A DNA stretch of 63,810 nt, filler included, from Nitrospirae bacterium CG2_30_53_67 (GCA_001873285.1; 5 parts of 5 records of this genome joined end to end with filler, not necessarily neighbours in it); one strand, 5' to 3'; counted from the first letter of the whole stretch, positions 1 through 63,810 are shown. Numbers and translations: made by a program. The notes: generated by a model not told the origin, from the letters alone.

Positions 1-165
1 ACCCGGAAAGAAGAGCTCTTGATCGACAAGGACGACCTGAACCGGATCTGGGTCTTACGGAAACTCCTGCACCCCATGGGGACCGTGGAAAGCATGGAGT
101 TCCTGCTCGACAAACTCAAAGGGACCAAAAGCAACAAGGATTTCCTGGCCTCCATGAACCAGTAA
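1..165 (+). CDS. rho: Transcription termination factor Rho, 3' end (partial)
   Basis: Frame 1 reads TRKEELLIDKDDLNRIWVLRKLLHPMGTVESMEFLLDKLKGTKSNKDFLASMNQ*, the typical Rho C-terminus. Confidence 0.93.
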   Translation, partial: TRKEELLIDKDDLNRIWVLRKLLHPMGTVESMEFLLDKLKGTKSNKDFLASMNQ

Positions 166-186
166 GCCCTGCTACATACCGTCCTG

Positions 187-214
187 CCGGCCCCGCGAAG
201 CCATGCGAGGCCGG
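187..214. terminator. GC-rich hairpin between convergent rho and DUF6398 genes, possible terminator
   Basis: ccggccccgcgaagccatgcgaggccgg is an imperfect inverted repeat; no clear U-tract. Confidence 0.25.
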
Positions 215-290
215 TCGAGTAAATAAACTGAACCAACGAGGACTGATAACCAACCTCAGAGCAGATTCAGATTTTTGTATTTCTGCTATT

Positions 291-818
291 TCACCTCTCC
301 GAAGCATTCCATCGGTCTGCTGGAATGTATGGAATCAATCCTTTTTCAAATGCAATCACTTGTACTTCTCGATGCATGTTGCGGATGTCAACCATCATGT
401 CATTGACTTGCAATATCCAAATCAAAGGGTTGTCGTCTACTCGGCTTTGCAAACACCAGTTTGGATCAAGTTGATACATTTTCAGCAGGTCGCGAATAAA
501 TTTCGCCTTATTTGCTCCGCTACTTTGACTAACGCCAAACGCGGCGCATAACTCATCTGCCCGCATGTGTGGCGTCTGTGATTTATCAAAGAAAAAATTG
601 ACTGTACCGAGAGCGTAGAGAATAGCGCATGCCCAAATTTCTGGTTTCCCCCCTGTGATAGGAGAAGGTCGTTTGCGGGCAAGAGTGGCTGCCAAACGAC
701 GAGCGAGCATTGCATATTCGCTATTCAGGTGTTGATTGCAAACAGCTTCTATCAAATTGATGATCGCCAAATAAACAGGCTCAACGGCCCGCTTGAGGTG
801 CGCACGGTGCGTCAGCAC
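291..818 (-). CDS. DUF6398-like hypothetical protein, probably 5'-truncated (its apparent GTG start lies inside the attC site)
   Basis: HLNSEYAMLARRLAATLARKRPSP...WACAILYALGTVNFFFDKSQTPH...NPLIWILQVNDMMVDIR...AFEKGLIPYIP. Confidence 0.7.
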   Translation of the reverse strand: MLTHRAHLKRAVEPVYLAIINLIEAVCNQHLNSEYAMLARRLAATLARKRPSPITGGKPEIWACAILYALGTVNFFFDKSQTPHMRADELCAAFGVSQSSGANKAKFIRDLLKMYQLDPNWCLQSRVDDNPLIWILQVNDMMVDIRNMHREVQVIAFEKGLIPYIPADRWNASER

Positions 819-848
819 CGCGCGTCGCTCTCGAAGCGGTTGTTATGC
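779..848 (-). mobile_element. Integron attC recombination site (70 bp)
   Basis: Minus strand: R'' GCATAAC, 5-nt spacer, L'' CTTCGAGA (extra base), palindromic centre CGCGGTGC-TGAC-GCACCGTG, L' CCTCAAG, 6-nt spacer, R' GTTGAGC. Starts 1 nt after the stop of the 850-1071 gene. Confidence 0.85.
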
Positions 849-849
849 G

Positions 850-1071
850 TTACCGGGAAACGGCTACCGGCTGGAGAGAAAATACGCGCGCGAGCTTTGC
901 GGCGGCCGCGATATCGCCGCGTCTCAATGCATCGCGCACATCGTCAAGCTTGTATGCGTCCTCTACCGACAAGTACGGAGACCATTCCGTTTCATCTTCG
1001 AGAAGCTCGACATCCACCTCGGCAACGTACTTGCCTTCGTGCACAAATTTGACTCTATGGCGCTTACTCAT
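850..1071 (-). CDS. Small acidic protein, putative antitoxin partner of a DUF4258-type toxin
   Basis: 73 aa, KFVHEGKYVAEVDVELLEDETEWSPYLSVEDAYKLDDVRDALRRGD; its start overlaps the end of the upstream DUF4258 fragment. Confidence 0.7.
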   Translation of the reverse strand: MSKRHRVKFVHEGKYVAEVDVELLEDETEWSPYLSVEDAYKLDDVRDALRRGDIAAAAKLARVFSLQPVAVSR

Positions 1072-1162
1072 CTTTGCCTCTTCGCTTGGTAAAGGTCCCG
1101 TCCCATCGTTCGGGATCGGGGCGATATGCGGTTACAACTACTGCCGGAAAAGTGAACCCCTT
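1064..1162 (-). pseudogene. C-terminal fragment of a DUF4258-family putative toxin
   Basis: KGFTFPAVVVTAYRPDPERWDGTFTKRRGKDE*; in-frame TAG directly upstream and no start codon. Confidence 0.7.
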
Positions 1163-1167
1163 CTAGA

Positions 1168-1255
1168 AAAATAGGGACAGCGACCATTATTTTCCTTCTC
1201 GTGGCCTACCTCTCAGCTTTGCCATAAGGGGACGAAAATAGGTACATCGTCCATT
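1168..1255. repeat. Two copies of an AAAATAGG(G/T)ACA..G.CCATT motif (third copy at 43009-43029)
   Basis: aaaatagggacagcgaccatt (1168-1188), aaaataggtacatcgtccatt (1235-1255). Confidence 0.55.
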
Positions 1256-1385
1256 AAGCAGTCTTCCACTTTTCTTGCTCTTTTGCCACCGTTAAGCGTT
1301 ATTTATCATCCAAATACAAATTCATGTCAAGATGATTTTAAGGTTTGATCCTGATCTTGTAGAGTAAATCCAGTTTGTCTGGCAT

Positions 1386-1413
1386 AGATCCCCCGATCAA
1401 GTCGGGGGATGAC
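1386..1413. repeat. Single REP-like hairpin of the GTCATT...GGATT family
   Basis: agatcccccgatcaagtcgggggatgac, same family as the 45.5-54 kb clusters. Confidence 0.7.
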
Positions 1414-1454
1414 ACCTGGATTGAAGCAATGACGACAGAGCAAATGAGTATGCT

Positions 1455-1748
1455 TTATATAGAAAGCCTGTCCCTGACCTCCCCGGATGTGAGGCCTTGC
1501 ACACGGAGGATTTTTTCTCGGCTTCGCTCTCCGCGTAGGATGGAGATTCTGGACTGAGCAATCCGGAGTTTTTTGGAGAGGAACCGGATACAACGCTTGT
1601 TGGCCGCACCCTCGACGGGCGGGGATGTGAGCCGGATCCGCAGGGCGCCCTCCACCACACCGACGATTTCGTCGCGTGATGCGCCGGGCTGGACCCGGAC
1701 TTTCAAGGTGACTCCCCGCTCATCTTTTTTGGAAATGAATTCGAACAT
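1455..1748 (-). CDS. DUF167/UPF0235 (YggU) family protein
   Basis: LKVRVQPGASRDEIVG...LRIRLTSPPVEGAANK...ILRGERSREK; position after divIVA. Confidence 0.92.
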   Translation of the reverse strand: MFEFISKKDERGVTLKVRVQPGASRDEIVGVVEGALRIRLTSPPVEGAANKRCIRFLSKKLRIAQSRISILRGERSREKILRVQGLTSGEVRDRLSI

Positions 1749-2257
1749 CAGATCATTTGAACATCGCTGTCGATATGCAGTTCGGTATCAAAACTCTGCT
1801 GGTCCTGCTCGATGATCTTCTTGTAGGAGTCGACCAGACTTCCCACCTTGGCCAGAAACTCCCTTCGCATTCTTTTGAGATGCTGGACCTCGTTCTGCAG
1901 GGCGGACTGCTCTTCCCTGGCCTTCGCCAGGATTTCCGAGGCCTTTAACTCCGATTCCCGGATGATCTGCTTTCCCTGCTGCTCGGATCGGGTCCTCTCC
2001 TCGTTCAGGATCTGCTGGAGCCCCTCCAGGGTTTTCCGCATGGAGGATTCCCGGTCCTTGATCTCCCTGATCTCGATCTCTTTCTGATCAACCGTTTCCC
2101 TGAGGGCTTGATTCTTCGCGGTCAGCTGTTCGAGCTCCAGGCTGATCATCTCCAGGAAGGTCTGAACCTCCTTGACGTCGAACCCCCGGAAGGTTGTTGA
2201 GAACTGTTTTTTTCTGACATCAAGCGATGTGATGTTCATATTTTCTTCAGGCATCAT
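1748..2257 (-). CDS. divIVA: DivIVA domain protein
   Basis: ITSLDVRKKQFSTTFRGFDVKEVQTFL followed by coiled coil. Confidence 0.9.
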   Translation of the reverse strand: MMPEENMNITSLDVRKKQFSTTFRGFDVKEVQTFLEMISLELEQLTAKNQALRETVDQKEIEIREIKDRESSMRKTLEGLQQILNEERTRSEQQGKQIIRESELKASEILAKAREEQSALQNEVQHLKRMRREFLAKVGSLVDSYKKIIEQDQQSFDTELHIDSDVQMI

Positions 2258-2277
2258 GATCCTCCTTACAGGGTTCT

Positions 2278-2574
2278 CTAACGCAGCCGATAGGCAAAAT
2301 CACTCAGGGTTTTAACCACAAACATATCCAAAAAGTAAAGGATCAGGATCAAGACAAAGGGTGAAAAATCAATCCCCCCGAAAACGGGGAGAAACCGGCG
2401 GATCCGGTACAGGACCGGGTCCGTAGCCCCTCTTAAAAACCGGACCACGGGATTATAGGGGTCCGGGTTCACCCACGAAAGCAGGGCCGCAATGATCACG
2501 ACCCAGATATAGACGGAGATGATCATGTGCGCAATCTGTGCGGCGGCGCTCAGCAGGTTTCCGAAGATAAACAT
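2278..2574 (-). CDS. yggT: YggT family membrane protein
   Basis: ALLSWVNPDPYNPVVRFL...TDPVL..IRR.LP..GGIDFSP. Confidence 0.95.
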   Translation of the reverse strand: MFIFGNLLSAAAQIAHMIISVYIWVVIIAALLSWVNPDPYNPVVRFLRGATDPVLYRIRRFLPVFGGIDFSPFVLILILYFLDMFVVKTLSDFAYRLR

Positions 2575-3390
2575 CTATTCCCCCTTCCCGAGTTCCTTTG
2601 ATCGTTGTGTGGCCGCCTCCACGGCATTGTACAGGGCGGCCCTGAACTTCCCCTTCTCCAGCGCATGGAGCCCGGCGATGGTAGTCCCTCCCGGGGATGT
2701 CACCATGTCCTTGAGTTCCCCGGTATGGCGCCCGCTTTTCAAAGCCATGCCGGATGCGCCCCGCACGGTCTGCACCGCGAGACGCGTGGCCACATCCCTG
2801 GGGATCCCCTGCCGGACTCCGGCATCGGAGAGGGCCTCGATCAGCACAAAAACGTAGGCCGGACCCGACCCGGAAAGTCCCGTGACCGCATCCATGATCT
2901 TCTCGTCCACCACGACCGTCTCCCCCACGGCATTGAGGAGACGGACCGCGAGCTTCTTGTCCTGAGAGGTCACATGACTGTTGAAACTGAGGGCGGAGAT
3001 CCCTTCCTGGATCAGAGCGGGGGTATTGGGCATGACCCGGGCCGCCCGGACCTTCTTCCCGATCCCCTTTTCGATCCTAAACAATGAGACTCCGGCCGCA
3101 ATCGAGATCAGAAGTGTCCGGGGGGCGATTGTTTCAGCAATCTCCTTCAAAACCTGGTCTATGATCTGGGGCTTGACCGCGAGGAGGATCACATCAGACC
3201 TTGCCGAGAGATCCTGATTATGACGGGCCGCCTTGACCTTGAACCTTCGTACGACGTGACGAGCCTTTTCAACATCGGCATCGCTGACCAGAATGTCCTG
3301 AGGCCGCGCCGTTGAGGATGAGATCCATCCCTGCAGCAGTGCGCCGCCCATGTTCCCTGCTCCGATCAGTCCGATCTTCGGTCGTTTCAT
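2575..3390 (-). CDS. proC: Pyrroline-5-carboxylate reductase
   Basis: IGAGNMG, LAVKPQ, RVMPNTP, GSGPAY, VTSPGGTT; start set at MKRPK. Confidence 0.97.
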   Translation of the reverse strand: MKRPKIGLIGAGNMGGALLQGWISSSTARPQDILVSDADVEKARHVVRRFKVKAARHNQDLSARSDVILLAVKPQIIDQVLKEIAETIAPRTLLISIAAGVSLFRIEKGIGKKVRAARVMPNTPALIQEGISALSFNSHVTSQDKKLAVRLLNAVGETVVVDEKIMDAVTGLSGSGPAYVFVLIEALSDAGVRQGIPRDVATRLAVQTVRGASGMALKSGRHTGELKDMVTSPGGTTIAGLHALEKGKFRAALYNAVEAATQRSKELGKGE

Positions 3391-3422
3391 TCTCTGTGGT
3401 TTCCTTTTTTTCCTTTGCAGGT

Positions 3423-4109
3423 TCAACCCCGCTCTCCGAAGATGGCGGTCCCGATCCGGATCAGCGTCGCCCCTTCCTCCACGGCCGTCTCAAAATCGTG
3501 GCTCATGCCCATGGAGAGATGGGTCATGCGGACGCCCGGAATCCCGGTTTGATGGATCCGGTCCCGCATCTCCCGAAGACGGCGGAAAACCCATCTAAAT
3601 TTTTCCGGGTCCTCGTCATAAGGGGGCATGGTCATCAACCCTTGCACCTTAAGGTTTCCCATCCCGGCCATGGACTGGATCAGGGTCATGGTCTCTTCGG
3701 CATTGACCCCGGACTTGCTCTTCTCTCCCGATATATTCACCTGGACCAGAACCGGCAATGGCTTTCCCAGCTTTCCTGCCTCCTCATTCAGGGCATCAGC
3801 CGCCCGCAGGCTGTCTACCGAGTGGACCATGTCAAAAAGGTCTGCGGCCTCACGGGCCTTGTTGGTCTGCAGATGGCCGATCATATGCCACTGCACGCTC
3901 TTCCCCATCCTCCGGATCTTGTCCCCGGCCTCCTGGACCCGGTTTTCGCCCAGCAAGGTGATGCCGGCGGAAACGGCCTCCTGTATCCTTTCAACATCCA
4001 CGGTCTTGGTCACGGCTACGATGGTGATTCCTTCAGGGTCTCTCCCTGCATGCCGTGCCGCTCTTTCGACGCGTTTCCGGATTTTTTCAATATTCTCTGC
4101 AACAGACAA
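3423..4109 (-). CDS. yggS: PLP homeostasis protein YggS
   Basis: VAVTKT, LGENRVQE, WHMIGHLQTNK, LSMGMSHDF, IRIGTAIFG; TTG start with AAGGA RBS inferred. Confidence 0.95.
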   Translation of the reverse strand: MSVAENIEKIRKRVERAARHAGRDPEGITIVAVTKTVDVERIQEAVSAGITLLGENRVQEAGDKIRRMGKSVQWHMIGHLQTNKAREAADLFDMVHSVDSLRAADALNEEAGKLGKPLPVLVQVNISGEKSKSGVNAEETMTLIQSMAGMGNLKVQGLMTMPPYDEDPEKFRWVFRRLREMRDRIHQTGIPGVRMTHLSMGMSHDFETAVEEGATLIRIGTAIFGERG

Positions 4110-4131
4110 AGGATCCTTTTCCCAGATCTTA

Positions 4132-4295
4132 GCGGCCCTATTCGTAAATACGATTGACATGGATTGCAAAATCTCCCCTCTCCCCTCAGAGGGATAACTC
4201 CCCCCCCTTGCCCCCTCTTAAATAAGAGGGGGAAAACCTTTAGAAAAGGGAGGCGAGAGCCTGCCCTCGAATGGGTTTATCGGGGGAGGGATTTA
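4132..4295. repeat. Compound repeat: half TIR of the TTA-flanked MITE plus CCCCCTCT..AGAGGGGG-type hairpins carrying a CCTGCCC micro-insert
   Basis: tta|gcggccctattcgtaaatacg; ccccctcttaaataagaggggg; cctgccctcgaatgggtttatcggggg. Confidence 0.55.
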
Positions 4296-4419
4296 TAGAG
4301 ATCATGTCGTTCCAATTTTTAAATTTTAAGACCTTTAATAAAATCTCTCCCTGGATCTGGAGGCATCAGAACCGGAAACAGCATACCCTCGCCGGACCCG
4401 ATGCATGGACCTGCCGGAA

Positions 4420-5256
4420 TCAGGAGTTCTCCTCATGGATGAGCATGATCATCGCCATCATCCGCCCTGTATCCTTTCCGTTGCTTTTCCGATGGGAGTA
4501 AAACGTCCGAGGAGCGCAGGCGGTGCAAAGGTCGACATGATGGATGTTGTCCTCTTTCACGCCGCAGTTTACAAGCTCCATGTGGTTCATCTTCCTGAGA
4601 TCCAGAAAATAAGATCCCCCCTCGTGAATCAGGGCCTGTTTTTGGACTGGGTGATTATGGTTGACCCGCTCAGCGACTTCCTCCCCCACCTCATAACAGC
4701 CGGCTTCAATGCACGGGCCTATGGCGGCCCGAAGATCACCGGATGAAGACCCGAAATCCTTGTGCATCCTCTCGACCACGTTGGAGATCAGATGATGGAG
4801 GCTCCCTTCCCTGCCTGCATGCACCGCGGCAACGGCCTTCTTTTCCGGATCAACCATGAGGATGGGGACGCAGTCCGCCGTCAAGACGCCGATGGCCGCG
4901 CCGGGCTGATCGGTGATGATGGCATCGGCCTGGGCCTGCCTGTACTCTTCAGCCGGGTGGTCCCTGGTCTCGATCCTGAGGACCCGGGTGCCGTGCATCT
5001 GACGGACGGTATAGACCTCAGGGTTCCCGGCATTCAGGGCCTTGACAAACATGCACCGGTTGATCTCCACCAAGTCCTTGTCCTCGCCGGAATTCAAGGA
5101 GAGATTCATCCCCTTGAACGGGCCCGAGCTCACTCCTCCCACCCGTGTGCTGAACCCGTGGCGAACGAGGTTCAACGCTTCAAAGGCGGGGATGACGATG
5201 AACTTCACCCCTTCGTTTTTACGGACATCGTATGATTTCTCCTTTTTTTTAGCCAT
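4420..5256 (-). CDS. pgeF: Peptidoglycan editing factor PgeF (YfiH)
   Basis: HGFSTRVGGVS, QMHG, ADAIIT, TADCVPIL, AVHAG, AIGPCI, FYSHR. Confidence 0.95.
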   Translation of the reverse strand: MAKKKEKSYDVRKNEGVKFIVIPAFEALNLVRHGFSTRVGGVSSGPFKGMNLSLNSGEDKDLVEINRCMFVKALNAGNPEVYTVRQMHGTRVLRIETRDHPAEEYRQAQADAIITDQPGAAIGVLTADCVPILMVDPEKKAVAAVHAGREGSLHHLISNVVERMHKDFGSSSGDLRAAIGPCIEAGCYEVGEEVAERVNHNHPVQKQALIHEGGSYFLDLRKMNHMELVNCGVKEDNIHHVDLCTACAPRTFYSHRKSNGKDTGRMMAMIMLIHEENS

Positions 5257-7012
5257 GACCTTCCTCGGAGCCCCCGCAGACGCCGCACCGGTGACACGCC
5301 GAATCATCGGGACAGGCGGGGGTCAAACGCCCTGAAGCGGACCGTTGATACTCCCTGTACAGGTATTCCCGGCGGCAGCCCGGTTCCACAATATCCCATG
5401 GAAAGATCTCATCTTTCTCCCGCTCGCGAAAAGGCGAACCGGCCAGATCCGGACCCGCCTCTTTCAGGGCCTGGGCCCAGTTTCCGGACCTCCCGGCCAC
5501 GGAGATCAGCAAGGCGCCGGCCCGCCGGTCTCCCCGTGACAAAAGCCCCTGGATCACCGACCATTTGGGAAGGTCCTGTATGACCGTCATATTCCCCTTA
5601 CCGTTCAGCCGTTTTTTAATATAACCTATTTTTTTTGTCAATGCATCTTTTTTGTTCATGGGAAACCACTGGAAGGGCGTATGAGGCTTGGGGACGAAGC
5701 TGTTCAGGCTCACGGTGATCCCCCCGATCCGGCCCTGCTCCCTCCCCGCCTGCCTCTGAATTTCCTTGATTTTTAAAACAAGATCCACCAGGGCCTCGAT
5801 ATCCTCGTTCTCCTCGAAAGGGAGACCCACCATGAAATAAAGCTTGAGATTCAAAATCCGATACCCCAAGGCCATCCGGCAGGCGTTTAGGATATCCTGC
5901 TCGTCAATCCCCTTGTTCATGATCTCCCGCATGCGCCGGCTCCCGCCCTCCGGGGCCAAAGAGATGGTTTTATGCCCGCTTTCCGCCAGGGCGGACATGA
6001 GTTCAGGGATGAGGGAATCGGCCCGGAGGGAAGAGACGGAAATCCTCGCCCCGCAGGCACGGATCTCCCTGACCAGATCAGCCAGCCGGGGGTAATCCGA
6101 GACCGCAGCGCCCACCAGCCCGATCCTGTCGGTATAATAAAGTCCTTCACGAACCGATTTCATGACCCCATCAAGACTCCGGAACCTGGGCGGCCTGTAG
6201 ATATATCCGGCGGCGCAAAACCGGCAATGCCGGCCGCACCCCCGAGAGAGCTCGATCAGGAACATGTCGTTCAGTTCCGTATCCGGGGTCATCACCCTGG
6301 ATACGGCCGGAAGCCGGTCCAGATCCCCGGCCCAGCGCCGCTTGATTCTCGGCGGAAAATCCGGATCGTGTTCGATCTTTGCCACCCGCCCAAGGGAGTC
6401 ATAATGAAACGCATAGGCATGAGGAAAATAGACCCCCTCCAGCCCCAGGCATGCCTCAGAGAATCGTTTGAATCCGGCAGGGTCCCTGACCGGGTTCCCG
6501 GCGAGCGCATCCATGACCTCCAGGATCATCTCCTCGGCTTCGCCGATGAACATGACATCGGCGAAATCGGCAAGGGGCTCCGGATTGATGGAGAGTGCGA
6601 CACCGCCGATCCAGACCATGGGATCCCGCCCGTATTTTCTCCGGTTTCTTAAGGGATGGATCTTGTTTTTTTGAAGAATCTCGACCAGGTGGAGATAGTC
6701 CAGTTCAAAGGAGACGGAAAAAGCGAGGATATCAAATGTCCGAAGCCGGCGCCCGGACGGTATCGACCGGCAGAAATCTTCACGCCCTCCGGCCTTTTCC
6801 CTCTCCTCCCTGTCGGGCAGAAAGACCCGTTCACAGGTCACATCGTCCCTCTGGTTCAGGATATGATAGATGGTCTGAAACCCCAGATTGGACATCCCCA
6901 CGGAGTAGGTGTTCGGATAGACCAATGCCGCCCGGATCCCGCCTTTCACAGGCTTCCAGATCTCTCCATATTCGGAAGCGAAACGTTTCTTGATTTTTTC
7001 TTCAAAGCGCAT
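5249..7012 (-). CDS. B12-binding-like radical SAM protein
   Basis: YPNTYSVGMSNLGFQ N-terminus; ELSRGCGRHCRFC CxxxCxxC; KLYFMVGLP; C-terminal C..C..CGVC. Confidence 0.88.
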   Translation of the reverse strand: MRFEEKIKKRFASEYGEIWKPVKGGIRAALVYPNTYSVGMSNLGFQTIYHILNQRDDVTCERVFLPDREEREKAGGREDFCRSIPSGRRLRTFDILAFSVSFELDYLHLVEILQKNKIHPLRNRRKYGRDPMVWIGGVALSINPEPLADFADVMFIGEAEEMILEVMDALAGNPVRDPAGFKRFSEACLGLEGVYFPHAYAFHYDSLGRVAKIEHDPDFPPRIKRRWAGDLDRLPAVSRVMTPDTELNDMFLIELSRGCGRHCRFCAAGYIYRPPRFRSLDGVMKSVREGLYYTDRIGLVGAAVSDYPRLADLVREIRACGARISVSSLRADSLIPELMSALAESGHKTISLAPEGGSRRMREIMNKGIDEQDILNACRMALGYRILNLKLYFMVGLPFEENEDIEALVDLVLKIKEIQRQAGREQGRIGGITVSLNSFVPKPHTPFQWFPMNKKDALTKKIGYIKKRLNGKGNMTVIQDLPKWSVIQGLLSRGDRRAGALLISVAGRSGNWAQALKEAGPDLAGSPFREREKDEIFPWDIVEPGCRREYLYREYQRSASGRLTPACPDDSACHRCGVCGGSEEGHG

Positions 7013-7030
7013 GCTTCATGTCATACCCTT

Positions 7031-8182
7031 TCAGTCCAGCTGCCTTCTCAGGAAAGTAGGGATGTCCAGATCGTTTTCATCATAACGCCCCCGTGAGTCA
7101 TAACCGGTGCTCATTTTCCCCCGACGGATAAAGGTAGGCGTATCCATGGCCTTGCCGCCTGCATAGGTCTCGAAATTCACGGCCTTCTTGACCACCGCCG
7201 CCGGTTCCTCGGCCGCTGCCGGCTCTTCAAACCCCGTGGCGATGACCGTTACCTTCAGGGCGTCCCCCATACTTGGGTTGATGGCCGATCCGAAAATAAT
7301 ATTGGCGTCCTCATGCGCCTCTTCCTGGATGATGCTGGTCGCCTCATTGATCTCGTACAGGGCCATCTTTTCGGTCCCGGTGATATTGATCAGGACGCGG
7401 CGGGCGCCGCCCATGGATCCGTCTTCCAATAGAGGACTGGAGATGGCCTTATGAGCGGCCTCCACGGCCCGGCCTTCGCCGACGGCGATCCCGGTTCCCA
7501 TGACGGCTCGTCCCTTCCCGGTCATGATGGTCCTCACATCGGCAAAATCCACGTTGACCAGCCCGGGGAGGGTGATCAGGTCGGAGATCCCCTGCACCGC
7601 CTGGCAGAGGACGTCGTCGGCGATCTTGAAGGCGTCAAACAGGGCCGTCTGCTTGTCGATGATCCCGAGGAGCCTCTGATTGGGAATGACAATCACCGTA
7701 TCCACCGCGTCCTTGAGCTGCTGCAATCCCTGCTCCGCCTGTGCGGCCCTTTGCTTTCCTTCAAAGTTAAAGGGTTTGGTCACGACGCCCACGACCAGGG
7801 CCCCCGCCTCTTTGGCCATCCTTCCGATCACCGGGGCGGCGCCTGTCCCCGTCCCGCCTCCCATGCCGGCCGTAATGAAAATCATGTCCGATCCCTGAAT
7901 GCTTTCCTTGATCTGATCCTGGTCCTCCAGCGCGGCCTGCCGCCCGATCTCCGGATTGGCCCCTGCGCCGAGGCCCTTGGTTAACTTGCCTCCGATCTGC
8001 AGCTTCATCGGAGCCAGACTGGTGGCGAGGACCTGGGCATCCGTATTGACCGCGATGAAATCCACTCCCTCGAGCTGGGACTGGATCATGGTATTGACCG
8101 CGTTGTTCCCGCCGCCTCCTACACCTATAACCATGATCTTCGCCTGGCTCGGCACATCTCCTGCAAATTCAAAATTCATCAT
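7031..8182 (-). CDS. ftsZ: Cell division protein FtsZ
   Basis: [26 protein letters not shown]-terminal LDIPTFLR. Confidence 0.99.
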
Positions 8183-8201
8183 ATTCCCCCTTTCTATAAA
8201 T

Positions 8202-9434
8202 TTAGAAAAACTCACTGACCCACTTTTTTATTTTCATCCATGCTTTTTTGACTGCATGCTCTTCGGGCTGGGCCGACATGGAACTCCGGGAAAGGTTCTG
8301 GAATCCGTACTGTACCAGCCCCACGGCCGTGGCATACATGGGGCTGGAGACCACGTCCACCAGTCCGCCGATATTCATGGGGACCCCCAGCCTTGCGGGC
8401 AGGCCCATCACCTCTTCAGCAATCTCCACCATACCGTCCATGATGGAAGTCCCGCCGGTTAAGACAACACCCGATGTGATCATGTCTTCATACCCGGTCT
8501 TCACAATCTCCCTCTTGACCAGACTGAAAAGCTCCTCCACCCTCGGCTCGATGATCTCGCTTAAGATCTGCCTGGAAAGGACCCTGGGCGGCCGCCCCCC
8601 CACGCTCGGCACCTCGATGGTTTCGTCGTCCCGGACCATGGAGGTCTTGGCGCATCCGTACTTGATCTTGATCCGCTCCGCTTCGCTGATGGGCGTGCGG
8701 ATTCCCACGGAGATGTCGTTGGATATATTGTTCCCGCCGACGGTGATGATGGAGGTATGCCAGATGCTTCCATCCAAAAAAATGGCAAGGTCCGTGGTCC
8801 CGCCGCCCAGATCAAAGAGAGAGACACCCATCTCTCTCTCCTCGGGTGTCAGAACAGCAAGGCTCGATGCAAAAGATTCGAGGACGATGTCCTTGACCTC
8901 CAGACCAGCCCGGTTGCAGCTCTTGATGATGTTCTGTATGGATGTCACGGATGCGGTCACGATATGCACCTCCGCCTCCAGCCGGACGCCGGACATCCCG
9001 ATGGGATCCTTGATTCCATCCTGGTCGTCCACAATGAACTCCTGAGGAAAGACATGGATCACCTCCCGGTCCATGGGAATGGAGATGGCCTTGGCCGCGT
9101 CGATCACACGGTCCACATCCAATGAGTTGACCTCTTTTTCCTTGATGGCCACCACGCCCCGGCTGTTCAGGCTTTTGATGTGGGCGCCGGCAATCCCCGC
9201 ATAGACCGATGTAATCTCACACCCGGCCATCAGTTCCGCCTCTTCCACGGCTTTCTTGATGGTCTCCACGGTGCTGTCGATATTGACCACCACCCCTTTG
9301 CGAAGACCTTTCGAAGGAGAAGTCCCGATTCCGATCACATCGATCTTCCCGTCGGCATTCTTGCTCCCGACAATGACGCATATCTTAGTGGTCCCGAGAT
9401 CCAACCCAACGATCAACTGATCTTTCTTGGCCAA
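8202..9434 (-). CDS. ftsA: Cell division protein FtsA
   Basis: [21 protein letters not shown]. Confidence 0.99.
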
Positions 9435-9473
9435 TGTCCTCTCCTTAAAAATCGTTCAAACCGTTCAAACGGT

Positions 9474-10301
9474 TTAAGCCGTCTTTCCTGTCCCGACCAC
9501 CACCTGATCCTCAAAGCGCAGATCAATACGACGGACCGCCCAGTTTCTTCTCGCCAAATCGGCGCTCACCCTTTTCAGGAGAACCAACTTGTGCAGATAA
9601 TCTCCGGAGCCGCAGAGAATATCAAACCCTCCATCCGCCGGATGCAGGACCGCCCCCCGATTCTTCGACATCTCGATTTCCCGTATCTCAGAGAGCTCAG
9701 GATACCCGAAGCTCTTCAGGGTCTCCACAAGAGATAAGGCCTGAGACAGCTCCTCCTTCCAGAACCCGTCCTTGTCTTGACGAAGCCCTGAAATGACCGG
9801 CAGGATTTTGCCGGTCTTCTTTCCCGCGGATTCCAGGATCATACCTTCTTTATCGATCAGATATTCACGGCCCTCCATCCTCAGAACGGCGTATGGGATT
9901 CGCTCTTCGATCCGGATATAAACCCGGTCCGGAAGCTCTCTCCTGAGATCGGCATCCCTGACATAAGGCTCCTTGAGAAGTTCTTCCCGGACCGAGATGA
10001 GGTCCAGCATAAAAATATTCCTGGTGAGCCGATCCTCATACTTGCGAAGATCCTGTTCCTTGAGATGGGTATTCCCTTCCAGGATGATATGTTTCACGAG
10101 AAACCGATGAGAAGTCATCACGATACGCCCGCACAGGCCTGCGCCCCAGACCGAAAGGACGATCATAAACACGGAGCCCACTCTGCGGATCACACGCCCC
10201 AGGGCGTGCTGCATCTGCTCCTTGCGAAAAACCTTCCTGCGTATATTGCGCAGGAGCACTCCCTTTTCATTTCGGATCCCGTTTTTTTTCAAGTCTTTCA
10301 T
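9474..10301 (-). CDS. ftsQ: Cell division protein FtsQ
   Basis: Single TM, POTRA-like region (RRELPDRVYIRIEER), IDLRF; position between ddl and ftsA. Confidence 0.9.
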   Translation of the reverse strand: MKDLKKNGIRNEKGVLLRNIRRKVFRKEQMQHALGRVIRRVGSVFMIVLSVWGAGLCGRIVMTSHRFLVKHIILEGNTHLKEQDLRKYEDRLTRNIFMLDLISVREELLKEPYVRDADLRRELPDRVYIRIEERIPYAVLRMEGREYLIDKEGMILESAGKKTGKILPVISGLRQDKDGFWKEELSQALSLVETLKSFGYPELSEIREIEMSKNRGAVLHPADGGFDILCGSGDYLHKLVLLKRVSADLARRNWAVRRIDLRFEDQVVVGTGKTA

Positions 10302-10360
10302 GGTCTCTTCGCCATTAGGGGTTCATTAAATTTTCCTACGCAAATCGAAAACAGGACCAC

Positions 10361-11287
10361 TTAGCCCCTTACCGCCGCCGTCAGGATACGCTCGACCAGA
10401 TCATCAAAAGAGATCCCCGCCTCTCTTGCCGCCTTGGGCAGAAGGCTCGTCTCCGTCATCCCGGGGATGGTGTTCACTTCAAGAACATAAGGATCATCCC
10501 CATCGGCAAGCATGAAATCCACGCGGCTCGCCCCGTTGCAGCCGAGCGCCCGATGTGCGGACAAGGCAAGCTCCTGCACCCTCTTTGAGACCCTCCTTAA
10601 GAGGGGCGCAGGGACCCGATACTCGGTCCGTCCGGGTGTATACTTGGACTTAAAATCGTAAAAACCGCTCATCGGCCGGATCTCCACCACCGGCAGGGGA
10701 AGGTCGTTCAGAATCCCGACGGTCAGCTCTCTCCCTTGGATGAATTTTTCAATCAGAACTTTGGGGCCGAACCTCCGGGCAATACGTATGGCCTTTTCGA
10801 GATCCTTTTTGACGCTGACCCGGCTCACCCCGATGGTTGACCCTTCGGTTGCGGGTTTCACGATCACAGGAAGAGCGATCCTTTTGCCGGTGGTCCTGCC
10901 GTGTTCATTCACGGAAAAGTCCGGCGTGGGTATCGCATGATAGATCAGAAGTTTCTTGGTCACGATCTTGTCCATGGCCGCGGCGCTGGCCAGCACTCCG
11001 GATCCTGTATAAGGGATCCCCATAAATTCCAAGAGCCCCTGCACGGTCCCGTCTTCTCCAGGAGTTCCATGGAGGCAGATGAAGGCGGCATCCACCTTTC
11101 GCCTTTGCAGAATCAGGCCGAGGTCGGGGGCCGGGTCGATGCAGACCGCATCATACCCCTTGCGCTTCAGGGCTTCGAAGACCGCCTTGCCGCTTCTCAG
11201 AGAAATCTCCCTTTCCGACGAGAGGCCTCCCATCAGGACCCCGATCTTCATGCCTTTCAGCAGGCGCCCGTATGACGAACTTTTCAC
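10361..11287 (-). CDS. ddl: D-alanine--D-alanine ligase
   Basis: GGLSSEREISL, LHGTPGEDG, EGSTIG, LEVNTIPG. Confidence 0.98.
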   Translation of the reverse strand: MKSSSYGRLLKGMKIGVLMGGLSSEREISLRSGKAVFEALKRKGYDAVCIDPAPDLGLILQRRKVDAAFICLHGTPGEDGTVQGLLEFMGIPYTGSGVLASAAAMDKIVTKKLLIYHAIPTPDFSVNEHGRTTGKRIALPVIVKPATEGSTIGVSRVSVKKDLEKAIRIARRFGPKVLIEKFIQGRELTVGILNDLPLPVVEIRPMSGFYDFKSKYTPGRTEYRVPAPLLRRVSKRVQELALSAHRALGCNGASRVDFMLADGDDPYVLEVNTIPGMTETSLLPKAAREAGISFDDLVERILTAAVRG

Positions 11288-11313
11288 GCTCTATTCCTCT
11301 CATGCGTACCGGG

Positions 11314-12180
11314 TTAGACCGGCTCGCCCAGAACCTGGATCTCCAGCTCCAGTCTGACCCCGAACCTCCGCTCCACCTTTTCCCTGACCTTGCGGATCAG
11401 GGCAAGCACATCCGATGCCGAGGCCCTTCCCCGGTTGATGATGTAGTTGGCATGCAGCTCGGAGACTTCGGCATCTCCGACCCGTTCTCCCTTCATTCCC
11501 GCCGCCTCGATCAACCGACCGGCAAAGTCCCCCGGAGGATTCTTGAAAATGGACCCGGCGGAGGGAAACTCAACAGGCTGTTCCTTGCGCCGGCCATTCA
11601 TTCTCTCCCTGATCTTCTGTTCGATCTCATTAGGGTCCATGGGTTTGAGTTCAAGCCCTGCCCCGGCGATCCAGACGTCGGGAGGAAGCTCCATCCAACG
11701 ATAACCGAAGACCAGGTCCGATCTCTCCCTTTTTTTGAGTCTCCCCGACCGGTCAAGGAGGGTCACGGCAATCAACCGGTCGGCGATACTCCCTTCACGG
11801 GTTCCGGCATTCATCCTGACTGCGCCTCCCACGCTCCCCGGGATCCCGGTTAGGCATTCCAGACCGCCGAGGCCCCTTCGGGCAAGCTTCCGGAGGAGTC
11901 CCTGGAGCAGGACTCCGGCGCCCACCCAAACTCTGTTCTCTTTCACCCGGATCCAATCCAATCCGCCGGTATGGACCACGGTCCCTCGGACTCCCCGGTC
12001 CGATACAAGAAGGTTGCTCCCTGCGCCCATTAGGGTGATCTTCTCTCCCCGATGGGACTCCTTAAGAAGCGTCTTAAGGTCACTGATCCCCAACGGGACC
12101 ACAAAGCGATCGGCAGGTCCTCCGACCCTGAAGGTGGTATGCCGGGACATGGGTTCATCATAAAGGATCGGCACTTTCAC
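11314..12180 (-). CDS. murB: UDP-N-acetylmuramate dehydrogenase
   Basis: [46 protein letters not shown]. Confidence 0.98.
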
Positions 12181-13550
12181 TTTTTTTTCAGCCTTCGCAG
12201 CAGTTCTTCTCCGACCTTGTAGATGTCTCCGGCGCCCATGGTCAGGACCAGATCCCCTGGTTTAAGGATGCCTTCGAGGTGATCCACAATCTTCTTCATA
12301 TCCTGGATATAGGTCACATCCCTGTGACCGTGCTCTTTCATCCCCCGGTAGATGTTCTCTGCGGAGACCCCTAAAATCGGGGCCTCGCCGGCCGGGTAGA
12401 TATCGGTCAGGACCACTATGTCCGACTGGTTAAAACAGGTCACAAACCGGTGAAGCAGGGCCCTCGTCCTGGTATATCGGTGCGGCTGAAAAACCGTCAC
12501 AATCCGCCCGGCCTGAACCTCCTTGGCCGCAGCGAGCGTGGCCTCGATCTCGGTCGGGTGGTGGCCGTAATCATCCACCACCATGACTCCACCCGCCTCG
12601 CCCAGCAGAGTGAACCTGCGATGGACTCCGGAATACTCATCCAGCCCTTCCCGGATCACCTGGGGTGAAAGCCCCAGTTCCAGTCCGACGGCAATGGCTG
12701 CCAGGGCATTCAGGATGTTGTGCACACCGTGGGCATGAAGACGGAAATGCCCCAGACTCTTCCCCTTATGGTTGACCTTGAATTCACTCCCGAAGACCTC
12801 CTGCCGGAACTCCTCGGCCTGGAGATCCGCCTGTGCCGAAGTCCCGTAGGAGAGAAACCTCTTTTTGACGCCCGGAATCAGGCCCTGAACGTGGGGATTA
12901 TCCAGACAGAGCACGGCCAGGCCGTAAAAAGGGACCCGGTTTACGAATTCGAGAAAGGTCTTCTTGATCTTTTCCAGATCCCCATAAAAATCCAGATGCT
13001 CCTCATCGATGTTGGTGACCACGGCGATGGTGGGGGAGAGCTTCAGAAAGGAACCATCGGACTCGTCCGCCTCGGCCACGAGAAAATCGCTCTGACCAAG
13101 ACGCGCATTGCTCCCGATACTGTTCAGACGCCCCCCGATCACGACCGTGGGATCGATGCCTCCGTGTCCGAGTACCGTGGCAATCATGGACGTGGTGGTG
13201 GTCTTGCCGTGGGCGCCGGCCACGGCAATGCCGTATTTCATCCGCATGAGTTCGGCCAGCATTTCAGCCCTCGGAATCACCGGAATGAGCTGAGCCTCGG
13301 CTGAACGGACCTCCGGGTTTTCCCTGGAAACGGCGGACGAGATCACCACCACGTCCACATCGGCGACGTTCTCCTCGGCGTGTCCGATAGTGATCCGGGC
13401 GCCCATCTTCTTCAAGCGGTCGGTCACGGGCGAGGATTTGAGATCCGATCCGCTGACCTGATGCCCCATATTGATCAGGACCTCGGCAATCCCGTTCATC
13501 CCGGATCCGCCGATCCCCACGAAATGAATCTTCTGTACTTTTTTATACAT
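12177..13550 (-). CDS. murC: UDP-N-acetylmuramate--L-alanine ligase
   Basis: [40 protein letters not shown]. Confidence 0.99.
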
Positions 13551-13583
13551 GATATCCTCAATCCGGCAGCCAACCTGGACTTA

Positions 13584-13745
13584 GTGGTCCTGTTCGTAAA
13601 TATGGTGACGTACCGAGAGGGTCGTAGGGCGGTCTCATCTCCGCGCGCAACTGAGGTGTACCCCTCTGTTACGCCGCAAGAAGCGGAACTTTGATCCGAC
13701 CGCCCTACGGCACTCGAATGCCACCGTATTTACGAATAGGGCCAC
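13584..13745. mobile_element. 162-bp MITE-like element with ~26-bp imperfect TIRs and TTA direct repeats
   Basis: tta|gtggtcctgttcgtaaatatggtgac ... gccaccgtatttacgaatagggccac|tta; inner stem gtagggcggtc/gaccgccctac. Confidence 0.8.
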
Positions 13746-13768
13746 TTAGGATCCTGACAAGCCGCCCA

Positions 13769-14866
13769 TCAAGAGGCGTTGATGAGCCGCTCCAGATCTT
13801 CGACCACGGCCTTTGCCGCATGCGGCCGAGCATGAGCAAGCGCCGCCTCCCTCATCCCTCCGAGACGGACAGGGTCCGCCAGCAGGGCCCGGATGCGCTC
13901 CCCCAGCTTTTTCGAAGTGAGATCCTCCTGCAAAAAAACCTCGGCTGCGCCGGCGCCGGCCATCACGTCGGCATTGCGCTTTTGGTGCTCGTCCGTTGCA
14001 TAGGGAAAAGGGATCAGCAGCGAAGGGACTCCGGATACGCAGAGTTCCGACAGGGCCACGGCCCCGGCCCTGGATACGGCAAGATCCGCCGCAGCATACG
14101 CCAGGGCGATCTCATGCACATAAGGGCGCACGGAGGCCCGGACCCCTGAGACTTCATAGGCCTTTAAAACCTCCTGATAATCCGCCTCGCCGGTCTGGTG
14201 GAGAAACTGAACCGGGATCCCGGCCCAGTCCGAGGTTTTGACCATATCCGATACCATGAGATTGATCGCGTGCGCCCCCAGGCTTCCTCCCAGGACGAGG
14301 ATCGTTCTCTGATCCGGATCCAGACCGAAATGCCTGACGGCCTCTTCCCGATTCCCTGATCCAAGACCCTCCCGGATGGGATTCCCGGTCTCTGAGATCT
14401 TCTCTTTGGGGAAATAGACATGGGATTCCGGATAGGCCGTATAGATTCGGTCCACCAGTTTTCCGAGTATCCGGTTGGTGATCCCCGGGATGCTGTTCTG
14501 CTCCTGAAGGGCGGTCCTGCGTCTCGAGAGAAAAGCGGCCAGAACCAGGGGCCCGGAGGCATAACCGCCGACGCCAACCACGGCATCCGGCTGAAAGGAT
14601 CGGAGGATAGAAAACGATTCCATCAGGGCCCGCGGCAGGGAGAGCAGGGCCCGCGCCTGTTCCATCCTCTTCTTCCCCTTCAAACCTCTCACCCGGATGG
14701 TTTTCAATTCCAGTCCTTCCCTATAAAGGATGCGCGATTCTATTCCTTCAGGGGTCCCCACGAAGAGGACCTTGGATGCCGGGTCCCTCTTCAGGATCTC
14801 CCGGGCCATGGCAATCGCCGGGTAGAGGTGCCCTCCTGTCCCTCCACCGGCAAAGATCACCTTCAT
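13769..14866 (-). CDS. murG: MurG glycosyltransferase
   Basis: MKVIFAGGGTGGH, GGYAS, EQNSIPG, GNP, GGSLGA, SRAGA; ATG overlaps the ftsW stop. Confidence 0.98.
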   Translation of the reverse strand: MKVIFAGGGTGGHLYPAIAMAREILKRDPASKVLFVGTPEGIESRILYREGLELKTIRVRGLKGKKRMEQARALLSLPRALMESFSILRSFQPDAVVGVGGYASGPLVLAAFLSRRRTALQEQNSIPGITNRILGKLVDRIYTAYPESHVYFPKEKISETGNPIREGLGSGNREEAVRHFGLDPDQRTILVLGGSLGAHAINLMVSDMVKTSDWAGIPVQFLHQTGEADYQEVLKAYEVSGVRASVRPYVHEIALAYAAADLAVSRAGAVALSELCVSGVPSLLIPFPYATDEHQKRNADVMAGAGAAEVFLQEDLTSKKLGERIRALLADPVRLGGMREAALAHARPHAAKAVVEDLERLINAS

Positions 14867-15957
14867 GTGACACGCGTCCACTTCGAGATATTCAATAGGA
14901 TCCCTGCTCCCGCAAGGGTCATCACCAGGGATGACCCTCCATAGCTGATCAGGGGAAGCGTCAAGCCCTTGGTGGGAAGAAGTCCCACCACAACCCCGAA
15001 ATTGACCAGGGCCTGAATCGATATCATCGCGGTCAGACCGAGCGACAGGTACCTGCCGAACGGATCCACAGACCGGATGGAGATCAGCATCCCCCTGTAG
15101 AAGAAAAGCGCAAATGCCGCGACCACCAACAGGGCGCCTATGAATCCGAGCTGCTCGCCGATCACGGCAAAGATGAAATCGGTGTGCGGTTCCGGAAGAA
15201 AAAGGAATTCCTGTTTCCCCTCCCCCAGACCCACCCCGGTCAAACCGCCGCTCCCGATCGCCAAAAATGACTGGATGATCTGGAAACCGGCCCCGGAGGC
15301 ATCCTTCCATGGATCACAGAATGCCATAAACCGCTCCCGCCGGTAATCCTCGCTCATGATCATGACATAAAGCAGGGGAATCGAGACCAGAAAGAGACCC
15401 AAAAGGTACCGGATCCGTGTCCCGGCCATGAACAACATCATCAGGATCACGGCAGCAAGGCTGACCGCCGTTCCGAAGTCGGGCTGAAGCATCATCAGCA
15501 TAAAGAAGATTCCCATGATCACCACATAAGGGACAAAACCATAGGCGAAATCCCGGATCTTGTCCTGTTTCCGCATCAAGGAGTAGGCGATGTAAATCAC
15601 CAGTCCGAACTTGGCCGGCTCCGAAGGCTGAAAAGTCAGCATCCCCGCCGAAAGCCACCTTCGGGCCCCCCCGGCCTCGATTCCGATGCCGGGAATGAGC
15701 ACCAGAATCATCAGGAAGAGACAGAAGATCAAAACGGGGAATACCATCCAACGGAGGTGGACATAGTTGACATTGGCCGTGATGAGCATGCCCGCAATGC
15801 CGATCATAAAGAAGATCAGTTCCTTCTTCAGGAAGTAGAAGGGATCGTGAAAACGAACCATGGCCGTATAGGCGCTGGCCGCATAGACCATGACGATGCC
15901 GACGACCGAAAGAACAATGACATCGGTCAGCAGGATCTTGTCAAAAGACTGTTTCAT
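14863..15957 (-). CDS. ftsW: SEDS peptidoglycan polymerase FtsW
   Basis: GARRW, QPSE.AK, QPDFG, LPEPHTDFIF, LPLISYGGSS. Confidence 0.98.
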   Translation of the reverse strand: MKQSFDKILLTDVIVLSVVGIVMVYAASAYTAMVRFHDPFYFLKKELIFFMIGIAGMLITANVNYVHLRWMVFPVLIFCLFLMILVLIPGIGIEAGGARRWLSAGMLTFQPSEPAKFGLVIYIAYSLMRKQDKIRDFAYGFVPYVVIMGIFFMLMMLQPDFGTAVSLAAVILMMLFMAGTRIRYLLGLFLVSIPLLYVMIMSEDYRRERFMAFCDPWKDASGAGFQIIQSFLAIGSGGLTGVGLGEGKQEFLFLPEPHTDFIFAVIGEQLGFIGALLVVAAFALFFYRGMLISIRSVDPFGRYLSLGLTAMISIQALVNFGVVVGLLPTKGLTLPLISYGGSSLVMTLAGAGILLNISKWTRVT

Positions 15958-15992
15958 GATTCTCTTTCATCTCAACCGTATGACCAGAATCC

Positions 15993-16060
15993 AACCACAG
16001 AGAACACAGAGAATTCTTTAAATTCTTTTGGCAGAGTATTTCTCTGTGCACTCTGTGGTT
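15993..16060. repeat. ACCACAGAG-type inverted repeat (half copies at 45241-45264, 48388-48408, 62584-62612)
   Basis: aaccacagagaacacagagaa ... ttctctgtgcactctgtggtt. Confidence 0.7.
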
Positions 16061-16067
16061 TCATGTC

Positions 16068-17438
16068 TTATCCTTTTCTTTCAACTTCTGACTCTTTCAA
16101 CCTTCTCACCTCCGCCGCAAACACCCTGCCGCGATCTTCAAAATCCGTAAACATATCGAAACTGGCACACGCCGGGGAAAGAAGCACGTACTCCCCGCGG
16201 AGCGCCCTTTTAAATCCGGTCTGAACCGCCTCTCTCATGGTTGAGGCGCGGCGGATCTCGGTCGTCCCTTTGAGGTCCCGTTCCATATCGTCCGCCGCCT
16301 CGCCGATCAGGATCAAGGTCTGGACGCGCTCGGAGATGAGTTCACGAAGCGGGTGGTATCCGGCCCCCTTTCCCCTGCCGCCGGCAATCAGATGAATGGC
16401 TCCGGTCAGGCTCTGAAGGGAACGGATCACCGCCCCGATGTTGGTCCCCTTGGAATCATTGATAAAGCGGATACCGCGGATCTCATCGACAAACTCCATG
16501 CGGTGCGGCAGGCCCGGGAAGGTCTTGAGCACGGCCCGGACCGCATGGAGATCGCACCCCGATACCAGGGCGGCGGCTGAAGCGGCGGCGGCATTTTCGA
16601 TATTGTGCACGCCCTGGATCTTCATCTCCCCGGTTTCGATGATCAGACCTTCAGACCGGGGAATGGTGGAAATCATCTTCCCTCCCGAACAGTAGACCCC
16701 CCCTTCCACTTTTCGGCTCAAGCTGATGGGGACGATTCCGGAGCGAAGATCCGTGGTCATGACCGTCACCCACGGGTCATCCCTGTTGACCACGGCGATG
16801 TCTTCGGGGGTCTGGTTCATAAAGATCCTGGCCTTGGCCCGGGCATACTCTTCCATCCCCGGGTAGCGGTCCAGATGATCCGGAGTGATGTTGAGGAGAA
16901 TCGCCACATCCGGCCTGAATGTCTCGATTCCTTCCAGTTGATAACTGCTCAGTTCCACGACAAAGGTCGTCTGGTCCGCGGCTCCCTGGGTCAGGGTGGT
17001 GAGAGGCATGCCGATATTCCCTCCGACCCGGACATCACGGCGCGCCTTGGCGAGCATCTCCCCGACCAGAGACGTGGTGGTTGATTTCCCGTTGGTTCCG
17101 GTGATCCCGATATATCTTCCGGCGCCGATCCGGTAGGCCAGTTCCACTTCGCTGATCACGTCCACACCCCTCGACCTCACCTTCATGATCGGAGGAATAC
17201 TCAAAGGGGCGCCTGGACTGACCACCACGAGTGCGGCGCCTTGAAAGGTTTCTTCCGAATGGTTTCCTGTCTCCACCTGGATCCCTTGGGCCAGCTGCCC
17301 TATGGCCTGCTTGAGCATGGATCCTTCCTTGCTGTCGGTCACAAAGACCCGAGCGCCCAGCTCATACAAACGGTTCGCGGCCGCAATCCCGGAACGGGCC
17401 AGCCCGACCACCACCACCTTTTTGCCGCTCATGTTCAT
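16068..17438 (-). CDS. murD: UDP-MurNAc-L-Ala--D-glutamate ligase
   Basis: GLARSG, ITGTNGKSTTT, ELSSYQL, PDHLDRY, NDSKGTN, LSPACASFD; exact start uncertain (17432-17486). Confidence 0.98.
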   Translation of the reverse strand: MNMSGKKVVVVGLARSGIAAANRLYELGARVFVTDSKEGSMLKQAIGQLAQGIQVETGNHSEETFQGAALVVVSPGAPLSIPPIMKVRSRGVDVISEVELAYRIGAGRYIGITGTNGKSTTTSLVGEMLAKARRDVRVGGNIGMPLTTLTQGAADQTTFVVELSSYQLEGIETFRPDVAILLNITPDHLDRYPGMEEYARAKARIFMNQTPEDIAVVNRDDPWVTVMTTDLRSGIVPISLSRKVEGGVYCSGGKMISTIPRSEGLIIETGEMKIQGVHNIENAAAASAAALVSGCDLHAVRAVLKTFPGLPHRMEFVDEIRGIRFINDSKGTNIGAVIRSLQSLTGAIHLIAGGRGKGAGYHPLRELISERVQTLILIGEAADDMERDLKGTTEIRRASTMREAVQTGFKRALRGEYVLLSPACASFDMFTDFEDRGRVFAAEVRRLKESEVERKG

Positions 17439-17494
17439 CCTGTGCGCTTCACGTACGGATTCAGAACCCTTGAGATCCACGGGCATCCTCTCCC

Positions 17495-18577
17495 TTAACG
17501 AAGTTTCAACGTCCCCAGGGCCATCAAAGCCAGTATGATCGAAATGATCCAGAACCGGACAATGATCTTGGGCTCGGCCCATCCCTTCAATTCATAGTGA
17601 TGATGGATCGGCGCCATCCGGAAAAGACGTTTCCCGAAAAGCTTGAAGCTCGCCACCTGGAGGATCACCGACATGGCCTCGATCACAAAGATCCCTCCAA
17701 TCAGAACCAGAAGGATCTCATGCTTGCTGATCACGGCCACCGTGCCCAGAGCCCCTCCCAGAGCCAGGGATCCGATGTCCCCCATGAAGACCGATGCCGG
17801 ATAGGTATTGAACCAGAGAAATCCAAGGCTGGCGCCCACCATGCCGAAACAGACCAGGGTCAGCTCCCCGACCCCCTTGACATAAGGGATCTGGAGATAG
17901 CCAGCAAACTTCACGTTCCCTGTGGCATAGACAATGACCGCATAGACCATAGAGGAGATCATGACCGGGCCGATGGCCAGTCCGTCCAGGCCGTCCGTGA
18001 GGTTCACGGCATTGGATGTGCCGACGATCACCAGCATGGCAAAGGGGAGGTAGAACCACCCGAGATCCGGCATGGCCTTCTTGAAGAACGGAAGGGGGAG
18101 ACTGGTGGTAATGGAGTCTTCGGGATACAGAATAAGAACCAGACCGATGACCAAGGCCAGAAGGACCTGGAAGAAAAACTTCTGTTTCGGGCGCAATCCT
18201 TCGGAACGGTTCCGGATCAATTTCAGATAATCGTCCAGAAAACCGATCAGTCCGAAACCGAGGGTCGCAAGCAGGACCAGCCAGACATACCGGTTGGTGA
18301 GATCCGCCCAGAGAATGATGGAGACAAAAAGGGAGAGAAGAATCAGGACCCCTCCCATGGTCGGTGTCCCGGCCTTTTTCTGGTGATTCTGGGGACCGAG
18401 CTTCCGGATCCGCTGCCCGACATGATACTGCGTCAGCCACCGAATCAAATACGGACCGACCACCAGGCTGATCAAAAGGGAGGTCAGCGCGGCCACCACG
18501 GTCCGGAACGTGATGTAGCGGAAGACGTTGAAGAACTTATAGGTCTCATGCAAAGGATATAGGAGATGATAGAGCAT
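17495..18577 (-). CDS. mraY: Phospho-MurNAc-pentapeptide transferase
   Basis: [40 protein letters not shown]. Confidence 0.99.
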
Positions 18578-18625
18578 TTTTTCTTACCTGCCGGACTCAA
18601 GTGTATCTAAATTTTTTTTTCAATT

Positions 18626-18745
18626 AGAGAAAAACACTGGAACCCTTGAACCCTATGACCCTCGGCCCCTTATGTTTTTAGCGCTTCACTTGACCCCTGG
18701 AACCCTTGACCCCTGATATTTTCACCCACTCTTTTGGAGATGATC
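18626..18745 (+). repeat. Partial copy of the ~210-bp octamer-repeat MITE
   Basis: agagaaaaacactggaacccttgaacc...ttgacccctggaacccttgacccc...cacccactcttttggagatgatc matches 25393-25603. Confidence 0.85.
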
Positions 18746-18746
18746 T

Positions 18747-20186
18747 TTAATTTCTCTTGCCCCGCGTCTCTTTTTGAGAGATTGCCCCGGCGTTCTTCAG
18801 TTCCTCGGCAATCCGTTCCAGCCCCATTTTTCTTGAAGCCTTGAGCAGAATGCGGTCGTTCCCTTTTAGGATTTTCCCGAGTTTCAGCGCGGCATCCTCC
18901 CGGCTCGCGCACCTGATGATCCCTTTTGGGTTCATCCCATGGTCTTCCGCCTCCTCTGCAATCCACGCCGAGTGTTCGCCTACGGTGACCAGGATATCCA
19001 GGGAGCTTTCTGCAACCAGACGTCCGATGGACCGGTGCGCCTCCTCACTATATCCCCCAAGCTCCAGCATATCTCCGAGCACGGCGATATTCCTCCTGTG
19101 AGGTCCCAGACCCTTTAGAGTCCGAATCGCCGCCTTCATGGATTCCGGGTTCGCGTTATAGGCGTCATTGATCACCACGGCGCCGTTTAAGAGACGGAAG
19201 GTCTCCCACCTCTGGGCCAGGGGCCGGTAGGAAGAAAGTCCCCGGGCAATGATGGAGAGGGGCCTTCCCAGGACGACGGCGGCCGCGGCCGCGGCCATCG
19301 CGTTTGAGACCTGATGCAGGCCCGGAATATTCAGACGGACCTCGCTCTCCTCCCCGCCGTGTTTCAGTCTGAAGCGGGTCCCATCCTCGCCGGTATGAAT
19401 CTCTTTTGCGGTGACATCCGCGCCTTTTTCCAGACCGAAGGTCATGACTTTGCCTCTGACCCGGCCCCGCATGGCATAGACCCTCGGGTCATCCCGGTTC
19501 AAAACAGCCCACCCATCCTCGGCCATCTCTTCGAGGATCTCCCCCTTGGCCATGGCGACCTCCTCTACGGTCCGGAGGGCCATCAGGTGAGCGGCCGAGA
19601 CATTGGTGATGACCACCACGCCCGGACGGGCGATCTCCCTCAGCCTGCGGATCTCCCCTGTCCCGCTCATGCCGAATTCCAGGACAGCCTCCTCGGTCTC
19701 CCCGCCGATCCCGAAGAGGCTGAGGGGGACTCCGATATGATTGTTCAGGTTTCCCTGTGAACGGAAGACGTGATGCCCGATACTCAGAATGCTGTAGATC
19801 ATCTCCTTGGTGGAGGTCTTCCCATTGGTTCCGGTCACCGCCACAATGGGAATCCTGTACTGCATGCGGTGCGCATGGGCCAGGTCCTGGAGCGCCCTGA
19901 TGGTGTCCGGAACGGAGATCAGATTCTGCTCCGCTCCCGGCTCTTGAAAAAGGCTTTCACGGAAAGGCGCCCATCCTTCCCGGACCATCACGCCCAGCGC
20001 CCCTTTCTTCAGAACCTCTTCGCAGAAATCATGCCCGTCAAAACGGTCGCCGAGGACGGCCACAAAAAGCTCCCCTTTGCGGATGCTTCTTGAATCAATG
20101 GAGATCCCGGAGAAGTGAAGGTCTTCCCTTCCTCTCAGCCGTTTCCCGCCCGTAGCCTTTAAGACGTCCGTTGTCATAAACAGCAT
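18747..20186 (-). CDS. murF: MurF ligase
   Basis: SIDSR, FDGHDF, TGTNGKTSTKE, NNHIGVP, NDAYNANP, LGDMLELG, KASR. Confidence 0.98.
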   Translation of the reverse strand: MLFMTTDVLKATGGKRLRGREDLHFSGISIDSRSIRKGELFVAVLGDRFDGHDFCEEVLKKGALGVMVREGWAPFRESLFQEPGAEQNLISVPDTIRALQDLAHAHRMQYRIPIVAVTGTNGKTSTKEMIYSILSIGHHVFRSQGNLNNHIGVPLSLFGIGGETEEAVLEFGMSGTGEIRRLREIARPGVVVITNVSAAHLMALRTVEEVAMAKGEILEEMAEDGWAVLNRDDPRVYAMRGRVRGKVMTFGLEKGADVTAKEIHTGEDGTRFRLKHGGEESEVRLNIPGLHQVSNAMAAAAAAVVLGRPLSIIARGLSSYRPLAQRWETFRLLNGAVVINDAYNANPESMKAAIRTLKGLGPHRRNIAVLGDMLELGGYSEEAHRSIGRLVAESSLDILVTVGEHSAWIAEEAEDHGMNPKGIIRCASREDAALKLGKILKGNDRILLKASRKMGLERIAEELKNAGAISQKETRGKRN

Positions 20187-20203
20187 AGACCCCGTATACC
20201 CCG

Positions 20204-21673
20204 TTACACCTTCTCTTTTGAAACCCGTTGCCTGATGGCTTTCCTCACCTCTTCACGGTCATCAAAGTGGAACCGATGATCCCCGATGATCTGGTAATCC
20301 TCATGCCCCTTCCCGGCCACCACCACCAGGTCTCCTGTTCCCGCCTCCTCGATCCCTTGCCGGATCGCGAGACCTCGATCCTCGATGACCGAGACGTCCG
20401 AACGCATGATGCCGGCAAGGATATCCCGGATGATCATTGCCGGATCTTCGCCGCGCGGGTTGTCCGAGGTGACGATCACCCTGTCGGAGAGCTCAGCCGC
20501 CGCCCTTCCCATCATGGGCCTTTTGCCACGGTCCCTCTCCCCGCCGCATCCGAAGATGGTGATCAGCCTCCCGTTGCAGAGCGTTCTCGCATTCTCAAGG
20601 AGGCGCTTCAGGGCGTCGTCCGTATGGGCGTAATCAACCACCGCCATGAATCCTGGGCCTTGAATCTTTTCAAACCTCCCCGGAACACCGGAGACCCTTG
20701 CCATCCCTTGAAGGATGACCGGATCCGGAATGCCAAGAGACACCCCCGCAGCCACGGCGCTGAGGATGTTGTAGATGTTATAGGCGCCGATCAGAGGGGA
20801 GTTGACCGCCAGTTCCCCTCGAGGGGTCCGGATACGAAAACAAAGACCATGGATCGTGCATTTCGGATCCATGGCCCGGAAATCCGCATCCTGATGCATC
20901 CCGAAGGACCAGACCGGTCCGGAACACTCCCTGATCAATCGTCTCCCCCACGGGTCGTCCATATTGATCACGGAAGCCCCGCCGGGTTTTGCATACGCTT
21001 CATGGAAGAGTCTTTGCTTGGCCTCATAATACGATTCCATGGTCCCATGAAAATCCAAGTGGTCCCTGGTCAGGTTGGTCAAGACCCTAATATTGTAACG
21101 GCACCCGAGAACCCTCCCGAGCGCCAGGGCATGGGATGAGACCTCCATGACGCAGGCCTCCAGCCCTTTCCCGATCATCCGGCTCAGGAGAGACTGCACG
21201 CGGAGCGCATTGGGTGTGGTGTTCGGCGCGGGCAGGATCTCATCCCCGATCTCATATCGGAGGGTTCCGATCAATCCCGGTTTCATCCCGGCTTCCCTGA
21301 GGATCCCCTGAATCAGCAGGGAGACGGTGGTCTTTCCGTTGGTGCCGGTGATCCCGACCAGGGTCATTTTCTCCGACGGATAACCATAGAAATGCGCGGA
21401 AACCCTGGCCAGCGCATCCATGGAATCGGGGACCGTGATCCCTACGGCCCGCCTGAGATTCAGTTTCTTCTCCGAGATGACTGCCACCGATCCCCTCTCT
21501 TCAGCCTTGGGCACGTGGCGCAGACCGTCCGTGTGCGCCCCTTTGACGGCAATAAACAGGAACCCGGGCTCCGTCTCCCTGGAATCATCCGTGATGCCGT
21601 TCACCTCTATGTTCTCCGTCCCTCCCGTGACTTCGGCGCCGGGAAGGACCTCCAGAAGCTCGTTCAACTGCAT
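20204..21673 (-). CDS. murE: MurE ligase (meso-DAP type)
   Basis: GTNGKTT, MEVSSHAL, DHLDFH, VDYAHT, GCGGERD, DNPR, GKGHE. Confidence 0.98.
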   Translation of the reverse strand: MQLNELLEVLPGAEVTGGTENIEVNGITDDSRETEPGFLFIAVKGAHTDGLRHVPKAEERGSVAVISEKKLNLRRAVGITVPDSMDALARVSAHFYGYPSEKMTLVGITGTNGKTTVSLLIQGILREAGMKPGLIGTLRYEIGDEILPAPNTTPNALRVQSLLSRMIGKGLEACVMEVSSHALALGRVLGCRYNIRVLTNLTRDHLDFHGTMESYYEAKQRLFHEAYAKPGGASVINMDDPWGRRLIRECSGPVWSFGMHQDADFRAMDPKCTIHGLCFRIRTPRGELAVNSPLIGAYNIYNILSAVAAGVSLGIPDPVILQGMARVSGVPGRFEKIQGPGFMAVVDYAHTDDALKRLLENARTLCNGRLITIFGCGGERDRGKRPMMGRAAAELSDRVIVTSDNPRGEDPAMIIRDILAGIMRSDVSVIEDRGLAIRQGIEEAGTGDLVVVAGKGHEDYQIIGDHRFHFDDREEVRKAIRQRVSKEKV

Positions 21674-23442
21674 GATGCGCTCCCGCTGATCTTCCGTATG
21701 GAAACCGGCGCATCATCGGCAGTAGAGATAATCGTCTCCGGCGACTTTTCAGGAGGCACCCTTAAATACCTGAGCGTCCTTTCCGCAATCCTCCTAAAGA
21801 CCGGCGCAGACACCACCCCCCCGTAATATGAAGAACCTTGGGGCTCATTCAACACCACAATCAGGGCGATTTCAGGATTCTTCGACGGAACCACACCCAC
21901 AAAAGAAGCCACATACTTATCCTTGGAATATCGCCTGATATTAAAATCGAATTTCTGAGACGTCCCGGTCTTGCCGGCAACCCGGTAGCCGGGAATGTCG
22001 GCAAGGGGGGCTGTCCCCTCTTTGCTGACGACCAATTCCATGGAAGAGATCATAAACTCAGCGGTCTTATCGGAGATCACTTTCGTGACCGCCCTCGGCT
22101 TATTCTCGAGGATCACCTTCCCCTCCGGGTTGATGACGTGCGAAACCACATAGGGCTGCATCCGGACCCCCTTGTTGGCGATCGCACACACAGCCGTCAG
22201 GAACTGGAGGGCCGTGACCGATACCTCCTGGCCCATGGATATGGAGGCCATGGAAAGTCCGGACCATTTGGAGACGGGCCGGAGCATACCTGGTGATTCG
22301 CCGGGAAGATCCACCTTGGTCTTCTCCCCGAGACCGAAATTTTTCATGGAGCGATAGAAATCCTTGTCCTTTAATTTTTCGCCGATCTTGATGGCCCCGA
22401 TATTGCTGCTGAGCTGCAGGATCTGGCTCACCGAAAGCCAGCCGTGCTCATGCGTGTCGTGATAGACCGTGGTGCGGAAATGATAGGCCCCGTTTTCACA
22501 GAAAAAAACATCCTGGGGTCTTACCGCTCCTTGGTCAATGGCGGTGGAGAGGGTGATCAATTTAAAGATCGACCCCGGCTCGAAGCTCTCAATGATCCCC
22601 CGGTTCTTCCGGTCCTGCGGCCGTGAATCCTGGAACTCGTTAAGATTAATCACAGGATAGCCTGCCATGGCGAGGATCTCTCCTGTAGAGGGGCGCATCA
22701 TCACCGCCATGCCCGACAGGGCCTGGTTTTCCACCACCGCTTTCTTCAGTTCCTCCTCGGTCATGTATTGGATCACCTTGTCGATGGTCAGAACCAGGTG
22801 GTTGGCGCCGGAAGGCTCCACGTAACCCTTGGCCTCGGTCATGATCTTCCGGCGCCTGGCATCCACGCTGGCAATAAACCATCCGGGCTGTCCCTTGATG
22901 TCGTTGTCGTACTGAAACTCGATCCCCTCCAGGCCCTGGTTGTCCAGACCGACAAAACCGAGGGGCCCGGAAGCCAGGGTCCGATTCGGATAAAAACGCC
23001 TGCTCTCATAAAGAAACGACACGCCATCCAGGTCGGCTTGATCCAGCTTTTGGATGACTTCAGGATTGAGTTTTCTGGCGATCCATACAAACTGTTTTTT
23101 CTTCAGGAGTTCCCTCAGAATCTTCCTGCGGTCCTCGCCCGTCATCTTCGCCAGGATGCCGGCCGCGGTCATTTTATCTTTAACCCTCGGAGGAACGGCG
23201 TAGACGGAGACCGTATCCACACTGATGGCCAGCTCGCGCATTTTGGCATCGTAAATCGTGCCTCGTTTGGGAACGATCTGCACCGTGCACTTGTGCTGCT
23301 TCTGCGCCATATCCTTGAGCATGGCATGATCCCTGATCTGAAGGGTATAGAGCCTGTAGGACACGGAGGCATACCCAAAAGCAAAAACAGCCATGATGAT
23401 CATGGCCTTGAATCGGTATCGTTTCCCGAAAAAATTCTTCAT
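21664..23442 (-). CDS. ftsI: Class B penicillin-binding protein (FtsI/PBP3)
   Basis: RGTIYD, EPGSIFK (SxxK), SSN, KTGT. Confidence 0.95.
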   Translation of the reverse strand: MKNFFGKRYRFKAMIIMAVFAFGYASVSYRLYTLQIRDHAMLKDMAQKQHKCTVQIVPKRGTIYDAKMRELAISVDTVSVYAVPPRVKDKMTAAGILAKMTGEDRRKILRELLKKKQFVWIARKLNPEVIQKLDQADLDGVSFLYESRRFYPNRTLASGPLGFVGLDNQGLEGIEFQYDNDIKGQPGWFIASVDARRRKIMTEAKGYVEPSGANHLVLTIDKVIQYMTEEELKKAVVENQALSGMAVMMRPSTGEILAMAGYPVINLNEFQDSRPQDRKNRGIIESFEPGSIFKLITLSTAIDQGAVRPQDVFFCENGAYHFRTTVYHDTHEHGWLSVSQILQLSSNIGAIKIGEKLKDKDFYRSMKNFGLGEKTKVDLPGESPGMLRPVSKWSGLSMASISMGQEVSVTALQFLTAVCAIANKGVRMQPYVVSHVINPEGKVILENKPRAVTKVISDKTAEFMISSMELVVSKEGTAPLADIPGYRVAGKTGTSQKFDFNIRRYSKDKYVASFVGVVPSKNPEIALIVVLNEPQGSSYYGGVVSAPVFRRIAERTLRYLRVPPEKSPETIISTADDAPVSIRKISGSASCS

Positions 23443-23480
23443 ACACTCCTCTAAACCGCGGCCGAATCCGGTAACGGGGT

Positions 23481-23840
23481 TTACTTTTTCGCCCTGGCCC
23501 TGATTTCCTTCACATAAAAGATCTGATTCGCTGACGGGACCTGCAGCCCCAATTCCTTGCGGGCCCGTTCCTCGACCTTGTCCAGGGAGACCGAGGTATT
23601 ATATTCCAAAAGGAGCTTCCGTTTCTCCTGGAGAAGCTTTTCCTGGTCCTGTTTCAGCACTTGAATATCATATCCGATTCGGACATACTGCACCCTCTCC
23701 CAGACTGCAAAAATCCCGACGAATAGACAGAACAGAACCGCAAACAGATAGGACCAGTGCATCTGCAGCCGGTCGGTCTTCTTCTTGGAAAAGATGTCTA
23801 TCTTTTGAGACCCGAGCAAAATCCCTGAACTGCTTTTCAT
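23481..23840 (-). CDS. ftsL: Cell division protein FtsL
   Basis: TM plus coiled coil, VEERARKELGL..P; lies between rsmH and ftsI. Confidence 0.88.
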   Translation of the reverse strand: MKSSSGILLGSQKIDIFSKKKTDRLQMHWSYLFAVLFCLFVGIFAVWERVQYVRIGYDIQVLKQDQEKLLQEKRKLLLEYNTSVSLDKVEERARKELGLQVPSANQIFYVKEIRARAKK

Positions 23841-24784
23841 GGCTGTCCCTCTATCTTCTCTGCCGCCCTGAGCCTCGCGCTTCGAGCCCACGGGTTGCCT
23901 TTAACCTCTTGCGGTGAAGGGAAGAGCGGCTTTTTGGTCATCCGTCTGAGGACGGGTAATTTCCCGCAGGCACAAACAGGCATATCAGGAGGACAGGTAC
24001 ACCCCTTCTCCAGTTCACGGAAGAACTGTTTGACGATCCTGTCCTCGAGGGAATGGAAGGAGATCACACAGAGGCGGCCTCCTGACTTGAGAATCTTCAC
24101 GGCAGCCTCGATCCCTTTTCGCAGGGCATTCAACTCATCATTGACCGCGATCCGCAGGGCCTGGAAGGTCCGAGTGGCGGGATGGATCCTATATCGCCTT
24201 GCGCCGGGAAGGGCTTTTTCAATCAAGCCTGCAAGTTCTCTCGTGGTACGGATCGGACCTTTCTCTCTTGCCTTCAGGATGGCGCCTGCCACCGGCCGCC
24301 ATCTCTTCTCTTCCCCGTATTCCACAAGGATCTTCCGAAGTTCATCGATCCCTGCGCCATTCACAAGATCATAGGCCGTAGGGACCGGCTCTTCAGGGTT
24401 CATCCGCATATCGAGCGGGCCGTCCAGCATAAAGCTGAACCCGCGCAAGGGAGTAGCAACCTGAATCATGGAAACTCCCAGGTCCATCAAAACACCGTCC
24501 ACTGAATCGAATCCGGCCTCCCGTATGAGCCTGCAAAGATCTCGGAAATTCCCCTGCATGACCCGTACCCTGTTTCTGAAAGGGCTGAGCCTCTCCGAAG
24601 CCCGTGCAACGGCCTCGGGGTCCCGGTCGATTCCGATGACCATCCCATCCGGGGAGGATTTCTTGAGCATGATTTCGGCATGGCCGCCGTCCCCGAGGGT
24701 TGAGTCCACGTAGAGACCGCCCGGCCTGATATTCAGCATGGATAAAGACTCTTCCCGCATGACCGGTCTGTGTTTTTTCTGCAT
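23837..24784 (-). CDS. rsmH: 16S rRNA m4C1402 methyltransferase
   Basis: HRPVM, DSTLGDGGH, DLGVS, PLDMRM, HPATRTFQALRIAVN, ISFHSLEDR. Confidence 0.99.
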   Translation of the reverse strand: MQKKHRPVMREESLSMLNIRPGGLYVDSTLGDGGHAEIMLKKSSPDGMVIGIDRDPEAVARASERLSPFRNRVRVMQGNFRDLCRLIREAGFDSVDGVLMDLGVSMIQVATPLRGFSFMLDGPLDMRMNPEEPVPTAYDLVNGAGIDELRKILVEYGEEKRWRPVAGAILKAREKGPIRTTRELAGLIEKALPGARRYRIHPATRTFQALRIAVNDELNALRKGIEAAVKILKSGGRLCVISFHSLEDRIVKQFFRELEKGCTCPPDMPVCACGKLPVLRRMTKKPLFPSPQEVKGNPWARSARLRAAEKIEGQP

Positions 24785-24886
24785 GTACCATAAACCTTCT
24801 TCTTCCCGTCATGGTTTAAACGGCGGTCTTCATCCGATAGGGCGGCGCGCCGAAAGGCATAATGCCCTGCTTGCAAACAGGGCCGC

Positions 24887-25324
24887 TTAATAGTTCTGAA
24901 GCCCGGCTGAGTTCACGGACGCCTTACCCAATCCCTTGAAGCTTTTGCCGTTGATGACCGCGACATCAAGGTCCTGAATCTGCTGGTCCTTCTGAATCTG
25001 CTGAATCCCGTTGCAGCAGCTTGTCACGTACTGAAAATCCTTGTATACGCCTACGATTTGAAAGATGTTCTTCAAATACCCGTTGACTCCCGTCAGGGCG
25101 AGCTCGCCGCCGGCCTCACGCTGCCGCTCGGCCGCCTGAGATAACCGCCTCAACCCCAGAAAGTTCACGTGATTGACGGCTCCCAAATCCAGAATGAAGA
25201 ACGTGTACCCTTTGCCGCGGGAATGATCGATGATCCCGCAGATCTGTTCCATGTCGCTCACGTCGATATCACGGTCCAGCTTCAAGATCATGATCTTCAC
25301 CTTCTGGTTCTTTAGAGTTGCCAT
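24887..25324 (-). CDS. STAS-domain (anti-sigma antagonist-like) protein
   Basis: ILDLGAVNHVNFLGL...GGELALTGVNGYLKNIFQIVG; GGAG RBS before MATLK. Confidence 0.8.
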   Translation of the reverse strand: MATLKNQKVKIMILKLDRDIDVSDMEQICGIIDHSRGKGYTFFILDLGAVNHVNFLGLRRLSQAAERQREAGGELALTGVNGYLKNIFQIVGVYKDFQYVTSCCNGIQQIQKDQQIQDLDVAVINGKSFKGLGKASVNSAGLQNY

Positions 25325-25392
25325 GTTCTCCCCTCCCAACCCGGACAAGCCGGAACCTATTTTTTCTTTCAATTCTGGCAGAAATTTTATTT

Positions 25393-25603
25393 GGTTCTTC
25401 TCCCATTTAGTGGGTAAAAAGGGTTCGAGGATTCCAGGGTTCAAGGGGTCAAGTGAAATACTAAAACGCAAGCAAAATCTCCAGAGAAAAACACTGGAAC
25501 CCTTGAACCCTCAGCCCCTTATGTTTTTAGCGCTTCACTTGACCCCTGGAATCCTTGACCCCTTGACCCCTGATGTCTTCACTCACTCTTTTGGAGATGA
25601 TCC
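25393..25603 (+). mobile_element. Complete ~210-bp MITE-like element with octamer tandem repeats
   Basis: Imperfect TIRs ggttcttctcccatttagtgggt / actcactcttttggagatgatcc; internal (gggtt/gggtc)caa and ttgacccc octamers in opposite orientation; 4 copies in the window. Confidence 0.85.
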
Positions 25604-25619
25604 TTTTATTTATAAATTA

Positions 25620-26054
25620 CTACAAACCGAGCTGCGTGAGCGCCTCTCCCAAATCCTGTGACTCTTGAACCAAGGCCTCATGCTCCTCTTGCCGTTTCTT
25701 ATCCCAAATCTCGATCTTTTTGAACATACCGATCAGAACCGCATCTTTGGACAGACCGGCATAGTCCCGCAAATCCTGGGGGATCAGGATCCTTCCCTGT
25801 TTGTCAATGGCGCACTCAGCGAGTGAACTTAAAACCATTCTCAAGGTATCTTCCTGCGCCTGGTTTCTATACTGCTGGCTTTTTGACTTTTCGAAGGTAA
25901 TCCATTCGGACAGGGGATAGGCGCGAAGACACCGGTTGTATTTCACCACAATCAGTTTTTCCTCGTAGTTGTTGGCAAGGACTTCCCGAAACTTGGCCGG
26001 GAAATTCAGCCGTCCCTTGGCATCAATGGTATGATTAAACCTGCCCCGGAACAT
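25620..26054 (-). CDS. mraZ: Transcriptional regulator MraZ
   Basis: MFRGRFNHTIDAKGRL..PAKFR, DKQGRILIP, IEIWD. Confidence 0.98.
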   Translation of the reverse strand: MFRGRFNHTIDAKGRLNFPAKFREVLANNYEEKLIVVKYNRCLRAYPLSEWITFEKSKSQQYRNQAQEDTLRMVLSSLAECAIDKQGRILIPQDLRDYAGLSKDAVLIGMFKKIEIWDKKRQEEHEALVQESQDLGEALTQLGL

Positions 26055-26059
26055 CTATC

Positions 26060-26125
26060 CTCCACAAGATCCCACTTCACCCCACCAATGAGCGCAGTAT
26101 ACCCACCTGACTCGCACAATGTCAA
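26060..26125 (-). promoter_or_regulatory. dcw sigma70 promoter with MraZ boxes
   Basis: TTGACA (26125-26120), 18-nt spacer, TATACT (26101-26096); three GTGG repeats at exact 10-bp period (26085, 26075, 26065). Confidence 0.8.
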
Positions 26126-26336
26126 GGAATTTATTGAAATTTTTTTGGCTTGGATAGACATCCGATTTGAAAAATCTTTCATGAAAAAACAGTTTGACAA
26201 AAAAATAGAAATCCATGATCAATATATTGTGTATGAATTTTTTCTTGGTGGATATATGGCATGAGCAGGGGAACCCTGCTTGCAGGAAAAAATATGGATC
26301 AACCCGTGGTAAAAAGTGGGAGGAAAATTTACCCCG

Positions 26337-27116
26337 TTACTTTTCCAGGAACCTTTCCAAGGTGTATTGTTTGGACCGGGATACGGCTTCATTCATGGAG
26401 CAGCCGAGCGCAAGATATCCGCAGAGGGCGGACGAAAAAATGCAGCCGCTTCCGTGAAGTTCTTTAGCCGCCCTGGGTCCCGGAAACGAGACAAAATCAA
26501 TTCCGTCGTAAAGAAGGTCCATAGGATCCCCTGAGCGATGTCCTCCGGTGACAATCACGTCCCGGGGACCGAGGGCCTGTATGGACTTGCACATCCTTCT
26601 GATCCATGAATCCTCTTCCTCATCAGGAGAGCGATCCATCCCGCTTAAGATCCCGGCCTCGGAGAGGTTTGGGGTGACCGCTGCGGCAAGCGGGAAGAGG
26701 GCATCCATCATGACGGAGACGCCCTCTTCATTCAAGAGGGGAACCCCGTTCGAAGAGCGAATGACCGGATCGATCACCAGAATCCTGGGGGGGAACCGTT
26801 TCAAAAAATCCACTGTAATACGAACATGGTCCGCAGAAACAAGCATCCCTGTCTTGACCGCATCGATCCTGAAATCGCTGAGCACGGTTTCAAGCTGGAG
26901 GGAAAAGGCCTCCGGGGCCACGGGAAAGACCCCTCGGACGCCTTTCGAATCCTGGGCCGTAATCGCGGAAATCACGGAGAGTCCGTACAAACCAAGGGCA
27001 TGGAATGTCTTGAGGTCGGCCTGGATCCCTGCCCCGCCCGTGGGGTCTGATCCGGCAATGGTGAGAACGATCTTATTTTGCACCGGCTCTACACGCTCCT
27101 TCTCCCTTGAATTCAA
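26337..27116 (-). CDS. thiD: Hydroxymethylpyrimidine/phosphomethylpyrimidine kinase
   Basis: LTIAGSDPTGGAGIQADLKT, KTGML, DPV, TPNLSEA, HGSGC; start may be GTG near 27083. Confidence 0.95.
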   Translation of the reverse strand: MNSREKERVEPVQNKIVLTIAGSDPTGGAGIQADLKTFHALGLYGLSVISAITAQDSKGVRGVFPVAPEAFSLQLETVLSDFRIDAVKTGMLVSADHVRITVDFLKRFPPRILVIDPVIRSSNGVPLLNEEGVSVMMDALFPLAAAVTPNLSEAGILSGMDRSPDEEEDSWIRRMCKSIQALGPRDVIVTGGHRSGDPMDLLYDGIDFVSFPGPRAAKELHGSGCIFSSALCGYLALGCSMNEAVSRSKQYTLERFLEK

Positions 27117-27229
27117 TCCGGTTTAAAATCATATCCATGGGAACCTGAAAAATCAAGCAGGAAGAAAGCCGGCCTAAGAAAGGGATCGCGGTGTTGGGCA
27201 TTATTCCCATCAAAAATGGAGATTTGAAC

Positions 27230-27259
27230 TTGACAATAGGGCATAGGATAGGGTAAATT
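27230..27259 (+). promoter_or_regulatory. Putative sigma70 promoter of the DUF6982-like gene
   Basis: TTGACA-18 nt-TAAATT. Confidence 0.4.
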
Positions 27260-27290
27260 GAAATCATTCAGATAATTTTTGGGGCATACC

Positions 27291-27728
27291 ATGGAATTTC
27301 GTCCTGCTGTTGTCGTTCATTATAAAAGTGGCGACATCAAAAAAGGGTATACCAGAAACTTCGCATTCTTCCGCAATACCTTTGACCTCACCGAAGTGGA
27401 CAGCAAGACCCAAGAAGAGCTGCAGGCCACGCAAGTACAGGTTGAGGATCTCAAGGCGGTCTTCTTTGTAAAGAACCTTGACGGAAACCCTGATTATCAT
27501 TCCCAACCCGATTCCGTTCCCGAACGGCACGGCTTCGGAGACCGCGTGGAGATCACCTTCATGGACAACGAAACCATGATCGGCTACACCCCGAGGTACA
27601 GGGAAAACAACAACGGATTCATCCTCTATCCGGCCGACCCCAAGATCAACAATGATATCGTCGCTGTGATCCGTTCCGCCGCACAAATCATCAAGCCGGA
27701 GCAGAAACATTCCTTTTTCTATCTTTAA
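27291..27728 (+). CDS. DUF6982-like conserved hypothetical protein
   Basis: VVVHYKSGDIKKGYT.NF, DLKAVFFVK, VEITFMDNE.MIGY, GFILYPADP..NN. Confidence 0.7.
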   Translation: MEFRPAVVVHYKSGDIKKGYTRNFAFFRNTFDLTEVDSKTQEELQATQVQVEDLKAVFFVKNLDGNPDYHSQPDSVPERHGFGDRVEITFMDNETMIGYTPRYRENNNGFILYPADPKINNDIVAVIRSAAQIIKPEQKHSFFYL

Positions 27729-27887
27729 ACAGGTGACGAAGACACAGCCGTAGATTCCCGGCCACGCTCTTTTTGCTGTTCATGAGGTAAAGTCTCCGGC
27801 CGAATAAAAAAATCTCATCCATCAGCCGGATGGTTTCCGGAGGATCCGAGCCCCGGCGTTCCGCACGGAGTTTCAATTCCTCCTCAA
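27691..27887 (-). CDS. C-terminal fragment of an unknown protein at the contig end
   Basis: Open frame EEELKLRAERRGSDPPETIRLMDEIF... running in from the gap. Confidence 0.3.
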
Positions 27888-27987
27888 NNNNNNNNNNNNN
27901 NNNNNNNNNNNNNNNNNNNNNNNNNNNNNNNTTAATTAATTAANNNNNNNNNNNNNNNNNNNNNNNNNNNNNNNNNNNNNNNNNNNN
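27888..27987. other. Artificial contig linker
   Basis: N run + TTAATTAATTAA (stops in six frames) + N run, 100 bp. Confidence 0.98.
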
Positions 27988-29241
27988 GGGCAGAACGCTT
28001 TAAAGCTGCTCCGGGAACAGTCTTTTGATCTGGTCCTGACCGACTTGAGGATGGAGAAGGTGGACGGCATACAGATCCTGCAGAAATGCCGTGAACTCTG
28101 CCCGGATACCGAGGTCATCATGATCACGGGTTTTGCCACACTGGAATCCGCCGTCGAGACCATGAAACACGGGGCGTTCTACTATATCGCAAAACCGTTT
28201 AAACTGGACGAAGTCCGCAAAGTCGTCAAAGAGGCCCTGGAGAAGGTCAGGCTGAAGAAAGAAAATATCCAGCTCAGGGAACAGATCGAAAAATTTCAGG
28301 GAAAGGTCAGGATCATCACACAGGACCCCGAAATGCAGCGCCTGCTGGACACGGCAAAACAGATCGCCCCGACGGATTGCAACATCCTGATCAGCGGGGA
28401 AAGCGGCACGGGCAAAGAGTTATTCGCCAGATTCGTCCATTTTCACAGCCATCGCTCTCCCGGCCCTTTTTCCGCCATCAACTGCGGCGCATTCACCGAA
28501 GAGCTTCTCGCCAATGAACTTTTCGGCCATGAAAAAGGGGCCTTCACCGGGGCCTCGGCTGCGAAGAAAGGATTGATCGAGACGGCATCGGGGGGAACGC
28601 TCTTCCTGGATGAGATGACCGAGATGCCTCCATCCATGCAGGTGAAGCTCCTGAGGGTGATCCAGGAAAAGGAAGTCCTGAGAGTCGGCAGCACGGAACC
28701 ATCTAAAGTCGATGTGCGCTTCATCGCCGCCACGAACCGTGACACCCAGGAGGCTGTCAAGAGCGGCCATCTCAGGCAGGACCTGTACTTCCGTTTGAAC
28801 GTGGTCTCTTTACATATTCCTCCCCTCTCGGAGAGAAAGGATGACCTCCCCCTTTTAAGCCATTATTTCCTGAAAAAATATGCCGTCCTGATGAAGAAAA
28901 GCGTCACGGAGATCTCAGAGGACGTCATCGCCCTCCTCATGGATTATGGGTTTCCCGGCAACGTGAGGGAACTCGAGAACCTCGTCGAACGGGGGGTCGC
29001 GCTCTGCAACGGGAATACCATAGAGATCGCCCACCTCCCTGAGGACCTCAAGGAGCTGAACATCAAGACCTTCCGCAAGAAGCATGGGAAGATCCCGTCC
29101 CTGGATGAACAGGAGAAGGCGTATATCCAATGGGTCCTGAAAGATGTCAATGGGAATAAAACACTGGCGGCCCAGATCCTCGGCATAGACCGGGTTTCCC
29201 TGTGGAGGAAACTGAAGCGATACGGGATCGAGAACGAGTAG
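27988..29241 (+). CDS. NtrC-family sigma-54-dependent response regulator (5' partial)
   Basis: Receiver (DLVLTDLRM), GESGTGKE, GAFTGA, LFLDE, PGNVREL, Fis-type HTH. Confidence 0.96.
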   Translation, partial: GQNALKLLREQSFDLVLTDLRMEKVDGIQILQKCRELCPDTEVIMITGFATLESAVETMKHGAFYYIAKPFKLDEVRKVVKEALEKVRLKKENIQLREQIEKFQGKVRIITQDPEMQRLLDTAKQIAPTDCNILISGESGTGKELFARFVHFHSHRSPGPFSAINCGAFTEELLANELFGHEKGAFTGASAAKKGLIETASGGTLFLDEMTEMPPSMQVKLLRVIQEKEVLRVGSTEPSKVDVRFIAATNRDTQEAVKSGHLRQDLYFRLNVVSLHIPPLSERKDDLPLLSHYFLKKYAVLMKKSVTEISEDVIALLMDYGFPGNVRELENLVERGVALCNGNTIEIAHLPEDLKELNIKTFRKKHGKIPSLDEQEKAYIQWVLKDVNGNKTLAAQILGIDRVSLWRKLKRYGIENE

Positions 29242-29278
29242 TGTTGCACAAAACAATCTTCTGTTGCATATTGCAATA
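29242..29278. promoter_or_regulatory. Tandem putative enhancer (UAS) sites
   Basis: tgttgcacaaaacaatc and tgttgcatattgcaata, 20 bp apart, upstream of a -24/-12 promoter. Confidence 0.6.
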
Positions 29279-29342
29279 ACCCTATCCGGCATAAATCCCG
29301 CCATTTCCAAGCATATCTCTTAAATATCAACAGCTTACCTCC

Positions 29343-29360
29343 TTGGCATCATCCTTGCAT
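29343..29360 (+). promoter_or_regulatory. Sigma-54 -24/-12 promoter
   Basis: TTGGCATCATCCTTGCAT; GG and GC are 12 nt apart. Confidence 0.85.
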
Positions 29361-29406
29361 AAACATACAAGTAGGCATATTAAAAAACATAAGCGAGGTG
29401 AGCATC

Positions 29407-30183
29407 ATGAAAAATATTTTTAAAGTGTTGAAGGATTCCATGGAAGCCGCCGCCTTTGCAGAGGCAGGCGAATTCGAGACCGCACGGAGCATGGCGGCAT
29501 CCGGCAAAAAAGAAGAGCAAAAAGTCGTGGACATCAAAAAGACCATGGCAGGGTCCCTGTCGAGACTCGATACCATTGAAGAGGCCATCACCTTTGCCGA
29601 GGCAGGCGAGATCGACACGGCCCGCCGCATCATGAAGCAGTTGAAGGGCCGCAGTTCCGTAAAAAAGGTTCATGCCGACAGCGAAAAACAGGCGCCTTTA
29701 TCGGTCCTGGATAAGATGTCTGAGGCCGTGACCTTTGCCGAGGCAGGGGAACAGGAATACGCCAGGGAGCTGATCGGCAAAAAAGAGACTAAACGGCAGA
29801 AGATCCTGGTGGTCGGGGGCGACGACGGCTTCTCGGAAACGCTCATGAACTACGCCGTTGGCATGGCAGGACGGATGAACTATGAGATTGTCGCCCTCAG
29901 TGTAATTCCCGTCGGGAAACGCATCTTAAATCTCCTGAACGAGAAAAAAGTCGCCGCCGAACTTAAGACCCAGACCCATCAGATGGCCGAGGCTTTCAGA
30001 GCCAAGGCAGAGGGAAAAAAGATACCCTTCACGCACATCGTGAAGTTCGGTCCTTTCGACAGGGTGGTCAAAGAAACGCATAAAGAGGTGAAGAGAATCG
30101 CCTTTGTGCTGGCGGAACCGGATCAGGTTTGTGATGGCGCCACAGGTTCCGTCCCCGTGTTCTGTCTTGCATCCGGAGAATGA
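29407..30183 (+). CDS. FAEAGE-repeat protein with C-terminal USP-like domain
   Basis: Three (A/T)FAEAGE repeats, then KILVVG...YAVGMAGRMNYEIVALSV...FTHIVKFG. Confidence 0.75.
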   Translation: MKNIFKVLKDSMEAAAFAEAGEFETARSMAASGKKEEQKVVDIKKTMAGSLSRLDTIEEAITFAEAGEIDTARRIMKQLKGRSSVKKVHADSEKQAPLSVLDKMSEAVTFAEAGEQEYARELIGKKETKRQKILVVGGDDGFSETLMNYAVGMAGRMNYEIVALSVIPVGKRILNLLNEKKVAAELKTQTHQMAEAFRAKAEGKKIPFTHIVKFGPFDRVVKETHKEVKRIAFVLAEPDQVCDGATGSVPVFCLASGE

Positions 30184-30463
30184 AGTCTTTGAAATCATCG
30201 CTTCTCATGGTATATTAGCCCACCGAGGATCGGCCGGAGAGGCCCTGAACGTCGGGTTTCAAATCCCTGATACGAATAGGGCCGCTTAGACTGCTCCGGC
30301 TCATCTTTGCCAGATTCATCCCCGAGGAACTGCGGGCCGGAAACTCCCCTTTCACACACGGAGGAACACACTCAGAGGAGGGGGACCTTCAGGCCTTTTC
30401 CTTTTTACAACTTGAGAAACAAACGTATTTCATCGGCGCACATCTAAATAGGAGAACGGATCC

Positions 30464-32269
30464 ATGCTGACAACCGATATGATGCTTGTGATGGCTGTGA
30501 TCGCAGCCGCTGTATTTCTTTTCGTTGTGGAATGGGTCAGGGTTGACGTGGTTGCGATCATCGTGATGGTCTCCCTCCCCCTCCTGGGCCTGGTGACCGG
30601 GCAGGAGGCCTTCATGGGGTTCAGCAGTAACGCCGTCATCTCCATTATTGCCGTGATCATCATCGGGGCGGGACTGGACGGGACAGGGATCATGAATAAG
30701 GTGGCCAAACCCATCACGCGCCTTGCCGGGAACAGCGAGGCCAGGCTGATTGCCCTGGTGTCCGGCACCGTGGCCCTGATCTCTTCCTGCATGCAGAATA
30801 TCGGCGCCGTGGCCCTCTTCCTTCCCGCAACGCAGCGGGTCTGCAAAAAGCTCGGCATCGCTCCCTCAAGGGTCTTGATCCCCCTCGGGTTTCTCGGCAT
30901 TATCGGCGGGTGCCTGACCCTGGTAGGTTCCAGTCCGCTGATCCTCCTGAACGACCTCATGGCCACAAAAAATCTGAAACCTTTCGGGCTTTTCGATGTG
31001 ACTCCCGTCGGCGCCGCCCTGGTGATCGCCGCCCTCGCCTATTTCGCCTTCTTCGGAAAATTGGTCTTGCCGAGCACGAGCGGTAAAACCGCGCCCTCAC
31101 AGACCATTGATTTCGGCAAGATCTACTCTTCCGCAAATGAGCTGATCGAGCTCAAATTCCCAAAGGAGTGTGACTGCGAAAAAACCCTGGAACAGATGGC
31201 CATCCGTCCCAACTATCTCGTCACCGTGGTTGCGGTTGCCAAACAGGGGGGAAAGAAAAAGATCATGGCCCCCACCTGGGAGACGATCATCAGCCCGAAT
31301 GACGACATCGCTGTGGTCGGGTCCAGAGAAAACGTCATGCGATTTGCCGAGGATTACAGCATGACGATCAAAGACAAACTCGAGATCTTCGAAGATGAGC
31401 TCTCATCGAGCAGTTCGGGGATGGTCGAGACCATTGTCCCCCCGATGTCCAAGCTCGAGGGAAAGTCCATGAAGGAGGTCCATTTCAGAGCGAAATACCA
31501 GGTCAACCCGATCGCCGTCAAAAGGCAGGACAAGGTCTATTACGGAGGCATCTCCAACATCATCCTTCGGCAGGGGGACGTCCTGCTCCTTCAGGGGATC
31601 TTCGAGAAGTTTGCCATTCTCAAGGAAACCAAAGACCTGGCCTTTCTCACACCCATCGAGACTGAAGTGATGAAAACACAAAAGTCCGGAATGGCCCTTT
31701 TATGCTTTGCCGTCGCCCTTCTCCTCGTCTTATCCGGAAAGGTCAAGCTCTCCCTCGCCCTGATGACCGGCGCTCTCGGGATGATCTTAACGGGAGTGAT
31801 CAACATTGATGAGGCCTATCGTGCCGTAGACTGGAGAACGGTTTTCCTGCTGGCAGGACTGATCCCATTGGGTGTGGCCACGGAAAAGAGCGGAACCGCC
31901 GCCTATATCGCAAATCATATCCTAAAAATGATCGGAGACGTCTCTCCGATCGTCCTTCTGACGGTCATCGGACTGCTCACCTCAGCGTTTACCCTTGTCG
32001 TCTCCAACGTGGGCGCTACGGTCCTCCTCGTCCCTCTGGCCATCAACATGGCCTTGGGCGCCGGAGCGGACCCGAGGATGGCGGCCTTGACCGTGGCCGT
32101 GGCCGCATCCAACGCTTTTGTCCTTCCCACGCATCAGGTCAACGCCTATATCATGGGGCCGGGCGGGTACAGGACCATGGATTACATCAAGGCGGGATCA
32201 ATTATGACCTTCTTATATCTTGCAGTGATGATCGGCGCCATCTATATCTTCTACGGCATATCCGCTTAA
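30464..32269 (+). CDS. SLC13/DASS-family permease with TrkA-C domains
   Basis: GFSSNAVI, MQNIGAV, GGCLTLVGSSP, soluble centre, VDWRTVFLLAGLIPLG, VVSNVGA, PTHQVNAYIMGPGGY. Confidence 0.9.
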   Translation: MLTTDMMLVMAVIAAAVFLFVVEWVRVDVVAIIVMVSLPLLGLVTGQEAFMGFSSNAVISIIAVIIIGAGLDGTGIMNKVAKPITRLAGNSEARLIALVSGTVALISSCMQNIGAVALFLPATQRVCKKLGIAPSRVLIPLGFLGIIGGCLTLVGSSPLILLNDLMATKNLKPFGLFDVTPVGAALVIAALAYFAFFGKLVLPSTSGKTAPSQTIDFGKIYSSANELIELKFPKECDCEKTLEQMAIRPNYLVTVVAVAKQGGKKKIMAPTWETIISPNDDIAVVGSRENVMRFAEDYSMTIKDKLEIFEDELSSSSSGMVETIVPPMSKLEGKSMKEVHFRAKYQVNPIAVKRQDKVYYGGISNIILRQGDVLLLQGIFEKFAILKETKDLAFLTPIETEVMKTQKSGMALLCFAVALLLVLSGKVKLSLALMTGALGMILTGVINIDEAYRAVDWRTVFLLAGLIPLGVATEKSGTAAYIANHILKMIGDVSPIVLLTVIGLLTSAFTLVVSNVGATVLLVPLAINMALGAGADPRMAALTVAVAASNAFVLPTHQVNAYIMGPGGYRTMDYIKAGSIMTFLYLAVMIGAIYIFYGISA

Positions 32270-32271
32270 AA

Positions 32272-32685
32272 TTAGTGCCCCCCGGTCTTCAGAACACCGG
32301 AGGCTGCCAAGACCAGCACCAGCACCTCGATGATGGCGATCACCGCATAAACCGTGTCCTTCTTTCGGAAGAGAATCGGTATGATCCTGATGTAACAGAC
32401 GATGGTCACACCTGCAAGAAAGACAATGCCCACAAAGTTGAGGAAATCCCCATGACCGATTAATCCCACCCAGGACCACCCATGAGGAATCCCTGTCTTT
32501 GCAAGATAGTCATGGACCGGCATGCCCCAGTAGTTCGGGAGATCCCTTACCGGAAGATAAGGGGTAAGGATCCCCGTAAGATAAACGGTAAAAGTCACCA
32601 TAAGCATCAGCAGTCCGAATTTCATCCCCTTGTCCAGAATCGCGGCATAGGCAAGCTGTTCTTCCGTGGCCTTTATCTTTTTCAT
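32272..32685 (-). CDS. DUF1634-like membrane protein
   Basis: EQLAYAAIL..G, YWGMPV, GWSW, GDFLNFVGI; follows the TauE gene. Confidence 0.75.
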   Translation of the reverse strand: MKKIKATEEQLAYAAILDKGMKFGLLMLMVTFTVYLTGILTPYLPVRDLPNYWGMPVHDYLAKTGIPHGWSWVGLIGHGDFLNFVGIVFLAGVTIVCYIRIIPILFRKKDTVYAVIAIIEVLVLVLAASGVLKTGGH

Positions 32686-32712
32686 TTTGATTTTCCCCTC
32701 TTTCAGCAAAAG

Positions 32713-33678
32713 TTAATTCCAGATACCCAGCCCTTTCAACAAGGCACGAAGCCCGGCAAAAGAGAGCATGGTGATGACGATGTATTTAACGGCAGCCGGT
32801 TTTGTCCTCGTAAGGATCTGGACCCCGACGATGGAGCCGAACATGATCCCGATGATGGAAGGGACCACGATCATGGGGAGCACGGCCCCGTTGTTCACAT
32901 AGATCCATGCCGCTGAAGTGTCCGTGATGGAGAGCAGGAATTTACTGGTCGCAACAGAGACCTTGAGCGGGGCCCCCATCATCAGGTTCAGGACCGGCAC
33001 ATTGGCCCAGCCGGCGCCGAGACCAAACATTCCTGCCATAATGCCGACAAGGACAAAGGTGGCAAGGGCCTGGGGGGTCCTGTGTACCTGCCAGTTGATC
33101 TCCTGATCGGATGAGACCTCATAATAGATCCCGTTGATTCTGAGCGCCGTGGAAAGGGCGTCCGGTTCCTTCACCTCCGGGAACTCGGACTTCTTGGCCA
33201 TCAACATGATGACCACGATCCCGAGAATGGTGGCGCCCAGAGCGGTTTGAACGACGTTCGTGGGCAGCGCAAGACCGATCATCGCGCCCACAATGGCACA
33301 GGCCGAGGCAATCACCGCCACGGGGATGACCAGTCTCAGATCCGCAAGCCCTTTTTTCAGAAGCCCGGGACCCGCGGCAAGGGCGCCTGCCAGGGCGACC
33401 AGGAGTCCGGCCCCTCTGACAAAATCAAGGTGAAACGGGAAGAAGCCTCCGATAATCGGCACAAAGAGCACGCCCCCTCCAACCCCGCCGAGAACGGCCA
33501 GAATCCCGAGGATGAAAGTGACGACAAAGAGGATCAACGGCCACGCCCACCAGGGGAGGCTTGATTGCTGGGCTGCGGCCTCCATGGCATGTTCCCCGCC
33601 AAAGGCGATCCCCGACAGGCTCAACCCGATCACTGCGGCTATGGCAAACCATAAAGAACCCCGTCTCCAACCACCCAT
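32713..33678 (-). CDS. Sulfite exporter TauE/SafE family protein
   Basis: GVGGGVLFVP and GLGAGWANVP repeats, ATSKF; AAGGAGG RBS. Confidence 0.9.
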   Translation of the reverse strand: MGGWRRGSLWFAIAAVIGLSLSGIAFGGEHAMEAAAQQSSLPWWAWPLILFVVTFILGILAVLGGVGGGVLFVPIIGGFFPFHLDFVRGAGLLVALAGALAAGPGLLKKGLADLRLVIPVAVIASACAIVGAMIGLALPTNVVQTALGATILGIVVIMLMAKKSEFPEVKEPDALSTALRINGIYYEVSSDQEINWQVHRTPQALATFVLVGIMAGMFGLGAGWANVPVLNLMMGAPLKVSVATSKFLLSITDTSAAWIYVNNGAVLPMIVVPSIIGIMFGSIVGVQILTRTKPAAVKYIVITMLSFAGLRALLKGLGIWN

Positions 33679-33708
33679 TTCAATGGCCTCCTTATTCAGA
33701 TGCTTTCT

Positions 33709-33746
33709 TGTTGTACATTGCAACAGGGATGTTACAAATCAAAAAT
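33709..33746. promoter_or_regulatory. Palindromic site similar to the 29242-29278 UAS
   Basis: tgttgtacattgcaaca plus a weaker tgttacaaatcaaaa 21 bp away. Confidence 0.55.
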
Positions 33747-33956
33747 CGGCATATATTAATATGTTTTATTTTTATTGTCAATAAACTTTAATCTGTTTCA
33801 TTAATGCTTGAATTCATGCCTTTTTTTTATTATACTCCCCCATCATCTGATATATATTCATTCAACGCTTCAATGACCGGAAAGGACATATTCCCTTCAA
33901 CCTATTATAGCCCGGTTTGATTCGGATATTCCGGGAAAGGGGCATGGAAAGAACCC

Positions 33957-35687
33957 GTGCAAAAGATCATTCATTATCTAAAAGACCTTCTTTTTTTCCG
34001 GCCCTGTGATACCCTGAGCTACTCAGGCAAAATCCGGGACAGGCGTTTAAGAATCAGACTGATATTAATGATTGCGCCCCTTTCTCTGTTCCCGCTCTTC
34101 ATCGTGATGACCGTAAGCTACTTCTGGCTGCAAAACCTCCTGAAAGAAGATTTCCAGAACCAGTTGAGATGGGATCTTGAGAACACGAAGAACTCGATTG
34201 AGTTTTTCGTAAACGTGAAGCTCTCGGCTCTCAGGTTTCTTGCCTCCGGCCATCGGTACGAACAACTATCGAATCAGAAGATACTGGCCGACGTCTTTAC
34301 CGCCTTCAAACAGGAATTCGGTCAGGTGGTTGACCTTGGCCTGATTGACGCAGAAGGTATCCAGCAATCCTATGCCGGCCCTTATCATCTGAAAGGCAAG
34401 GACTATTCCAATCAGGAATGGTTCCATCAAGCGGTTGCCCGTGGGATCTACGTCAGCGACGTCTTTATGGGTTATCGAAAAGTCCCTCATTTTGCGATCG
34501 CTGTAAAGAAAGAAGTTCCTGAAGAAGGAAGCTTCTGGATTATCCGTGCGACCATTAATATGGAAACCCTCAACAGTTTTGTATCCTCCATCAATCTCAA
34601 CAGTGAGGATGACGCCTTTATCATCAATGAGAGCGGCATCCTGCAGACCCCTTCCCGCTTCTATGGAAATGTTCTGGAACAGTACCCGTTACGGAACACA
34701 CTCAATCAACGGGGCGTCTCGGTGTTGAATACAAAGCAGGCGAATGGGAAACCTGCCATGTTCGGATATGCCTATATCAAGGACTCACCCTGGATCTTAT
34801 GCACAGTCATCAAATCAAGACCGGATACAAAAATAGCAAGGTTGTTCCAGGGAGAATTCTTTGCGATCCTGATAGGGAGCTTATTATTTGTCATCCTGAT
34901 GGCCATGCGCATGGCCCAGATCATGGTCAACTGGATCAAAGACTGCGATCAGAAAAGAGAAGCCGCGCTTTCCGAAGCGGAACATGCCAGTAAACTGGCA
35001 TCCGTGGGCCGCCTTGCCGCCGGCGTCGCTCACGAAATAAACAACCCGCTGGCGATCATCAACGAAAAGGCCGGCTTGATAAAAGATATTCTTGCCATGA
35101 GCGGGGACGTCTCTGCACACAGGGAAAAGATCCTGAACTCCGTCAAGGGCATACTCGACAGCGTGAACCGCTCCAGCGCCATTACCCACCGTCTCCTGGG
35201 ATTCTCCCGCCGTATGGACGTGACCCCGGAGCTTTTTGATGTCAATGACGTGATCAAAGAGGTTCTCGGTTTCCTCGAAAAAGAGATCCTGTTCAGAGAC
35301 ATCCGTCTGATACAGGATCTCAAAGAAGGTCTCCCGATCATTCAGAGCAACAGGGGGCGGCTGCAGCAGGTATTCCTGAACATTATCAATAATGCCATTG
35401 ATGCGGTGAATACCGGCGGCTGCATTGATATAGCCTCAAAGGTCAAAGACGAGAATACAATTTATGTGGTCGTCAAAGACAACGGCAAGGGAATACCCAA
35501 AGCGGCGCTCAAGCATATCTTTGAGCCCTTCTTTACCACAAAAGAAAAAGAGAAGGGGACCGGGCTCGGCCTTTTCATATCATACGGGATTATTAAACAA
35601 TTAGGAGGGAATATCCTTGTTGAAAGCGAAGTCAAGAAGGGGACCGTCTTTACCATTGAACTCCCTCTGATATCTGCCGCAGGTTAA
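33957..35687 (+). CDS. Membrane sensor histidine kinase with Cache-like domain
   Basis: 2 TM; YSNQEWF; AGVAHEINNPL H-box; NIINNA, DNGKGI, FEPFFTTK, GTGLGL. Confidence 0.95.
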   Translation: MQKIIHYLKDLLFFRPCDTLSYSGKIRDRRLRIRLILMIAPLSLFPLFIVMTVSYFWLQNLLKEDFQNQLRWDLENTKNSIEFFVNVKLSALRFLASGHRYEQLSNQKILADVFTAFKQEFGQVVDLGLIDAEGIQQSYAGPYHLKGKDYSNQEWFHQAVARGIYVSDVFMGYRKVPHFAIAVKKEVPEEGSFWIIRATINMETLNSFVSSINLNSEDDAFIINESGILQTPSRFYGNVLEQYPLRNTLNQRGVSVLNTKQANGKPAMFGYAYIKDSPWILCTVIKSRPDTKIARLFQGEFFAILIGSLLFVILMAMRMAQIMVNWIKDCDQKREAALSEAEHASKLASVGRLAAGVAHEINNPLAIINEKAGLIKDILAMSGDVSAHREKILNSVKGILDSVNRSSAITHRLLGFSRRMDVTPELFDVNDVIKEVLGFLEKEILFRDIRLIQDLKEGLPIIQSNRGRLQQVFLNIINNAIDAVNTGGCIDIASKVKDENTIYVVVKDNGKGIPKAALKHIFEPFFTTKEKEKGTGLGLFISYGIIKQLGGNILVESEVKKGTVFTIELPLISAAG

Positions 35688-35701
35688 GTGGAGATTCACC
35701 G

Positions 35702-36079
35702 ATGCCGCGCACCAAAGTGCTTCTAATTGATGATGAAGCGGAATTTGTAACAGCGCTTGCAGAACGGCTGCAGTTACGCAATTACGATGCGACCGCGGTA
35801 TTCTGCGCCGATGATGCCTTCTCGGCTTTTCTCAAAAACCCTCCGGATGTGGTATTGCTGGACCTGAAAATGCCAGGAATGGACGGCACGGAAGTGCTGA
35901 AGACCCTTAAACTGTATGACCCTTCCGTGGAGGTGATTATCCTGACCGGTCTCGGAGCGGAACAGAGCGGCAACGAAGGGATCAGGAGAGGTGCTTTTGA
36001 TTATGTGGTGAAGCCGGTGGATATTGACGACCTCACCGTAAAAATCGACCAGGCCAAGAAAAAAAAGGATAAGGAATAA
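35702..36079 (+). CDS. Single-domain response regulator
   Basis: VLLIDDE, LLDLKMPG, LTG, KP. Confidence 0.93.
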   Translation: MPRTKVLLIDDEAEFVTALAERLQLRNYDATAVFCADDAFSAFLKNPPDVVLLDLKMPGMDGTEVLKTLKLYDPSVEVIILTGLGAEQSGNEGIRRGAFDYVVKPVDIDDLTVKIDQAKKKKDKE

Positions 36080-36082
36080 TCT

Positions 36083-36751
36083 ATGCACAATGAGACCGAA
36101 CAGGCGTTAAGAAACCTGCAACGCCTCTTCATGGGAAAAATTCTTGCCGGTTTTACTCATGAGATGAAGAACTATCTTGCAATTATCAAGGAATCCTCCG
36201 GCCTGATGCAGGACCTGATCTCTATGGGAAAATCTTCATCGAAAAAGGATGCTCACCCTTTGGTACCGTCTCTTCAATTAATTGATGAGCAGGTTGACAG
36301 AAGCATCCATATACTGAATCACCTGAACCGCTTTGCACACCGGATGGACAGACCTTCTTCCAGTTTTCTTGTTCATGATATCCTGGAGGAACTTATGGTC
36401 CTCATGAGCCGGTTTGCAAACCAGAAAAAAATCATCCTTGAGAAAGATTTTCAAAAAAACATCCCCGCGATCATCTCTGATCCGGCAAGACTTCAATGCC
36501 TGATCTACTGCCTGATTGAAGAGAAGCTAAACAGGCTCGATGCCAACAGCAAAATTACCCTTCAAACATCCTCCTCAAAGGACAATATACTGATCCGGCT
36601 GGTTCCAAAGGGGAATACCCTGAACAAGGAAAACGAAAATGGCCTGCCATCTCATGAAGTTCTGCAGGAGATCATACGGGATTTGCATGGAGAACTTGCT
36701 CATGAGGAGAATGAAGCGATAACCATAAAACTCCCTTTGTCCCAAGAGTGA
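36083..36751 (+). CDS. HisKA-containing protein with degenerate ATPase domain (phosphotransferase-like)
   Basis: AGFTHEMKNYL H-box; no N, G1, F or G2 boxes; no sensor domain. Confidence 0.75.
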   Translation: MHNETEQALRNLQRLFMGKILAGFTHEMKNYLAIIKESSGLMQDLISMGKSSSKKDAHPLVPSLQLIDEQVDRSIHILNHLNRFAHRMDRPSSSFLVHDILEELMVLMSRFANQKKIILEKDFQKNIPAIISDPARLQCLIYCLIEEKLNRLDANSKITLQTSSSKDNILIRLVPKGNTLNKENENGLPSHEVLQEIIRDLHGELAHEENEAITIKLPLSQE

Positions 36752-36873
36752 TTCTACACCCGCTTGCCGGGTGGAAAATCACTTGTTTTTACCCCTTGGA
36801 AATCAGTATTTGCTTGACAAGATAGTGTTATTATATTTATTTTATAACCATCAGAATAATAAGGAGTCACCTT

Positions 36874-37329
36874 ATGAAAGATATTAAGGTATTGCTGGTG
36901 GACGACGAAGAGGCCTTCGTCAACACACTGGCTCAGCGGTTAAAGATGCGGGATCTGAAAGTGGAAACCGTGTATAACGGCGAAGAGGCCCTTTCTTATG
37001 TCAAGGAAAAGGAACCGGATGTCATGGTATTAGACCTGAAAATGCCGGGCCTACATGGCATGGATGTTCTGCGGAAGATCAGAAAGGCCTATCCAAACAT
37101 CCAGGTGATTGTCTTGACCGGCCATGGTACGGAAAAAGATGAGATCGAGGCCAAAAGACTCGGCGGTTTCGACTTTCTCAAGAAACCGGCGGACATTGAG
37201 ACCCTGGTCAGTAAAATCAGGGTGGCCTATAAGGAAAAACTGGAAAGGGCCATGACCGCCGTTGCTTTTGCCGAAAGCGGTGAGTTTGACACAGCACGGG
37301 AAATCATGAATGAAGAGGAAAACGATTAA
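36874..37329 (+). CDS. Response regulator with C-terminal FAESGE tail
   Basis: VLLVDDE, VLDLKMPG, LTGHG, KP, then MTAVAFAESGEFDTAREIM. Confidence 0.93.
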   Translation: MKDIKVLLVDDEEAFVNTLAQRLKMRDLKVETVYNGEEALSYVKEKEPDVMVLDLKMPGLHGMDVLRKIRKAYPNIQVIVLTGHGTEKDEIEAKRLGGFDFLKKPADIETLVSKIRVAYKEKLERAMTAVAFAESGEFDTAREIMNEEEND

Positions 37330-37344
37330 ACTGCACAGGAGGAA

Positions 37345-37791
37345 ATGGGGATGTCCGAGGAAATAAAAGCCAATGTTCTATTAGTGGACGATGAAGAGAA
37401 GTTTATAGAGGTCCTTTCTCAAAGACTTGAGGGACGGGGACTGAAAGTGGATATCTCGACCAGCGGTGAAAATGCCCTGAAGCGGGTGAAAGATAAAGAC
37501 TTTGACGCGATTGTTCTGGATCTGGCCATGCCGGGACTCGACGGCATTGAGACCATCCGGCGCATGAGGAAGATGAATCCGGATCTTCAAATCATCATGC
37601 TCACAGGACATGCCACGGTGGAGAAGGGCGTCGCCGCCATCAAGGAAGGGGCCGCAGATCTTTTAGAGAAACCTGTGGATCTCAACAAGCTCCTCTTGAA
37701 GATCGAAGAAGCCAAACACAAAAAGATCCTCATCGTTGAAAAAGAACATGAGGAAAAAATTAAGGAAATATTAAAGACCAAAAGCTGGTAA
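37345..37791 (+). CDS. Single-domain response regulator
   Basis: VLLVDDE, VLDLAMPG, LTGHA, EKP. Confidence 0.93.
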   Translation: MGMSEEIKANVLLVDDEEKFIEVLSQRLEGRGLKVDISTSGENALKRVKDKDFDAIVLDLAMPGLDGIETIRRMRKMNPDLQIIMLTGHATVEKGVAAIKEGAADLLEKPVDLNKLLLKIEEAKHKKILIVEKEHEEKIKEILKTKSW

Positions 37792-37888
37792 GCTCCGTTG
37801 GAGAACAAAGCTCTCTATCCCCGTTATCTTCTCTGCCATACCCACGACCAGAATTTCTTACTTTCCTTCCACAGCATGCGAAATTGGC

Positions 37889-38086
37889 CTTGACAAAAAA
37901 GTAAAGCAGATTGCCTTCCTCAAGGAAAACCCCCGCCGTCAATCCCTCAAAATTCACAAACTGGAAGGGTCGGACTTTTGGGAGTTCTATGTAGACGATT
38001 TTTACCGGTGCGTATTCCAGCAGGAGGGGAACGTGTACCGCCTCTATTTCGTCGGAACGCACAAACTGATCGACAGGTTCAAGTGA
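37889..38086 (+). pseudogene. RelE/YafQ-like toxin fragment lacking a start codon
   Basis: LDKKVKQIAFLKENPRRQSLKIHKLEGSDFWEFYVDDFYRCVFQQEGNVYRLYFVGTHKLIDRFK*; no in-frame ATG/GTG/TTG back to the TAA at 37772. Confidence 0.65.
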
Positions 38087-38174
38087 TGTTTGATTCATGG
38101 AAAATAACATTGCAGCTGGATTATAAAGGCTTTTTATGCTATCGTAACTTTTGATAAGAAAGGATAGCGGAGCC

Positions 38175-38429
38175 ATGAAAGACCATATCACGAAATCGGA
38201 AGCCCGCGCTTTTAAGGCGCGCTGGACTTCCGTGAATCTCGCGGAGAAGAGAGAACTGCGCACAACTCCTTTCGAGCAAAAGGCGAAGCAGCTCGCTGCA
38301 CTAATGGAATCGGCAGAGGGGATGGGCTGGAAAGAAACGCTTGCATCGGAGGAATCCATGGTACGGGATCAGATAGACATAGGCCGTGCAGATGATCACC
38401 GACTCGATCATGAGAAAAATCCCCCTTGA
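38175..38429 (+). CDS. Small hypothetical protein, antitoxin-like, possibly with a replaced C-terminus
   Basis: EARAFKARW..VNLAEKRELRTTPFEQKAKQLAALM; GGAG RBS. Confidence 0.45.
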   Translation: MKDHITKSEARAFKARWTSVNLAEKRELRTTPFEQKAKQLAALMESAEGMGWKETLASEESMVRDQIDIGRADDHRLDHEKNPP

Positions 38430-38510
38430 ATTTCTTTGCCTAAACTGTTTATAATCTTCCAGGTTTTCAAGATTTTTCTATAATTGAGATTTATTTACAG
38501 AGAGTGGAAA

Positions 38511-41500
38511 ATGACCACTGAAGACCTGGATTTAAGACCTGCCGATATTCAGCTTCTCTCCACCCCTGATGACATTGCCGCCTTTTTCGCCTCCCTCGGC
38601 TGGAACACGGACGAGAAGGCCGGTGCCCGTATCAAGCAGAGCGCCTCTGCGCTCGGCATCACACCTGAGTCAATCGCACGGACCATCAAACACGTCGAAC
38701 GCCTTGCGGACCAGGAAAACGGCGGTCTCCAGGTTTACCTCTTTGAACTCACCTCGGTCACGGTCGCCGCCGTCAGGGCCTTATCTCGCACCTTCAGAGA
38801 CCGGGCCGGGAAATATCTTCTTGTCCTCACGAGTGACTACGAAACTATCGATTTCGTCTTCCTCGAACGCATCCTTCCTCCAGCCAAAGGAGCGGGTATC
38901 ACAATTAAGACCGTCGGCATCCGGCCCCATCCTCTGACCGTCAATCGCAGGAACCCCGACATCATTGCTCTACGGGTATTGAGGCGCTTCACCTATACAG
39001 AATCCGACGCCGACGCCCAGGCAGACAAGCTCCTCTCGGCCTTCGGTATTGCAGAATGGTCTGAACGGCTATTCAACAACCGCGCCCTTTTCTCGGACTA
39101 TTACCTTCAGGAACGCCTGACCCAGTCTCCGGAATGGAGTGAGCCGATCAAACCGCTCCTGCTTAAATTCAGAGAGCTTTATACAAACGTCCGGGAACGG
39201 TTCATCGGGCAGAAGGAAGGGGTCGTGAGATCACAGCTTCTCGAACCCGCCTTTGACCTGTTAGGCTTTAAACCCATTGAAGGTAAGTCCGGCGGAGACC
39301 CTGCTGCAAAACCGGACTACCGTCTTTACCCAAAAGATTCTGCTACGGGTAATCCACTTGCGGTCTGTCTTGCCTACACCTGGAACCGGTATCTCGACGG
39401 CAAGGATGAAACCAGAGACACCGAAACCTCTGATGAAAACCCAGGCGCCCACGTGGTGACGCTCCTTGAAGCAGGCGAGGCGTCGTGGGCCATCGTCACG
39501 AACGGAAAGATATGGCGTCTCTACTCGGCGAAGGCCCATTCGCGGGCAACGAACTACTACGAGATAGACCTTGAAGAAGTCCTTGCGATGGCAGACCCGA
39601 AAGAAGCCTTCCAGTATTTCTATCTTTTCTTCCGCGCCCCGGCTTTTATTCCGAAAGAGGAACTTTACAAAGGTGAGAAACGGACCGTTGCATTTGTCGA
39701 TAAGCTCATCGAAGAGAGCGAGACCTATGCCAAAGAACTCGGCGAAAAATTAAAGGCACGAGTATTCGATAAAATATTTCCGCACTTTTCCGAAGGCTTC
39801 ATCGAGAATATGGGAGGCGCTGAATACGTCTTGTCCCTGCCCGAAAAAGAACGGGAGGAGAAGCTGCAAGACTGCTACCATGGAACGCTTACTTTCCTAT
39901 ACCGTCTTCTGTTCCTGCTCTACTCCGAATCCCGGAACCTCCTGCCCGTCACCGAGGTGAGAGGGTACTGGGAGATGAGCCTTACTCGTCTCAAGGCAGA
40001 GGTGGCGAAGCACGCCGGCACTATCCTGGATGAAGCGCCGGAAAAGATAAAGAAAGCCTATCACGGCAGCAGTACGGAACTCTACGACCGGCTGTTCAAG
40101 TTGTTCAGCGTTATCGACAATGGTGATTCAGATGTGAACGTCCCGCTTTACAACGGCGGCCTGTTCATCACCAACCCTCCGAAGGACGACGACTCCCCGG
40201 AAGTCAAGAACTCTCGCTTTCTCCGCAATCACAAGATACCCGATCGCTATCTTGCCCTTGGCCTGGACATGATGGCACGGGACATTGATGACAAGACTCA
40301 GGCCCTCGTCTTCATAGATTACAAGTCCCTCGGCGTTCGGCACCTGGGCTCCATCTATGAAGGACTTCTTGAATTCAAGCTCCGTATAGCCGAAGAAAAG
40401 ATGGCCGTGGTCAAGGGCAAGAAGACCGAGGAGATCGTTTCCTATGCCGAGGCGAAAAAGGACAAACTGCGTATTCTCACCATCGGACGCGGCAAGAACG
40501 CGGAGGAGCGGGTTCTCAAGAAAGGGACTGTTTATCTCGAAAACGACAAGCGCGAGCGCAAGGCCACCGGCTCTTACTACACACCGGACTACATCGTCAA
40601 ATACATCGTTGAGAACACCGTCGGTCCGGTTCTGGCTGAAAAGCTCGATGCTTTGCGTCCCAAGCTCCGCGAGGCACAGCAGACCCTCAAGAAAGAACGG
40701 GATAAATACAAGGCCCTCGGAGGCGCCGGCGACTCACCCGAGAACCAGACTTATCTCAGGCACCGCCATCTCGTGGATGAGCTCTTCGACATCAAGGTGC
40801 TCGATCCCGCCATGGGCAGCGGGCATTTTCTGGTCGAAGCCGTGGACTTCATCTCCGACAAGATTCTCGGCGATAGGGAAGGCTTCCTCCGCGCCTTTCC
40901 CTGGAACCCCATCACCGCGGAAATGGAAAAGACCCGCCAGACCATTCTGAGCGAAATGGAAAAGCAGGGTGTGAGCATAGACAGAAACCGCCTAACCGAC
41001 GTGAACCTTCTCAAGCGCCACATCCTCAAACGCTGCATCTACGGCGTGGACCTGAACCCCATGGCCGTGGAGCTTGCCAAAGTCTCCCTCTGGCTCGACT
41101 GCTTCACCCTCGGCGCGCCGCTCTCGTTCCTGGACCATCACCTCAAATGCGGAAACTCACTGATAGGAGCAAAGGTCGAAGAAGTGCGGGGAAAAGTTGA
41201 AACCGGCCAGTTGAGCCTTCTGGGTGGCACCCACTTCCAGGGGCTGATGCTCGCCACCGACCTCATGCGCCATATCGGTGAGCTTTCGGACGTGACCGCA
41301 GAGCAGGTCAGAAATTCCCGGTCAGAGTATAAAAAGGCCGTAGATGCTCTTGCGCCGTTCAAGCGTTACATGGACGTCTACACGAGCCAGTGGTTCGGAA
41401 ATGAACCGAGGACTGTGGGTAAAGGCAAGAAAAAGACTGAATACAACCCTGCCCTGGAATTTCTCCGATCCAAAGAATCCGAGGAATGGGCAAAGGCGCC

Positions 41501-42992
41501 GCACAAGGCCAAGCTCCCCGCAGAATGGAAGGGAATCGCCGCTACTACATTTGCTGCCGAGGAAGAGAAACATTTCTTTCACTGGGAGCTGGAGTTTCCC
41601 GAAGTTTTCTATGGCCCGCGTCCGGGAACTACACAGGTAATTGAACGAATCAAAGGGGCAGGCTTCGATGCGGTAATCGGCAATCCGCCCTATGATGTGC
41701 TTGCGAGTGAGGAGCTGGGTTATGAGATATCAAGAGATGTTGAATACTTCTTAGCATCTGATCTGTATAAACCGGCAGTTCGCGGTGCCCGTAATCTCAA
41801 TAAGCTTTTCATTTGTCGTGGACTCAGCATAACAAAAGAGAATGGGACATTCTCTTTTATTGTTCCGATGTCGCTTCTTGGTGATGAGCAGGCAACCGGC
41901 ATACGCAAAATGATGTTGGAGAAGACCGGGGTAATGTTAATTGAGGCTTTCCCGCAAAAAGATGATCCTCAAAATAGGGTTTTTGCAGAAGCCAAGCTGT
42001 CAACGGTCATTTTTGTTATACGTTCCGTACCTACGGGTAAAAAGTTCACAATACGGACTCATTCAGGGAAGCTGTTTGAAGATAGTGCTTCAATGTTAGC
42101 AGTTGCACCGGCAGATATTCTGACGTTTGATAAGGAAAATGCAACAATACCTTCTTGTACGCAACATGACTGGGATTTGATTGGGTTGATACGACAGGGC
42201 GCTATACAACCCATGGGTAATGTTGCAAAGTTATTTGAGGGAGAATTACATGCTCTGACGCATCGAGAGTTCATAAACGCCAACAACAAGGGGCCGGTTA
42301 TTATCCGTGGTTCAAATGTTACCTTATATGCCTTACGAGAAGCCTCTCAAGGCGAGGAATTAAGATTGGATGTGAGAGCATATCTGAAGGATAAATCAGA
42401 AAATAGCAGAGCCTTTGCACATCTCCATAAACGAATAGGTATTCAGCGGAGTGCTCCCCAAAACAATTTCAGAAGAATCATAGCTGCAATGTTGCCTGAA
42501 GGGGTATTTTGCTTCGATAAGCTTAAGTACATTCCTCCTGCAGCAAGTAAAATCGACCTCGATTTGCTGATCGCCGTTTTAAACTCAATAATTCTGGATT
42601 GGTATTTCAGACTCATTAGCACGAACGCGATGATAAATGAATATCAGTTTAACTCCTTGCCAGCGCCGACATTCAGTGATGAAGGCCCGAGTGTTGATTG
42701 GCGATCGTTGGTAAAATCCGGGAAGTGGGCAGATGTTGGAAATATGCTGTGTTCGGTTTGCGTCGAGCCCGGCGTTATGCACAAGCCGGTGCAAGACGCC
42801 CTTACTGAAATGAGCCGACAAATCCAGAAGATCGAAGCCGCTCGTGTTCTTAAAAATAGATCCGAGCGCTCCCGACTCGCACCTGAAAGCCAGCCGATAC
42901 AGAATACCATTGATAGGATCTTGTTCCGTTGCTATGGGCTTTCTGATGAAGAAGCTGAGTATATTTCAAAGCGGTTGCAGGAAATGCTTTAA
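38511..42992 (+). CDS. Type IIG/Eco57I-like fused restriction-modification protein (N6-adenine MTase plus TRD)
   Basis: YNGGLF, LGSIYEGLL, GSYYTP, LDPAMGSGHFL (motif I), YGVD, FHWELEFPEVF, GFDAVIGNPPY (motif IV); N-terminal PDY...TNGKIWRLY nuclease-like domain. Confidence 0.9.
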   Translation: MTTEDLDLRPADIQLLSTPDDIAAFFASLGWNTDEKAGARIKQSASALGITPESIARTIKHVERLADQENGGLQVYLFELTSVTVAAVRALSRTFRDRAGKYLLVLTSDYETIDFVFLERILPPAKGAGITIKTVGIRPHPLTVNRRNPDIIALRVLRRFTYTESDADAQADKLLSAFGIAEWSERLFNNRALFSDYYLQERLTQSPEWSEPIKPLLLKFRELYTNVRERFIGQKEGVVRSQLLEPAFDLLGFKPIEGKSGGDPAAKPDYRLYPKDSATGNPLAVCLAYTWNRYLDGKDETRDTETSDENPGAHVVTLLEAGEASWAIVTNGKIWRLYSAKAHSRATNYYEIDLEEVLAMADPKEAFQYFYLFFRAPAFIPKEELYKGEKRTVAFVDKLIEESETYAKELGEKLKARVFDKIFPHFSEGFIENMGGAEYVLSLPEKEREEKLQDCYHGTLTFLYRLLFLLYSESRNLLPVTEVRGYWEMSLTRLKAEVAKHAGTILDEAPEKIKKAYHGSSTELYDRLFKLFSVIDNGDSDVNVPLYNGGLFITNPPKDDDSPEVKNSRFLRNHKIPDRYLALGLDMMARDIDDKTQALVFIDYKSLGVRHLGSIYEGLLEFKLRIAEEKMAVVKGKKTEEIVSYAEAKKDKLRILTIGRGKNAEERVLKKGTVYLENDKRERKATGSYYTPDYIVKYIVENTVGPVLAEKLDALRPKLREAQQTLKKERDKYKALGGAGDSPENQTYLRHRHLVDELFDIKVLDPAMGSGHFLVEAVDFISDKILGDREGFLRAFPWNPITAEMEKTRQTILSEMEKQGVSIDRNRLTDVNLLKRHILKRCIYGVDLNPMAVELAKVSLWLDCFTLGAPLSFLDHHLKCGNSLIGAKVEEVRGKVETGQLSLLGGTHFQGLMLATDLMRHIGELSDVTAEQVRNSRSEYKKAVDALAPFKRYMDVYTSQWFGNEPRTVGKGKKKTEYNPALEFLRSKESEEWAKAPHKAKLPAEWKGIAATTFAAEEEKHFFHWELEFPEVFYGPRPGTTQVIERIKGAGFDAVIGNPPYDVLASEELGYEISRDVEYFLASDLYKPAVRGARNLNKLFICRGLSITKENGTFSFIVPMSLLGDEQATGIRKMMLEKTGVMLIEAFPQKDDPQNRVFAEAKLSTVIFVIRSVPTGKKFTIRTHSGKLFEDSASMLAVAPADILTFDKENATIPSCTQHDWDLIGLIRQGAIQPMGNVAKLFEGELHALTHREFINANNKGPVIIRGSNVTLYALREASQGEELRLDVRAYLKDKSENSRAFAHLHKRIGIQRSAPQNNFRRIIAAMLPEGVFCFDKLKYIPPAASKIDLDLLIAVLNSIILDWYFRLISTNAMINEYQFNSLPAPTFSDEGPSVDWRSLVKSGKWADVGNMLCSVCVEPGVMHKPVQDALTEMSRQIQKIEAARVLKNRSERSRLAPESQPIQNTIDRILFRCYGLSDEEAEYISKRLQEML

Positions 42993-43008
42993 CGTAATGA
43001 TAAGGAGC

Positions 43009-43029
43009 AAAATAGGGACAGCGCCCATT
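43009..43029. repeat. Copy of the AAAATAGGGACAGC motif
   Basis: aaaatagggacagcgcccatt, 20/21 identical to 1168-1188. Confidence 0.6.
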
Positions 43030-43112
43030 TTACTTGACTGAACAAGTAAAGTGAAACATGCGGTTGAGGTCTTTGATTTTGCTCTATGAAATGTCAAGAT
43101 TCAGGACCCTCG

Positions 43113-43212
43113 NNNNNNNNNNNNNNNNNNNNNNNNNNNNNNNNNNNNNNNNNNNNTTAATTAATTAANNNNNNNNNNNNNNNNNNNNNNNNNNNNNNNN
43201 NNNNNNNNNNNN
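43113..43212. other. Artificial contig linker
   Basis: N + TTAATTAATTAA + N. Confidence 0.98.
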
Positions 43213-43806
43213 CGGCTCGTCAAGGAGCAGGATGTCCGGATTCTGAAGGAGGAGCCGGCAGAGCGCCACGCGGCGCTTCTCTCCGCCCGATAGGATTTTT
43301 ACGGGCGTGTCTCCTGCCGGACAACGCAGGGCATCCATGGCCATCTCCAGCCGTGAGTCCAGATCCCAGGCGTTCAGCGCATCGAGCTTCTCCTGCACCT
43401 CCCCCTGACGCTCGATGAGTTTGTTCATCTCGTCGTCCGATATGGGCGCGGCAAACTTCTCATTGATCCGGTTGTATTCCTGGATCAGGTTCACGGTCTC
43501 CTTGACCCCTTCTTCTACAATCTCACGGACGGTTTTTGTTTGATCCAGCCCGGGTTCCTGCTCAAGAAAGCCGACCGTATGGCCGGGTGAGAGCACGGTC
43601 TCGCCGTTAAACTCCTTGTCCACGCCGGCCAGGATGCGAAGGAGCGTGCTCTTGCCTGATCCGTTCAGCCCCAGGACGCCGATCTTTGCGCCGTAAAAAT
43701 AAGAAAGATAGATATCCTTGATGACCGGCTTCTTGTCGTAATACTTGCTGACCCCGACCATGGAGTAGATGACCTTGTTCGGTTCCTCGCTCATAAGTTC
43801 GGACAT
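43213..43806 (-). CDS. ettA: ABC-F translational throttle EttA (3' partial)
   Basis: IYLSYFYGAKIGVLGLNGSGKST, AMDALRCP, LSGGEKRRVALC, LLLDEP. Confidence 0.93.
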
Positions 43807-43876
43807 CCTCCATCATGTTGTGTTTTGTGTCAGGATACCATATAGAAAAAGAAGATGAGATGCAATATATTTTGAG

Positions 43877-44117
43877 TCATCAACCTCCGGCAAAGCCGGA
43901 GGCTTGACGTTTGCCGGCTCCTCAAAGGGGCCTATTCGCAAACGGTTAAAAACACCCTCCCCTCCATCCCCTCCCATCCAGGGAGGGGAAGCCCACTGGC
44001 AGTTCCCTCTCCCCTTGTGGGAGAGGGCAAGGGCGAGGGGTAAAGCATTTCGGTTAACTGCATACTCCCGGAATGGCCAAACTCTGGGAGTCTCCCGGCA
44101 GAGCCGGGGGTTTACCT
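43877..44117. mobile_element. IS200/IS605-like non-autonomous element carrying an inserted REP doublet
   Basis: Terminal hairpins cctccggcaaagccggagg and cccggcagagccggg; no ORF; empty homolog at 57403-57494. Confidence 0.75.
43950..44050. repeat. CCCTCTCCC...GGGAGAGGG REP doublet flanked by a CGGTTAA direct repeat
   Basis: cggttaa at 43943-43949 and 44051-44057; hairpins cccctcccatccagggagggg and ccctctccccttgtgggagaggg. Confidence 0.8.
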
Positions 44118-44323
44118 AAATGCTAATCAGCTTCTTGTGGACCGGAGATGAGTCCGGCTCAGGGCTTCAAGGCATTCTTTCCATCAGGGCAGGGCATTGA
44201 ACTCATCAAGGGTCCTGCAACGCATGGCGGGATTCGTCTTTTTTTCTTCCCCGATGTTTGAAGTACATATCACACACCAGGCTTTGATGGATCGTTCAAT
44301 CCGTGCCGTCATCTTTGATTTAT

Positions 44324-44451
44324 TACTCTACAGGTGAATCAGGTGGCCAGGCGTTTGGACGGTCTGCGTTTGCAGGACAGAACGCTGGACCGGAAAATCA
44401 AGTCGTTGGAAAGTGAGATAAGAAAATTGTGCAATGTGTAGGTCTGACCCC
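44324..44451 (+). pseudogene. Possible C-terminal remnant of a REP-associated tyrosine transposase
   Basis: YST/VNQVARRLDGLRLQDRTLDRKIKSLESEIRKLCNV* (one frameshift), ending in aatgtgtaggtctgacccc. Confidence 0.4.
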
Positions 44452-44508
44452 ACATGACCCATGTACAAATCAAAAAGAACCGGGAAAGCGAAGAGGGACT
44501 GTGGGGTT

Positions 44509-44871
44509 CTATTCTCCATAGATATGGATGGTTTCATCTCTCCATATACCGAGGATGTTTTTGATCTCCACGTCTGCGAAATAGACTTTTTTCAACCCAT
44601 GTTTCTTAGCGATATCGCCGAAAGCATTGGATTTGAGCTTGGCGTAGAGACCGTAGCCGGAAAAGGGCTCGTTGATCTGAAGGATCTTTCCGGCGGCTTG
44701 ATGGGCCGAGGCAGGGGTGTTGTCGAGGTTGATCGTATAGGGGATGCGGATGTGGGTGTAAACATAACCGTTCAAGACGCTGTTTCCAGCCCTCCCGGTT
44801 ATACCCGCACAACCGGCCATGAGGGCGGACAGCAAGACAATGATTGGAATGAGTGTTCTTTTATGCGGCAT
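44509..44871 (-). CDS. TRL-like family lipoprotein
   Basis: Lipobox LMAGC; SNAFGDIAKKHGLKKVYFAD; C-terminal IYGE. Confidence 0.65.
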   Translation of the reverse strand: MPHKRTLIPIIVLLSALMAGCAGITGRAGNSVLNGYVYTHIRIPYTINLDNTPASAHQAAGKILQINEPFSGYGLYAKLKSNAFGDIAKKHGLKKVYFADVEIKNILGIWRDETIHIYGE

Positions 44872-44895
44872 ATGAGATCATGCTCCCTTGCCTGA

Positions 44896-45198
44896 TCAAT
44901 CTCCGTAAACCACCACGGTCCATTTGGAATAGAGTCCGAAGAGCACTTGAACGACCTCCTGGTCCGCATGTCTCATGACCTTGATGTCTCCGTTCTTTGC
45001 TGCGGCGGCATAGCTGGCGTCCCCCCATGATACGAGCCATAAAAGGCTGTAGGCGCTGGCGGTCCCGCTCTTGGTCCCAAGTTCCGTCAGGTTGAGATCG
45101 GCATCGTAGGGGGTTTTGACATTGACATAGGCACAGCCGCTGTAAAAGAGAAGCATGGTGAACAGGATGATCAGAGTCATGCCGCGTTTGATGTTCAT
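44896..45198 (-). CDS. TRL-like family lipoprotein
   Basis: Lipobox YSGC; KSGTASAYSLLWLVSWGDAS.AAAAKNG.I; TVVVYGD. Confidence 0.75.
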   Translation of the reverse strand: MNIKRGMTLIILFTMLLFYSGCAYVNVKTPYDADLNLTELGTKSGTASAYSLLWLVSWGDASYAAAAKNGDIKVMRHADQEVVQVLFGLYSKWTVVVYGD

Positions 45199-45473
45199 AG
45201 GCGTTTTTCTCCTCTGCAAAAGACCGTATTGTTGAATTCTAACCACAGAGCACACAGAGAACACGTATGATTCCCTGTTGATCTGATAAAAGTATAATAG
45301 GGGAAGGCCTATGGCCTGTCAATGAAGATTTGTGCATGTTGAATGAATTAAAGGTTTTGCTCATGATGGTTATTTAAACGTAATTTTTAGCATAGAGGCA
45401 GCGGTCATCTTAAGGAATAACGCAGAAATTTTCGGTATATCCGGATCGTGTTTCAGTCCGCCTAAAAAACCTC

Positions 45474-45501
45474 TTGTATTACATTGAGAATATGGTATAA
45501 T
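45474..45501 (+). promoter_or_regulatory. Putative sigma70 promoter (extended -10)
   Basis: TTGTAT-16 nt-TATAAT with TGn before the -10. Confidence 0.5.
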
Positions 45502-45552
45502 CATTTAAAAAGATAGATGTTTAGTAGGATTGCAAAAGGAAGGTTAAATATT

Positions 45553-45826
45553 GTCATTCTCCGGCTTGCCCCGCTTGTCCCGATCTATCGGGACGGTTTA
45601 CCGGGCTTGCCCTCTTGCCCTCGGCTTGCCGGGGCGGTTTACCGGGGTTCGAACGGAGAATCCACCCTTCGACAGGCTCAGGGTGACAATTGTCATGATG
45701 AGCTTGTCGAACCATGGATTGCCCGATCGGGCCTGCCCTCCGACTCCGACCGGGGGGTCGGGCAATGACGACTCAATTGCTGGAGCTTTGGTGATCGCTT
45801 GATCAATCATCAAGTCGGGCAATGAC
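45553..45826. repeat. Nested REP cluster A (GTCATT family with micro-inserts)
   Basis: gtcattctccgg...cggagaatcc, 52-bp central doublet, ggattgcccga...tcgggcaatgac. Confidence 0.9.
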
Positions 45827-45851
45827 GACAGAGGAAAAAGGGGCAAGGCTT

Positions 45852-47354
45852 ATGTCGGTTCGGTCGTTTCGATTGCTGACCTGCGGGATTGTCGCTGCCT
45901 GGGTTTTTGTTTTTTCCCTGCTTATTTACCGCCATTATGTTTCCGGAGTGGCCATCTCGCCCATGCAGAAAATCAGCGGCGATTTCTTCAGGATCCATGA
46001 CCAGTGGTTCGGTCTTTACCTCTCCCGGAAATCAGAGACAGGGGAATACAAGGAAAAGATCGGACATCTGCACTTCACCACGGAGAAGATCGGGAACGAA
46101 TACCGTTTTGTCCAGCACGCGGAGATGACCCTGAACCGGAATGGAAACAAGGAAACAGTCAGGGACGACCTTCGCTGTCTTTCGGATGCCGGATACCGGG
46201 TCAAGTCATTCGACTATGAGAGCGATGTCGATGGGTCGTCGTACAAGGCGCACGGTGAATTTAAAGACGGCCTCATGGTCATGTTCATGGAGAAAGGCGG
46301 AGAGCACCGGGCCGTCAACAGGGAGATGAAGGAGCCCCCGTATTTCCCGCTGACGGTCAAGGCCGCCCTTTTCGAGGAGGGGCTTGTCATGGGGAGGAAG
46401 GTTCAGTTCGCCGTGCTTGACTTCCTAACCCTGAATGTGGTTCAGGGCACAGCCGAGGTGGAGGATATGATCCCGGTCAAGTCGGGCATTCAGGTTTATA
46501 CGGCCTATCGCGTCACCCTGTCTTATCCAGGGATGAGAGACCGGTTCTGGATGAGTGAGGCCGGGGTCACGCTGCGTGAGGAACTTCCCACAGGGATCCT
46601 GGTCATGTACGAGACGGAGGTGATGGCAAAAGCGGCCCTGAAAAAGGGGGTGTTTTTTGATTACCTGATGCTCCCCACGGTCAAGAGCAATATCGTGATC
46701 TCGGAGCCGTCCAAGGTGAAGGGGATGACGGTCAGAATCGAAGGTATTGATCCTGCGCGATTCCCCGCGCTCAATGGAGACGATCAGACCGTGAACGGGG
46801 ATAGGGTCGAGATCCGGCGTTATACCGAGGAAGAAGTCAAGAAAGATACTTATGATCTTCCCTACGCAGGGGACGACATGAAACCATACCTTGAACCGAC
46901 GCCCTGGGTGCAGAGCGATGATCCGAAAATCAAGGAATTCTCAAAGGCTGTTCGGGGCGGTTTGACGGACGCGGCCCTGGTGTCCGGGAGTCTCACGGGA
47001 AGGATGTACGGTTGGATACAGGCACAGCCGAGCGCCCTGATTCCTACGGCTCTGGATGCGCACAAATACAGGGCCGGTGAGTGCCTGGAGTATACGGTTT
47101 TGTACACAGCCGCGGCCAGGGCCGCCGGCCTTCCGACCCGCATGGTTGCAGGCCTGGTTCCGGTCCGCGGGCTCTTTTATTTTCATACATGGGCCGAGGT
47201 CTGGATCGGACGGTGGGTGCCCGTAGATCCGACACGGGGGGAATGGCCGGCCGGCGCCGCACGGATACGGTTTGTCACGGGCGGCATGGAAGATCTTCTC
47301 GCTTTTATCCGAGAGATCGGTAAGATACGGATCCAAGTGTTGGAGGTCTTATGA
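45852..47354 (+). CDS. Membrane-anchored transglutaminase-like protein
   Basis: N-terminal TM; Cys-His-Asp triad in GECLEY, FHTWAEVW, WVPVDPT. Confidence 0.9.
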   Translation: MSVRSFRLLTCGIVAAWVFVFSLLIYRHYVSGVAISPMQKISGDFFRIHDQWFGLYLSRKSETGEYKEKIGHLHFTTEKIGNEYRFVQHAEMTLNRNGNKETVRDDLRCLSDAGYRVKSFDYESDVDGSSYKAHGEFKDGLMVMFMEKGGEHRAVNREMKEPPYFPLTVKAALFEEGLVMGRKVQFAVLDFLTLNVVQGTAEVEDMIPVKSGIQVYTAYRVTLSYPGMRDRFWMSEAGVTLREELPTGILVMYETEVMAKAALKKGVFFDYLMLPTVKSNIVISEPSKVKGMTVRIEGIDPARFPALNGDDQTVNGDRVEIRRYTEEEVKKDTYDLPYAGDDMKPYLEPTPWVQSDDPKIKEFSKAVRGGLTDAALVSGSLTGRMYGWIQAQPSALIPTALDAHKYRAGECLEYTVLYTAAARAAGLPTRMVAGLVPVRGLFYFHTWAEVWIGRWVPVDPTRGEWPAGAARIRFVTGGMEDLLAFIREIGKIRIQVLEVL

Positions 47355-48103
47355 TCACCATCAATCATGTTGTCAAACAGTACGGAGGTTATACGGCCGT
47401 GGACGGCCTCTGTCTTGAACTCAAGGAGGGAGAGATCTACGGACTGCTCGGTCCCAACGGCGCCGGCAAGACCACGACCATCAAGATGATCATGGGGCTT
47501 TTGAAGCCGACCTCAGGGACCATCAGGATCGCCGGGTATGACATCCAGAAAGAACCGATCCCGGCCAAAAAGATGATCAGCTACGTGCCTGACCGGGCGT
47601 ACCTCTATGAAAAACTGACGGCATGGGAATTCCTCCGTTTCATTGCAGGACTCTATGAACTGGATGATCAGACCTTAAAGGATCGGGGGCAGGAACTTCT
47701 GAAACTTTTCGAGCTCGAAAAATGGCAGGATGAACTCATCGGTAACTTCTCGCACGGGATGAAGCAGCGCCTCTGCATGGCTTCGGCATTCCTCAGAAAA
47801 CCGAAAATCCTGATCCTGGACGAGCCCACGGTGGGTCTCGATCCCAAGGGGGCGAGGCTTTTAAGGGAGATGATGCAGTCTTCCAGGGACCACGGGATGA
47901 CGATCATGATGTCCACCCATATCCTTGAGATTGCGGAGAAGATGTGCGACCGGATGGGGATCATCCTGAAGGGAAGGCTGATTGCGGAAGGGACCTCCGA
48001 AGAAATCCGGCAGCAGGCCAGCATGAGCGGCAGAGGGCTGGAGGATGTTTTCCTCCACCTTACCGGCGGCGAGGAGATGGCGGATCTGATCAAGATCCTG
48101 TAG
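47351..48103 (+). CDS. ABC transporter ATP-binding protein
   Basis: GPNGAGKTT, FSHGMKQR, ILDEP, STH. Confidence 0.97.
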   Translation: MITINHVVKQYGGYTAVDGLCLELKEGEIYGLLGPNGAGKTTTIKMIMGLLKPTSGTIRIAGYDIQKEPIPAKKMISYVPDRAYLYEKLTAWEFLRFIAGLYELDDQTLKDRGQELLKLFELEKWQDELIGNFSHGMKQRLCMASAFLRKPKILILDEPTVGLDPKGARLLREMMQSSRDHGMTIMMSTHILEIAEKMCDRMGIILKGRLIAEGTSEEIRQQASMSGRGLEDVFLHLTGGEEMADLIKIL

Positions 48104-48114
48104 TCACGGTCATT

Positions 48115-48362
48115 GTCATTCCCCGACTCGATCGGGGAATCCAGATGTCGTCCCACGGCTTGACCGGGGGAACCAGGTCGTAATACTGGATCATCCGGTC
48201 AAGCCGGATGATGACGAATCAATGATGCTGTCATTCCCCGACTCGATCGGGGAATCCATGGTTCGACAAGCTCACCATGACAATTGTCACCCTGAGCCTG
48301 TCGAAGGGTGGATTGTCCGGTCGGGCCTGTCCTCCGACTTGATCGGGGGACCGGACAATGAC
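48115..48362. repeat. REP cluster B
   Basis: gtcattccccgactcgatcggggaatcc twice, 52-bp doublet, CCTGTCC insert. Confidence 0.9.
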
Positions 48363-48446
48363 AAACAGCCTATTAATATCCGAGGAATTCTCTGTGTTCT
48401 CCGTGGTTAGGTTTTGAAAATACTGTAGTCACGAGGTGGAGAGACC

Positions 48447-50180
48447 ATGAAAGAGATCCTGATTTTGCTTGCGCCCCAATGGTGGGCATTCAAGAACCGG
48501 ATCCTCAGGTTTGACCGGACCCTCTACTTCAGAACCTTTTTCCTCCTGATTTTCGGCGGAGGATTCTGGGGGGGGAGTATCGTTCTGCTGAGCCATGCCT
48601 TGTCCCGTCTTCAGAGCCTTTCCCCGGATGCCGGGAGGATCCTCACCTTGAAGGGGCTCTCGCTTTTTATCCTGATCAGCTTCTTCATCCTGATGTTCAG
48701 CGGGATCATCACGGCCATCAGCCGTTTCTATCTTTCCCAGGAGCTCCCCATGCTTCTTTCATTTCCTGTCTCACGGGGGAAGATCTATGCGGCGAAGTGG
48801 ATCGAAACCCTGATCAGCGCATCCTGGATGGTCCTTCTTTTCGGCATCCCCGTGTTCTTTGCCTTCGGGCTCCAGTTTCTCGTGAATGCCTGGTATTATC
48901 CCTGGCTCCTCTTTATCCTTGCGGTTTTCGTGACCATACCCGTAGGCATCGGGATATGGCTGACCATCCTGATCATGTCGGTCCTCCCCGCACGACGGGG
49001 AAAGAGCCTTTTCGTGTTTTTGGGGTTCCTGATCTTCGCGCTCCTTTATATGCTGGTTCGGTTCATGCGTCCGGAACGCCTGATCAATCCGGAATGGTTT
49101 GCCAACCTGACCATGTTTCTGGCCGGCATGCAGGCGCCGGCATCGCCCTTTCTTCCGAGCATGTGGGCCGCCGAAGCCCTGGGTCCCTTTTTCCATACCG
49201 GCGAAGGGACTCCCGTGTTTTATGCCGTACTCCTTGCCTCAACCGGGGCGGCCATGATGGTCTTCGGATACTGGACCTTTGAGGCCCTCTATGCCGCAGG
49301 GTGGCTCAAGGCACAGGAAGGAAAAAAGGTTTTCTTCACCCTGTCCGAGACGTCCGTGCAGAACCGGAGATGGCTTTCAATCTTCGGGATCTGCCGAATC
49401 ATCCGGTTTTTGATTTACAAAATGTCCGGCAAAGTCAGACGCGGCCTGTCCGAAAAGGATATTCTCCTTTTCATCCGGGATGAAGGGCAGTGGTCTCAGA
49501 TTCCGTTGCTTGTCACCCTGATCGTCATCTACCTGTTCAGCATCAAGGCCCTGCCTCTTGAATGGGGGACGCTGGTGGGGCTGGGCATCAAATATATGGT
49601 GGCCTTTCTCAATATCGGACTTGTGGGTGTCGTGATGGCCTCGATTGCCGTGCGATTTCTGTATCCTTCCGTAAGCCTGGAAGGAAGGGCCTTCTGGCTG
49701 ATCCGGACCGCGCCGATCAGCATCCGGACATTTCTCTGGAACAAGTTTTTCGTCAATTTCATCCCCATGCTCTTTCTGACTCTGTTACTGACGGGTATCT
49801 CCACGTTCTTTCTCCATGTCAAGACCTGGATGGTCATGATCAGTATGGGCACCGGCGTTCTCCTTGCCGCATCCATCACCGGGCTTTCCGTGGGCATGGG
49901 CGCCGCCTATCCGAACTTTGAGGCGGAGAACCTATCCCAGGTCTCAACCGGCCTTCGCGGGACCTATTATATGCTTCTGGCCCTGCTTCTGATCCTGAGC
50001 ACCATTGCCCTGGAGTCCGTACCCACCATCGGGATTTTTTTAGGCGAGGTCTCCAAGGAAACCCTCCTGACACGCGCCAAGGTGGTCATCGGGCTCTTTT
50101 TTGCCGCAGTTTTGCTTCTGAACATGCTTTTTCTCTATCTCCCCATGCGGATCGGAGAGCGCAGGCTCGAAGGTGAGTAA
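48447..50180 (+). CDS. Putative ABC exporter permease
   Basis: Many TM helices; LLSFPV, FLPSMW, KDILLFIRD..QWSQ, SLEGRAFWLIRTAPI. Confidence 0.85.
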   Translation: MKEILILLAPQWWAFKNRILRFDRTLYFRTFFLLIFGGGFWGGSIVLLSHALSRLQSLSPDAGRILTLKGLSLFILISFFILMFSGIITAISRFYLSQELPMLLSFPVSRGKIYAAKWIETLISASWMVLLFGIPVFFAFGLQFLVNAWYYPWLLFILAVFVTIPVGIGIWLTILIMSVLPARRGKSLFVFLGFLIFALLYMLVRFMRPERLINPEWFANLTMFLAGMQAPASPFLPSMWAAEALGPFFHTGEGTPVFYAVLLASTGAAMMVFGYWTFEALYAAGWLKAQEGKKVFFTLSETSVQNRRWLSIFGICRIIRFLIYKMSGKVRRGLSEKDILLFIRDEGQWSQIPLLVTLIVIYLFSIKALPLEWGTLVGLGIKYMVAFLNIGLVGVVMASIAVRFLYPSVSLEGRAFWLIRTAPISIRTFLWNKFFVNFIPMLFLTLLLTGISTFFLHVKTWMVMISMGTGVLLAASITGLSVGMGAAYPNFEAENLSQVSTGLRGTYYMLLALLLILSTIALESVPTIGIFLGEVSKETLLTRAKVVIGLFFAAVLLLNMLFLYLPMRIGERRLEGE

Positions 50181-50278
50181 ACGGATCTCTCATTCTTCGG
50201 ATCAAGTGTAGGGCAGGCTCTACGAAGCTTGCCTTGCAATATAGCCTTGCATAAATGAGGCTACATATTGTCCATATC

Positions 50279-50412
50279 GTCATTCTCCGGCTTGACCGGA
50301 GAATCCATGGTTCGACAAGCTCACCATGACAATTGTCACCCTGAGCCTGTCGAAGGGTGGATTGCCCGATCGGGCCTGCCCTCCGACTCCGACCGGGGGG
50401 TCGGGCAATGAC
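50279..50412. repeat. REP cluster C
   Basis: Same arms as cluster A with the central 52 bp in the opposite orientation. Confidence 0.9.
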
Positions 50413-50574
50413 GACAGGGTGGACAAGATTAAGTATACTATGCAACCTTAGATATATTATGTCGCTTTAATTATGTAATGATATAAAGTGGTATGCAGGG
50501 AGCAGAAATCCATTCAATATTATAAACTGTCATTCCTGCGGAGGCAGGAATCTATTTTCACTCAGAGTAACCCT

Positions 50575-50619
50575 ATGAAATATTATTATGTTTACATATT
50601 GGAGAGTAAAAAGATCTGA
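50575..50619 (+). pseudogene. N-terminal stub of a second GIY-YIG nuclease
   Basis: MKYYYVYILESKKI*, preceded by the REP gtcattcctgcggaggcaggaatc (50529-50552). Confidence 0.55.
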
Positions 50620-50723
50620 CCAATTTATTGTATTGTCTAAGCCAGGAAAATATTTTATAATTTAATAGGTTAGCAAGACTGTCAGGAAATTGTATCCGGA
50701 AATTTGGGCTGCAGGAGCGGCGA

Positions 50724-51671
50724 ATGACTCAAAAGTTTGACCTATCCATCGTCATCCCGGTATTCAACGAGTCCGGAAGTCTTGAAGATCTCCTGAATTC
50801 TCTGCACGCGGCATTGGCCCCTCTTGCCCGTCCCTATGAGATCATCTTTGTGGATGACGGAAGCAGGGACGGCACGAGCGAGAAACTCGAAGCGCTTCAC
50901 GCAAAAGACCCCATGGCCAAGGTCATCCAGTTGCGGGATAACTTCGGCAAGGCCGTGGCCCTGTCCGTGGGTTTCGAACATGCCTCCGGAGACATCATCT
51001 TTACCATGGACGGCGACCTGCAGGACGATCCTCAGGAGATTCCTCATTTTCTTGAAAAACTTGATGAAGGATTTGATCTTGTCTCGGGTTGGAAATTCAA
51101 GAGAATGGACCCGGTCGGGAAGACTTTGCCGTCCCGGATCTTCAACCGGGCGGTCTCTTTGATGACGGGGATCAAGCTCCATGATTTCAACTGCGGGTTC
51201 AAGTGCTGCCGGAAGGACGTGATCCGGAATATCCGGATCTACGGGGAACTGCACCGGTTCATCCCAGTGCTCGCCAGGTGGAAGGGATTCAGGGTTGCCG
51301 AAATCAAGGTGGAACATCATCCGAGAATTCATGGGGTGTCAAAGTACGGCATGGAGCGCTTCACGCGGGGGTTCCTGGACCTCCTGACCATTCTTTTCTT
51401 GACGCGTTATCTTAAAAGGCCCCTCCACTTCTTCGGCGGCATCGGACTGCTCTGTCTCATCCCCGGCATGGCATTGAGCGCCTTTTTTGCCGTGCAGTGG
51501 CTCCTCGGATATCCCATGCATGTCCGGCCCCTCATGGTCTTCGGCTGGGTGGCGATCATCATGGGGATCCAGTTCATCTCCATGGGCCTGCTCGGTGAGA
51601 TGCTGATCCATTCGATGCATGCCGACAGGAAGAAAGAAGACCCTTCGATCATTATGAAAAAACTCATATGA
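50724..51671 (+). CDS. GT2 polyprenol-phosphate glycosyltransferase (ArnC/DPM-like)
   Basis: SIVIPVFNE, VDDGSRD, NFGKA, MDGDLQDDP, HDFNCGFK, GELHRFIP; 2 C-terminal TM. Confidence 0.93.
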   Translation: MTQKFDLSIVIPVFNESGSLEDLLNSLHAALAPLARPYEIIFVDDGSRDGTSEKLEALHAKDPMAKVIQLRDNFGKAVALSVGFEHASGDIIFTMDGDLQDDPQEIPHFLEKLDEGFDLVSGWKFKRMDPVGKTLPSRIFNRAVSLMTGIKLHDFNCGFKCCRKDVIRNIRIYGELHRFIPVLARWKGFRVAEIKVEHHPRIHGVSKYGMERFTRGFLDLLTILFLTRYLKRPLHFFGGIGLLCLIPGMALSAFFAVQWLLGYPMHVRPLMVFGWVAIIMGIQFISMGLLGEMLIHSMHADRKKEDPSIIMKKLI

Positions 51672-52975
51672 AACATCCACGAGACCTGGGCTCACAAAGA
51701 GGCATGAAAATTTTCCCCCTCACCTTTATCCTCTCCCTAACGGGGAGAGGAAATAATAGTAGTGGAAAGAGGGATGTAAACGACCGAGTCCCCTCTCCCC
51801 TCTGGGGAGAGGGTGGGGGTGAGGGGCATTCCCATCTGAAGATCTGTTATTTTGGGACCTATGAGAAGAATTATCCGAGAAACAGGGTCATCATTGAAGG
51901 ACTCCGAAGAAACGGGGTGGAGGTGATCGAATGCCATTATCCTTTATGGGAGAGAGAGCATCACAAAACCGGCGGGTATCTTTCATTCATCAATCTGACG
52001 CTGCTCAGCTTCCGGCTCCTGTGGGGGTATATCCATCTCTGCTTCCGGTATTTTCGGATCGGACCATTCGATATTCTCATGGTGGGGTATATCGGTCAGA
52101 TGGATCTTCTCCTGGCAAAGTTATTAAACCTTGTGCATCGGCGGCCTCTTGTGTTCAACCCTCTGATCTCCCTTTATGATACCCTTGTCCTTGACCGGGG
52201 GATTTTTCGGGAAAGGTCGGTTCTCGCGAAACTCCTTTATTATCTGGACAAGTGGTCGATGAAACTTTCCGACCTTGTTATCCTGGACACGGATACGCAT
52301 ATCGAACATATCGCCGCACTTTTTCATGTTGACCGGAAGAAATTCATCAGGGTTTTCGTCGGGGCCGAAGAGAATCTATTTTACTCGAGACAAAGCGCCC
52401 CCATGCAGGACGGGGTGTTCAGGGTCCTTTTTTACGGGAAATATATTCCCCTTCATGGGATCCATCATATCCTTCACGCGGCCAAAGCGTTGGAGGGGAA
52501 TCAGGAGATCCGATTTCAGATGATCGGGAAAGGCCAGCTCTCTCGCGAGATCCGCGAATTGGCTTTAAAGCTTGAACTCAGGAATATCGAGTTCATCGAG
52601 TGGGTGAGATATGAAGAGCTTCCGGGATATATCCATCAGGCGGATGTCTGTCTCGGGATCTTCGGAGATACGGACAAGGCGCGGCGGGTCATCCCCAACA
52701 AGGTCTTTCAATGCTTGGCCATGGGCAAACCGGTGGTGACGCGTGCATCCCAAGCCTTCTCGGAATTGTTGACCGGCGGACACGATGTCCTTTTCTGTGA
52801 ACCGCCATATATCCAGTCTATAAAGGAATCCATTCTGCGGCTGAAAGAGGATGCTGAACTTAAACGCCGACTCTCAGAAAATGCATTGGAGTTATTCAGG
52901 GGTCATTTGGCCCAGGCAAAGCTGACTGCCGGATTGGCCGAGGAGATCGGAAAGAGGTTTGCGTGCAACTCCTAA
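51668..52975 (+). CDS. GT4 glycosyltransferase with a REP-derived N-terminal insert
   Basis: KICYFGTY..YPRN, LFYGKYIPLHG, ADVCLGIFG, IPNKVFQCLAMGKPVVT; ATG overlaps the GT2 stop. Confidence 0.88.
   Translation: MKHPRDLGSQRGMKIFPLTFILSLTGRGNNSSGKRDVNDRVPSPLWGEGGGEGHSHLKICYFGTYEKNYPRNRVIIEGLRRNGVEVIECHYPLWEREHHKTGGYLSFINLTLLSFRLLWGYIHLCFRYFRIGPFDILMVGYIGQMDLLLAKLLNLVHRRPLVFNPLISLYDTLVLDRGIFRERSVLAKLLYYLDKWSMKLSDLVILDTDTHIEHIAALFHVDRKKFIRVFVGAEENLFYSRQSAPMQDGVFRVLFYGKYIPLHGIHHILHAAKALEGNQEIRFQMIGKGQLSREIRELALKLELRNIEFIEWVRYEELPGYIHQADVCLGIFGDTDKARRVIPNKVFQCLAMGKPVVTRASQAFSELLTGGHDVLFCEPPYIQSIKESILRLKEDAELKRRLSENALELFRGHLAQAKLTAGLAEEIGKRFACNS
51715..51826. repeat. CCCTCTCCC-family REP doublet inside the GT4 reading frame
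   Basis: ccccctcacc...cctctccctaacggggagagg ... ccctctcccctctggggagaggg...gtgagggg. Confidence 0.85.
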
Positions 52976-53010
52976 TTTTTCAACACTCTGATGTTTGGGA
53001 TTTATAGTTC

Positions 53011-53456
53011 GTCATTCTCCGGCCTGCCTGTGCGTGTCCGCACGCAGACAGATCTGACCGGACTTCAGATAATAGACGAATACCTGTCTGCCATTGTACA
53101 GGCAGGCCTATTAAACGGTTTTACACTTTGTCATTGTCCGGCTCGACCGGACAATCCAGTTTCTTTAATTGTTTAAATTTCCCGGTCAAGCCGGGGAACG
53201 GCGTCTGGATTCCCCGATCAAGTCGTGGAATGACAGAGGGTGGTGCGGAGAATGACAGGGTTTGTAATCGTGGAATGACAGGACATCATTGTTTTGTCAT
53301 TGCCCGACCCCACGATCGGGCCTGCCCTCCGACTTGATCGGAGGGTCGGAGGGCATGCTTGATCGGGCAATCCAGTTCCTTGTTTCGTCATTCTCCGGCC
53401 TGCCCTCTTGCCCTCGGCTTGCCGGGGCGGTTTACCGGGGCTCGACCGGACAATCC
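53011..53456. repeat. REP array upstream of the GIY-YIG gene
   Basis: Multiple GTCATT..AATCC and GGATT..GAATGAC hairpins, several with CCTGCC inserts. Confidence 0.9.
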
Positions 53457-53464
53457 AGATTTAT

Positions 53465-53782
53465 ATGGAAAAGAGTTATTACATTTACATATTGGCGAGT
53501 CAGCGAAATGGTACTTTGTATATTGGAGTAACCTCTGATTTGATAAAGCGTATTTGGCAGCATAAGAATAAATTAGTGGAAGGGTTTACTGAAAAATATG
53601 GTGTAGATAAACTTGTCTATTATGAACAGTTTGAAGACGCAGAATATGCTCTCAATAGAGAGAAGAGATTGAAAAAATACAATCGAAAATGGAAAATGGA
53701 TATGATTGAAAAGTTGAACCCGGATTGGAAAGATTTGTATGAGGAGTTAATATCTGGATTCCCCGATCCAGTCGGGGAATGA
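53465..53782 (+). CDS. Stand-alone GIY-YIG nuclease
   Basis: YYIYILASQRNGTLYIGVTSDL.KR.WQH, LVYYE, REK.LK, WK..IE..NP.W.DL; AT-rich. Confidence 0.93.
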   Translation: MEKSYYIYILASQRNGTLYIGVTSDLIKRIWQHKNKLVEGFTEKYGVDKLVYYEQFEDAEYALNREKRLKKYNRKWKMDMIEKLNPDWKDLYEELISGFPDPVGE

Positions 53783-53976
53783 CAGGGGGTGGTGCGTGGA
53801 ATGACTGGGTTTGTAATCATGGAATGAGACGACATCGTTGTTTTTGTCATTGTCCGGCTTGCCCTCGGTTTACCGGGGCTCGACCGGACAATACAATTCT
53901 TTGTTTTGTCATTGCCCGACTTGATCGGGCAATCCAGAGAGGGGTTCTGGATTCTCCGGTTGGGTCGGAGAATGAC
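53753..53976. repeat. REP array downstream of and overlapping the GIY-YIG gene
   Basis: 53753-53856 is a direct repeat of 53204-53305. Confidence 0.9.
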
Positions 53977-54020
53977 AATATATAGCATTATTTGTGCAAA
54001 GCTATATAAGAGGTTGCACG

Positions 54021-54155
54021 ATGACTCCTTCTTGCGATCAGGCAAAAAAGATGGCATGGGGCGAAGAGCCGGAATTCTTCGGCCCACGCCACTATTTCAG
54101 AGAGAGCATGATCATCCGGAATCTGAAGAAAAGGGTGCCGGGGCAATCGCGTGTC
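54021..54155 (+). CDS. N-terminus of an unknown protein, possibly a class I SAM methyltransferase (partial)
   Basis: MTPSCDQAKKMAWGEEPEFFGPRHYFRESMIIRNLKKRVPGQSRV, open into the gap; GAGG RBS. Confidence 0.4.
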
Positions 54156-54255
54156 NNNNNNNNNNNNNNNNNNNNNNNNNNNNNNNNNNNNNNNNNNNNT
54201 TAATTAATTAANNNNNNNNNNNNNNNNNNNNNNNNNNNNNNNNNNNNNNNNNNNN
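54156..54255. other. Artificial contig linker
   Basis: N + TTAATTAATTAA + N. Confidence 0.98.
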
Positions 54256-54430
54256 AAGTGCTAAAATCATAAGGGGCCGAGGATTATAGGGTCCAAGGGT
54301 TCCAGTGTTTTTCTCTGAAGATTTTGCTTGCGTTTCAGTATCTCACTTGAACCCTTGACCCCTCGACCCCTGGAACCCTATGGATCTTCAACCCTCGAAC
54401 CCTTTTTACCCACTCGATGGGAGAAGAACC
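54256..54430 (-). repeat. Octamer-repeat MITE copy (reverse orientation, cut by the contig end)
   Basis: Reverse complement of 25393-~25525; ends in tgggagaagaacc. Confidence 0.85.
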
Positions 54431-55377
54431 AAATCATTCAAATTCTTTTGAACAAGATGGATCAATATTTCAAGTGAATTCTCAAGTGATCCGGAGGTCC
54501 CGATGTCCAGCCATTGGATTCTCGGTTCAGCCTTGAACCAAGTCATCTGGTGTTTGGCGAAATGGCGGGTCTCCTGTTTTAAGATCTCAACCGACTGGTT
54601 CAGGGTTATTTGCTTTTTTAGATACGGGAGGATTTCCTTATAGCCCAGCCCCTGCATGGAAACCGAGTCCATGGGGACCCCCATTTTCAGGAGGTTTTTG
54701 ACCTCATTGACCAGTCCCATCGCAATCATCCTGTCCACTCTGTTTTCGATATTCAGGTAGAGGCGATTCCGGCTGGTTGTGAGACCGATCATGATGATCC
54801 GGTACTCTTCTTCTCTTATCTCCTTCTCCTCCTTCTGCAAGACGGAGATCGGTTGTCCTGTGATCTCAAAGACCTCGAGCGCCCGGATCAATCGCCGTTC
54901 ATCATTAGGATGGATTCTGTTGGCAGACTCCGGATCCACTCCTTTTAACCGTCCATATAAGGCATTAGAGCCTTCCTTTAAGGCCAAATCTTTAAAGCGC
55001 TTCCTTAAGTCGGCGTCGGCCTCGGGTCCCTCAAAAAGACCATCGGTCAGGGCGCGGATATAGAGGCCGGCGCCGCCGATCACCAGGGGGATCTTCCCTG
55101 CATGATGAAGCGTTTGAATCACGGCATCGGCATCCTTTTTATATCGGCCGACGCTGTAGGCCTCCGTGGGATGGACAAAATCCACAAGGTGGTGCCGTAC
55201 AAGGGACCGATCCTTGAGCGTGGGTTTCCCTGTCCCGATATCCATATATTGATAAATCTGCATGGAATCGGCGCTCACGATCTCCGTGTTCAGGCGCTGA
55301 GCCAGCCTGATGCCGTGTTCAGTCTTGCCCACGGCTGTAGGGCCGACCAGAAAGAGGATGGTTTTTTTAGAGCTCAT
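54406..55377 (-). CDS. miaA: tRNA dimethylallyltransferase
   Basis: GPTAVGKT, SADSMQIY..MDIGTGKP, HHLVD, IHPND.RR..RALEV, GLGYKE, AK.Q.TWF. Confidence 0.97.
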   Translation of the reverse strand: MSSKKTILFLVGPTAVGKTEHGIRLAQRLNTEIVSADSMQIYQYMDIGTGKPTLKDRSLVRHHLVDFVHPTEAYSVGRYKKDADAVIQTLHHAGKIPLVIGGAGLYIRALTDGLFEGPEADADLRKRFKDLALKEGSNALYGRLKGVDPESANRIHPNDERRLIRALEVFEITGQPISVLQKEEKEIREEEYRIIMIGLTTSRNRLYLNIENRVDRMIAMGLVNEVKNLLKMGVPMDSVSMQGLGYKEILPYLKKQITLNQSVEILKQETRHFAKHQMTWFKAEPRIQWLDIGTSGSLENSLEILIHLVQKNLNDLVLLPSSG

Positions 55378-55444
55378 CTCCGGATCTCCCCGATGTTTTG
55401 TCATTTCCCTGTCTACTCTATACCCTGCTATATAGCTTTGTACA

Positions 55445-55615
55445 AATAGGGTCCGAGGGGTCAAGGGGCCAAGGGTTCAAGTGAAATACTGAAACGCAAG
55501 CAAAATCTCCAGAAAAAAAAACACTGGAACCATAGGACCCTTGACCCCTTATGTTTTTAGTACTTCACTTGACCCCTGGAATCCTTGACCCCTTGACCCC
55601 TTATTTTTCACCACT
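55445..55615 (+). repeat. Octamer-repeat MITE copy between mutL and miaA
   Basis: caagtgaaatactgaaacgcaagcaaaatctccaga... matches the 25393-25603 core. Confidence 0.85.
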
Positions 55616-55620
55616 GGTTA

Positions 55621-57390
55621 CTATTTTCTCTGAAAACGCTTTTCTATCTCATAAAGGTCGATCCGGATCATGGTGGGCCGCCCGTGTTCACAGGTATGGG
55701 GCGAATCGGTCTCCCCGAGGTCTCGGATCAGTGCCTCCATTTCTTCACGGCTCAGACGTCTGTTGGCCTTGACCGCGGCGCGGCATGAGAAGACATGGAT
55801 GATATCTTCCATGCGCCGGTCAAGTTCTCCTCCCTGCTCCAAGGCGACGATCTCTTCCAGAAGCGATCGGACGATCTCCTGGATATCCATGTCCGCGACC
55901 CACATGGGAACTCCTTTGACCGAAAAGGTTCCGCGGCCGAAGTCCTCCACCTCGATTCCAAGACGGCGAAGGGTTTTTAGGTGTTCTGCAAGGAGAATCC
56001 TCTCCTTCCCTGAAAGTTCCAGATTCACCGGGATCAGGAGCTGCTGTACGGGTATCTTCGATAGCCGATAGACCTGTTTGAACTTTTCATACAGGATCCG
56101 CTCATGGGCCGCGTGCTGATCAATCAGGATCAGGCCGTCCCTGTCCTGCGTAATGATGAACGAGTCTGCGATCTGTCCCAGCGGGACCAGGCGCTCCTTA
56201 TCGAAAAGGGCTCGGACTGCCGGAGCGGGCTTCCCCGGTTCCGGCTGTATCCTGCCGGTGAAGGCCGGCCTTCCAGTCGTTCGTTCTTCATGGAACCTAT
56301 GTTCTCCTGCCGTCCGGAGGTAGCTCTCCACGGCCTCTTTGACCCTCTCCACACGTTCGGAGGCCGGCCATGGGGAGGGCCTCTCATCTTCCTGCGCGCG
56401 TCCGTATCCCTGCGCGGTCTTCCGGACACTGTCCCGTGTAAAATCGTGGATCCTTTTAGGATCCGTGAATCGGACCTCGCGTTTGGCGGGATGGACATTC
56501 ACGTCCACCAGGGCCGGGTCCACGTCCAGAAACAGGTAGACCAGCGGATGTCTCCCCTTCATCAAAAGGGTTTCATAGGCCGCATAGACCGCATGCCGCA
56601 GGGTACGGTCCGATACCGGGCGGCGGTTCACGAAAAAGCTTAATCCTGTCCCCGATGGTTTTGTAAATCCGGGGATCGAAATCAACCCGAAGAGGCGCAG
56701 CCCTTCCCTCCCCTCCTCCAGTTCCATGAGGTTCCCCCTTGCATCCTTGCCCAGGAGCTGAACTGAGCGTTCAAGGATGGAGGAGACCCCTGGCGATTTG
56801 ATCAGGGTCCGGTCGTGGTGCTTGAGAGTGAAATAGACGCCGGGATGGGCCAAGGCAGTCTCGGTCATGATTCCCGTAATATGGGAGAGTTCGGTTTCCC
56901 TGGATTTGAGAAACTTTCTTCGTACGGCGGTATTGTAAAAAAGGCCGCGAACCTCCAAGGTCGTTCCCCTGCCCCGTCCTGCGGCGCGTACATCCTGGAT
57001 TTTCCCTCCCTCGATCAGGATCTCGGAACCCGAGGACGGGTTCCCGTCCGAGGTCACGATCCGCACCTTGGAGACCGAGGCGATACTCGGGAGAGCCTCC
57101 CCTCGAAACCCGAGGGTGGCGATCTTATCAAGATCGCAAAGCTCCTTGACCTTGCTGGTGGCATGGCGTTCAAAGGCGAGAAGCGCATCGTCGCCGTTCA
57201 TGCCGCATCCGTTGTCCTGCACGCGGATCAGCCGGCATCCCCCTTCCTCCACCTCCACGGAGATATCCGTGGCGCCGGCGTCCAGGGAATTTTCCACCAG
57301 CTCCTTAACCACCGAGGCGGGACGTTCAACCACCTGGCCGGCGGCGATCTTGTTGATCAGTTCATCCGTTAATATCCGTATCTGCCCCAT
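55621..57390 (-). CDS. mutL: DNA mismatch repair protein MutL
   Basis: IAAGQVVERPASVVKELVENSLDAG, HATSK, GFRGEAL, DVNVHPAK, DQHAAHERILYE endonuclease motif, SCR, C.HGRP. Confidence 0.98.
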   Translation of the reverse strand: MGQIRILTDELINKIAAGQVVERPASVVKELVENSLDAGATDISVEVEEGGCRLIRVQDNGCGMNGDDALLAFERHATSKVKELCDLDKIATLGFRGEALPSIASVSKVRIVTSDGNPSSGSEILIEGGKIQDVRAAGRGRGTTLEVRGLFYNTAVRRKFLKSRETELSHITGIMTETALAHPGVYFTLKHHDRTLIKSPGVSSILERSVQLLGKDARGNLMELEEGREGLRLFGLISIPGFTKPSGTGLSFFVNRRPVSDRTLRHAVYAAYETLLMKGRHPLVYLFLDVDPALVDVNVHPAKREVRFTDPKRIHDFTRDSVRKTAQGYGRAQEDERPSPWPASERVERVKEAVESYLRTAGEHRFHEERTTGRPAFTGRIQPEPGKPAPAVRALFDKERLVPLGQIADSFIITQDRDGLILIDQHAAHERILYEKFKQVYRLSKIPVQQLLIPVNLELSGKERILLAEHLKTLRRLGIEVEDFGRGTFSVKGVPMWVADMDIQEIVRSLLEEIVALEQGGELDRRMEDIIHVFSCRAAVKANRRLSREEMEALIRDLGETDSPHTCEHGRPTMIRIDLYEIEKRFQRK

Positions 57391-57402
57391 TCTGTGTAAA
57401 GT

Positions 57403-57494
57403 CCTTTCCGGGAGTATGCAGTTAACCGATTGCAAATAGGCCCCTTTGAAGGGCCGTCAAACGTCAAGCCTCCGGCTTTGCCGGAGGTTGATGA
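57403..57494. mobile_element. Empty, partial copy of the IS200-like non-autonomous element
   Basis: Reverse complement aligns to 43877-43949 joined directly to 44058-~44078. Confidence 0.8.
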
Positions 57495-58858
57495 TTCCCT
57501 TCCACTGTTAATCGGGCCTTGTCGGGATCTACTCCCGGCCTTTCCAATTCTTCAATGAGCTGCTTCATGCTGACGCTCCCGATGCTCTGCTGAAGGGCCG
57601 CGCTGCCTCGGCTGAAAAGGTCCTGGATCAGCCTCTGTTCAGGTTCATCCTGGGAAGGAGCGGCTTGGAGAAGTTTGCCTCGTACCGCCTCAATCACCTC
57701 CGAGGCTGAAATCTTTCCCGTATCTCGGGACGGAACGAATGCATGCCTTTGATCCAACTGGTGGATAAGCCCCTCTTCCTTCAGCTTATGGAGGATCTCC
57801 TCCGCCGGCTCGTAGGCGATCCCGATTTTCTGCGAGAGTTCAAGAACGCCGGCCGGGTCCTTTCCGGAACCGAAACGGCGGGCAATCTCGATCATCATGC
57901 GCAAGGCCAGATACCCCCGGTAGCGCTCGGCCCTGATGCCTGCCGCTGCGCCCTTTTCGTACAGTTCAGGGTACTCAAGGACATAAGACAACTCCGCGCC
58001 CAGGAAGACAATGATCCAGATGATGAAGATATAGAAAAGGAGCGCCGGTATCGCAGCCACCGCCCCGTAGATCTTGCTGTAGGCGTTAAAGTGCGTGACG
58101 TAAAGTCCGAAGCCCCATTTGCACAGGGCAAAGAGTATCGCAGCGGCCGCAGCGCCTCCCACAGCCGGATAGGTCCCCACATGGGTGTACGGGAGGAGTT
58201 TATAAAGCATGAAAAAGGCCAGCCAGATCAGGATAAACGGGATGATGTAGATTAGAGAGGCCTTGAACAGGGGATGAGAAAGGAACATGGACAAAGCCGG
58301 CAGAGACTTGATCTTGGACGTCATGAAGATTGAGAGAGCGATCAGGATCGGCGCCAGGGTCAGGGTGAGCCAGAAGGAGCTGACCTTGTCCCAGAGACTG
58401 CGTCTTTCGGTGACATGCCAGATTTCGTTGAAGGTCTTCTCCATGGTGCTGACCAGAGAATAGGCGGCGACGAAGAGAAAAATGGACCCGAAGGCGCTGA
58501 GCGCGGCGGTGTTCTCGGAAAATTTATTGATGTGATTCTGGATGGTATTGAATAGATCCGCATTCGGGAAGAGGTACCGGCTGAGGAAGTTTCTCACCTC
58601 ATCCTCCGAGAGTTTCAGCCTGCTGAACCATGAAAAAAACACAACCATCAGCGGGACCAGGGAGAGGATCGTGGTGTAAGTCATGGATGAGGCCCGGAGC
58701 AGACACCGGTCGTGAATGAATTCCAGCCCGACGTGGTAAATCACCTTGATCTGTTTTAAGACCCAGGCCGGAAACTTGGAATATTCATTCAGGTCCAGAC
58801 TCAAGAGCCGGGCAATGAAATTCTGGAACCCTCTTGTGCGTTCGGAAGCGATATTCAT
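57464..58858 (-). CDS. YihY/virulence factor BrkB family membrane protein with C-terminal HTH (Rrf2-like)
   Basis: ASSMTYTTILSLVP, EKTFNEIW, LYKLLP, YSKIYGA, LGAEL; C-terminal helical/HTH region. Confidence 0.88.
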   Translation of the reverse strand: MNIASERTRGFQNFIARLLSLDLNEYSKFPAWVLKQIKVIYHVGLEFIHDRCLLRASSMTYTTILSLVPLMVVFFSWFSRLKLSEDEVRNFLSRYLFPNADLFNTIQNHINKFSENTAALSAFGSIFLFVAAYSLVSTMEKTFNEIWHVTERRSLWDKVSSFWLTLTLAPILIALSIFMTSKIKSLPALSMFLSHPLFKASLIYIIPFILIWLAFFMLYKLLPYTHVGTYPAVGGAAAAAILFALCKWGFGLYVTHFNAYSKIYGAVAAIPALLFYIFIIWIIVFLGAELSYVLEYPELYEKGAAAGIRAERYRGYLALRMMIEIARRFGSGKDPAGVLELSQKIGIAYEPAEEILHKLKEEGLIHQLDQRHAFVPSRDTGKISASEVIEAVRGKLLQAAPSQDEPEQRLIQDLFSRGSAALQQSIGSVSMKQLIEELERPGVDPDKARLTVEGNHQPPAKPEA

Positions 58859-60195
58859 GAACCGCTCACGGAGAGATTCTCGATCAGAAGGCTCGGTGAT
58901 CCCACCGCGCCGTAGAAACGGAGGTCATCCCCCGCCCCTTTGATCTTCATCAGGAGATCCAGGAAATTCCCTGCGATGGCTGCGCCCCGGACCGGATGGG
59001 AAGGCTCTCCGTTTTCATACCAGATCCCTGCGGCGCCCACTGAAAATTCACCGGAGATGGGATTGGCTGTGTGCATCCCCAGGATCTCCATGATCTCAAG
59101 CCCGCTGCCCATGCCGTGAAGCAGATCATCCCGAGATTGAGAACCACGGGCTGCAAAGAGGTTGGTCGGCCCCACGTGAGGCGTCGAAGTATAACCCCTC
59201 CGGACACCGTTTCCGGTGGAACGGCCCCCCTCCTTGGCGGACGTGTAGGTGTTGTGGAGGAACCCCTCAAGCACGCCTTCACGGATGAGAAACTTGTGCC
59301 GGGTGGGAATCCCTTCATCATCAAACGGCGCCGTACCCAATCCTCCAGGGAGGCGGCCGTCGTCTATGAGCGTGAATGCCGATGCCGCCGCCTGCTTCCC
59401 GATCCTGTTTTTCAGAAGGGACTTCCCTTTCTGCACGGCATCCGCGGAGAAGGCGCTGATAAAGATTCCCAGGAAACCGACCGCCGCATAGGGCGTAAGG
59501 AGGACAGGGCATTTGACGGTGGGGATCGTTTTCGCTCCCAGCAGAGACAATGCATTTCCCGCGGCCCTTCTTCCCACCTCCTCCACGTCAAGCTGTGAAA
59601 AGAAGCGGTTGAAATCCGAGTCCCATCCCATCTGCCGGTCTTTCCCGTCGTCGGCCATCAGCATGATGCTTGCAGAACAACTGGTCCCCTGATAGGTCAG
59701 ATCCGCCCCCCTTGAGTTCAGGACGGATGAGGTAAATTCAGAATCCCTGTAGCCTGCCTTCCTTATCACCTTGATCCGGGAATCCGTCCCAAGCGCCGCC
59801 TTTTCCAGAGCCATGGCACGGGAGATCCTTTCCTCCTCCGTGACTTGGTTCAGGCCGGGATCAAAGATATGAAGGTCCCCGGCCGACACCGGCTCAAGAG
59901 ACGGCAGGACATGGTTCGAATCTTCATGGGTATAGGCCATGGATGCCATGGCATGTTCAATCAAATCCTGGATATCGGCGCCTTGTGAGAGGGAGGTGTA
60001 GGAAAATCCCATCCTGTTTCCGCTGAAGAGACGAAGCCCCACACCTTGGGATACGGCTTTGACGAATGCGTCGGTCTTCTGCTGTTTGACTTCGATGGTG
60101 GTCGATCTGGATTCCAGAAGATAAACCTCCACGTCCTTGACTCCTCGGCTGACCGTTTGATCGAGTATCTTGTTCCCGATTTTTTTCAGATCCAT
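58855..60195 (-). CDS. pmbA: TldD/PmbA family protein (PmbA/TldE-like, no HExxxH)
   Basis: GVGLRL, GFSYT, PFDDEG, STGNG, SGEFS, IAGN. Confidence 0.85.
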   Translation of the reverse strand: MDLKKIGNKILDQTVSRGVKDVEVYLLESRSTTIEVKQQKTDAFVKAVSQGVGLRLFSGNRMGFSYTSLSQGADIQDLIEHAMASMAYTHEDSNHVLPSLEPVSAGDLHIFDPGLNQVTEEERISRAMALEKAALGTDSRIKVIRKAGYRDSEFTSSVLNSRGADLTYQGTSCSASIMLMADDGKDRQMGWDSDFNRFFSQLDVEEVGRRAAGNALSLLGAKTIPTVKCPVLLTPYAAVGFLGIFISAFSADAVQKGKSLLKNRIGKQAAASAFTLIDDGRLPGGLGTAPFDDEGIPTRHKFLIREGVLEGFLHNTYTSAKEGGRSTGNGVRRGYTSTPHVGPTNLFAARGSQSRDDLLHGMGSGLEIMEILGMHTANPISGEFSVGAAGIWYENGEPSHPVRGAAIAGNFLDLLMKIKGAGDDLRFYGAVGSPSLLIENLSVSGS

Positions 60196-60209
60196 GGCTG
60201 CTCTTCATC

Positions 60210-60545
60210 CTATGGATTTTCTGCTTCGAGATCGAAGATCAAGGCCGTTTCATTGCAGTCCGGGAACTTGACGCACTTGATGCATTCCCCCCAGACCTTA
60301 TGCGGCAGGATCTCCTTTTCAACGACATGGAAGCCGAACTTTTCAAAGAAATCCGGTTTGTAGGTCAGCGTAAACACATGTTTGACGTTTAATGATGCCG
60401 CTTCGTTCAGACAGGCACGGACCAGTTCTTTCCCGATTCCCTTCCTTTGATACTGCGGGGCCACGGCCAGGGACTTGATCTCGGCAAAATCCTCCCAGAC
60501 GATGTGCAGGGCCGAGACGCCGATCATTTCCTCTTCGCTCCGGCA
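60210..60545 (-). CDS. GNAT N-acetyltransferase (short ArgA-like), 5' partial
   Basis: ALHIVWEDFAEIKSLAV...GIGKELV...FTLTY..FFEKFGF...LPHKVW.EC..C.KFP.C.E.A. Confidence 0.85.
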   Translation of the reverse strand, partial: CRSEEEMIGVSALHIVWEDFAEIKSLAVAPQYQRKGIGKELVRACLNEAASLNVKHVFTLTYKPDFFEKFGFHVVEKEILPHKVWGECIKCVKFPDCNETALIFDLEAENP

Positions 60546-60645
60546 NNNNNNNNNNNNNNNNNNNNNNNNNNNNNNNNNNNNNNNNNNNNTTAATTAATTA
60601 ANNNNNNNNNNNNNNNNNNNNNNNNNNNNNNNNNNNNNNNNNNNN
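60546..60645. other. Artificial contig linker
   Basis: N + TTAATTAATTAA + N. Confidence 0.98.
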
Positions 60646-61525
60646 ATTCCAGAATCCCCGATGACATGGCCAGTTCCTTGTAGAGGATATCGATTTCGTA
60701 GAGGGTCTCGATATGGTCCGAGACGAAACTCACGGGGACCATGAGCAGGGCCTTCTTCCCCTGTCCGGCGAGATCGCGTATGACCTCATCGGTTCCGGGC
60801 TTCATCCACCGGACCGGACCGCTCCGGCTTTGAAAAGCGAGGTGATGGGAAACGGGTCCGACCCTCTGCAATACGCCCTGAATGGTCTTTTGAATCTCCG
60901 AAAGATAGGAATCCCCCTGATCGATCATCTTCTGCGGGAGGGCATGGGCCGAAAAGATGACTTCCACTTTCTCGCGATGTTCAGGGGAAAAGGAATTCAA
61001 TCCCTGCCTGACCTTGTCGGCGAGCACGTCCAGATACGCCGGATGATCGCAGAAGCTTTTGACCTCCTGGATGCGGACCGCCTCAGATACCGCGGCCGCG
61101 GCCCGGTTAAGGTCACTCAGGCTCGACCCGGTGGTGGCCTGTGAGAAATGCGGATATAGGGGGAGGGCCAGGATGGTTTTCGCCCCTCGGGATAAGGCTT
61201 CACGCACCGCCTCATCCGAGCGCGGAGCCGTATACCGCATGGCCACGAATACCGGTGCATCGAGACCCCTCCCGCGAAGCTCCGTTTCCAGGGACTCAGC
61301 CTGTGCCATGGTGATTTTCAATAAAGGAGAACCGCCTCCGATCTTCCTGTAATTTTCAATAACCTTTGGGGTTCGGAAGTGGACGATGAGACGGGAGAGA
61401 AGAGGCTGCATGGGGAGCCGGATGATCTCCCGATCGGAGAAGAGCCTGAGCAGGAAAGGACGGATCTCCTGCTCGTTTTCAGGACCACCCAGGTTCAGGA
61501 GGATGACCGCGGTCTTGTCTGTCAT
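60646..61525 (-). CDS. hemH: Ferrochelatase (3' partial)
   Basis: LLNLGGP, GGGSPL, AMRY, LYPHFS, FSAHALP, FQSR.GP..W, FVSDHIETLYEID. Confidence 0.96.
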
Positions 61526-62559
61526 GCGTTCTTTTCCCGGCTGAAGGTATGCACCGCATCCACCAGGGCCTTTGCATGCGCCTCGGGTGTCTCGGGAAGG
61601 ATTCCGTGCCCCAGGTTGAAGATATGACCGGGAGCATCACCGGCCTTATTCAGGATCTCTCGGACTCTCCGCTGGATCTCCGGGATGGGCGCAAACAGAG
61701 CCGTGGGGTCAAAGTTTCCCTGCACGGCGATCTCGGGGCCGAGTATCTGTCTGGCCTGGTCGATCCCGATCCGCCAGTCCACACTGACCACATCGGCGCC
61801 GGAATATTTTATCTTATTCAGAAGTGTAGAACCGGTTCCCACGTAGTGGATGACCGGGACGCCTTTTCTTTTCAGTCCACGGATGACCTTCACGGTATAG
61901 GGTAGGTCATAGGTCTCGAAATCCTCCGGGGTCAGGATCCCTCCCCAGGTGTCGAAGATCTGCACGGCCTGGGCCCCGGCTGCGATCTGCGCATTGAGGT
62001 AGCGGATCACGGTCTCGGTGATCTTGTCCATGAGCCGGGCATAAAGTTCCGGCTCCTGATAGATCAGGCTCTTGAAGGGGATATAGTTTTTAGATCCACC
62101 GCCTTCCACCATGTAGGAGGCGAGGGTAAAAGGGGCCCCGGAGAACCCGATCAGGGGAACTCGTCCGGAGAGTTCCCGGCGCAGGATTCGGACTGCTTCC
62201 ATGACAAAGCCGACCGACTCCTCAGGATCGGGGATGCGCAATGCCTCGATCTGTTTGCCGTTCCGTATGGGTTCGGAAAATACCGGGGCCGGAGTGAAGT
62301 CAAGCGCCATCCCCATGGCCTCCACGGGGATCAGGATGTCCGAGAACAGGATCGCGGCATCCACGTTCAATTCATTGACAGGGAGGAGCGTGGCTTCGGC
62401 TGCAAGCTCCGGGGTCTTGCATAGGGTGAGAAAGTCCGCCTTTTCACGCAGCGCCCTGTAACCCTTCAGGAACCTCCCGGCCTGACGCATGATCCAGACG
62501 GGTGTCATCTCCACGGGTTCCCGCCGGCAGGCCCTAAGAAACAGATCATTGAATGCCAT
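61522..62559 (-). CDS. hemE: Uroporphyrinogen decarboxylase
   Basis: PVWIMRQAGR, AAILFSDIL, GFSGAPFTLASY, QGNFDP, FNLGHG. Confidence 0.98.
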   Translation of the reverse strand: MAFNDLFLRACRREPVEMTPVWIMRQAGRFLKGYRALREKADFLTLCKTPELAAEATLLPVNELNVDAAILFSDILIPVEAMGMALDFTPAPVFSEPIRNGKQIEALRIPDPEESVGFVMEAVRILRRELSGRVPLIGFSGAPFTLASYMVEGGGSKNYIPFKSLIYQEPELYARLMDKITETVIRYLNAQIAAGAQAVQIFDTWGGILTPEDFETYDLPYTVKVIRGLKRKGVPVIHYVGTGSTLLNKIKYSGADVVSVDWRIGIDQARQILGPEIAVQGNFDPTALFAPIPEIQRRVREILNKAGDAPGHIFNLGHGILPETPEAHAKALVDAVHTFSREKNA

Positions 62560-62620
62560 CTCCTCCCCTTTCAAATCATGTTTTTCTCTGTGCTCTCTGC
62601 GTGCTCTGCGGTAAAAAGCC

Positions 62621-63694
62621 CTATCGATTTTCTTTCCGCATCTTCACCGGGATATAATTGCAGAAGGGCTCTTCGGCCATATAATCCTCATAGACCGAAT
62701 CGGCCCGGGCCCGGCAGCCGCCGCAGACGTTGATGTATTCGCAGACGCCGCATTTTCCCTTGTACTTCTTGAAGTCCCTGAGATCTTTAAAAAGCTCCGA
62801 GTTCTCCCAGATCTCTCTGAATTTCCGTGTCTTCACGTTTCCTGCCGACCTGTGGAAGTAGCTGCAGGGCTTTACATTCCCGAAGCAATCAATCAGGCAG
62901 ATGGACTGCGCGGCAATGCACCCCTTGGCCCCTCCGGTGGAAAACTTCAGGGTCCGCCGCTCGAAGCGGCTCCCGTCTTTTTTTGCGAGCTGAGGGACCA
63001 GCCGGTAATAATGCGGGGCACAGGTGGGCCGCATGAGAATATCCTTTTCCAGCTTCTCTTGTTCATAGTGCCACTTGAGGATCTCTTCATAGTCCTCCTT
63101 GGAGATGAGTTCGGACATGATCGTTTCCCCGCGGCCCGTGGGAACGATCATGAACATGTACCAGGCTGTGGCGCCGAGTTCTTTGGCGAGCCTGAACACG
63201 TTCGCAATATCGTGCTGGTTCCTCTTGGTGAAGGAGGAGTTGATGATGAACTCAATCCCGTGTTTCTTCAGCATCTCGGCCCCCCGGAGGATCCCGTCAA
63301 AGGCCCCCGGGCAGTTTCGGAAATTGTCATGGATCTCGGCCTTGGATCCGTCCAGGCTGAGCGAGACGATTCGGATTCCGGAGGACTTGATCTTCTCACA
63401 GACCGTATCGTCGATCAGGGTCCCGTTGGTGGCCATGCACATGCGGAGCCCCTTATCGGTTCCGTAGCGGGCGATTTCGAAGATATCGCGCCGAAGAAGC
63501 GGCTCGCCGCCGGAGAGGACCAGCACGGGACTGCAAAATTCGACGATATCGTCAATAAATTTTTTTGCCTCCTCGGTGGTGAAGTCCCCCTCCGAGGCCT
63601 CCATGTCCGAAGAACAGCGGCAGTGCACGCACCGGAGGTTACACCGCTGCGTGGTCTCCCAGGCGATCCATTTGGGGATAAATTCCTTGGGCAT
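62621..63694 (-). CDS. Radical SAM/SPASM heme biosynthesis protein (AhbD/NirJ-like)
   Basis: [40 protein letters not shown] cysteines [17 protein letters not shown]; directly upstream of hemE. Confidence 0.88.
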
Positions 63695-63810
63695 ATCAAC
63701 CTCAAAGGTGAAACTCCCGGCAGACTGCCGCGGGAGATGCACTCACCTTGCGTTTTCAAATATCATGCAAAATATTATCTTTTAATGTGTACCATAATAT
63801 CCTGCCGAAT

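Follow-up and report, generated by a model that had tools for sequence, protein, structure and literature searches.

Between a rho-type gene and yggU in the genome of an uncultured groundwater lineage, a single integron attC site runs directly into the coding sequence of another cassette gene. The 70-nt element at positions 848..779 on the minus strand is a genuine integron attC and forms the 3' end of a presumed toxin-antitoxin cassette. Its R' box begins with a GTT that is at the same time codon 12 of a DUF6398 gene whose 5' end is missing. It was probably IntI that joined this attC to a secondary site, a GTT within a DUF6398 cassette, leaving a SALIN. The window (the whole stretch of DNA that was analysed, 63,810 bases) consists of several contigs joined by runs of N. 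Window positions 1-27887 are contig C22 of genome G000 (2.37 Mb in 183 contigs), and all positions given here are those of the window unless another contig is named. The collection searched includes 14 species in the phylum of the host.

The original prediction described a complete attC architecture on the minus strand, and the full anatomy is found there both by sequence and with covariance models. Read along the minus strand, which is the top strand, the site consists of the R'' box GCATAAC (848-842), a 5-nt spacer (841-837), the L'' box CTT[C]GAG with an extra C at 833 (836-830), a GC-rich centre with a 4-nt loop (829-798), the L' box CTCAAG (797-792), a 6-nt spacer (791-786), and the R' box GTTGAGC (785-779). 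The predicted crossover lies between G785 and T784. As was also claimed, the site starts 1 nt past the stop of the small gene: the TAA at 852-850 ends the ORF 1071..850 on the same strand, and the attC runs from 848. R boxes of attC sites have the consensus RYYYAAC / GTTRRRY. R' fits this consensus, R'' has A for Y at position 3, and the two boxes form 5 Watson-Crick pairs and 1 G-T pair out of 7. In the fold of the plus (bottom) strand, the single bulges G833, T829, T825, and C821 are all on the R''/L'' arm, an asymmetry that marks the recombined bottom strand of attC. The unpaired stretch formed by the spacers beside the R boxes is shortened by extra pairing in the fold. The energy of the hairpin does not stand out, with z -1.66 and equally good folds in 10-12 of 200 shuffles. 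The region 760-860 has no other copy in the genome.

A hand-made attC pattern scanner in its strictest form gives 3 matches in the genome vs. 1 in the reversed genome. A looser form gives 19 genome matches vs. 26 in the reversed genome. The scanner is too unspecific, was rejected as evidence, and served for seed picking only. Since the pattern is weak and the hairpin energy unexceptional, covariance models were built from attC sites excluding the window. Model R1 has five seed attC sites, taken from arrays around DUF6398 homologs (L031 and L059) and from contigs C103 and C149 of G000; they were realigned with Infernal, as MAFFT had misaligned the short ones. Model R2, from one further round, has 12 attC sites including one located 2 kb downstream of the integrase gene of G000. 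Both leave-one-out models match exactly 779-848 on the minus strand, end to end, R1 with 23.1 bits (E 0.0061 in 530,663 bases) and R2 with 24.8 bits (E 3.5e-5), the E-values being rough for home-made models with seeds chosen by our own pattern scanner. This is the check by covariance model that had been proposed. The match is the sole one of R2 at E<=1 in the 63,810-base window. Rescaled to the 2.37-Mb genome its E-value is ~1e-3, and 24.8 bits is at the low end among accepted attC matches. A filtered run of R2 on the whole genome did not list 779-848; the first-look filter scored 150 of 652 candidates, and this run therefore lists only three training sites. R2 has an unpaired column where the site has its extra C (833). 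Compensatory changes are found at 10 of the 17 modelled pairs among 30 aligned sites, in an alignment fitted to the model, and covariation is 0.273 vs. 0.115 in shuffles, with none of 500 shuffles reaching 0.273. As noted for IntegronFinder 2.0, single attC sites can be true positives (PMC9024848).

The ORF from GTG 818 to 291 carries a DUF6398 domain. It matches PF19935 with E 3.4e-42 (143.5 bits vs. a cut-off of 27.2); profile positions 1-106 are all matched, and the domain starts at residue 18. The ORF is composite. Its first 11 codons (786..818, minus strand), with GTG at 818..816 as the putative start, are derived from the attC, and the rest (291..785, minus strand) is the DUF6398 gene from codon 12 to the stop. 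The ORF has 1,393 relatives at E<=0.001, and among those listed almost all are 170 aa long and 70-89% identical. In an alignment of 21 rows, the conserved N-terminus of 11-12 residues found in the homologs is absent from the window ORF, whose residues 1-11 have nothing but the initial Met in common with it, and identity is 69-85% from V12 onward. V12-E13-P14 is encoded by GTT GAG CCT, where GTT is the start of R', and protein similarity begins at that point. At the DNA level (blastn against 12 cassette copies), similarity starts at 785 in four loci, at 773 in six, and at 758 in two. It never extends upstream of 785, is lacking throughout 786-848, and has its other end at 311-313. Thus similarity ceases at 785, the homologs have an extra N-terminus, and none aligns through 786-818. 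The homologous part is 785..311, and an extension of six codons stands in place of the stop of the homologs. Native copies have their own RBS and ATG, followed by 11-13 codons before the breakpoint codon. Alignment, domain search, and native copies all agree with the earlier description: the attC leads in frame into DUF6398, and no native leader stands between them. Many intact DUF6398 copies pin the breakpoint to the G|TT of the attC. A blastn-short search of the assembly for the missing 5' segment found no trace of it, the best match having E 0.04 and none being on C22.

GTT is a rare form of the breakpoint codon. It is found in two of 31 in-register genome loci and in none of 12 metagenome loci, most having GTA. 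One native copy, L050, has the same ten bases as the window at the breakpoint codon, and thus the GTT target exists within the DUF6398 family.

The truncated gene belongs to a cassette too. Same-strand R2 attC matches are present in all 12 non-self metagenome DUF6398 loci, close to the gene in ten of them and ~1 kb off in the other two (L120 and L121); the target was therefore a cassette and not a resident core gene. The DUF6398 locus L031 is an array of four attC sites. An upstream attC was called in eight loci, and in all eight 82-87 nt separate the end of its R' from the V codon. This distance is zero in the window, so ~90 nt are missing (leader, RBS, ATG, and 11 codons). DUF6398 is present in only one of 14 genomes of the phylum of the host, and the nearest relatives come from Chloroflexota, Acidobacteriota, and Chlorobiaceae records. 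From this sequence context DUF6398 emerges, as a by-product of the breakpoint analysis, as an integron cassette gene that is widespread and strongly conserved, with copies in records labelled Chloroflexota, Acidobacteria, Chlorobiaceae, and others. The name DUF6398 occurs in no paper of the literature searched. The protein has four conserved Cys and one His, and the loci include L031, L059, and L114-L125. The predicted structure of the window ORF (mean pLDDT 69.2) has no Foldseek match in the PDB at E<=0.001 (best E 1.3), and the weak rows listed are cyclin/TFIIB-like with TM 0.35-0.42.

The cassette that brought the attC is represented by two genes on the minus strand. The gene at 850..1071 encodes a protein of 73 aa without a Pfam or NCBIfam family. 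It is 69% identical to a gene on contig C157 of the sister species G001 that follows and overlaps a DUF4258 gene (PF14076, 4.3e-18, in the intact pair of that contig). Upstream of the 73-aa gene, 1064..1162 is the putative remnant of a DUF4258 toxin gene, consisting of its last 32 codons (1162..1067) plus the stop, overlapping the start of the 73-aa gene. The C-terminus of the DUF4258 protein of G001 agrees with this remnant in 17 of 28 residues (E 4e-11); the remnant gives no Pfam match of its own, and an in-frame TAG is directly upstream. Gene order suggests that DUF4258 is the toxin and the 73-aa protein its partner, the presumed antitoxin. With the toxin cut to 32 codons, the module cannot act as an addiction system. 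Two more toxin-antitoxin pairs adjoin attC-like sites, in G000 and G001. On contig C114 of G000 (29095..28507 and 28512..28456, minus strand), two small overlapping genes read like a toxin-antitoxin pair. After them comes an attC-like site, the R' box of which shares bases with the stop codon of a convergent gene. This site looks like attC by eye and was rejected as such, as R2 gives it only 10.3 bits (E 0.52).

No intI gene is found on C22, and R2 finds no second attC over the whole window, which bears out the claim that the contig has neither. The overlapping contig C145 (10.5 kb) is likewise without attC (best 9.8 bits, E 1). The proposed search for intI elsewhere gave an intact gene on contig C20 of the same genome (G000:C20:2238-3182, minus strand), which matches TIGR02249 over positions 1-315 without stops (485.7 bits vs. 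a cut-off of 265) and also has Pfam integrase domains. On C20 (loci L001 and L030), the intI ORF (3368..2235) is followed on the same minus strand by two genes (2126..1170 and 1195..236) for an EcoRV-like endonuclease (8.8e-118) and a D12 adenine methylase (1.9e-50). This restriction-modification pair is the first unit after intI, and beyond it is an attC at 160..101 (52.7 bits). The integrase gene is thus on the same strand as the cassettes in this small integron. G001 has the same co-oriented layout, with intI at C30:29912-30856 and attC matches at 31730 and 33707, all on the plus strand. The layout resembles the 'inverted integrase' group of integrons. In the phylum of the host, integrase matches above the cut-off are found in four of 14 species.

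The orthologous integrase of G001 shares a contig with rho, ~24.7 kb away. As contigs C20, C145, and C22 of G000 are syntenic with that contig, the lone attC is at least ~13 kb from the integron platform. Sites of the attC type are clustered by a 4-kb rule, and the window has a single attC with no intI or other attC nearby, as defines a SALIN. Contig C103 contains a 26-residue fragment of an integrase C-terminus (20555-20632, minus strand, E 7.9e-6), 0.7 kb from a strong attC (19751-19837, minus strand, 67.6 bits), with REP copies and a toxin-like gene pair nearby. Judged by these parts, it may be a decayed second integron.

The junction is also found outside the assembly of G000. Three metagenome contigs cross it, L111 and L112 (40 and 52 kb) and L113 (1.5 kb), with 99.7-99.9% identity, and Logan contigs of runs X1 and X3 span window positions 1-1800; some of these contigs and runs may derive from the source site or sample. 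X1/X3 also contain a low-depth contig with a related attC, which differs at three positions over 806-849. Immediately past GTT and immediately ahead of R'' this contig ceases to follow the window, a pattern that would be expected of cassette exchange at G|TT. At the rho-yggU locus of the sister species G001, the 13 nt that span the crossover recur unchanged, CC being followed by the R' box and CTGT (790..778 in the window and 1056-1068 in L024, both on the minus strand). They are preceded in G001 by a ParE/RHH pair and an attC-like sequence, with no DUF6398 after them. The 13-nt identity of G000 and G001 may be either a shared ancestral junction or chance. The G001 sequence at the rho locus is attC-like by eye and was rejected as an attC, since it has no R2 score even with filters off.

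The preferred mechanism starts with the attC of the toxin-antitoxin cassette. Its folded bottom strand (the plus strand of the window) would have been recombined by an integron integrase with a double-stranded attG-type GTT site. The target GTT would be codon 12 of a DUF6398 gene that had itself been acquired horizontally as an integron cassette. Exchange at G|TT would set the attC directly against ...TT GAG CCT... and remove from before DUF6398 a leader of ~50 nt, the RBS, the ATG, and the first 11 codons. In later steps, repeat elements would have taken the place of the toxin gene's 5' part and of anything upstream of it, the DUF6398 cassette would have lost its own attC, and the loss of its stop would have made the ORF six codons longer. 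The product would be the SALIN-type remnant now seen between rho and yggU. The original prediction had a cassette inserted at a secondary site inside a DUF6398 gene. The homology break at the GTT of R' supports this, and the proposal is refined here in that the target is itself a cassette, while catalysis by IntI is what the position of the break suggests.

A deletion could give the same product. Starting from an array with the toxin-antitoxin cassette and a complete DUF6398 cassette, slippage or microhomology between GTTG and GTTG would remove ~90 nt and join the R' of the attC to codon 12, with no integrase acting at the junction. Native upstream R' boxes often read GTTGGG... and codons 12-13 of the window begin with GTTG, and thus a 4-nt direct repeat 82-87 nt apart is plausible; the attC hairpin could favour slippage. 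Insertion also predicts an upstream junction, the DUF6398 5' part followed by the cassette start, and this junction is absent from the window. However, the breakpoint coincides to the base with the cutting position of IntI, and 4 nt is a very short microhomology. No array with both cassettes adjacent is seen among 80 + 12 DUF6398 loci, for which attC matches and flanks were viewed and neighbours not systematically. The related attC on the low-depth contig likewise parts from the window at GTT, in line with exchange by IntI. Since a GTTG-GTTG deletion would yield the same product, we keep it as a serious alternative that is considerably less probable than recombination by IntI.

Two further explanations would remove the attC or the junction altogether. 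The element could be nothing more than a GC-rich hairpin or a terminator that follows the 73-aa gene, with DUF6398 simply divergent at its N-terminus. The fold has a z-score of only -1.66, the pattern scanner alone gives about one false match per genome, and the filtered whole-genome run of the model misses the site. The leave-one-out match has exact ends, however, there is no T-run, and the terminator scan is empty on the minus strand. The homology break falls exactly at the GTT of R', native homologs retain the conserved N-terminus and leader, and intI and other attC sites exist in the genome, so that a simple hairpin is very improbable. A chimeric assembly is more improbable still, to the point of being hardly worth considering. 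The window is made of N-joined contigs of a metagenome-assembled genome, C22 overlaps C145 by 310 bases, and minor variant contigs exist, but the junction is crossed by three separately deposited contigs and by the X1/X3 contigs at 99.7-99.9% identity, even if some come from the same site or sample.

Recombination by IntI at a non-att site has known counterparts. IntI1 reportedly recombines at secondary sites with the consensus GWTMW / GNT (findings ascribed to Francia in 1993 and to Recchia and Hall in 1995). The window resembles these cases in joining an attC to a short non-att site that contains GTT. The IntI1 cases concern plasmid-borne resistance cassettes, whereas the present one is chromosomal, environmental, and inside another cassette. 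For genomic sites, insertion of cassettes by IntI at GWT has been shown experimentally (bioRxiv 10.1101/2022.09.11.507474). The same work describes SALINs as common and proposes an attC x attG route as the origin of lone attC sites. As in the attC x attG SALINs described there, the window has one attC with its cassette gene, at a distance from intI and from any further attC, its junction is at a GWT triplet (here GTT, cut after G), and the insert is co-oriented with the resident operon, which that work shows can drive expression. Unlike the cases it describes, the target lies within the reading frame of a second cassette gene and not at a site of the resident genome, only the right-hand junction is present and the toxin gene is truncated, and the host is an uncultured groundwater lineage. 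Fused cassettes of class 1 integrons (PMC4670013) are similar in that two cassette ORFs lack a normal boundary and the translation start of the second is in question. In the fused cassettes described, the first attC is partly or wholly lost, whereas here the attC is complete and the second cassette has lost its 5' end. Toxin-antitoxin cassettes of sedentary chromosomal integrons (PMC11023631) are also type II pairs with their own attC; unlike those described, the toxin here has 32 codons and the cassette is outside any array.

The junction is best seen as a clean natural example of stray cassette recombination outside an integron, which is already described, and the current picture of integrons is unchanged by it. 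Prior support for such events comes from experiments and from inference from thousands of lone attC sites, and natural breakpoints known to the base are direct evidence of cassette recombination at non-att sites in the wild. The case is notable mainly for its base-exact breakpoint and for the strike on the coding sequence of another cassette. The event damaged another cassette gene and delivered no working gene.

The DUF6398 copy has probably become a poorly translated or decaying gene, judging from its reading frame. The ORF is preceded by an in-frame TAA inside R'', and GTG 818..816 is the first canonical start past it, and the only one for the truncated ORF. This GTG belongs to the 5' side of the stem at the centre of the attC, and nine bases before it stands a weak GAGAG. 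The copy deviates at six of the 80 columns that are at least 95% conserved, four of them in the body of the protein, while 114 homologs, which define their own consensus, deviate at 1.22 on average (sd 1.25, maximum 6). This is only suggestive of relaxed selection on the sequence. Four deviating conserved positions, the lost stop, and the GTG in the attC stem together make us think that the copy is decaying. A promoter scan finds one promoter-like site, no more than in shuffles. A terminator scan finds none on the minus strand, and the attC element has no T-run. As the remnant has the same orientation as the upstream operon, and the scan places no terminator between the two, read-through transcription may occur.

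A quite different history can be imagined, in which the junction is old and in use. The grounds for it are the 13 nt that G001 shares across the crossover, behind another toxin-antitoxin pair, and a third filling in the community that begins at the same 224|225 boundary. The spot between rho and yggU would then be a recurrent natural attG-type cassette hot spot ~25 kb from the platform, and the attC would have been co-opted as coding and initiation sequence, its hairpin gating the GTG of an N-terminally recoded DUF6398 whose ORF has stayed open since before the species split. We regard this as distinctly unlikely.

The genes on both sides of the remnant belong to the backbone. At 1..165 on the plus strand is the 3' end of a rho-type gene, seen as an open-ended ORF, with 79-96% DNA identity to seven relatives. 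The name rho is that of the original prediction, and the test was for the ATPase domain only, which is found in the ortholog fragment of G001 (PF00006, 9.2e-29). The backbone continues downstream of rho over 166..224, conserved and with a GC hairpin; G001 is 95.5% identical up to 224 and unrelated beyond. The 66 nt after the DUF6398 stop (225..290, minus strand) contain no recognisable attC, R2 giving no match there with filters off. On the other side, yggU (DUF167) at 1455..1748 on the minus strand (PF02594, 3.6e-26) is the last gene of the row proC-yggT-divIVA-yggU, for which the upstream DivIVA, YGGT, and P5CR domains are confirmed and with which the cassette remnant is co-oriented. The gap between the rho and yggU matches is 74-229 bp in six relatives of other genera vs. 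more than 1.3 kb in the window. An Rfam search of window positions 1-1800 gave one chance-level match (E 0.74).

The boundary at 224|225 is variable. Three differing sequences follow one and the same backbone base downstream of rho: the DUF6398 flank of G000, 87 nt in G001, and a lower-depth third variant, which is seen as a minor contig in runs X4 and X21 and departs from the window at 224. In G001 (boundary L024 975|976) the 87 nt lead to the ParE/RHH pair and a gene that reads as Fic-like from its sequence. The spot looks, by comparison of these sequences, like a hot spot of variation. As an IntI junction it was rejected, since the three variants share no G before the backbone and no G|TT signature. 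The flank 225-312 has no similar locus besides same-species contigs, and the 87 nt of G001 after the rho-side boundary have no relatives. Window positions 1-310 are identical to G000:C145:1-310 (minus strand), 310 bases by which the two assembly contigs could be joined. Between the stretches that are contiguous on C145, G001 has ~11 kb matching contigs C147 and C102 of G000.

Repeats fill much of the region upstream of the cassette remnant. The stretch 1152..1341 (plus strand), which occupies the place of the toxin gene's 5' part, contains the repeat core at 1171-1182 and 1238-1249; it matches G005, G007, G001, and G000. The repeat, with the core ATAGGGACAGCG, is an imperfect palindrome of ~20 nt with ~30 copies of the core in G000, often in tandem and many at contig ends, and such repeats are also located beside the attC loci on C20, C103, and C149. 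Copies are found directly upstream of IS200-like Y1 transposase genes (PF01797, 3.2e-7). From this arrangement the repeats look like REP elements with their transposase, i.e., a REP/RAYT system shared with G001, G005, and G007. A second palindromic repeat at 1387..1421 has many genomic copies; contigs are ~4-6 times deeper there than in the flanks, and many of them terminate inside it.
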